Part shown: piece after piece, positions 1 through 64,000 of the stretch
How the letters are laid out: each line of letters begins with the position of its first letter
Numbering within the stretch: the first letter of the stretch is position 1
NCBI RefSeq assembly: GCF_009914755.1
Contig: NC_060939.1
From: the human T2T-CHM13v2.0 reference genome, Homo sapiens
Reading direction: 5' to 3' (one strand)
DNA length: 64,000 bases
Made by a program: the position numbers and the translations under genes
The notes under the pieces: model-generated
The model's input: the letters and a program-made list of their open reading frames with translations, nothing else
What the model was told of the DNA's origin: nothing
The model's database searches: none

Positions 1-55
1 TTGGCTCATGTGATTATGGAGGCTAAATCCCCAAATATGCAGTTGGCGAGCTTGA
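1..55. mobile_element. MLT2-like LTR fragment
   Basis: similar to 659-711 inside the MLT2-like LTR. Confidence 0.6.
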
Positions 56-490
56 CAAATAAGTGAAATAAACCAGGAACAGAAAGTTAAACACTGCGTG
101 TTCTCATTCGTATATGGAACCTTAAATGAAGCTGATCTCATAGAAGTAGAAAGCAGAATAGAGGTTATTAGAGACCTGAAAGGGTAGAGGAAAGGAAGGG
201 ATAGGGAGAGATTTATTAAAGGATGCAAAATTACAGCTAGATAAGAGGAACAAGTTCTAGTGTTTCATAGCACTGTAGGATGACCATAGTTAACAATAAT
301 GTATATTTTCAAACAGCTACAAGAGAGAATATTGAATGTTTCCAACACAAGAAATGATAAATGTTTGAGATGATGGATATCTAATTACGTTGATCTGATC
401 CCCTCACATTATTATATGTGTCAAAGCATCACAATGTACTCCATAAATATATACAATTATTATGTGTCAATAAGAAATCAAAATAAATAA
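56..490 (+). mobile_element. Old L1 (L1MA-like) 3' end
   Basis: characteristic L1 3'UTR text (tacagctagataagaggaacaagttctagtg; caaagcatcacaatgtac) and A-rich end. Confidence 0.75.
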
Positions 491-582
491 GGGTATCTTC
501 TTCCACAAGCTGTTGCTACCATTCAGAGGAGAAAATGTTGTAGGCCCAAAGAAGGGATTATAGTAGCATTTGACTGTGGTGA

Positions 583-1380
<798 letters not shown>

Positions 1381-2549
1381 GATGACAACAATAGCTACCA
1401 TTTATTGAGGGTGTACTATATGCCAGGCACTTCCCAGATGTATTCCTATTCTGCAAGGCAGGTATTACACATGTTTTTAAACTGAGAAATGAGTTTTAAA
1501 ACTTTCAGCAACTTGTCCTGAGTCACTCAACTAGTAACTAGCAAGAAAATTTGTTTTTGAGTCTGATGCAAAGCATATGTTTTTCAGCAATGACAAGAAC
1601 CAAAATAGAAGCATCTTGCATAAGGAGGCAACGTATTTGCAAATACATCCTTTCAACTAAAGCATAAAGTAGACTGTGTTCTACCTTCCTGGGAGGACTC
1701 TGGACTCTGGGCCAACACGTAGCTCAGATTAACATGCATCTCTTATGCTAGTTAAAACTATTACCGCTGTAGCAGAAAAATTATTTGATGAGTGTGGTAA
1801 ACTGCAGAGTCCCATATCCAGAGATTCTGATTCAATGTCGGCAGTAGAGTCCAGGAATCTATTCCAGGTGATTCTGGTTCAGATGAGAAACGCTACTCAG
1901 TCACACTGGATTGTGGTTTCTACAGGGGCCTGAAAAAAGAGTGGGTCATATGGTTTCCTGAGGCCTGTCTGGGATGTGCATCATTTACTTTCTTGAAGAA
2001 ATAGGCTGCCAACTTGAAGATGGCATTTCCATACCTGGTGTTTATCCTCCAGTTCCAGGATGAGCTTGAGGCTCCCTTGATGGGGAACTGCACACTGTAG
2101 GATGGGCTTTGCACTCTTACCTCAAGATTTCAGATGTATGAAAGGTATTTCATACAGTCCTAGGTATACCAACTGTGCCAGTCCAATTTCACAGCCCCTT
2201 ATGCTGCTTTTTCTGCAGAGTGGAATCACTGGACTGGGGTGGGCCTTGATTCACAGTCTGGCTAAGGACTAGACATGGTCTGGCACAAAAGGTTCTATCT
2301 GGCAAGGGCAATGATAATTGGCTAGACAGTCAGACAGGCTCCACCCAGAATGTGGGGTGGCAGACCTGAGGCCATTAACTAGTAGGTAGTAAGAGATCAA
2401 AACTGCTAAGTAGAGAGCACACATGTCATCAGAGAAACTATGGGGAACGGGGGTCAGGGAGTGACGGTAACCAAAGGAAACCTCCGAGTTGACTTGCTCC
2501 GAATGGCTTTCTAGTCCTTCCTACTCATATTCCTACAATAAAATCCCCA

Positions 2550-2879
2550 TTTCTTTCTTTCTTTTCTTTTTTTCTTTTTTCTTTTTTTTTTTTTTTTTGA
2601 GACAGAGTTTTGCTCCTGTTGCCCAGGCTGGAGTGCAATGGTGCGATCTTGGCTCACCACAACCTCCACCTCCCGATTCAAGTGATTCTCCTGCCTCAGC
2701 CTGTCAAGTAGCTGGGATTACAGGCATGCGCCACCACATCTGGCTAATTTTGTATTTTTAGTAGAGACGGGGTTTCTCCATGTTGGTCAGGCTGGTCTCG
2801 AACTCCCGACCTCAGGTGATCTGCCTGCCTTGGCCTCCTAAAGTGCTGGGATTACAGACGTGAGCCACCATGCCTGGCC
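2550..2879 (-). mobile_element. Alu (S-like) inside an old LTR relic
   Basis: Alu dimer; TSD taaaatccccatttcttt. Confidence 0.93.
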
Positions 2880-3569
2880 TAAAATCCCCATTTCTTTAAA
2901 GTGTTTCAAGTCTATTATTTGCAACCAAGAGCCTAACTTCACACACACAGATTACTGATTTCATCAATTGTGAAGGTTTAAGGGATCTCCTTTGCGATTC
3001 CTTCAACTATTCAAGATTCCCCTTGTCGAGGTTGTTACCCTGTTTGAGGGGATGGAAGGGGCAGAATATTGCTTAGGTGTTGCAAGAGGAATCCAACCTT
3101 TCCTGGGTCACAACTCTGACGGGAAGCTGTGCCCTCAGTAAGGTTTCCCCAGTCCTGGTGGCAGTGTCTGAGTGGGCACTTCCTTAGATCCCCTGCAGAA
3201 ATCGTACTCATGAGCTCCTAGACGACACTGATTTCCGTTCTCTCCCAATTCCCTAACATGAGCAGAGTGCCTGGAGGGGATTAAGTGTTCAATACATACA
3301 ATTGGAAAAACAAGGCACTTTCACAGTCTCTTGTTGATTCTCAAAATTATTTTGGTAGTGTTTTGTTTTCATCATCAGCCTAATTTCACACTTGAGGAAA
3401 TAAAGTTCAGTGATACTGACTTGTCAGAGATCAAAGAGCTCATCAGTGGTGGAGCTAAAACTCTCCATAAGAATATAATACCCAATAACTCAAATTCCCT
3501 CACCCACAAAAATCTTTTCAGTCATCTCCCCTTTATCCTAACCACTGACGTAACTCAGATCTTCACATT

Positions 3570-3912
3570 CCTTTTCTCTTTTATCCTCAACTTTTAAATT
3601 CAGGGTACATGTGTAGGATGTGCAGGTTTTTTACACAGGTAAATGTGTGCCGTGGTGGTTTGCTGCACAGATCAACCCATTACCTAGGTACTAAGCCCAG
3701 CATCCCTTATTCTTCCTGATGCTCTCCCTCCCCCCATCCCCATCCCCACTCCCAAGATGCTCCTGTGTGTTGTTCCCCCGCCATGTGTCCATGTGTTCTC
3801 ATTGTTCAGCACCCACTTATAAGTAAGAACATGCAGTGTTTGATTTTCTGTCCCTGGATTAGTTTGCTGAAGATAATGGCTTCCAGCTCCATCCATGTCC
3901 CTGAAGATCACA
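3570..3912 (-). mobile_element. L1 (L1PA/PB-type) 3' end fragment
   Basis: L1 3'UTR sequence (aatggcttccagctccatccatgtccc; cagcacccacttataagt). Confidence 0.85.
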
Positions 3913-4928
3913 TTTCTAACCTTCCAACGGATCTTCCTGCCCAGGTTTTACCCCCAACCTATCTTCCACACCACCACCAAAGTTAAATTTCCAAAATCTA
4001 ACTCTGATCACGCCACTCTACTCACAGGCTACTGCATATGAGACAAAGGCCCTAACTCTCATGGTTTTCAAAGTCCTCCATGATCAGGCCTCAGCTTGCT
4101 TTTGCAGTCTCATTTCTATCACCAGATTCCACTCATCAATTCTTTTCATCAAAACGCTGGGCTTTCCCCCGGTATTCAACATGCCATTTGTTTCTCTTCC
4201 ATAATCCATTGTTAGCTTTTTCCCAGCCAGCTCTATAACTAGCTCATACATACAAGGGAATGTATGACAAATTTATGGCTTAAAGAATAATAAAAGAACA
4301 ATCATGCTCCCACCTAAACATTACCAAACACCCTATAGTGTTCTTTTAAGTCTCTGTGCCTCTGCACATGCTAGAATGTCCTTCCAGGCCTTAGTCTGCA
4401 TAGTAAACTCATCCTTTGGAAGCTAATTCCATTGACTTCCTCTGGGAAGCCTCCATTGACACCCGTGAGGGACACAATGCTTCCCTTATGCCTCTACTAT
4501 GGCATTTATAACTATTATATTCGCTTACACATTTGTCTCCCTGGTAGGTTGAAGATGTCAAATATTTGATCTCTGAATCTCTGGTAACCAGTTTGAAGTT
4601 CTAGTTACACAGTAAGTGCTCAATACATCAGATGACCACACAACCCAGTTTGCCTGGGAGAGTCCTGGTTTATGTCTGTTGCCCTGGAGTAATTATAAGT
4701 GCTTCTTTCACTCATAAAAGCATCCTAACTTAGATGACCAAATCACCCTATCCATAAATGTTGAATTAACAAATGACTTAAAGAATAGAGAAAGACTTTC
4801 ACTGTCAGAATCTAGGCAGGAAAAGCCAATGTGTGGATTCTGCGGCCACTGTGCCTCCTTCTCCTCCTCCTTCTGACTCTCCTGGAGACAGAGAAGATGA
4901 GTTTGCACACACCAGATGCTCAATAACC

Positions 4929-4934
4929 TTTATT
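4929..4934 (-). terminator. MTFMT distal polyadenylation signal AATAAA
   Basis: tttatt on plus; GT-rich sequence follows on the minus strand. Confidence 0.7.
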
Positions 4935-4984
4935 GCACAAGTAAGTTGAAAAATGTTAGCACGTTCCTACTTCAAGAAAACCTG

Positions 4985-5295
4985 GGCCGGGTGCAGTGGT
5001 TCATGCTTGTAATCCCAGCACTTTGAGAGGCCAAGGCAGGAGGATTGCTTGGGCCCAGGAGTTCAAGACCAGCCTAAGCAACATAGTGAGACCCCTATCT
5101 CTACAAAATTTTTTTTAAAAACTAAAAAAGAAAATTAGCCAGGCGTGGTGGCCCCACTTTGGGAGGCTGAGGCTGGAGGATCACTTAAGCCCAGGAGGTT
5201 GAAGATGCAGTAAGCAGTGTTTCACGCCACTGGACTCCAGACTGTGTGAGAGAGCAAGACCCCATCTCTAAAAAAATTAATAAAAAAAAATAAAA
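4985..5295 (+). mobile_element. Alu (J-like) in MTFMT 3'UTR
   Basis: Alu dimer with small internal deletion. Confidence 0.92.
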
Positions 5296-5521
5296 TCTGG
5301 ATGTAAAATGTTAATTTATAGTACAGATCAATGTGGCAGAGATTATTAAATATTACCTACGTTTACTACTTGGTTAAATCTAGCTGGTAGTGAAATGTAA
5401 AGAGCTGGATTTACTACTTATAGGAAATAAAAAATGCAGATTCAATACTCCTAAAATGTCAGTGGTGACACGATTTTTAAAAAATTAAATAGATGCACTG
5501 TTTTTAAAAAAACCTCTTCTC

Positions 5522-5872
<351 letters not shown>

Positions 5873-6087
5873 TTAGGGTTGCCCTTGTTCTTAAGGAAAG
5901 ATAATCTCCTTGAGTTTCGTATCATAAATACAAGTTTTATTTAAACTTTTTTGTAATTCAAGTAAAAAAGAAGCTGTTTTTTAACTACTGTTACATAAAA
6001 AGTGGAAAGTGAGGCAATCCATCTTTTCGGCAATAATCTTCTCTTCTTATAATAATGCCATCTTCTTTGAAAGTCCAGATAATTCCA

Positions 6088-6427
<340 letters not shown>

Positions 6428-6467
6428 TTACAAATATGTAATAGGTTTTTATCCATCTTCTTCCTAA

Positions 6468-6662
<195 letters not shown>

Positions 6663-6834
6663 CTAAAGGGCAAAATACAAATAGTGAATAGGCAGGGGTG
6701 GCAAAACTAAAAAGCCAAGTAAATATTAGTTTATAAAATTTTTATCATGGAAACAAACAAACCAACAAATCTTTACTAAATGCCTAGCTGCAAACAGCAC
6801 TACACTAAGTAACATGTAGAATTCCTTGACTCTA

Positions 6835-6878
6835 TTAGGTTGGTGCAAAAGTCATTGCGGTTTTTGACACTGAAATTA
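6835..6878. mobile_element. MADE1 / Hsmar1 TIR half-element
   Basis: ttaggttggtgcaaaagtcattgcggtttttg matches the MADE1 left arm. Confidence 0.85.
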
Positions 6879-6980
6879 AAAGCTTATTACCAAGGAGCGA
6901 TAACAAATGTATAGATCTGTATAAATATTTAAATACAAAGGGAGCAGAATAAAAGGTATGTAACATGAAATACACATATA

Positions 6981-7407
<427 letters not shown>

Positions 7408-7439
7408 TCAGATCAATCTATCACACATTTTAAACATTT

Positions 7440-7735
<296 letters not shown>

Positions 7736-8224
7736 AAACACTCTTAAGTATGAAATATCTCACATGAACACCATATGATGCAAAATACCTAGGAAATGGA
7801 AGGAATGTAGAACACTTCTCAGAACACACCATGATCTTATAAAACAATAATGATTCCAAAGTTATTTTAAAAAGTTCAGAAATCTCCTCTTTACTACTGT
7901 TAAGCAGTAAAAGCAAGTAGGATATGTGTGTCCTGTAGTAGTTCAGTCAGATATTTTGATATGACTATCTTTTATGTTACCAAGCACAAGAGCTGTTAAT
8001 TAAATTGGGCTACTGAAAATACACGTGTTCTTTTAAGAAAGCACTCAAGTTACTGAATCTTCTTTCTTTGAGTAATAATAATGCCTTGGCAAAACTTCAT
8101 CACTTTCAAAAAATTATGCTAGAGACTTCACTATTTCTTAAGAAAATTAAATGATCTCCTGACCCAATCTATGGACAGGCAGTTAAGTGAAGTTCCAACT
8201 AAAAATAATAAATGATACAGACTA

Positions 8225-8428
<204 letters not shown>

Positions 8429-9027
8429 TCAAAAAACATCTTGGGAGGCAGTACTGATACCGGAGAGAACACATTTGCTGATGTTGACTTTGTAAACCAA
8501 AACTTACAAGGAAACCACAGTGCTCTCTGTACATCAGAAACCCAAAGGAAAGCTTCCCATGCACATACAAAGCTATAATTCCTTTACCCAGTGACCACCT
8601 AAAATGCTGAATCTACAAGTTTTGTGTTAGCGCTTTGGTGAAATAACTAGCCAACAGGGGGAAATACATAGGATGTTTAGGATTTAGGCTGGCCCTTTCA
8701 TCCCTGCCCAAACAAATCCTAATTCCTAGGTTCCTGGGGAACTCCAACTACCTCTAAATTAAACCAGCTTCCTCTGTGGCTCACATTCCTTCTGTCCACC
8801 GTATTGGCAGGATGCTGATGGGCCTCAGAATGGACTTGTGGCATGAAGTATGAATACACTCTGGCCTAGATTTTCACTGATTTGCCCAGATATTTTCATT
8901 ATAATATTCACCAGAATGAAACTAATCGAGTCATTCTGCACTCTCTGAAAACCTTAAGGCAGGAAATCACAGAGCTTAAAATGGGATAGGAACACTGCTT
9001 TGCCTACTCCCCAGGGTCCTGTAATGA

Positions 9028-9343
<316 letters not shown>

Positions 9344-9518
9344 TGAGAAAATATATGAGAATGAGTGTTGCAAAGAATAAGACAATAAGTGAATGTAAAG
9401 TATTATAATTACTGAACTGAAACAAACTAAAAGTTATTTTTAGTAATTGTGACATATGATAAAACAGACGTATTTCCAGATACACTACAGTGAAAACAGC
9501 TTCCATGTTAGCTATTCA

Positions 9519-9620
<102 letters not shown>

Positions 9621-9791
9621 TTAAAGAAGGTATGATAAAGGAATACACTCAACTCCCAAACCCTTTTCAACTACTATTTTGTGTTAATCTGGACTTTTCT
9701 TTCAATTAGAGGAATTGGGAACTCAGTCACTAAGTTTGATGGAACAGACCATAAACATGACTCTCTACATCAGTGTTTCCAGGATTTATAA

Positions 9792-10092
<301 letters not shown>

Positions 10093-10327
10093 GATTTATA
10101 AGATCTTAAATGTTACTTTAAAATCAATGTTTATATCTAATATACTAATATTTCCAATTAAAAATTTATTATCCTTATAAAAAATGCAAGCATTACATTA
10201 TGTTAAAAAATTTTAGAAAGTGATATTCTGTATTTATTCCCATCCCTATAGGTAACGACTGTTAAGTTTGATGTGCATTTCCCTGTATTTTTTTCTACAA
10301 ATATTATTATAAAAATCTAGAACACAG

Positions 10328-10747
10328 TGATAGAGACAGGAGACAGCCAAATGCCACCCAGGTCATTATGCACAGTGGGCTTGACTCAACATGTCCATGG
10401 TGAAAAGTTCTGTCCCTTAACACATGCACAGTAAAGGAAATAAATCAAGGTGGCGTGGCTCAGACTAAGGGCCCGCATGAGCACTGGAAGAATGGGGGTG
10501 GAGCCACCAGGAATTTCTGCCTTATGCAGGGGAAGAGCCTGGCCTCTTCAGTTCCTGTGTGGTGGCCTGGTATTCAATCTGTGAGGTGGGAGCCTGTTGG
10601 CAGGACCCCCTCTTTTTTTGCTGAGAGCTTTCTTTTAATAAATTCCACTCTCCTCACCTTTCAATGTGTCCACGTGCCTAATTTTTCCTGGTTGTGAGAC
10701 AAGAACCCAGATTTTAGCTGAGTTAAGGAGCAAAAAGTCCTGCATCA
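10328..10747 (+). mobile_element. ERV1 solo LTR, MER61-like
   Basis: TG...CA ends (tgatagagacaggagacagccaaatgcc ... ggagcaaaaagtcctgcatca), internal AATAAA, p53-like 20-mer. Confidence 0.75.
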
Positions 10748-10799
10748 ATACTGTTTTACAAGGACTTTTGTTATGTGACCATAAAGCATTGATGTTTCA

Positions 10800-11780
10800 T
10801 CAGTACATACTTATCAATTTCACTCTATCTGCTGCACAGTAACCCATTTTATGAATATGTAATTTATGCAACTACCTTTATGATAGATATTTGTTATTTT
10901 CAATTTATTGCTATTTATAACACTATAAACTAGGGTAATAACCTTGTCGATATATCTTTGAGGGCTTACACATTTCTGGATAATAGTTTTGGGGTTTTTT
11001 GTTTTTAAAGTGGAATGCGTGGGTTAAACAGCATCAACATTTTATTGCTAAACTGCCTGGATAAGTGAGAAAAAAATATGATAATCTCTTGCTGTTTATT
11101 ATTAGCGAAGCTGAGAAGCTGTCCATATATTTATGTGCACTTTTAATTTATTTATCTGTAACCTGCCTATTTATGCCCTTTGGTTATATTTTTTAAAACT
11201 GGGATGGTTATCTCATTAATTTGCAAAAATATTTTCTATATTTAGGAAATTAGCCTTTTAACTCTTACATGTGTTGTGAATATTTTCCTCAGTTTGTTGA
11301 CTTTTAATCTTGGGGACAGCCATTTTTTCCATGCATAAGTTTTTTATTTTCATAATTATATTTCTAAGTCTTTTCTCTCATTACTTTGGTGGTTCATATC
11401 ATACTTAAAAAGGCCTACCCCACACTTTAAGATTATTAAATATTGTCAAATTATTCAGTTGTGCTTTTTTATAGTCCTTGTGATTTTACTTTTTATATTT
11501 AAATCCTTGATCCATCTATATTTTGATTTTTTTATTATGGTAAAAAACACATAAGAAAAATGTGCTCAATTAACAAATTGTAAGTATACCATACAGTATT
11601 GTTAACTACATATGCATTGTTATAATATAGCACTTACTATGATTTTAAAAGATAGGATTTGAGGGCTTCCCCCACCAATGGTTGGCCAGTTATCCCAATA
11701 CTATTTACTAGATAATCCATCTTACCCTTCCCTCCAGTATGAAATACCACCTTTATCATGTAACACATTTCCAACATACC
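10800..11780 (-). mobile_element. Degenerate old L1 (L1M) fragments
   Basis: AT-rich L1-like antisense text (ccagttatcccaatactatttact; gaaataccacctttatcat). Confidence 0.55.
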
Positions 11781-13059
11781 TGAGATCCTACAGCCTGATT
11801 TAAATGTTAATAAAATTTAACACACACCAGGAAATAAGTTCTCTAAAATTTCTGAATTGAATGCATTTATTTCCAGACTGTAGTTCAATCCTCTATTTCA
11901 TACATGAAGAGAGTGAGGCTCAGAGAAATGCAGCTATTTTCCCAAGGTTGGACCCAGCTAGTTAGTAGCAAAGCCAGGACTGGCTTCTGTTTTCTGATTC
12001 TCAGTGCAGTGCTCTTTTTATGACACCCCTTAAAGAGGGTATTTAACTTTCAGAAGAGTTAGGTTGTTGTAATAATTTGAACATTAAATCAAATAAGTAA
12101 ATGAATTTGAAGAACAAGTTCATAACTGTATCTATGTCATAGCCTCTTCTATAACTTGCTAGCTCACTTTTCTTTTGCCCGCTTCAATAAAAGTTCTGAA
12201 ACGATTTTCATATGTGCAATTTTTTTCTTTTAAATAACTCAAAATATTTTTGAAACATGCTTACTGACTAAAAAAGATTTCTATTTACTGAGAGTAATAA
12301 ACATGCTAGGTACATACTCAGAATATAGTCTTGTTCTTCGGGAGGTAAAGCTCACCTTATCATCAGAGCATTGTAGAAAGGAAAGGGATGGTAAGAATAT
12401 AATCATTTTGGTGTCTGCCATCATTACTGCCAAAATAGTATGTTTGCATGAATTTACATTCACCTAGTTCATTTCCTTTGATCTTGCCAGTTGTGTACAT
12501 GGTCATTAATCCCACTTTAGAGGTAAAAAAAGCAGAAGCTCAAAGACAAGGGCCTTCCTCTCATTAGTAAAGGGCAACTCTAGGAACCAAACCCCACCTT
12601 CTGGCTCAGTCTTTTATAGCACAAAGCTTTTCTCCATGTACAGGGAAGATAAACCGCAGAGGGTAAGAATCATCATGTAGTAAGTTATAGGTGCCAAGAG
12701 ATTTCAAGCTACTGGCCTAAATTGCATCTCAGGAAGTTGTCTACTTGATATCTCCATATGAACGTCTTCTAACTTAATATATGTCAAACTTAACATGGCC
12801 AAAACTATTGATTTCTCTTCCCAAATGTTCCTCCCCAGACATCCTCATCTCAATTAAATGGTTCCACTATTCACCCAGTTTCTCAAGCCAAAAATCTATG
12901 AATGATCCTAATTTATCTATCTCTAATTTCCCAGATTCCATCAGCAAATTCCGCTGACTCTATCTCCAAGCATAGTCTGGATGTCCACTTCTTTTTATCC
13001 ACCATTATCATTGTTCCAAACTGCCATCATCTGTCATCTGGCTACAGTCGCAGCAGCTT

Positions 13060-13369
<310 letters not shown>

Positions 13370-14452
13370 AATTCCCTAACTGACCTCCACTCCACTCTCT
13401 AGCAGCAGCCAGGGCAACCTTTTAAGAATGTACATACCTAATCCCATTACTCCCCTGCCGTGGCCCTCTGATGTCAATCCTACTCAATCTTGCTTCTCCC
13501 CTCACCTTAGCTACTCTCCATCTTGCCAGCTATGCTCCAGCCACACCAGCCTCATTTCTGTCCCTCAAACATGTCCAACTCTTTTCCATCTTGGGTTGTT
13601 TTTTTGTTTTGTTTTGTTTTTTGACAGCTTTATTGAGATGTAATTCACATACCAGAAAATTCACCCTTTTGAAGCTTCCAAGTCAGTGGTTTTTAGTAGA
13701 CTCAGGGTCATTCAACCAATGTCACTCGTTTTTTTCTTGCCTAATTTTTAGAACATTTTCATTACCTCTCTCTCCCAGAAAAAACGCACATCCATTATCA
13801 GAAAATTCCCATTATCCTCTCTCCTCCAGCCTATGGATTTGCCTATTTTGGACATTTCATATAAATGGAATAATAACATATGTAGTCTGTTGTGACAGGG
13901 TTTTTTCACTTAGCATATTTTTCAGGTTCATCCATGTCATAAGCATGTGATTATGGTTATGGCTGAGTATTAATAATATTCCACCGTATGGCTATATACC
14001 ACATTTTTTTAACGCATCCCTCAGTTGGATATTTGGGTTGTTTTCACTTTTTGGCCATTCTGAATAATGCTGCTATGAAGATTCGGGTACACATTTTTGT
14101 GTGAGCACAATGTTTCCAATTCTCTTGAGTATAAACCTAGGAAAGGAAATGCTGGGTCATAAGATACTTCTGTGTTTCACTTTTTGAGGAACTGCCAAAC
14201 TGTTTTCCACACAGGTTGCACCATTTTTAAGAGGTAAACATGGTACCATGAATGTATGAAGTTTCCAAATTTCTCCACATCCTTGCCAACACTAGTTTTT
14301 GTCTGTTTTTTGAATTATAGCCATCCTAATGGGTGTGAAGTGGTATCTCATTGTGGTTCTGATTTGCATATCCCTAAAGACAGATGAAGTTGCTGATCTT
14401 TTATATGCTTACTGGCCATTCATATTATGTATCTGCTTGAAACAAATGTCTA

Positions 14453-14762
<310 letters not shown>

Positions 14763-14902
14763 TTACTCAGAATTTTTGGCCATTTTTAATTGGGTTATTT
14801 GTCGTTTTACTGCTGAGTCATTGTAAGAATTCTTTACTCTGGATATTAGGCCCTTATCAGTTATATGATTTGCAAATATTCCCTCCCATTCTGTAAGCTG
14901 TC

Positions 14903-15237
<335 letters not shown>

Positions 15238-15561
15238 TGAAGCACAACTATTTTTAATTTTGATGAAGTCCAATTTCTCTATTTTTAGTCTGATTGCTTA
15301 TGCTTCATGGCATCATAGCTAAGAAACCACTGCCTAATTCAATGTCATGAATATTTACACCTATATTTTCTTCTAAGAGTTTTCTAGTTTTAGCTATTCA
15401 TTTAGCTTCTTTAACTTTTACATATGATGTGACATAGGGTCCAAATTCATTCTTTTGATTGTGGACATCCAGTTATCCCAGCTCCATTTATTGAGAATAC
15501 TATTCTTTCTCCATTGGATTGTCTTGGCACTCTTGTCAAAAAAAAAAAAAAAAAAAAAAAA

Positions 15562-15729
15562 GGTGGGTGGGAGGGGAGAGGGATAGCATTAGGAGATATA
15601 CCTCATGTAAATGATGAGTTAATGGGTACAGCACACCAACATGGCACATGTATACATATGTAACAAACCTGCACATTGTGCACATGTACCCTAGAACTTA
15701 AAGTATAATAATAATAATAATAAAAAAAA
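15562..15729 (+). mobile_element. Primate L1PA 3' terminal fragment
   Basis: gggatagcattaggagatatacc...catgtaccctagaacttaaagtataataa. Confidence 0.93.
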
Positions 15730-15807
15730 GAACTATCTTTTGGGAACTACCTTTAGAAAAAAAAATCAATTGACCATAAATGTATGGGTTTATTTCTAGA
15801 CTTTTAA

Positions 15808-16100
<293 letters not shown>

Positions 16101-16659
16101 TTATTTCTAGACCCTTAATTCGATTCTAATGAGCTATAGCCAGTACCACACTATCTTGGTTACTGTAGTTTTACAGCAAGTTTTGAAACTGAAAACTATG
16201 AGTCCTCCAATTTTGTTAGTTTTGGCTATTCTGGGCCCCTTGCAATTCTGTATACATTTTAGGAGCAGCTTGTCAATTTGTACAAAGAAGCCAATTGGGA
16301 TTTTTTTTTTAGGAATTGTGTTGAATCTGTACATCAACTTGGGGAGTAGAGACATCTTAACAATACTAAGTTTATCCAATCAATGAATACTGGGGTCTTT
16401 CCATTTACTTGGGTCTTCTTTACTGTTTATTAGCTCTAATAGTTTTTTTTGGAACTTCTTCATGATTTTCTATATGCTAGATCATATCATCCACAAATAG
16501 AGACAGCTTTACTTCTTCCTTTCCAAACTTTTGTTTGGTTGCCTTTTGTTTCTTTTTTCTTGTCTAACTGCCCCAACAGAACAAAGTTGAATAGAAGACA
16601 TTTAACTTTGAGAGCGCAGACATCTTTATCTTCTTTGTGATCTTAAGGGAAAGGCTTTG

Positions 16660-16822
16660 TCTTTCTTTTATTTTCTTTCTTTCTTCTTCTTTTTTTTTTT
16701 TTTTTTAAGAGACAAAGTCTGGCTATATTGTCCAGGCTGGTCTCGAACTCCTGGCCTCAAGCAATCCTCCCGCTCAGCCTCCAAAATACCTGGGACTACA
16801 AGTGTCCACCACTGCACTTGGC
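16660..16822 (-). mobile_element. Alu monomer (FLAM-like)
   Basis: single arm with T-rich tail. Confidence 0.8.
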
Positions 16823-17069
16823 TTCTTTCATTAAGTATGATGTTAGTTACAGGGTCTTCATAGATGTCCTTTATCAAGTTGAGGAAATGCTCTTCTATTT
16901 CTAGTTTATTGAGGTTTTTTTACATGTGTTGGATTTTGTCAAATGCTTTTTCTGCATCTATTGAGACAGTGATGTAGCTTTTGTCCTTTATTCTACTAAT
17001 ATGATATGTTACATTGACTGATTTTCATATGTTGAACCAACCTTGCATTCCTGGGATAAATCCCACTTG

Positions 17070-17392
17070 GGGCAGGGTGTGATGGCTCACACCTGTAATG
17101 CCAGCATGTTGGGAGGCTGAGGTGGGCGGATCACTCAAGTTCAGGAGTTTGAGATCAGCCTGGCCAACATGGTGAAACCCCATCTCTACTAAAAATACAA
17201 AAAAATGAGCTGAGCATGGTGCTGCATGCCTGTAATCCCAGCTACTCAGGAGGCTGAGGTAGAATTGCTAGAGCCCAGAAGGCGGAGGTTGCAGTGAGCT
17301 GAAACTGCACAGTTGCGCTCCAGCCTAGGCGACAGGGCGAGACACCATCTCAAAAAAAAAAAACAAAAAACAAAAAACAAAACCCAAAAAAC
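17070..17392 (+). mobile_element. Alu (S-like)
   Basis: Alu dimer; TSD aatcccactt. Confidence 0.92.
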
Positions 17393-17731
17393 AATCCCAC
17401 TTAGTCATCATGTATAATCCTTTTTTATATGTTGCTGGATTCAGTTTGCTAACTCTGTGGAGGACTTGTGCATCTATATTCAGGGATATCAGTCTGGAGT
17501 TTCCTTTTCTTGTGATTCTTTGGGTTAGCCCACCTTGGGTTTTGTACTAGCTGTTCCTCTGCCTGGAATGCTCTTCTCTGTTCTAGGCATGGCTGGCTCC
17601 TTATTGTCTTTCAGATTTCAGCTTAAGTGTCAGAAAGAGGCTTTCCCCATCACCGATCTAAAATAACCTCCAGTTATTCTATCACATGATCCTATTTTTA
17701 TTTTCATCAAGGAATTTATCACACTATTTGA

Positions 17732-18407
<676 letters not shown>

Positions 18408-18963
18408 TAGTACACTGCTTGACACATAATAGGCCTTCAATAAATATTTTGTTTAATGAATGAATGAATAATAGCAGCTATCATTTAATGAGTACCTATT
18501 CTGTGCCAGATACTGTACAAGATGCTGTAAATACATTATACCAGCCCTGATATTCCAATGAACAAACTAAAGCTCGGAGGTTAAATAACTTTCCTGAGTC
18601 TACGACGTTAGGAAGTAGCAGAGTCAAGATGGAACCCAGCACTGTCTGGCCCTATGGTCCTTGTTTCCTGATGCCATTCTGTGGCAGCAGGAAAATAATA
18701 GGATTTGAAGTAAGATAGATCTCGTTCAAAACCTGACTCTGACTTTCATTAACTAGCAACACGACATCGAGTAACACTTAATAACAATTCATTATCTACT
18801 TTAAGCCTCAATTTCTTCAACTTTAAAGTGGGATGATAATAACTATAACATGAGTCTGTGATCCTCCTTACTGAAGAATTTAGCATGCTATAGATATCCA
18901 ATGGTGGTTCCCCATTTTACCCAACATTAATAACAGAGATGGTCCATTAAAAACCACACACTT

Positions 18964-19258
18964 GGCCAGGCACAGTGGCTCGTGCCTGTAATCCCAGCAC
19001 TTTGGGAGGCTGAGAAGAGCGGATCACTTGAGCTCAGCAGTTCAAGACCAGCCTGGGCAACATGGCAAAACCTCGTCTCTACAAAAAAATACAAAAATTA
19101 GCCAGGTGTGGTGGTGTGTGCCTGTGGTTGCAGCTACTCAGGGGCTGTCACAGGAGGCTCACTTGAGCCTGGGAGGCAGAGGTTGCAGTGAGCCAAGGTT
19201 TCTCCACTGTACTCCAGGCCTGGGTGACAGAGCTAGACCCCGTCTCAAAAAATAAAAC
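18964..19258 (+). mobile_element. Alu (J-like)
   Basis: Alu dimer. Confidence 0.92.
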
Positions 19259-19793
19259 AACACACACACACAAACACACATACGGTAAGCTCAGTGTTCA
19301 AATAACACAAGTAGCTATTGAAATGAAAGGAAAAAACCCCACAAATTTATCAATGAACTGAGAATTTAACTCAGACATTTTAACAAACTGTTATATTACT
19401 ACACTTGGTGTACCATATGTAGAAATCAATGATTTAACAATTTGATTGTAAAAAATTGGCTAAAGGCAGAAAGACATACTGGAAGAAGCACAGGATTAGG
19501 AGTGAGAAGATTTAAGTTCATTATTTAGTGACTGGACATTCCTGTTAGTCATCTCATTTCTTTCCCCTCACCTATGAAGTAGGATAGTAAAACTTGGTTA
19601 TGTGAAACTGCAATATACATATATTTAAAAGTGCTTTGTGAATTCTAAGGTCTGTATAAACACTTTAAACAGCTTAAAGAATTTTTAAGAATAAATTTCA
19701 GGTTTTCTAGGTTTTGTTCCTAAGATCAACCTTTTATTTGGGATATTTTTATTTGGGATTATTCCTAAATAAAAATATTTAGAAAGCAAATTA

Positions 19794-20027
<234 letters not shown>

Positions 20028-20179
20028 TCATTCTAACCTCTCAACTTTTCTATATGTTCAAAATTTTCCATATATCAAGTAAAAATAATAAATAAATAAT
20101 CATATAAATATTAAAATAAAACATGGGTGAACTTCTTTACATCCTGGGAGTAGAAAATGCCCTTCTAACTATGAAATGA

Positions 20180-20490
<311 letters not shown>

Positions 20491-20499
20491 AAATAAATT

Positions 20500-23400
<2,901 letters not shown>

Positions 23401-23603
23401 TTGGAAAAAAATGCTCAATCCTTCATGAGGCTATATGCTAAGAGGGAGAAAGAATGCTTTCTACCATTCTTTGGAAAAGCACACAAAAGTGGGCACTCAA
23501 TCAAAATTAAGGGAAAAGTACAGCTAAGAAGTCAGAATGTTCAGATGCTATCGTGACAAGCAGAACCTTTAGAAAGATGAGAGTCTCTGCAGCCTTCACT
23601 CAC

Positions 23604-23679
23604 CGTAAGTCGCCCCCTCCATTGGCTGCTGCCTTCCATTGCTCAGACTTTCAGGCAAATTTTTCAAAACTGAAATGAG
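23604..23679 (-). CDS. MTFMT: MTFMT coding exon 5
   Basis: acceptor T14-gtag|C, donor G|gtgagt; LISVLKNLPESLSNGRQQPMEGATY; 76 nt. Confidence 0.97.
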
Positions 23680-23779
23680 CTACAAAAAAAAAAAAAAGAG
23701 TGTGATATATTCAAAATGAAGGGAAGAACAAAAGCAGAAACACATTACAATTCAGCACCATGAAATAACCTATAACTTT

Positions 23780-23838
23780 TTTTCTTTTTCTTTTTTCAAA
23801 TTAAAAAAAAAATCTTTACTATTGGCTCTTCAAGGCTG
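23780..23838 (-). mobile_element. Orphan 59-bp retro-insertion with 13-bp TSD
   Basis: AACCTATAACTTT at 23767-23779 and 23839-23851; A-rich tail on minus; TTTT/AA target site. Confidence 0.7.
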
Positions 23839-24917
23839 AACCTATAACTTTAAAAGATCTATGTGGCAGGGTAAGGTAGTACATTGGCTTAAGCTGTGAG
23901 GATAGGTGTCTACTTGGGGAAACCTCAGTAGAGATTCTGCTTTCTGTAGAGTACAGGTCATTGATTCACTTCTAGAGAATGCTGTGGAAGCTTTGGCATC
24001 AGGATAGCCCGGGCTTGGCTATACACACTCTCACCCCATGGGGGCCAAGGCAGTGAAACCTCACAGGACAATGTACTATGGAGTCACCCAGCTCTGGGTT
24101 CAAGTCCTAGTTCTACCACCTACCAGCTGTCTCATTGTGGAAAAGTTATTTAGCTTGTCTCTGGCCTTCAATGTCATCATCTGTGAAACAATCAACAGCA
24201 ACAACTACCTCAAAGTTGAGAGGGTAAAAAGAAAAAGTCCATACAGTATCTAGAACAGTTGTAGAACACAAGCCAATGTTCAATAAACGGCAGTCACTAT
24301 TGTAAGATCATTTGTGAGGTAAGTGCCTAGAATAGGAAATACCATCTATACAGGTGGGAAAAAAATATTCCTCTGTATAAAATTAACCCGTTCATATGGA
24401 AAACATAAGTTTAGTCATTAAACATTTACCCAGACTCTACTCATGCAGTTTCAATGAATTATATATACAAAGCCACAGAAAAAAGAAGGATCATCTATAG
24501 GTAGAATGGTCAGCAGAATTCTAGTGCAAATGACTGAAGCCAGGCAAAGAAATGGAAGGAAAGCTAAGAGTCGCTTAGAAAATTGCTGTTAGTTCATTCT
24601 GACAGGGATGCAAGGTATACATACCAGAGTGCGGAGAGTGAAATTGAGAAGAATAGTCTAAGACCTCACTATGGCATGTAGTAGGTCATGTAAGATCACC
24701 TGTTTCACTTGAAAGCCTTTATTCAGTACTTACTCTTTGTAAATTCTCAAAGATTTACATGAGATCACAAATGCCAGGCTAATTTTTAGGAAGCCAAAGA
24801 TAGAAATTACTCTTTTTTGTTTTTAAGAAAATTAGAAGTCACAAAATTGTTCTTCTTTTTATAACCACTTAGGAAACCCACTAAATGAGTAAAAAGCAGT
24901 AGGATATTGGGGAATTA

Positions 24918-25034
<117 letters not shown>

Positions 25035-25103
25035 TCAAAAGCAAATAATGACAATGATTACCATTTCCTGAATCAATGTTTGTCTACACACAAAAAGATA
25101 CAA

Positions 25104-25238
25104 GCTGGGTACAGTGGTCTGCATGCCTATAGTCCTAGTTGCTCAGGAGGCTGAGGCAGCAGGATTGCTTGATCCCTGGAGTTTGAGACCAGCCTGGGCA
25201 ACACAGCTAGCCCCTATCTCTTAAAAAAAATAAATAAA
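25104..25238 (+). mobile_element. Alu monomer (FLAM-like)
   Basis: single arm with A tail. Confidence 0.8.
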
Positions 25239-25587
25239 GATAGTTTATCACTGGCTATTAATTTGGCTGTTAGACATTAGCAAGGAAGATATGTCAGTTT
25301 GAAAGACGGGAGAACAAAATATGGCCTGTGTTTAGAGTCTAAATTTATTTTTCCCTAAAGCAAAGAAACGATACAGTTGCATATCAGGAATTTAATTACA
25401 ATTACAGAAAAATTATATCATTAGTAATAGCATGAAAAAATCTCTATTTGTATATGAAAAGCATAAGGCAAAGAATTTATTTTCCATGGAAGTACAGTTA
25501 GGAAGTTCATAATTATTTATTTCTATAGTCCCTTCCTCAAAGGATAAGAGTTTTGCCTAGATTATCACCATAGGTGATTATAAGTAG

Positions 25588-25921
<334 letters not shown>

Positions 25922-26088
25922 TCAAGCTCTGTAAACACTGGTCATAGGTTTTCATGAGCAATATGCTTTATTTAATTTTTTTTTGCTTTTTGTTTTTGTT
26001 AATTCTATTTCTAACCTAGGAGCTTTAGTAAAATGTTTATTGTGAAAAATTGCAAACATTCACAAAAACGGAGTGAACAGTCTAATGA

Positions 26089-26395
<307 letters not shown>

Positions 26396-27077
26396 CAGAT
26401 TTTAGAACTACCAAAGTTTTGCCACTCTTGTCTCATCTACTCTCTCTCTTGTTTTCTGAAGTAAGTTAAAGCAAATCCCAGATACCACGTTGTTCTTGCG
26501 AACTTGTGAATTATTCTTTTCTAAGGGGAAATTAGGTGGTAACAGGCAGAGACTGAATAAACTCCTCAAGTAATTCTAAATAATTGTTTCTAAAAAATTG
26601 TTCTACATTGTTTCTAAATTGTTCTAAACTATAGGTATGACAGGAAAAAATGAATGTTTTAGGACAATTATATTGCATATTGATATACAATATATTCTTA
26701 TTTCAGGTTCCAAAAATTTTTTGGCCATAGTTTAGAAACCAAGGCCAGCAAAACCAAGATTCAAAACAATTAACATACAAAAATCCATCTCTCATTTATA
26801 CAAGGTATTTTATAGAAATCCGAGTATTAATAATATAACCTATTTCAATTAACAAATTAAAATTCACATATGGACTTTAAAGAGACCCCGCATAAATACC
26901 AAAAGACATATGGTTTATGTTAGAAACCAGGAGAAAACAGAAAGGATATAAAAGCAGAAGAAGCACTCTGGAGTCACAGAAATTAGTGAGCACCACCCAT
27001 TCATCCACTGCCCCCCAAACAGGCTGACATCAACATTTAAAAATCACAAAAATCTCAAGAAAGGAAAATATGTGCTA

Positions 27078-27206
<129 letters not shown>

Positions 27207-27452
27207 TTAGAAAATGTAGAAATTAGTATGTCAGTGGGCTTTACCACTTCGTTACCACTACCTAAGCTATTATGCTACTTTTCATTAGGAAACTTTCCCA
27301 GAAATTTGGAAAAACTGACAGTTAAATCTAAGTCTCGTATCACCTGAAAGGAAAAAAGTTACATGTAAATTCACTCTCTTACCATAAGAAACCAATGACA
27401 TTTAATTAAAAACAGAGCTAGGACAACTATTTGCTGTTCTAAAGATGTTCTG

Positions 27453-27737
27453 TCTGGGTGTGGTGGCTCATGCCTGTAATCCCAGCACTTTGAGAGGCCG
27501 AGGCGGGCGGATCACTTGAGATCGGGAGTTTGAGACCAGCCGGACCAACATGGAGAAACCCCATCTCTACTAAAAAGACAAAATTAGCCAGGTGTGGTGG
27601 CGCATGCCTGTAATCCCAGCTACTCGGAAGGCTGAGACAGGAGAATCGCTTGAACCTGGGAGGCAGAGGTGCAGTGAACCGAGATCACGCCATTGCACTC
27701 CAGCCTGGGCAACAAGAGCGAAACTCCGTCGCAAAAT
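27453..27737 (+). mobile_element. Alu (Sp-like), tail eroded
   Basis: accaacatggagaaacccc diagnostic. Confidence 0.92.
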
Positions 27738-28024
27738 CTACAACAGCCCATGATGTCTGGGAGTTTTTAAATAAAATTTTAAAATGCATTTATGACTATA
27801 AGAGAACCACTCAAACCCTATTATGCATCTCATGAACAATTCTAATTTTATAGTTTAGTCACATAACTATCCTCACTTCACTTGGTTTACATACAGACTG
27901 CCTAAAATAAGCTTTTTCTTTTTTTTTTAATTTTTTTTTGAGACAGGGTCTCGCTCTGTTGCCCAGGCTGGATGGCTCACTGCAGCCTCAACCTCCCAAG
28001 CTCAGGAGATCCTCAGCCCAATCC

Positions 28025-29290
28025 AACATTCACTGAGCGCACTCCATGTGCAGACACTGTTCTAAGTGTTAGGCATACAAGCAGCAGTGAACCAGACAGA
28101 AAAAAAAAATCCTGCCCTCAGAGAGTTTATGTACAAAAAGTGGGAGATAAGCAAGAAAAAACAAAATATGTACAAGGTTTGCCAGATGATGCTGAGGGCT
28201 ATGGAGAAAATAAAGCAGAGAGGACTATGAGGGGGACATATTACAATTTTAGTAGTGATCAGAGAAAGCTTTACCAACAAGAAAACACTTGAACAAGAAC
28301 ATGAAGAAGGAAATAACTACGCATATATATGGGAGAAAAGCATTCCAGGCAGAGGGAACATTAAGTACAAAGATCTTGAAGAAGGTAAATGCTCGGCAAA
28401 TTCAAGGCACAGCTGGGAGGCCAGTTAGGCCTGGCCTAACTTTTATTGAGTAAGACAGAAAATTACCAGAGGATTTTGAGCAGAGTGACATGATCTGACT
28501 TGTTTTAAAAGGATCACTTTGAGGCAGGGTACAGTGGCTCATGCCTGTAATCCCAAAACTTTGGGAGGCCAAGGCAGGAAGATCACATGCAGCCAGGAGT
28601 TTGGGACCAGGTTGGGCCACATAGCGAGATCCCTGTCTCTAAAAAAAAAAAAAAAAAAAAAAGAGTTAGCTGGGTGTGTTGGCACATTCCTATAGTCTCA
28701 GCTACTCAGAAGGCTGAGGCAGGAAGATCCCTTGAGTCTGGGGCTGCAGTGAGTTATGATAGCAACACTGTACTCCAGCCTGGGTGACAGCAAGACTGTC
28801 TCTAAATTAAACAATAAAATAGAAATAAATAAATAAATAAATAAATACATTTTGGCTGCTGGATTGGTAAAAGACTGAGAGGGCCAAGGACAGAAGTAGG
28901 GACCAGTTAGGAGGCTTCTGTAGTAATGTAGGCGAGAGTGGCAGCAGCGGAAGTGATGAGATACAGACAGATTCTACACAGATTTTGAAGGCAGAGCCAA
29001 TAGGATTTACTGATGGATTGGATATGGGATGTAAGAAATCAAGCATGACTCCAGGATTTTGGTGCAAGCAGCTAGAATGATGGAGTAGCCATTTATTGAG
29101 ATAAAGATTTTAGGAGATGCTTTGGGTATCTTGAATGTAAAGTGGCTATCAGACATCCAGGAAGAGCTGTGGAGGCAGTAGGTATTAGGGGACTAGAGTT
29201 TGGGGACCGAGCTGAGCTAGAGGGACCAATTTGGGCGTTGTCAGCATATATATGGAATTTAAATGAAGGTGGATGAAAGCCTATAGAGGG
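28025..29290. mobile_element. L2 relic with an Alu at 28522-28846
   Basis: L2-like text (gattttgaaggcagagccaataggatttactgatggattggat). Confidence 0.75.
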
Positions 29291-29364
29291 TGATAAGGAG
29301 TTAAATACATTTTGACAACTCATGCCACAAATAAAATGTTCTTTAGTACTTGAAAAGAAAATAT

Positions 29365-30129
29365 CAGGCCGAGTCATGTGTCAGCCAAATATGGCTGTGC
29401 CCAGGCGAGTTGAGCAAAGGCTTCAGTGAGCCCGGGCATGGCTGAAGACGACCTGGGGAGGCACCAACCAGCTGCTGGGAGAAGAGCATAAGGCTCAAGA
29501 TGGAAAATCATAAATCTAATACTATCAAGGAAAACTTAACAATCTTTGATATCATAACCAGAAAAATTAACCAGCTTCCACAAGCAGAAAGGAATCTACC
29601 TGAAGAGGGATCAGCATATGTTGGATTTAATGCTCTCTGTGGCCTCATAGCAAATGGTCTTTTTCAATGCGTCTTGAACATGACACAGGCTCTTACAGCT
29701 GCTGGCTTACCAATGGCAGTGATCCCTTTTCTTACAACAAACACAGCTTACAAAAGTTTTGTAAATTTTCCTTCGAATACAGGTGATTTGAATTGTGAAA
29801 CGTGTACCATAACACAGAGTGGATTGGTCTTGCTTTTGGTGGTCTATACCCTCTTTTCTTGTCTATACCTGTGACTGGAGGCCTAGCAGCCTGGTATGAA
29901 TCAACTCTGTTACCAGAGAAAGGGAACATCTTAAGTTACTGGATTCAAATTTATAAGCCTGTCTTTAGAAAGATGTTATTTCCTATTGTGTTCCAGACTG
30001 TGTTTGCAGCATTCCTTGGGTTTAAACAATATAAACTACTTCTAAAGGCCCTTCAGTTACCTGAACCTGGCAGAGAAATTCATTGACTTTAAGCAAACAT
30101 GTACAGAAAAATAAAATGGTAAAAATAAA
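29365..30129 (+). pseudogene. Processed pseudogene of TMEM126A in MTFMT intron 2, antisense to MTFMT
   Basis: intronless; ORFs 29500-29874 (MENHKSN...KINQLPQAERNL...CETCTITQSG) and 29802-30086 (GGLYPLFLSIPVTGGLAA...KALQLPEPGREIH) match the two halves of TMEM126A with one frameshift near 29823; AATAAA 30110-30115, A-rich tail, TSD AAAAGAAAATAT at 29353-29364 and 30130-30141. Confidence 0.95.
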
Positions 30130-30240
30130 AAAAGAAAATATTACAGAAAGCATAGAGTTCAAATTATCACATTTTATATACAAGGTCCATTTATAAAGAC
30201 CAAGGTTTCTATACTGTATTTCCTTACAAATAAAACTTAC

Positions 30241-30455
<215 letters not shown>

Positions 30456-30584
30456 TTAGATAGGAAGAAAAATGTGACAGTGTTAAGGCAATGACTCAAA
30501 GCTAAAACTACTTCACATATCGCTAAGTATGTTTATGATTAATCTCATGAAGCATTTAGGGCTAAATGATTAAAACTAGTGTGA

Positions 30585-30908
<324 letters not shown>

Positions 30909-31547
30909 CAGTTTTCATTTTTTATTTAATTTTAATTATTTAAAATGTAAAGAGTGACACGTGGCTAGTGGCTACTGTTTGAACAGTATCATTCTAGGGA
31001 TTTCCTGTGCATACAGAAACATATACAGTATGGATACTTTACACAACTGGGATATTACATACTGCTTTGCATTTTTTTTCCTTTTAACAATGCTATATAT
31101 GCTATTATGTGTCTTTTTGAAAAATGGGTTAAATATACGTATATTTGTATATTCACTGAACATTTCTAGAAGGAACTGAAAACAGTGGCTGTCTCTGGAT
31201 AAAGGAACTGGGAACTGCTAAACAGAGGTGGAAGGAAGTAACTTTTCACTGTATATCCTTTGAATCCATGGAACTTTTTTACCATAACCATGATGCCATT
31301 CAAACACTACTTTTTAAAAAACAAACAAAAATACATAACATGGCTATCATTCCATGGCAGTACCTGTAGCACTACCTCATCCTTTCTACCTGCTGCATAG
31401 CATTCTAGTACCCAGGGGGGTACATTTATTAAACAGGTATTGTATGTACACGTTGAGGAGTTATGAGGAGTATGTCCTGGGGCACTATAAAGAAAGCACA
31501 GGAGTAATGGAGCTGCCAAGTGAAGCATCATCAGAAGTATCAGGATA

Positions 31548-31840
31548 GGCCAGGAATGATGGCTCAGGCCTGTAATCTCAGCACTTTGGGAGGCCAAGGT
31601 GAGAGGATCACTTGATCCCAGGAGTTTGAGATAAGCCTGGGCAACATGGTGAAAACCCGCCTCTACAAAAAATTTAAAAATCAGGCGTGGTGGTGCACGC
31701 CCGTAGTCCTAGCTACTCTGGAAGCTGAGATGGGATGATTGCTTGATCTTTGAGGTCGAGGCTGCAGTGAGCTATGAGCCGGCCACTGCACTCCAGCCTG
31801 GGGGACAGCGCGAGACCTCGCCTCAGAAACAAACAAAAAA
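31548..31840 (+). mobile_element. Alu (J-like)
   Basis: Alu dimer. Confidence 0.92.
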
Positions 31841-32399
31841 AGTGTTGGTATAAATGTATAAATGCAGTGAGAGACGCATGTGACAACAGCAGCCCATGAA
31901 GGGTGTGCAAAGGGAACATGGGGTTTCCTTCCGGGTGTGTGCACAGAGGGGTGTGTGGAGGAAGGAAAACCACACAGGGGATTGACGAAGGATTCAATAC
32001 ATGAGGGGCTGCTGTGAAGTATCTGTAGGGAAAAGGAGATGGAGATGACCAAAAAAAGTGGAAGGAGGACTGCGTCAGAAAAAAACAGAATGGGGAAATA
32101 AAAAACATCAATTGGGAAAAAGAGGCAGAGAAGTATATACGGTATTGCCACCACATACCATGGACTCTCAGGACTGGTTGGATTTCAAATAATTTTCTTT
32201 CCCAGTAAACAAAACTTGTTAAATATTATGAATACTAAATGTATACCTAACAGTTCTGATTTATAAATTTATTCTTTTGAAAACAGGTCGTTTTTGGACT
32301 ATGTCCTTGTATACAAGCAGCACAGGGGGAGCAAAAGAGCGAGACACGGGTGTGCCGAAGGATGGGGGTCAGGAGGAACTGCAAAGCAGGGAACTTTGA

Positions 32400-33179
<780 letters not shown>

Positions 33180-33237
33180 TTATTTGCACTATGTAGCCAA
33201 TCCTCCAGAATAAGTCTTTCTTTTCTTTTTAAAATCG

Positions 33238-33239
33238 AT

Positions 33240-33290
<51 letters not shown>

Positions 33291-33549
33291 TTTCAGAAAG
33301 GGTCTTGCTCTGTCGCGCAGGCTGGAGTGCTGTGGCGCGATCTCTGCTTACTGCAACCTCACTGCTCCTGGGCTCAAGGGATCCTCCCACCTCAGCCTCC
33401 GGAGTAGCTGGGGTACAGGCACACATCACCATGCTGGGCTGATTTTTTGTAGAGAGAGTATCTCACTATGTTGCCCAGGTCTCAAGCAATCCTCCTGCCT
33501 TGGCCTCCCCAAGTGCTGGGGTTACAGGCGTGAGCCACTGCGCCGGCCC
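33238..33549 (-). mobile_element. Alu (J-like) with (ATTT)n microsatellite tail at 33238-33293
   Basis: Alu body plus about 14 ATTT units. Confidence 0.9.
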
Positions 33550-34211
33550 AGGATAAGTCTTTTGGTAACAAATCGTGCATGTTTTCAGACAATGAAACCT
33601 CATGTATATAGTGCATGTCATTTCCTCAACCATTATAACCAATATTTGCTGAGTACTTCACTCCGTGCCACGTTTTTGCTAAGCATTTTATATTCATTAT
33701 TCTGGTTAATCATCAGATCAACCTTAGGAGGTAGATACTATTACAAATATGTTACTGAAGAGAAACTGAAGCTCCGTGAAATTAAGGACTTACCAGTGTA
33801 TAAGGTCCACACAGCTAGTAAAGGACAGAGCAGAGGTGGGACTCTTGTAATTCCAACGCTTGTAATCCTAGCCGTTGGGCCTTCTCAGCGATCCTATGTA
33901 TTAGGCAAGTCAATTACCCACATTTTGCACCTGAGGAAACTGAGCCTTAGTTACTTGCCTGCAGTTACTTTCTTGAATCGAAGGCTCCATCTTTACTCCT
34001 CCCCTGTGGGTTCCTTTGCACACAGAAGGATACCATAGAGGTGATTCCTAGGGAAATGGACAGGGAACCTTATCCCCAGAAGACCTCCGAGGACCGTTAG
34101 TGCTTAGATTCTGTATCCCCAAAGCCTCCTTGAGTGGAGTCAGACATCCATGAAACAGGATCTGAGCAGAGACTGAAACCGAATTTTGTTCTAATCTTAT
34201 TCTCACCACCA

Positions 34212-34513
34212 TTTTTTTTTTTTTTTTTTTTTTTTTTGAGATGGAGTCTCGCTCTGTTTTTCAGGCTGGAGGGCAGTGGCGGGCGATCTTGGCTCACTGC
34301 AACCGCTGCTTCCCAGGTTCAGGCGATTCTCCTGCCTCAGCCTCCCAAGTAGCTGGGACATGCGCCACTACGCCTAGCTAATTTTTGTATTTTTAGTAGA
34401 GATGGGATTCACTATGTTGACCAGGCTGGTCTTGAACTCCTGACCTCAGGTGATCTGCCTGCCTTGGCCCCCCAACGTGCTAGGATTACAGGCATGAGCC
34501 ACTGCGCCCTGCC
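34212..34513 (-). mobile_element. Alu (S-like)
   Basis: Alu dimer; TSD tctcaccacc. Confidence 0.92.
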
Positions 34514-34757
34514 GTCTCACCACCTTTTCCCATCACACAGTCTTAAACCCAGTGACCCTGGACCAGTCCTTTTTCCTAAATTATGAGCTCTGCACATCCC
34601 TGCTCCTGTGCCTTTGCTCATGCTCCCTTCCTAGACTGCCTTCCCACATCTCTTCATCTCTAAATGGTATCCATTCTTCAACACGAAGTTCAGACATTCG
34701 CCCTGAAGCTTCAAGCTCTTGCCTCCTTAGATTTCTTGTCTTTCTCCATGTGCCCCT

Positions 34758-35080
<323 letters not shown>

Positions 35081-37989
35081 CATGTGCCCCCTTAATACTC
35101 TGTAGGGACCCCCATTTCTCATGTAGTTTGGTATTACTGAGGAAGGTTGTCTAATGTATGCATAGACATTGAGAAATTCACATGTGTTTTGAACAGAAAA
35201 GAGAAGCAAAGAGGAAGATATTCCAGTAATTTTGCTTATCTGATCACATATGAGAAGGAGAGTGAGATGGGACCCCAAACCCTCTATTCCCTTGATCAAG
35301 TTCTGTTCCAGTATCCTCTCTTAGGGTGAGCAGAATGTGATTCTAATATTCGAAGACTGGTCTTTTCCCATACAACATGACCTAGAAATACAATGCAAAT
35401 AGTCAACTGGTTTTCACCTTAGAATTTGGCTGCTGCCTAAAGTGTAAACCTTGGTACCTGTGTTTATGCCATTTCTTCCCTAGTGGGTTTTAAGCTCTTG
35501 AGTTAGAGAGCCTGCTTTATGCTACCTTTAATTTTCAGCAGCCCGAGTTCTCCCAGATAACCCTGCCCCCTAGGGTTGTTTTGCACCATTCCCAGAGTCC
35601 TTTGATGACTACAGAGCGACTGCTCAGGTTGAGGGGCTAATTCCAATCGTTTTCTTTCCTCCACAGATCCGCCTCCTATCACTGGCATCTAAATTTCTAG
35701 TTAACAAACACAAACTTCTTTTTAAAATTGATTTGCAGCAAACTTCTTTTTTTTTTTTAAAGGAACATGGTGTTACTGTAATGGCTGAGGTTTTCCCAGG
35801 ATGTAAAAATGAAAATATTTCTGAAACTCTTGGTAGTGAGTTAAGAGTATGTTGTAGAGGACGAGGGGTGTCTACTTTCAAGACCAGATAAATCCACCAC
35901 TGGAACTATCATAAAGCACACAGAGAAGATGAGGACTCCAGCCCCGAATGGCAAGGAGTTTTACATAATAAATTAAGACACCCAGAAAGCACATACAAGG
36001 GGATTGGAACCCAGATAATGCTAATTCAGTTGGTGCTCCTGTTTTCAGAAATTTATCTTTCTTGATGAATAGAGTGTGTGCGGATGCTGAATCAATGAAA
36101 TTACTCCAGGTTCTGAGTCTGGGTGACAAGACAATAGCAGTGTCATTGACGTAGGGAAATAACCCACTTGGTGGTCAACATGACATTTCACCCTTGAATG
36201 CTTTGAAACTGAAGTGATGAGACAAGCAAATGGAGACGTTTAGTAGAAAACTGGAATGCAGGAGTGGCCTCCATGACTAGGGGCTGGGAGAGCTGATCTG
36301 GGAATGGGAAGAGGCAACAAGCATTTCCACTTCCTGTTCCCGTCATCTCACCCCACTCCATGACTATATGGGTATTTCTGCAGGGTGAGGATAACTACCA
36401 CAGAACAGAACTCCAGTTAGTAAGGTGGCCAACGCCTAAGTCCACAAGAACCCCTGCTTGTGGCCTAGGAGGCAATGCCACATTTGACCAGGGGAAGGAC
36501 TGCCACACATAGGTGTCAGCCCAGTGCCAGGGGCAGGAACTGACCTCAGGGGCACAGTCCAGTGAAGCCTTTTGAGATGCAGTTCCTAGCGAGCCACTCC
36601 ATGTACTGCCATCGCCTGCCTGTGGTTGTATCAGATGCCCGCAAGGAGGTGCTGCCCACCAGCCTGTCCCGTCACTGAGCGTGACGGATAGTCCGTTTGC
36701 TCCAGTACCTCTGACAGAATCTGCCCTCTGTGTTGTTACTGCCCTGTGTGGTCCAGTAGATGTCACTCCCTAACCTGTCCAGCCTCTCTGTAAATCAGGG
36801 CCGGGGATGAAAGGCCACACACAGCAGTGTGGGTCCACAGGACTCTCCTTGATAAGGAGAGAGACTGGAGAGGTTAAGGGACATCTAAGGGGTATCAGGA
36901 ACCCCAGGAAGCGAAGCCAGATATACCACAGGTAGGAGAAGCAGCCTAACAATATGGACGTTTCCTCATTGCTGCTGAGGGGCATCCTAGAAAACCAAGA
37001 GAATATTTCAAAGTACACTTAAAGAGATCAAATATTAAAAACTTTAGTTCCCAGCCCTTTACCCCCAGCAAAAATGCTAGACAGTGTTAACAAAGCTGTA
37101 TGTTGTTAACAGGAGGAAAGACTAGTTAGTAAAATAGCTACAGCTGTGGCCAGTTCTTGTTCTTGGACACCTATGTTTATATCGGAAAACACTTTTTGAT
37201 GCTGTTCTCTGAAATCAGGCTCCACATATGGAGTGATAAAACAGAAATCCTTTTTTAAACAAAACCGCCTTTGCTACTTCCTAGACAGCCACTAGATAGC
37301 ACCACAGCCTTGCTTCCTCACCCTTTACCCTCACGTGGGACTCAAAGAAGAGCGATTGCATGCAATTGATTAGCTCCATAGTTTCTAATCAGCTGCTCAC
37401 TAGCATGCTTCCTTTATTTACCAGGTTCAGAATATGGGAAAGAGAGGCTGAAGCTACCCCAAGGAAGTTTTGTATAGATTGTTATTGTGAATATATATCA
37501 TGTATCCTGTGTGGGGTGGTAGCATATTTCTGTTTGTATGTAAGGGCTATCAATAAATACACTTCTAAGAAAATTTTTCCTAGAAGTGTAATAATTTGGT
37601 TGGTTGGAGATGCTTGTGGTATCCTCTTTACATTTTACAATATAGATTATCATTCTCTGGAGATTTGCCAAAACCTTCAGGTCTATAATACATCCCTCTG
37701 TGGGGGATAATGATCATCTCAGTCCTTATGTAACAGTTATAGAAAGGCTCATTTGCTTATATCCTGCTCTCCTGTGGGAATCCTACTTGCCTCCAATCTG
37801 ATGTAGCTGACTCTGTAATAAATTAAACCAGAGCTACCCAGTCTTATCATTAACAGGTGCTTTCTGCTTGCTCCTCACACTTGGCCTAAAGGCCCTTGTA
37901 TATAAGTCAGAGATCTTGGCTTCAGGAAGAAATATCAAAATAAAATTTACAGCCTTGGGGGTAGGGGCTGAAGGGGCTGTACCAGGCAC

Positions 37990-38280
37990 TTTTTTTTTTT
38001 TTTTTTTTTTTTTTGAGACAGAGTCTTGCTCTGTCACCCAGGGTAAAGTGCCGGGACGTGATCTCGGTTCACTGCAGCCTCGACCTCCCAGGCTCAGGTG
38101 ATCCGCCCGCCTCAGCCTTCCAACTATAGGCACGCGCCACCATGCCCAGCTAATTTTTTTTTGTAGAGACAGGGTTTTGCCATGTTGCCGAGGCTGGTCT
38201 CGAGCTCCTGGGCTCAAGCAATCCTCCTGCTTTGGCCTCCCAAAATGCTGGGATTACAGGCTGCACCACTGCGCCCGGCC
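37990..38280 (-). mobile_element. Alu (J-like)
   Basis: Alu dimer. Confidence 0.9.
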
Positions 38281-38446
38281 AAAATGCACATCCTCTTTAC
38301 AGGGGAAATTCCCTACTGTAGATAGCTTTGCTTGAATGAGCTCAACTACAGTGCGAATGCTGGGGCTTATTGTGTTGACTGTACGGTCACCACGGTTGCC
38401 GCATCCCGAGGACATGGTCACTTCCTTGACTACCTATCTTGCCTCA
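38281..38446 (-). mobile_element. ERV1 LTR 5' fragment, MER41-like
   Basis: minus strand begins TGAGGCAAGATAGGTAGTCAAGGAAGTGACCATGTCC, recalled as the MER41C/D-type start. Confidence 0.65.
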
Positions 38447-38544
38447 AGTTGAACATTTGAATTGTTCCCACTTGTTGGCTATGATGAATAATGCTACCGT
38501 GAACATTCATGTGCAAGCTTTTGTGTGGAAATATGTTTCCACCC

Positions 38545-39216
<672 letters not shown>

Positions 39217-39934
39217 TCTATGTTTTAATTCTTAGAAGTGACAAGCTGTTTTCCAAAGTGGCTACACCGTTTTACATTCCCACCAGCAGTGAGTGACAGT
39301 GTACCATCATATAACTACTGATACTGCAGGGAGTAAACTCAGGAGTTCAGGCCTCTTTGTGTGAACTGATTTTGCCGCTGCACATGGATACCTGGCACAT
39401 TGTACCAGAGCGCTTACATCTCAGGATTGCCGGGGTGCCTTTGTCTAGAAGCAGATAATTCTGCAAATGTGGACTGCTGACCCAGGATCCACCTATGGAG
39501 AATTCATTATGTAGAACTGAATGAAACCAATGATGAAACTCAGATTGTGTTTTGAAATGTTGTCGGTATTTTTTTTTATGTTCTATGTTCTGCTAGGCAT
39601 ATGAAAAACATCTCTTTAGTCCTTTATGTTCCATCTCTAACTCTCAATTTAGCGGGCTTTAAATGTTCAAACTGAAAGGCACTTTCACCACACATAGTTA
39701 AAGGAACTACCCTAAATCTCCCTGATTATTAGCTTTGTGAGTCTTACCTTGGTTGCTATATTATTTCAGAGGACCCCTCAAAATTCATGAAATGAATAAT
39801 ATTGTATACTTTAGATCATCCAGTTTTCAGAAATGAGAGACTAAATGCCTCAGAATACCTACCCACATTGCCAAACCCCCTTAGAATCCAAGATGTATTA
39901 AATGTTCTGTCTAGGAGGTCAAGACTGTAGAAAA

Positions 39935-39936
<2 letters not shown>

Positions 39937-39985
<49 letters not shown>

Positions 39986-40273
39986 AGACGGAGTGTCTTA
40001 ACTCTGTCGTCCAGGCTGGAGTGCAGTGGCACGATCTTGCCTCACCGCAACCTCCGCCTCCCGGGTTCAAGCAAGCAATTCTCCCACCTCAGCCTCCTGG
40101 GTAGCTAGGATTACAGGCACCCACCACCATGCCCGGCTAATTTTTGTATTTTTAGTAGAGACAGGGTTTCTCCATGTTGGCCAGGCTGGTCTCAAACTCC
40201 TGACCTCAGGTGATCCACCTGCCTTGGCTTCTCAAAGTGCTGGGATTATAGGCATAAGCCACCGCACCTGGCC
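39937..40273 (-). mobile_element. Alu (S-like) with 48-nt homopolymer tail
   Basis: T run 39937-39984 followed by the Alu body. Confidence 0.93.
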
Positions 40274-40448
40274 AGAAAACCTTAAATGGAAAATTTAATC
40301 CAAATGGATAAATTAATATACAGGTAAATTTAAGGATGATGCCTCCAAAAAGTGCAATTTGTTGTAAAATGGGTTATGCTTAGCAAAACAAAAATTTCCT
40401 TAAATTTTTGTTTTCTTATTATAACTATAGTATGCCTGCAAATAATCA

Positions 40449-40747
<299 letters not shown>

Positions 40748-41507
40748 TTACTTGCCTGTGAATGGGAGGGACAAAACTGAGACAAATTAACACACAATTC
40801 TTACTTACCAAGTTGTTTGACATTCCTCAAACACATTGTTGAACAATATGTCTGTAAAATGAAACTGTTCATAGTGCTGTGTCTGAGAATGATTAAACTT
40901 TAAGCACCTCCTATAGATAGACTTTGATTTTATTCTACTCTTGGACTCTGGTTTAGTAGGGGACTGAAGAAAATTTTTGGTTATACTATAACCAGGAGCA
41001 AGAGGTCAAAGACATAGAAATAATTAAGGATTATGAATAAGGGTCAGCAACATAGATAGTCTCAAATGCTATCGATAAGATGAAAGGGATTAAGGTGGTG
41101 GCTGCAGAATATCTTTCCTTGGAGAAAGTACATATTGTACTTGTTTTTACTGTTTCACACCAGTTTTTGCCAAACTTCCTATACTTTGCAAATATTCTTG
41201 AAATGCTTCCAACAAAACATGTGTCTGATGAAAAAGACTTTGATCATGGACATCCTTTTACTTTGGTATAAAGATGACTTCCCTTTGAACACCTGTCACT
41301 CCTCTCAACCATCCTATTACAGATGAAGGCCTCAAGTCAGTGCTTCACTGGAAATAATTTTGGACTTACTTCCCCTACCTTTTGCAAAAATATCCCTCAC
41401 TAATTCCACTATTTGTTTTTTTTTTCCTCTTCTGGGTTTAACATAAAAATTAGCCCCTAGAAGAAATATGTGGTTCCGTTGGTACCATAATTTAACCACT
41501 CCTCTGA

Positions 41508-42261
<754 letters not shown>

Positions 42262-43174
42262 TGAAGTTTACTGAGAAGATAACGTGCTGTCATCAGGGAC
42301 TTGGAAGAACTATTGTTCAAACTGAATTGTTAAACTGGCTTCCACATGTAAGTGATGCTTGTGAAAATGAGGGTGAGAACAAACAGCTAGCCAAGGGCCT
42401 GTCCACCCCTCCTGGCGCCAGCTGATGATAGATGGCCCACCCCAAGGAGCAGAACAGCCTGCCCTGGAAATGCAGATCAGTTTCCACCACTTTGAAACCT
42501 TTACTGGCTGTCAGCCTAGCAGGCGTCACATCTTCCGCATGGGGAGACAGCAGGCTGAGACGCAGGAGGATGCTTAGCCTTAGGCCCTGAAGGTCAGGGC
42601 AAGACTCTGCCTCCTGGAACTTAACCCTGAGCTGAGGTTAAAGCATCCTCTGCAATCCAGCTGAGGGGTCAGGTTTCTGGACAGCTCAGCCAGTATTCCC
42701 TACCCTCTAGCATCCATCACAATTTAGGGAAAAAGTTCTCCTTCATACTGGTGTTTTACCTTATTTAGCAGAAAAGCCAACTGGTTGACCCCAGGTGGAA
42801 ATCTCCCATGTTTAAAGGGCCTGGACTTTGTCATTACACAATTGGCTCCTTCTGATAGTAGTTTCTAAAATCCTTTGCTTTTTCACTCCTTGTAGAACCT
42901 TAATGCGTTTTGATAAAAACTTGAGGTCCCAGTGACTAGCTCAAGATCACACAGCTGGTCAGTAGCAAAGATGGACAGGACTAGAAGTTAGTTCTGCTGC
43001 CATGTTATTTACTTATCCAATAAACCATTTTTAAACATGCAGAATGTATGTATTAGTTACAGTACAGAGTAAGTTTCTGTAACAGGGAGATCCCCAAACT
43101 TTTCCTGTACATAACACTTTCAGAAGCTGATAGGTGGTCCAGGGCAGGTAGGCTGCTCAGCTACCTGAGGTTAA

Positions 43175-43508
<334 letters not shown>

Positions 43509-43511
43509 GCA

Positions 43512-44067
<556 letters not shown>

Positions 44068-44721
44068 TCATATCTGTGTTCCAGAAAGAGGAATGAGGAA
44101 GTGGAGGGGTTGAATTTTCTCACAAAAACATGATCCACAGGTAGAAATAGTGCAGCATAGTCACACAATAGAATACTACGCTACAACAAGAATGAATGAA
44201 CCACAACTACACACAACGCGGATGAATCTCACAAGTATAATGTAGAGCAAAAGAAGCTGACACAAAAGATTGCATATTGATTGATTACATTTATATAAAG
44301 TATAAAAACAGACAAAATTAATCTATGGTATTAAAAGTCAGGTTGCCTTTGTAAGGGATAGTGACAAGAGAAGACTTCTGAGATCTGGAAATGTTCTATT
44401 TCTTTTTCTTTTTTTCTTTTAGAGACAGGGTCTTACTCTGTTGCTTAGGCTGGAGTACAGGATGCAATGGTGCAATTGTTTTATTTGTTGATCTGGATGG
44501 CATATGTTCCCATGCATGAGTGTGTCCACATGTGAAAATTCACTAAGCTTACCATTTGTGTACTTTCCTATATGTATACTCCAACAAAAAAAAGTTTGTA
44601 TAAATTTCAAAAAAAAAAAAATAGTGATTCTGAAGTTGCAATCACTTCTCAGGTCTCTTTCGGCCAAAACTTAGAGGACCACTTATGACTGCAGGGAATC
44701 TGGGAAATGCAGGTTCATTAA

Positions 44722-45025
44722 TTTTTTTAATTAATTAATTTATTTATTTATTTTAAGATGGAGTCTTGCTCTGTCACCCAGGCTGGAGTACAATGGCGTG
44801 ATCTCAGCTCACGCCACCTCCCAGGTTCAAGCGATTCTCCTGCCTCAGCCTCCTGAGTAGCTGGGATTACAGGTGCACGCCACCATGCCTGGCTAATTTG
44901 TATTTTTAGGAGAGATGGGGTATCACCATGTTGGCCAGGCTGGTCTTGAACTCCTGACCTCGTGATCCGACCACCTCGGCCTCCCAAAGTGCTGGGATTA
45001 TAGGCATGAACCACCACGCCTGGCC
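44722..45025 (-). mobile_element. Alu (S-like)
   Basis: Alu dimer. Confidence 0.92.
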
Positions 45026-46659
45026 TGGGAACTGCAGTTTCCAGTTGGGTGGCCATATGCCTCTAAAATTTAGAGGATTCTCTTATTAAAAGGAAGAAGG
45101 GAAGAATGTAATCTAGGGGGAAATTAGCAGGCTGTGCTACAGTCCACACAGCAGCACAGGCCCATGACAGTTATCAAATCCTGCTGGGCATGAGCTGTGA
45201 AGACCTCCACCCTGGCAGTAGAGTAAGTTCTTTGGTTAGCCCACCTGGCTGCCCTTGCTACTGTTTTCTGGGAATAACTCCCTTGACCTTAGTTCTCTGT
45301 ATTATCTGAGTTTACTCTCAGATAGGTTATTCGTTTACTATAGAGCATGGTCACACCTTTTTGTCCTTCTTCCCTTTTGCTTTTTTTTCTGCTTGGAACT
45401 TGGATATAATGGCAGGAGCTGCATCAGCCATCTAGGGGCCATGAGGGAGTCTTAGAAACCTCAGCCCTGATTTCCTTGGTCTTACGACATTAATAACTGG
45501 CTACTTCTGACATTCTTCTATGAGAAAATAAACTCTTATGGTTTAAACCACTGACATTGGGTCTTTGTTACCCAGAGCCAAACACAATTCTCAACTGATA
45601 TGGAAGGCCTCCCTAAGAAGATGACATTTAAGCTGAGGCTTGAAGGGTTAGCAGGTGGCAGATACCAGAATAGCAGAGGAAAACCAAAAGCCCTTTCCAC
45701 TCCACTACACTGCTGACTGTCTATCATCCTCTAGGTAGGGAGATAAGAGACTGGAGAAGTCAGGAGAGGAGATTTCAAGGTGGGATTGATTGGCCAGGAA
45801 TGATAGTGATGCTGTGAGGAAAGGAGGGCTTGGTGATGTGCTCTCATCTCCATGTGTACGTTTCCTTCATGGCACTTGTCACACAGAAGTTGTGATGACA
45901 TGATGAACACCCGTCTGTCTGTTCTGCTAGACTGGAGTCTCCATGAGGGCAGGGACAATCCTTTCGACTGTTTATCACTGGCATAATGCCTGGCACATGG
46001 CAACCATGGAACAAGTTATTGGATAGGCCGTAGTAGAAAGAGCTAGGGTAAGAGGAGGGAGAGAAAAGACACAGAAGCAGAAGAGTGGAAAACCTGGGAT
46101 TGTGCAGGCTCCTTGTTAAGGGGACACCATCCCATTAGAGCACCACAACACTCCTCAGAGGCAGACAAGGGGGATTGTGGTCAAATGGTTCCTTCAGGCA
46201 CCCACATGGCATGGGCTGTCCAGCTCACAGCCTGTCTCTCCTGGCTACCCAACAGGCATGATGAGCTCTGAGTTGGCTATCAGTGGTACCCCCCTCCCTA
46301 GCCATAACAATTGATCCAAGACATAGGTACATGACTCAGGCTGGACAATTAGAGTCCTTTCCAAGAATTTTTAAACAAGAGCTAAGAAAAGTAGCTACTT
46401 CCTCTGCAGCTATGAGAGCATGAGCCTGGGTTTCCTATCATCTGGTCAAGCTTCCCGGAGGTGGCCAGCCTGGGGTAATGAGCCTGGCACCCAGAGAAAA
46501 GCAGGGAAAGAGCCACAGAAACAAAGCACTACGGGTCGTCAAATCCCTGGTTCCCGTATGCCTCAGGTCAGCTCCACCCTGCCCTTCCTAGTTTATGAGC
46601 CAATAAATTCCTTTTGTGTTTAAGAGAGTTAGTGTTGAGCTTCTCTCTTGAAATCTATC

Positions 46660-47700
<1,041 letters not shown>

Positions 47701-47888
47701 CATTACAAAATGAGGAGGAGCTGGAGTTCCAGGCAGCCCCTAGATTCCCTGTTGGGTCTTCTTTCCTCTGCCCCATGCACACACAGTACACACTGTTGAC
47801 TAATGTTTAACTCATAGAGGAGTTTGGGCTTGACATGTGACCTCACTCAGCCTCTGTTTCATTTGTGAAGTAAGAAATAAGAGTGGGC

Positions 47889-48228
<340 letters not shown>

Positions 48229-48743
48229 CTAAACCAACAATGATTGCCTAAGATGCACGGAGCCAGTTGGTGGAAAAGTCCATAGACTATCAGAGTTGAA
48301 TGGTGCTGGTCAGGTGGGAGGAGCACCTCATTCCTGCTTCCCCATCAAGTTACTTGCCTTGGCCTGCTTCCTACTCTCTGGGTCACTGGTGCTCACACAG
48401 CCTTTCCCAACCCCCACCTCCAAAGGTCATATTTTACAGCTCCTTGTGAGGAATTCACATCATGCCATGACCTTCACTATGAGAAAGCACAGGCTGTAAA
48501 AGGCCAGCCTGGCTCCCTGCTCCGTGGTTAAATATTGATGATATTGGGCAATAGAGACCTGGAGTGGGCACACTACATATCCCCCTGCAGTGATGGAACC
48601 CACAGACCGCAGGTCCTCTGCAGTCCATTCTCCTGCCTGTCCAGAGGATCCGGATGTTTTCTCTTTACTTGAGGCCAACACATAACAATGAAAGCACTGG
48701 GCTACTGGTGCTTTCGGATTGTGAAAGTCAGGTGGAGCCTGTT

Positions 48744-48781
48744 TGCACTCTGAGTGCACTCATTCAAGAGGTCAGTCACCC
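48744..48781 (+). promoter_or_regulatory. SLC51B proximal promoter nuclear-receptor elements: IR1 (FXR/RXR) plus DR5-like repeat
   Basis: AGGTCAgTCACCC at 48769-48781; TGCACTctgagTGCACT at 48744-48760; OST-beta is an established FXR target. Confidence 0.8.
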
Positions 48782-48799
48782 TGGAGTGATACAGAAGGC

Positions 48800-49018
48800 T
48801 CCAGGCCTGGGCGTGTGCTAAGGCCAGAGCTACCAGATGGGTCCAGCTGCCGCAGGCTCTCCAGGCACTGTCCCCTAAGTGACAGCTGTTACTGCCTGGG
48901 AGAGCTCAAGTGCAAAGACTATCCTGTTCTCCCATAAAGAGGAGGAAAAGGAAGATACAGAAATCGGTGCTGCTCCCAACAGCAGATCAAGGCAGTCGTC
49001 AGGAACTCAGGATCCGGG
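48800..49018 (+). other. SLC51B: SLC51B non-coding exon 1 (5' end approximate)
   Basis: directly downstream of the IR1; strong donor GGG|gtgagt at 49019; TSS not determinable from sequence alone. Confidence 0.7.
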
Positions 49019-49319
49019 GTGAGTGTCCTCATCTTGCCTTGGGGATGGGTGGCCCAGGTCTTTGGCAGAAGTCACAGTCCAATGGCACGATGGTTAAGCC
49101 CTGTTTAAAATGCAGAGATCTCCCAGAGGGGCTTAAGGAGACAAGACAACTAAATGCAGTATGACATCCTAAATGGGATCCTGGAACAAGAAAAGAACAT
49201 TAAAGGCAAAACTAACAAAATGCAAATAAGGCATAAAGTTTAATTTAATCATGCAAATGACAATATGATGCTCACTTTAGAAGCAAACTGGATACGTGCT
49301 TTGATAGAAATATGTCTTT

Positions 49320-49915
<596 letters not shown>

Positions 49916-50055
49916 AAGAAATATGTCGCTTGTTTCTGTGGCATCTAACATAGCTGAGGAGGGCTGACTCTCGGTTCTGGATTTGTATCCAATTTGTCAT
50001 TTTGGTTTTTTGTTGGTTGGTATGTGTTTATTGTAACAATATTAAACATATTTTA

Positions 50056-50392
<337 letters not shown>

Positions 50393-50509
50393 TTACCTGC
50401 GTCTTTGTACACTGATCTGATTAGTTCCATTAATTAAATATCAAAAATTGGAATTGTTGTCTCAAAAGGTATAAGTACAATAATACCTACATTTAAAAAT
50501 GCATACAAA

Positions 50510-50926
<417 letters not shown>

Positions 50927-51198
50927 CTAAATCTCATCCCACACCCTAGAAGAAGACTGTGTTTGGTTTCTCAACTTCAATACTTTTCTTTGTGAGTTCA
51001 GGGGTTTGCATATGGCACAGGGGCCTGTGGCTGATGTTACTAATCAATCCAGGCACTCTTACATCTGAGACTGGATGGAATGTCACAATCCTTCTTGGAC
51101 AGTGCTCTGGACAGTCAGTTGGAGCTAGAACACAAGATCACATCTGTTGGCCATTCTTGTAACTTTGTCTTTCCATGATTTTAGATGGGTAGGTAGGC

Positions 51199-51230
51199 AG
51201 ATAGATAGATAGACAGATAGATCGATAGAT

Positions 51231-51268
<38 letters not shown>
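51199..51268. repeat. (GATA)n tetranucleotide microsatellite
   Basis: interrupted AGAT array. Confidence 0.95.
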
Positions 51269-51327
51269 ATCTCCCTCAAATGAGTAAGTAGGCAGTGTGC
51301 ATGTGAGTCCTTGAAAGTCTAAGAAAG

Positions 51328-51627
51328 GGCCAGGCACGGTGGCTCAGGCCTGTATTCCTAGCATTTTGGGAGGCCGAGGCGAGTGGATTACCTGATGTCA
51401 CGAGTTCAAGACCAGCCTGGGAAACATGAGGAAACCCCATCATTACTAAAAATACAAAAATTAGCCTGGCGTGGTGGCATGCCCTGTAGTCCCACTACTT
51501 GGGAGGCAGAGGCACAAATGAGAACCGCTTGGACCCAGGAGGCATAGGTTGCAGTGAGCTGAGATCACGTCACTGCACTCCAGCCTGGGCGACAGAGCAA
51601 GACTCCGTCTCAAAAGAAAAAAAAAAA
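51328..51627 (+). mobile_element. Alu (S-like)
   Basis: Alu dimer; TSD aaagtctaagaaagg. Confidence 0.93.
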
Positions 51628-52145
51628 GTCTAAGAAAGGTCTTTTTTTCTCCCTGACTTCCATCTCCACCTTGGCATATGAATGATCATTCACATATGAA
51701 AAGCTTAAGTCAGTATTGTATTTGTGTCAAAATATTTTCCCTTGCAATTTGTAGATATGCCTTTTTAGTTTTCTCAGAGCATTTAGTGCTAGAGGAAACT
51801 CTGATGTAAAGCTAGTCCTTTTGTTGATACTCCAATTTTCTGTCTGGCTGTTTGCCATCTAGCTGTTTTTGAATGCCCCTGGCTAAGTGTCCAAAGGCTA
51901 TTTGGGGCTGAGATTGTTGAGCACCTAAGGCAGTGACAGAGTGTGAGGGGACCTGAGAATGCTTCGATCCTCCCTGTACACTTTTTTTCTTGGTGCCCTA
52001 TGGCATGTTTTATAATTGATCTGTTCAAAACACTTCTCTTGTTTTATTTTAGTTACGTTTATCTCCATTCCTACTCCCTTCCTCCTCCTCCCCAAGACAC
52101 AGCTTAATGTGTTTAATGCGTGTCCTTTTAAAAAAATGTGTTATT

Positions 52146-52495
<350 letters not shown>

Positions 52496-52859
52496 TCAAA
52501 ATTAATTTTACCTATTTCTTTTTGTTTTGTAAAGTATGGATGCTAGAAAATTTTATATTAAGTAGTAATAATGCAGTTAGTACAAGAAGACGTCAAAATG
52601 TCTGACTGTTTTGAGATTGACTGAGGTTCAGTTTATTATTAATAGTTGGGATGGAAATAGGCCTACACGAAGTAAGGGATTTATCCAGAGAGCATGGATT
52701 CAAGTTCTTCCCTTGCAAATAACAGAAACCAATTCTGCTAACTTGTCCAAAAAAAAAAAAAAAAGAAAAAAAAAGCTCTCGGGGTCGGGGCAGGGGGTGC
52801 CCTCTCAGCATCAGGAGCCGGCAGCTGCCTTTCCCTCCGGCACTTTTCCCTTTTCTCCT

Positions 52860-53030
52860 CTCTGTGTCGTAGGCGTGCCAATCCCCAGGAGAGAGGCGTG
52901 ATAGGCCCAGCCTTTGACATGTGGGGAAACACAGGCCTGTGATTGGCTACCGCATGACACCCAAGGGACAAGTTGCTATGGCAACGCGTGGGCGCGCTGT
53001 GGGCTCGTAGAAGCCAGGTGCGGACGCTGA
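52860..53030 (+). promoter_or_regulatory. Candidate internal promoter in SLC51B intron 1 (RFX X-box plus CCAAT boxes)
   Basis: GTTGCTATGGCAAC 52972-52985; CCAAT 52878-52882; ATTGG 52942-52946; local CpG enrichment. Confidence 0.55.
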
Positions 53031-53425
53031 ACAGGCAGGCGAAGACCCGAGATGTCCTTTGCAAGGGTCCCAGAACTCGCCAGTGGCTCAGTCCTCCTCA
53101 CTCCCAGAACAGTGCTCCTCCACACATGCGATGGCTTTTAATAAATATTTGAGTCACTCCCACTTCCAGTCTCTGCCCCTCCAGGCTCCACGTGCTCCTG
53201 GGTTCGTTCGGGTCGTTTTTGTCCCATAACTTTGGGCCAGAGGAGATCTGGATTTGGGCACAGAGGGAGATCAAACTCGGGTGGGATATCCAGTCATGCT
53301 GTCTGCTTTGTTTCCAGGGGTCTTCACGGCTTCTCTGCCCAGGGGCCAGAACCGAGGAGGCCAGGAGGGCTGCTGGGGCTAAGGGGTCTAAGGACCTCGT
53401 TGCACACGCTACCAGGAGCAGGGGC

Positions 53426-53522
53426 ATGGAGCACAGTGAGGGGGCTCCCGGAGACCCAGCCGGTACTGTGGTACCCCAGGAGCTGCTGGAAGAGATGCTT
53501 TGGTTTTTTCGTGTGGAAGATG
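53426..53522 (+). CDS. SLC51B: SLC51B exon 2 coding part (exon starts 53318)
   Basis: acceptor tttccag|G at 53317/53318; ggcATGG Kozak; [32 protein letters not shown]; donor G|gtaagt. Confidence 0.98.
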
Positions 53523-54219
53523 GTAAGTGGTGAGAGATTGACGGCAGGGGTGGGGGTGTGCCCCTCAACACAGAGCAGAGTTTGGCTGAAGGTCCTGACA
53601 CTGTCGTCCCCTCCAGGTCAGGCGGTACATTTCCTCCAAGACAGGGAATCAGTCGGGGTGTCTCAGTACCCAGAGGGGTCTGGCTGGACCGCCCCTTCCT
53701 TTTCTCAGGGTGTGGTCGCTTATTTATGCAGCCCTCCAATCATCACATTTATTAAGCTCCTACTCTGTACCAGACACTGTTCTCAGCACTGGGGCGACAA
53801 TAGTGAATAAAACACAAAAATCTCTGCCTTCATGGAATGTACATTCTAGTGGGGATTAAAAATAAACAACTAAAACGCATAGTGCGTTGGTGATGAGTAA
53901 TAAAAAGAAAAATTAAACAGAGAAAGAGAATAGGAAGTATGCAGCAAGGGCAGTAATGTGGTCAAGGAAGGCCTCACTAAAAAGGTGACATTTTTATCAT
54001 CAGGAAGGTGACTTGCAGGAAACTAAGGAAATAATTAGGTATGCAAATTATTTGGGGGAGGAACATTCCTGGAGGGAGGACAGCAAATGCAAGAGCTCTG
54101 AGGCTGGACCCTGCTTCATTTGGGTACAGCATGGACAAATCTTGAGTAGCCACATTCAGTTTAGTCACTTCATGTATTATCTGTGGGCAGTTGCCATTCC
54201 TTCCACCCTTCTCCCTGCC

Positions 54220-54565
<346 letters not shown>

Positions 54566-54937
54566 CTTCTTTCTTTTCCTTGTGCTCCGCAGGTCCAGCC
54601 CAGGCTGGCAAAACTGAAGATTGTGAAGTTTATCTTGGCCCACCTGTCTCCTGCCCTCCGTAGGCCTCTGCCCTTCACCCCTGTTGCCCCACTATTATTT
54701 AACTGCAGTACTGTCTCCTCCATTAGATTAGGGCTTCTCCAGAGTAGAGACTGTCTTCCACCCTCCCACCTGTTAGACTGGGAGTGCCCCAGGGCAAGGG
54801 GCCCATCTTTGATTAGGGTCTCCACGCAAAGGACAGTTGATGCTGTAAGCTGGGTCTGAGCCCAGGCCCCAGCTGTTAGCGGGCTTGAGAGGTGCCTGGC
54901 CATTCCTCAGGGCTCTGTCCTGTGTGTCCTTCCCCAG

Positions 54938-55028
54938 CATCTCCCTGGAATCATTCCATCCTTGCCCTGGCAGCTGTGGTGGTCATTATAAGCATGGTCC
55001 TCCTGGGAAGAAGCATCCAGGCAAGCAG
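54938..55028 (+). CDS. SLC51B: SLC51B exon 3 (single transmembrane helix)
   Basis: acceptor tccccag|CA, donor AG|gtgagg; [30 protein letters not shown]; 91 nt. Confidence 0.98.
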
Positions 55029-55809
55029 GTGAGGAGCTGGTCCTGGGGGGATGGGGTGGTCTCTGTGGGGTAGAGGCCCTGCCTTCCCAGAGGGAAATCT
55101 AGAGAGGGGTCACTTAGGGATCATTGCTGTCCACCCTTTGGGACAGCAAAATTCAGCCTTCAGTGTCCTTCGAGAACCCCAAGCTGTTAAAAACAAACAA
55201 ACAAACAAACAAACAAAAAACAGCAACAGTCCCTGATTACCACCCCCTGGCCCTGGACAGGAAGCAGGCATGACCTGGAGGAGTGTAGCCATTCAGAAGG
55301 CGAGCTTGCCCCTCTCACCCTATCAGCACACATGCACCTCAGCAAAGTCAACTCAGAGATGAGTGGCTGTCCATGGGTACAGCAGACCTGTTCCCCCTAC
55401 GACCCAGTCAGAATCTCTAGGCAGACAGCTTACCACCGCTGGGTCCCTCCACTATGGCCAGGAAGTCTAGGGGTACCTTGAATAAAACCAATCTGGAGAG
55501 AGGACAGACACATGGGAGTTATTAAGGAAGTGGGCAGTGGGAGCCAATGAAGGTGGTTGGGGGAGGGGAGTGATGTGTACACGATGGGGTTTTAGAAACA
55601 TGACTGGTGTTGTGCCTAGGCTGGTTTGGAGAAGGAAACACCTAGAGGCAGAGAGATTAGTTAGAAATTTCCTGCAGTAGTGTGAGGGATGAGGTGTGTG
55701 GTGACAAGGACCTACGCTAAGTAGGATGACAGTCCAAGGTCAGAGACAGTGTGGTTAGGTGAAAAGAACACAGGATTCAAGAGTCAGGAGGCTTAAGTGC
55801 ACACACTAG

Positions 55810-56126
<317 letters not shown>

Positions 56127-56391
56127 TGAAGCACATTTCCTCACTTGGAAGGTGCGGGGGTGGCAATGATACTTGAGCTCACAGGTGACAGTAAGGATTC
56201 CTTGAGATGACACACACTCAAGGGTAAGCCATTTCTCTGTTGAAGGAATATCCAACCATTGCCGCTTCTCCTCTAGTAGCTCCCAAACTGCATAGAGAAT
56301 TTTCCCCTTAGACTCTTTAAGCCATTTGGGCGACCCAGTCCTGCCCCAACCACTCAGCCCCCCTCATTAACACTGTTCCCTGTCCCCCCAG

Positions 56392-56590
56392 AAAAGAAAA
56401 GATGCAGCCACCAGAAAAAGAAACTCCAGAAGTCCTGCATTTGGATGAGGCCAAGGATCACAACAGCCTAAACAACCTAAGAGAAACTTTGCTCTCAGAA
56501 AAGCCAAACTTGGCCCAGGTGGAACTTGAGTTAAAAGAGAGAGATGTGCTGTCAGTTTTCCTTCCGGATGTACCAGAAACTGAGAGCTAG
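56392..56590 (+). CDS. SLC51B: SLC51B exon 4 coding part to stop
   Basis: acceptor cccccag|A; [16 protein letters not shown]...[11 protein letters not shown]; total CDS 387 nt = 128 aa. Confidence 0.98.
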
Positions 56591-56769
56591 TGAGGGTTCA
56601 GAGAAGCCCCATCCTAAGCCAGACACATGATGTGGGCTCAGCTCAGTGGCCTGAAACCTCTCAGGTTTTAGAGTCTCTCCCAAGAAGCCGCTTTTTTCTT
56701 TTTCTTTCTTTCTTTTTTTTTTTCTTAGCAGATACAATGAATGAACTGCAAGCAAACTAAAATTCTGTT

Positions 56770-56792
56770 ATTAAAAAAAATCTTTTATTAAA
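56770..56792. terminator. Poly(A) signals of SLC51B (+; ATTAAA 56770-56775 and 56787-56792) and RASL12 (-; AATAAA 56784-56789)
   Basis: hexamers read directly; convergent gene ends; GT-rich downstream elements on both strands. Confidence 0.8.
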
Positions 56793-57876
56793 ATGCTCCT
56801 GGAAGGGAGCAGGTGGTATTGCATAGTTTGTTCAGATGGCAGTGGTACACACACACATACACACACAAGTGGCCTGGAGCAAAAGTGCAAAATCCGTAGC
56901 TGGCCTGTGGGTCGGGAAGCCTGTAGGACTGCAAGCATGTGGTCTTGAGTAGTTCACAGCCCCCCTCTGACCTCAGCTCCTCCATTTACAGAATGAGTCC
57001 GAAGACTGGGTCAGAGATGCTGTTTGCAATCCAACAGTAGTCCTGAGACTGCTGAGAGGGGAAGGAGCAGGCTTCCAGGCCCAGAATCCCCTTCCCAATC
57101 CTTCCACCCACCAGGACCCTCTCTTTTCCCTGCTTGTCTGCTAAGAGTCTGTGCAAGACTTCCCTGGGACCTGGCGTGTGGTAAACAAAATCAGACAACT
57201 ACCACACTGCCTGCCTTGGACAGCCTTTTCTTGCTAACAGTGGGATCTCAAAGGTGTGTCCTGATCCCATGTCTGAGCCATGGTGTCTTGGTATAAGCTG
57301 CGGTGACACCACCAAATAACATAAGCAAAATTTTGCTTTATTAACCCAAAATGCTTTAGGTTCTAAAGTGGGCTTTGAACACTCAGACTCATTGCTGAGG
57401 GTCCTGGGTCCTGCCAAACCAGATGACAAACGGGTATACTGTGTTTCTACCTGCAGGGGGGCAGGCCCTGTAGCCCCTGGATGGGTCTGATGCTGCTGTG
57501 GGCTCCCTGGAGCCCTGGGTAACTCACTGGAGTGACAACTTTCTTCTGCAGCCTGGATCATTAAGCTTGAGGGAGCTGATGCTGAGGTTCTTTGGACAGA
57601 GTCCTTAACAGTGGGAAAACACATGGAGAATCTGTCTGCTGGTGAAAGAACTCTGGGGCTCCTTATGCTGGACAACCTACAGTCCCTCCCTTTTATCCTC
57701 ATTGAGACGCCAAGTGTTGGAAATACCCCTTCCTGGGGCTTCTGTCCATTGGATTATTTTAACTAGATTTTCCTTGGATAAACTGTGGGGTTTGTAGCCT
57801 GGGCCTTCTGTGAAGTCAGCAGATGACAGGAGGGCCAGGCTCTGGCCTCTGAAACTGCAGCCGCCCTGCCTTTCCC

Positions 57877-57892
57877 GTCCACCAGGTGGCAC
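57877..57892 (+). promoter_or_regulatory. Candidate CTCF site
   Basis: CCACCAGGTGGCAC matches the core CCASYAGRKGGCRS. Confidence 0.55.
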
Positions 57893-58324
57893 AAGGACCC
57901 CAGGCTGTCATTCCGCAGGCTGTTCTCGGGCCTGACATTGACAGAGCCATCCACCCAGACCATCCACTAAGGCCACAGCTGGCCCAACTGTAGCTGGAGC
58001 AGGAAGGGCTGATGGCAGCAGGATAGACACTGCAATTTCTTCCTACTTAAGGCTGACCCCAGGTCTCTGGGTTGTCACAGTGGCTGTTTCCCTCTACGGC
58101 CACAGACGCGGTGGTTACCATGAAGACCAAGGCCTGGAGGGAACAGAAGCAGCATCCCTGCCTGCCACTCCAGCTCACACAGTGAATTGAGTGTAGGGAC
58201 ACTGCTTGGTGCTGGAGGCGGGGTCTGCTGTCCATCAGACGGAAAGGCTGGTGGTGAGAAGCCAGTCCCTGTCCTGCTGCAGTCCTGTCCAGCCACCGAG
58301 CCTAGGCTTCCTGGGGAGGGGGCC

Positions 58325-58700
58325 TCAGAAGATCTTGAAGCCCTTCAGGAGAGTCAGGGTAGGCGCCTTGCGCTTGCTCTGGGCCCGGGATGACTTCACG
58401 GTGACCAGCTTGGCCTGGGCCACAGTGGGCATCTCCTTCAGGTTGATGGTGGAGAGCGTGTTGAAGGTGCAGCTGGCCAGCCCATGCCGCGCGGTGAGCG
58501 GGGCCTGGTGGGGCAGGGCCCTCTCCTCGGAGATGAAGAGGGGCCGGGTCAGGGGGCTCTTCTCCAGCTCCCGCCGTGCCTCTCGCACTGCCTCGTGGAA
58601 GACATGCTGCACGTGCTCAAAGTCCAGACAGGCAGAGACCTCGAAAAACAGGCACCCAAACCTGCCTGCCAAAGCCACACCCTCTGCCTTGGTGACTTGC
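58325..58700 (-). CDS. RASL12: RASL12 last coding exon (G5 motif and C-terminal extension)
   Basis: acceptor caccag|G; QVTKAEGVALAGRFGCLFFEVSACLDF...TLLKGFKIF-TGA. Confidence 0.97.
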
Positions 58701-58769
58701 CTGGTGAGGAAGCAGTGTGAGGCAGGGAGTTAGGAGCAGGCTGTGCCAAGTCAGGCAGACCAGCTCCTA

Positions 58770-58958
58770 CACCCAGCGCCCCATGGACTAGCTGGGTGGC
58801 CTGGGGTCATCTTCACCTCTCTGAGTCTCAGCGTTCTTATCAGTACAGTGGGTTACTGCCCTCTGCCTCTCAGGGTTGTTAGGATTACGAAAGACAATTT
58901 GTTTCAAGTGCTTAGCACAGTACCTGGCACAGAGTCAGTGCTCAATAAATGGTAGCTG
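58770..58958 (+). mobile_element. MIR
   Basis: agggttgttaggatta...cttagcacagtacctggcacagagtcagtgctcaataaatggtagct. Confidence 0.8.
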
Positions 58959-59228
58959 ATGTCACCCAGGCCAGAATTTTGGGATGAGGGTAAGGGTAAG
59001 AAGCTACTCCAAATCCCCTATGCTAGACCCTGCCTGTGGCTGGAGGAAGCAGGCCATTCCCAGCCCCATCTCTTCTCTACCCCATCGTGGGTCCCTGGGG
59101 CAGGAAACAGGCCACCCACAGCTCTGGCTTGTGGGATCAGCTCTAGAGAGAAGCAGTCGTTTGGACTGAAGGGTTAGACCACAGAGGTGACTCCAGAAGC
59201 CTGTGGTTGGCAGAGTTCTCAGGGCTCC

Positions 59229-60005
59229 TGGGGTTTGTGTTTGTGAAAATTCATTATTCAAGCCCTCACAATGACAAAGTTGCAGATTCAAGCTCATCAT
59301 AAAAGCAAATAATAAAACCAGGGCAGAGGCAGGAGAGGGCAGGGGGGACAACATTTCATGGTGAGGAGGGCAAAAGGAGAGAGGGGGCAACACCTATTCT
59401 GCCTTGGTCCTACACCACCTCCCGTGAAGGGAGGATAGAATATCCGGAACTTGGGAAGGTCCTGGAGGCTTCTGACCTGAAAGCCATGGGAATCGAGGCG
59501 GGAAGAAAAAGAAGACTGGCCTTGCATAGGTCGGATGTCTACAAGAGGGAAGAGATGGGGGGGTCCCTGAGGTCTTGGGGCCAAGACTCCACTGGCTGGA
59601 TCTTCCTGACCTACTGCTGAGCTGTCCCGCTGCCCATTCCCGAGGATAATGGCACAGCCACTAGATGAGAGGAGGCACTCGAGTGGGCCATGGTGGGAAA
59701 AGTTTCTGAGCCCAAGGCTGACCTGGCAGGAGCAGGGGCTGAGAGTGGGCTAGCTTCCCAGAGTGCCACTCCATGGTGAGGCACGCGGTCTCAGAGAGAG
59801 TGAGTAACTGGGACAAAAAAGAGTCAGAGGCATCGGATCTATTCCCCACCCAGGGCTGGGTGCCCTGGTGCCAGTAAGCTCACCGCTTCCTGAGGAACCC
59901 TTTTGGAAAGAACACTTGCTATTATTTGCTTTTATGATGAGCTTGAATCTGCAACTTTGTCATTGTGGGGGCTTGAATAATGAATTTTCACAAACACAAA
60001 CCCCA
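59229..60005. repeat. Non-Alu inverted repeat, 86-bp arms (59229-59314, 59920-60005), 605-bp spacer
   Basis: arms are reverse complements at 85 of 86 positions (59266 T vs 59968 G). Confidence 0.97.
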
Positions 60006-61415
60006 TGTGTGCGTGCATGTGTGTGAGTGGGTGACAGAGGCACAGAACATTGTCCTTTTTCTTATTTTGTTGCATCCTAGGGAAAATTTTATCAGTGGCT
60101 TGGGAAGCATCAACCTAACCGACATTTTACCCTTTTAACAGTGAGACAGTCGTGGGAGACAATGGCCAATGCTCAGCTAAAAGTTAGACTTCCTGTGCTT
60201 CCCAGAATCCTAATCTACTAAACTTGGGACTTGATCGAAGAATGAAATAGGAATACATTGTCCTGAGTTGTTTTTAGGGAACGGGTGGGATCAGCTTCAT
60301 TTGAGCATGTATGCTTTGTTATTTGCTCCCAAACCATTTTAGACAATCCCTTTGGCAAAGATTGGGGTCAAAAGAGTGATCTGTGCTTTTTTCCCTGTAC
60401 TGAAAACTGGCCTACTCACAATCCAGTCTTCTGACCCCTAAGAGGGTCTGCAATTCCTCAAAGACTACCTTCAGCAGCTTTCAGGTCACATGACTTCCCT
60501 CATTCTCTGAGACACAATTTGCCTAGGTCTGAGGGCTTGGCCACCTTTGAAGGCCTCTCACCATAGTCCCCTTTCACGGTCCCACACCTCTCTTTTTCCC
60601 ACGGCCCATCTGACCCGTTCTAAACAAAGGGTCCCTTCCTTGCTAACACCAGTCAATGTGCCCTTGGGGCCTAGGGCAGCAGGACTGACCAACCGTGAAC
60701 AGGGAGGGATGAGTGGCTGGTGGAAGGGGCTATCCCTTGCAGGTAGACTGGCCACAGAGGACAAAGGTCAGTGCTGGAGAAATCCAGTGGCATTACTCAT
60801 CAAGTTCAGGCATCACAGTGTCAAATGCTTCAGGGCCAGGCGGGCAACTTGAATGTGTGGAAAGGGTGGAGGTAAACCACGGGGAGTGGTGAGGCCTGGG
60901 GTCGGCTGGAGAGAGCGTGCCCCACCTCAAAGCATTCCAATTCTAGGTCTTTTAAGACACTATGCCAGCCAAGCAAAATATGGCTGCAGTATTCTTCAGT
61001 AATGCATCCTCTGGCCCAGTCTCTGACCTCCGATTCGAGTCCAACCCTTTCTAAGAGAACCTGCCCTCAGCCCAGCCAACTGTGGGAGTGAGAGTGGGAG
61101 GCTGCGTCTGGGTGAGGTGAGAGCCGATTGGACCAGAGCAGACACCTGACCAAGGAGCCCATCAGAGCCTCTCTCCTTAGAATTGGAATTGGGCACTAGA
61201 CCAGTCAGCTGCTGGGAGTGAGATCGGAAGGTCAGATAGATTCATGCAAGAAGGGTGAGTCCAAGAGAATCCACAGAGACCCAAGAGCGCGGAAGGAGTG
61301 GCCACTCTTCTGACTTTCAGGGTGCAGTTGCTGTGTGACCCAGAAGCGTTTCCCTTCAAGTCCTTGGCTGCCTGGAAGACCAACATCTACCATACCCTTA
61401 CAACATAATCCCTGT

Positions 61416-61780
<365 letters not shown>

Positions 61781-61852
61781 TCAAGATGCCACCTGACCTT
61801 ACAAGTGAAGAAAGCGAGCTCTGGAGATAAGGGCCAAGCAGGCTGTGCTCAC

Positions 61853-62043
61853 CTGTACTGAGCCATGTCCAGCTTGTTGCCCAGCAGCAGGGCAGGGATG
61901 CTGCGCTGTGTCTCCTTCGCGTGCAAGGCAAGCAGCTCCAGGTAGCTGCTGCTGCTATCAAAGCTCTGGCGGCTGTCGACGCTGTACACCACCAGGAAGG
62001 CATGGGCCCAGTTCAGGTAGCGCTCGCAGTTCCTGGGGGTGTC
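61853..62043 (-). CDS. RASL12: RASL12 penultimate coding exon (G4 motif NKLD)
   Basis: acceptor ccccag|GAC, donor AG|gtgagc; DTPRNCERYLNWAHAFLVVYSV...LLGNKLDMAQYR; 191 nt. Confidence 0.97.
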
Positions 62044-62770
62044 CTGGGGTGAAGGAGAGAAGCCCCGCCGGGGGGCAGAGGAGGTTGGGGTAAAGGCCTT
62101 CACCTGAGCCGCCCAATCCCACCTCCCCACTCCCCGGTCTTTGTATATTGTTTCTCAGCAGAGCCCTTTCAAAGGGGCACTTGAGTGTGGATTTGGCTTG
62201 GTGTGAAAGGAGACATTGTCTCATGAACCTCCCTCCCACCACCCAGCCAGAGACTTGGAGACCTTGGCCCCTTGGGCCCAGAGCCAAAGACTCTGGCATG
62301 GTCCCTACAGAGACCTGGCTGTCCCTGGGCACCACTGGTTTTGGGTTGAGTTCATGCTGCCCCTTTGGCTTCTGAGAGTAACTGGCATCCAGCCTTGGCA
62401 GGGGGTGGTGAGGACATGGGGGGAGACTTGTGTGTGGGAGAGACCTGGGCCGAGGGGCTCTCACCAGGAGCATCTGTGTAAACAGGTGTGCACCTGTCTC
62501 CTCGTGTGCACAGGCACAGAGCCCCACAGCACAGGATCTCAGAGCAGATGCCAGCAACCATCATGTCTCTCGAGGCCCTGTCCCATCCTTCTCATTTGGC
62601 AAAGGAAGGATTCAGACCCAGAGAGGTCAAGTGCCTCATTCAGGGTTACACAGCAAAGTTGAGCTTAAAAGGCATCTAAATGCCTATCTGAGGTCCCGCA
62701 CTCTGGGCCAGGACTTCTCAGGAGGCTATACTGACTCACAGCAGTGCATAGGTAATGGAGGTAATGTTAC

Positions 62771-62844
62771 CAGGTCTGCAGTGTCCATGACCCTCAGGTG
62801 GACAGGCTGGTGGTCCACAGTCTCCTCGGAGCTGTAGGTGTCCT
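62771..62844 (-). CDS. RASL12: RASL12 internal coding exon (switch I end to G3); upstream exons lie beyond the window
   Basis: acceptor ttgtag|AG, donor CTG|gtaaca; EDTYSSEETVDHQPVHLRVMDTADL; 74 nt. Confidence 0.96.
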
Positions 62845-63727
62845 CTACAACACAGATGGTTAGCCAGGTCAGACACAGTGCCTTGGGTGTAAGTTTGAGC
62901 TTCCCTCTGTGCTAGACCCCTGTGTGGCCTGGGGGGACCTTAGCAGCTGCTCTGGGGCTGGGACCACTGGAAAGTCCTTGGTTCTCACCCACATGGAGGC
63001 TACAGGCAGAACCTCCCACCAAGGAGATGCTGCTCCACCTGCAGGGCTCAGCATCAGTGGTCACTCACAGACCACACCTCGGGGGTGGGTCTGTGTTCTG
63101 GATCCACACACAAAACCAGCAGGATAGAGTCGAGTGTGTGGCCCCTAGACCCTGTTAGCAGCACAGGCTGGCTCAGGAGCAACACTGCTAGCCCCTCTAT
63201 CCCAGAACCCCAGGCTTTCCCACTCTCTTCCCCCTCAACCAACCTCCTGTCCCCAGTGGGAGAAGAGACAAGGGAAAAGAGAAGTACACAATACAATGGA
63301 AGGAATGGCAGTCAGACCCCTTTTAGAAGTTCCGAGAAGGTTTTACAAATAATCCTTGTCAACATGACAGCAGGGGAGTCTAGTGTAGTCAGAAGTTTTC
63401 AGTTGGAGAATGTGGTATTAAACCCAATGTCAGCTGCTTTTTAGCTTTGTGACTTGGCCAAATCACTTCAGCTCTCTGAGGCTGTTTCCTCATTTTAAAA
63501 TGGGAACACTGTGATAACATTGCTAACAGTTTCCAAGCCTTTCCTTTGTCCCAGGCGCTGTGCTAAGTGCTTGACATTAGCTCATTTAACGGTCCCATCT
63601 CCCAGGGCTCTGTAAGAACTGGATGGGCCCCCCAGGCATGGGGCCTGGCTCACCATACATGCCTGGTGAGGGCAGTGGGAATGATGGTGTTCCAAAGTTA
63701 ATAGGGCAGGATCACATTCCCAGGTGA

Positions 63728-63925
63728 TTTTTTTTTTAACTTTTGAAATAACTTTAGACTGACATAGAAGTTGTAAAATAGTAGAGTTCCTGTGTACTCT
63801 TCACCCAGCTTCCCCCAGTGTCATCACCTTACATAACCATAGCCCAATGATCAAAAAGAAATTTACATTGATACCATACTATGAACCAAACTAGTGACCT
63901 TATTTGAATTTCTCGAGTTGTTACT
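63728..63925 (-). mobile_element. Old L1 (L1MC-like) 3' fragment
   Basis: ttttgaaataactttagact...cttcacccagcttcccc. Confidence 0.65.
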
Positions 63926-64000
63926 TTTTTTATATATATGGTTCTCATGATCTCAAATCTGAGAAAGCAACAAGTGGCCAGGCATGCAGAGGACCTTGCG

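What the first reader, a model, noticed from the sequence alone, without database searches (positions are those of the whole stretch)
59229..60005. 86-bp near-perfect non-Alu inverted repeat in the last RASL12 intron
Seen: 59229-59314 and 59920-60005 are reverse complements at 85/86 positions around a 605-bp spacer. The arms match no repeat I recognise and there is no TSD. In RASL12 pre-mRNA the single mismatch is A (59266) opposite C (59968), the pairing ADAR prefers; on + it is a G-U wobble. Human DNA transposons are long extinct, so such identity implies a recent template-switch duplication, ongoing arm-to-arm conversion or selection for pairing. Inference: a long dsRNA stem (editing, small-RNA source, splicing control) and/or a flippable 0.6-kb micro-inversion.
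Basis: partly seen in the sequence, partly recalled or inferred. Interest (0 to 1): 0.8.

Follow-up and report, generated by a model that had tools for sequence, protein, structure and literature searches.

The report
Unique inverted duplication in RASL12 intron
An 86-base piece of ordinary single-copy human DNA sits twice, in opposite orientations 605 bases apart, inside an intron of RASL12; it is most likely a harmless scar of a DNA copying or repair accident, which also lets the unspliced RNA fold back on itself.

Summary
59229-59314 and 59920-60005 are reverse complements at 85 of 86 positions around a 605-bp spacer. Similarity stops abruptly at all four arm ends.

The arms, the spacer and the right flank are single-copy in the 3.1-Gb assembly; the arm occurs only at these two places. 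There is no target-site duplication. It is therefore not a transposon and not an Alu pair.

In 264 kb of contiguous sequence it is the only one of 268 nearby inverted pairs at 97% identity or more. The next three best pairs are Alu.

On the RASL12 sense strand the arms are predicted to form a -143 kcal/mol duplex with one A:C mismatch.

Best reading: one primate-lineage replication or repair accident. This was either a template switch or an inversion with a staggered break that left an inverted duplication. The right arm ends at the edge of a 22-nt alternating pyrimidine/purine tract. The likely by-product is a nuclear dsRNA stem that ADAR could edit.

No outgroup, population or RNA data were available. 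Age, polarity, inversion polymorphism, editing and function are all untested. This is an ordinary member of a known class; modest interest.

The parts
59229..59314 (.). Left arm of the inverted repeat (86 nt, GC 34%). It is the 3' arm of the stem in RASL12 pre-mRNA.
   Evidence: 85/86 to the reverse complement of the right arm; only two places in the genome.
59920..60005 (.). Right arm of the inverted repeat (86 nt). It is the 5' arm of the stem in RASL12 pre-mRNA. Its base composition fits the AT-richer right flank better than the GC-richer spacer and left flank.
   Evidence: flank GC: left 55-60%, spacer 57%, right 43-45%, arm 34%.
59315..59919 (.). 605-bp single-copy spacer (GC 57%, 12 CpG). 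It is purine-rich on the + strand (GC skew +0.18, AT skew +0.18) and has no annotated exon.
   Evidence: the hub's gene table.
59266..59266 (-). The only mismatch. It is A on the sense strand, in a G-A-G context, opposite C at 59968. On the + strand it is T opposite G.
59968..59968 (-). Partner of the mismatch (C on the sense strand).
60004..60025 (.). 22-nt perfect alternating pyrimidine/purine run (a Z-DNA-type motif). It begins 2 nt inside the outer end of the right arm and is a candidate site of the break or stall that started the rearrangement.
   Evidence: 2 runs of 20 nt or more in the 64-kb window; 11 in 264 kb; post-hoc P about 0.006 that any of the 4 arm ends lies within 2 nt of such a run.
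59315..59390 (+). Purine-rich stretch abutting the inner end of the left arm. 59315-59345 is 84% purine, and 59360-59390 is one of 30 blocks in the window with 90% or more purine or pyrimidine. Such blocks are common, so this is weak evidence.

Best explanation
This is a single-copy inverted duplication. One 86-bp piece of unique intronic DNA was copied once, in reverse orientation, 605 bp away, by a single replication or repair accident somewhere in the primate lineage.

Two mechanisms of the same family fit.
(a) Template switch. The growing strand left its template, copied 86 nt of the opposite strand nearby, and returned. This gives a pure insertion, and the spacer keeps its ancestral orientation.
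(b) Inversion of the 0.6-kb segment with one staggered break. Filling in the 86-nt overhang leaves the same sequence at both ends in inverted orientation, and the spacer is inverted relative to the ancestor.

The event probably began at a stall or break at the alternating Py/Pu tract that starts at the outer end of the right arm.

The structure is most likely selectively neutral. Its predictable consequence is that RASL12 pre-mRNA (minus strand) folds into an 86-bp duplex with one A:C mismatch, looping out 605 nt about 0.5 kb upstream of the last 3' splice site. That duplex should be a nuclear substrate for promiscuous ADAR editing and is removed with the intron.

Shown: the anatomy, the uniqueness, the sharp ends, and the predicted fold. 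Inferred: the mechanism, the age, neutrality and editing.
For: 1. The repeat is real and sharp-edged. It matches 85 of 86 positions, and identity falls to random level (21/60 and 13/60) immediately outside both ends of both arms. This is what one discrete copying event predicts. A decayed larger or older repeat would not look like this.
2. It is single-copy. The arm has 2 places in 3.1 Gb, with 2 of 2 first-look candidates scored. The spacer has 1 place and the right flank 1 place. In the 1501-nt search, 43 matches came from 59 candidates, 40 of them scored. Three of the 43 are the region itself, and the other 40 all fall in 58900-58962, a MIR-like piece outside the structure.
3. It is an outlier among local inverted repeats. 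Of 268 inverted pairs in 264 kb, 1 reaches 97% identity or more (this one). The next three, at 93-96%, are Alu, with 204-248 hits each in the 264 kb against 2 for this arm.
4. One arm end coincides with a 22-nt alternating Py/Pu run. Such motifs form Z-DNA with unpaired junctions and are linked to breaks and mutation (PMC12887540, passages).
5. There are precedents. Template switching creates perfect inverted repeats from nearby sequence in great apes (PMC7954356, passages). Staggered-break inversions leave inverted duplications of unique sequence 46 bp to 1.9 kb long, and in 12 of 18 cases at one breakpoint only (PMC1885836, passages).
6. The RNA stem is predicted. An 831-nt fold gives -350.2 kcal/mol with z = -10.07 against 20 shuffles. 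The arm duplex is -143.4 kcal/mol. In a 1500-nt fold, 83 of 86 arm pairs form.
Against: - No outgroup or second human assembly could be examined, so it is not shown that an ancestor lacked one arm or that the event is recent.
- Microhomology at the junctions is at most 1 nt, which is weak for a microhomology-primed switch.
- The copy lies 605 nt from its template. That is at or beyond the 'tens to hundreds of nucleotides' of described short-range switches.
- The coincidence with the Py/Pu tract was noticed post hoc (P about 0.005-0.01).
- Near-identity could instead be kept by gene conversion in an older repeat.
- The own-genome search only demonstrably finds copies of about 81% identity or more over 36 nt or more, and it skips very common words. 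A very old, highly diverged repeat family cannot be excluded, and no transposon library was available.
Confidence: 0.6

Rival explanations
1. An old inverted repeat whose arms are kept nearly identical, either by recurrent arm-to-arm gene conversion or by selection for base pairing. In the second case it would be a functional dsRNA stem affecting RASL12 splicing, 3'-end choice, editing or small-RNA production.
For: 99% identity in a non-repeat is what conversion or selection would give. The stem is very stable on both strands (-143.4 and -147.3 kcal/mol) and forms in larger contexts. The one mismatch is A:C on the sense strand, and a single A:C mismatch within a helix is edited more often than the average helix site (PMC3091650).
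Against: There is no trace of older, decayed similarity beyond the 86 nt. No exon lies between the arms. There is no Rfam match: 2 weak hits elsewhere in 58700-60600, at 24.9 and 20.8 bits against gathering scores of 88. Long near-perfect intragenic duplexes are reported to be selected against, not for (PMC7006430). 86 bp is a short substrate for sustained conversion (recalled). Searches found nothing relevant. The A lies behind a G, the least favoured upstream neighbour.
Confidence: 0.13
2. The 0.6-kb spacer is an invertible segment. The arms recombine (NAHR), so both orientations segregate in people.
For: The geometry allows it, with identical inverted arms flanking a short segment. Recurrent repeat-mediated inversions exist in humans (PMC3961182: title and abstract in the listing; the passages read were on iPCR methods and did not bear on repeat size).
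Against: Arms of 86 bp are far shorter than the repeats usually reported to mediate human inversions (recalled). Only one haplotype was available, so there is no positive evidence. This reading is not exclusive of the best explanation.
Confidence: 0.07
3. The arms are the terminal inverted repeats of a DNA transposon or MITE.
For: The shape alone: an inverted repeat flanking an internal segment.
Against: The arm has only two copies in the genome, the internal part has one, and there is no TSD. 99% arm identity is incompatible with the long-extinct human DNA transposons (recalled).
Confidence: 0.02
4. An assembly artefact, or a variant private to the CHM13 haplotype.
For: Only this one assembly could be read. 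Scans for a 24-mer of the arm found 0 records in genome contigs and 0 in viral contigs, so there is no independent copy of the locus in hand.
Against: The structure is clean and has no N. A mismatch between the arms and unique flanking sequence are not what a fold-back read artefact would give. The assembly is a finished telomere-to-telomere one (the hub's note).
Confidence: 0.06

Closest known systems
Short-range template-switch mutations (the 'four-point' model of Loytynoja and Goldman; Walker et al. 2021, PMC7954356)
   Same: A reverse-complement copy of nearby unique sequence creates a perfect or near-perfect inverted repeat with sharp ends. Such events are known to occur in great-ape genomes and to create hairpins.
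   Different: Described events involve templates within tens to hundreds of nucleotides, and mostly shorter copied tracts. Here 86 nt were copied from 605 nt away. The ancestral state was not observed.
Inversions with inverted duplications at the breakpoints from staggered breaks (Ranz et al. 2007, PMC1885836)
   Same: Unique, non-repetitive sequence is duplicated in inverted orientation at the two ends of a segment. The described duplications are 46 bp to 1.9 kb long and are often at one breakpoint only.
   Different: This was described for large Drosophila inversions. Here the segment is only 0.6 kb, it is in human, and inversion of the spacer relative to an ancestor is not shown.
Intragenic inverted duplicated sequences that form dsRNA in pre-mRNA (inverted Alu pairs; Barak et al. 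2020, PMC7006430)
   Same: Both arms lie in one intron of one transcript and are predicted to pair. Such duplexes are ADAR substrates.
   Different: The arms are not Alu or any other multi-copy repeat. At 99%, identity is far above the 77-87% of the window's 25 longest inverted pairs. At 86 bp it is below the 300-bp class that study singled out. RASL12 is not in the study's 3 held supplementary files.
MITE or DNA-transposon terminal inverted repeats
   Same: Inverted termini around an internal segment.
   Different: No family, no TSD, and only two arm copies in the genome.

Membership tests
DNA transposon / MITE | Many related copies in the genome | tested here: not met
   The arm has 2 places, the spacer 1 and the right flank 1 in 3.1 Gb at E<=10. 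The search demonstrably finds copies of about 81% identity or more over 36 nt or more.
DNA transposon / MITE | Target-site duplication directly flanking the termini | tested here: not met
   The flanks do not repeat. A 6-nt word recurs 4 nt outside each end of the left arm only, and it does not abut the arm.
Inverted Alu / SINE pair | The arms are SINE copies | tested here: not met
   The arm has 2 hits in 264 kb, against 204-248 for the Alu arms of the next-best pairs.
Template-switch inverted duplication | Reverse-complement copy of nearby sequence with sharp boundaries | tested here: met
   85/86 identity, then random-level identity beyond all four ends.
Template-switch inverted duplication | Copy absent from the ancestral or outgroup sequence | not testable with these tools
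   No primate or other vertebrate genome is held. Pattern scans of genome contigs and viral contigs found 0 records.
Template-switch inverted duplication | Template within tens to hundreds of nucleotides; microhomology at the switch points | tested here: inconclusive
   The distance is 605 nt, at the outer edge of the described range. There is at most 1 nt of possible microhomology at the outer junction.
Staggered-break inversion with inverted duplication | Inverted duplication of unique sequence at the ends of a segment, 46 bp to 1.9 kb long | tested here: met
   86-bp unique arms; size range from PMC1885836.
Staggered-break inversion with inverted duplication | The segment between the duplicates is inverted relative to the ancestor | not testable with these tools
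   There is no outgroup. Strand-skew comparison of the spacer with the rest of the intron was uninformative.
Repeat-mediated polymorphic inversion | Both orientations present in the population | not testable with these tools
   Only one haplotype is held.
ADAR-edited intronic dsRNA | Both arms in one transcript, with a stable long duplex | tested here: met
   The hub's annotation places both arms in intron 58701-61852. Folds are (83 of 86 pairs in a 1500-nt context).
ADAR-edited intronic dsRNA | A-to-G mismatches observed in RNA | not testable with these tools
   No RNA data are held. The 'RASL12' + 'RNA editing' search gave 2 papers, both irrelevant from the listing only.
Known RNA family (miRNA and others) | Match to an Rfam model at the gathering score | tested here: not met
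   The 2 matches in 58700-60600, both outside the arms, score 24.9 and 20.8 bits against gathering scores of 88.

The most novel reading that the evidence does not exclude
The duplication is specific to humans or hominids and is not neutral. By creating a near-perfect 86-bp duplex 0.5 kb upstream of the last 3' splice site, it would give RASL12 pre-mRNA a new ADAR- or dsRNA-binding-protein-dependent control point. Alternatively, it would form a 0.6-kb segment that still flips between orientations in people. In either case it would be a dated, single-event example of a replication error creating a functional RNA structure in a human gene.
Probability: 0.06. Interest if true: 0.6.

Novelty: new member of a known kind. 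Interest (0 to 1): 0.25.

Why it matters
This is a clean example, free of repeat elements, of how a single replication or repair error can create a long and nearly perfect RNA hairpin inside a human gene. Its breakpoint sits on a non-B-DNA motif.

If primate alignments show when it arose and which arm is the copy, it would be a neatly datable case for two lines of work: template switching and small inversions, and the fate of young dsRNA structures (editing or purging).

On the evidence here it has no demonstrated function and is probably one of many such neutral scars.

Tried and rejected
- **Transposon termini:** rejected on copy number and the absence of a TSD.
- **Alu or SINE origin:** rejected.
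- **Known RNA family:** nothing found.
- **Older, larger decayed repeat:** no residual similarity beyond the arms.
- **Spacer orientation from strand skews:** the spacer has GC skew +0.18 and AT skew +0.18. Eight 605-nt windows of the same intron range from -0.12 to +0.13 and -0.12 to +0.14. This is suggestive at most and too noisy to use.
- **Old repeats spanning a junction, to polarise the event:** none exist. The only multi-copy piece is 58900-58962, outside the structure.
- **Junction microhomology:** at most 1 nt, which is uninformative.
- **Independent copies of the locus as contaminants in other collections:** 0 in genome contigs and 0 in viral contigs.
- **Literature searches:**
  - 'RASL12' + 'inverted repeat': 0 papers.
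  - 'RASL12' + 'inversion': 4 papers. By title and abstract start, two are MRI white-matter studies and the other two are unrelated. I assume the MRI hits are on 'inversion recovery' and did not read them.
  - 'RASL12' + 'RNA editing': 2 papers, irrelevant by listing.
  - 'RASL12' + 'dsRNA': 1 paper, a congress abstract book.
  - 'RASL12' + 'structural variant': 0 papers.
  - These searches cover main texts only, so supplementary tables of editing sites or structural variants could still list this locus.
- **Barak 2020 supplements (3 files held):** no RASL12.
- **Human-chimpanzee microinversion paper (PMC8755829, abstract only):** its events are 17-33 nt, a different scale.
- **Great-ape comparison paper asked for by a recalled id:** not held.
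- **Base rate of such repeats:** this rests on 264 kb only, because further genome stretches were not available.

Full report
**Observation**

The window sequence and the repeat finder show arms 59229-59314 and 59920-60005. They are 86 nt long, 99% complementary, and 605 nt apart. A direct comparison gives 85 of 86 matches without gaps. The single difference is T at 59266 against G at 59968 on the + strand. On the minus strand, which is the sense strand of RASL12 by the hub's annotation, this is A opposite C.

The repeat ends abruptly. Ungapped extension matches 21 of 60 positions outward and 13 of 60 inward. Gapped local alignments of the 300-nt flanks score 12 and 10, against shuffle means of 10.6 and 10.8. 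No direct repeat abuts the unit, so there is no target-site duplication.

**Is it a repeat element?**

Searches of the window's own 3.1-Gb assembly gave the following.
- The 86-nt arm has two places, which are the two arms themselves.
- The same holds for the arm with 14-nt flanks at E<=10, with 2 of 2 candidates scored.
- The 605-nt spacer has one place.
- The 795 nt to the right have one place.
- In the 1501-nt search of 58900-60400 there were 43 matches from 59 candidates, 40 of them scored. Three are the region itself. The other 40 all fall in 58900-58962, which reads as a MIR-type SINE core by my recognition, not by any library.

This search demonstrably picks up copies of 81-97% identity over 36-63 nt. 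It skips very common words and gives lower bounds. A very old family diverged beyond that range cannot be excluded, and no transposon library was available. Within those limits the arms are single-copy DNA duplicated once, not transposon termini and not SINEs.

**How unusual is it locally?**

I joined the window to the 200 kb that follow it and self-compared the 264 kb.
- Inverted pairs of 40 nt or more with a gap of 3 kb or less: 268. Twelve reach 90% identity, two reach 95%, and one reaches 97%. That one is this repeat.
- Direct pairs under the same filters: 373, with one at 95% or more and none at 97% or more.
- The next three inverted pairs (93-96%) have arms with 204-248 hits each in the 264 kb, so they are Alu. 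This arm has 2 hits.
- The 25 longest inverted pairs of the window itself are 77-87% complementary.

A wider sample could not be drawn, so the genome-wide frequency of such structures remains unknown. Barak et al. (PMC7006430, passages) count very many inverted duplicated sequences above 96% identity in pre-mRNAs across 49 species. As a class, then, these are not rare.

**Anatomy around the junctions**

The arm is AT-rich (GC 34%). The left flank has GC 55-60% and the spacer 57%, while the right flank has 43-45%. By composition the right arm looks more at home than the left. That is a weak hint that the right arm is the original.

The outer end of the right arm coincides with the start of a 22-nt perfect alternating pyrimidine/purine run, 60004-60025. 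There are two such runs of 20 nt or more in the window and 11 in the 264 kb. The post-hoc chance that any of the four arm ends lies within 2 nt of one is about 0.006. Such tracts can adopt Z-DNA with unpaired junction bases and are associated with breaks and mutation (PMC12887540, passages).

The inner end of the left arm abuts a purine-rich stretch, with 84% purine over 59315-59345. Such stretches are common, with 30 blocks in the window. Microhomology at the junctions is at most 1 nt.

**Mechanism**

A sharp-edged, single-copy, near-identical inverted duplication is the expected product of one replication or repair accident. Two described mechanisms give exactly this shape.

- *Template switching.* This produces a reverse-complement copy of nearby sequence and creates perfect inverted repeats. 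It is documented in great-ape genomes, for templates within tens to hundreds of nucleotides (PMC7954356, passages). At 605 nt, this case is at the far end of that range.
- *Inversion by staggered breaks.* This leaves inverted duplications of unique sequence at the ends of the inverted segment. In Drosophila they are 46 bp to 1.9 kb long, and in 12 of 18 cases sequence from only one breakpoint is duplicated (PMC1885836, passages).

The two differ in whether the spacer is inverted relative to the ancestor. I could not test this. No vertebrate outgroup is held, strand skews were too noisy, and no old repeat spans a junction.

Dating is loose. One difference in 86 nt is 1.2%. With recalled human mutation rates of 0.5-1 x 10^-9 per site per year, and the exact Poisson interval for one event (0.025-5.6), this allows roughly 0.2 to 60 million years. 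That is an inference, and it assumes no gene conversion. 'Recent' therefore means 'within primates', not necessarily human-specific.

**RNA consequence**

Both arms lie in intron 58701-61852 of NM_016563.4.
- The 831-nt minus-strand fold pairs the arms, at -350.2 kcal/mol against -259.0 +/- 9.1 for 20 shuffles (z = -10.07).
- The isolated arm duplex is -143.4 kcal/mol on the sense strand, with the A:C position unpaired. On the + strand it is -147.3 kcal/mol.
- In a 1500-nt context, 83 of 86 arm pairs form.
- The two arms carry 31 and 26 adenosines on the sense strand.

A duplex of this length is a plausible substrate for promiscuous ADAR editing. This rests on established knowledge and on PMC7006430. 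It is not tested here.

It is weak as evidence, for two reasons. Any transition in one arm gives A:C on one of the two strands. And this A has G upstream, the least preferred neighbour, with G downstream, the most preferred.

No annotated exon lies between the arms, so the structure cannot drive exon skipping or back-splicing of a known exon. Rfam gives nothing at the arms.

**Literature**

No paper in the held library connects RASL12 with an inverted repeat (0 papers) or a structural variant (0 papers).
- 'RASL12' + 'inversion' gave 4 papers. Judged from titles and abstract starts only, two are MRI white-matter studies and two are unrelated.
- 'RASL12' + 'RNA editing' gave 2 and 'RASL12' + 'dsRNA' gave 1. 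All were irrelevant by listing.
- The three held supplementary files of Barak 2020 do not contain RASL12.

These searches do not cover the supplementary tables of other papers, so the locus could still be listed in editing or variant catalogues.

**Verdict**

The most likely explanation (0.6) is a neutral, primate-lineage inverted duplication. It would have come from a template switch or a staggered-break micro-inversion, probably started at the alternating Py/Pu tract, with a predicted but unverified dsRNA stem as a by-product.

Rivals:
- An old repeat kept by conversion or selection: 0.13.
- A segregating flippable segment: 0.07, not exclusive of the best explanation.
- An artefact or private variant: 0.06.
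- Transposon termini: 0.02.

This is a new instance of a known kind of mutation. Interest is modest unless primate and RNA data show lineage specificity together with editing or orientation polymorphism.

Noticed in passing
window 58790-58962 (minus strand): A SINE-like element, which reads as a MIR core by my recognition. It lies just upstream of the last 3' splice site of RASL12. It is the only multi-copy piece in 58900-60400: 40 of the 43 matches in the own-genome search fall at 58900-58962.
   Followed up: partly
window about 61420-61700 (minus strand): An Alu in antisense orientation relative to RASL12, near the 5' end of the same intron (read; recognised by eye). It has no inverted partner within this intron that I looked for.
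   Followed up: no
window 60272-60345 (+): A weak Rfam hit to mir-5912 at 24.9 bits against a gathering score of 88 (E = 0.0097). Most likely chance.
   Followed up: no
window 56763-56823: By the hub's gene table, the 3' ends of SLC51B (+ strand, ends at 56823) and RASL12 NM_016563.4 (minus strand, last exon starts at 56763) overlap tail to tail by 61 nt. This is a potential natural antisense pair in mature mRNAs. A 23-nt alternating Pu/Py run lies next to it at 56845-56867.
   Followed up: no
window 59220-59225 and 59319-59324: The same 6-nt word occurs 4 nt before and 4 nt after the left arm. It does not abut the arm and the following bases differ, so it is not a target-site duplication. Possibly chance.
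   Followed up: partly
264-kb coordinates 135463-135565 (G000:C15 about 62941463-62941565): A 103-nt alternating purine/pyrimidine tract rich in AT, AC and GT steps, the longest of the 11 runs found in the 264 kb downstream sample.
   Followed up: no
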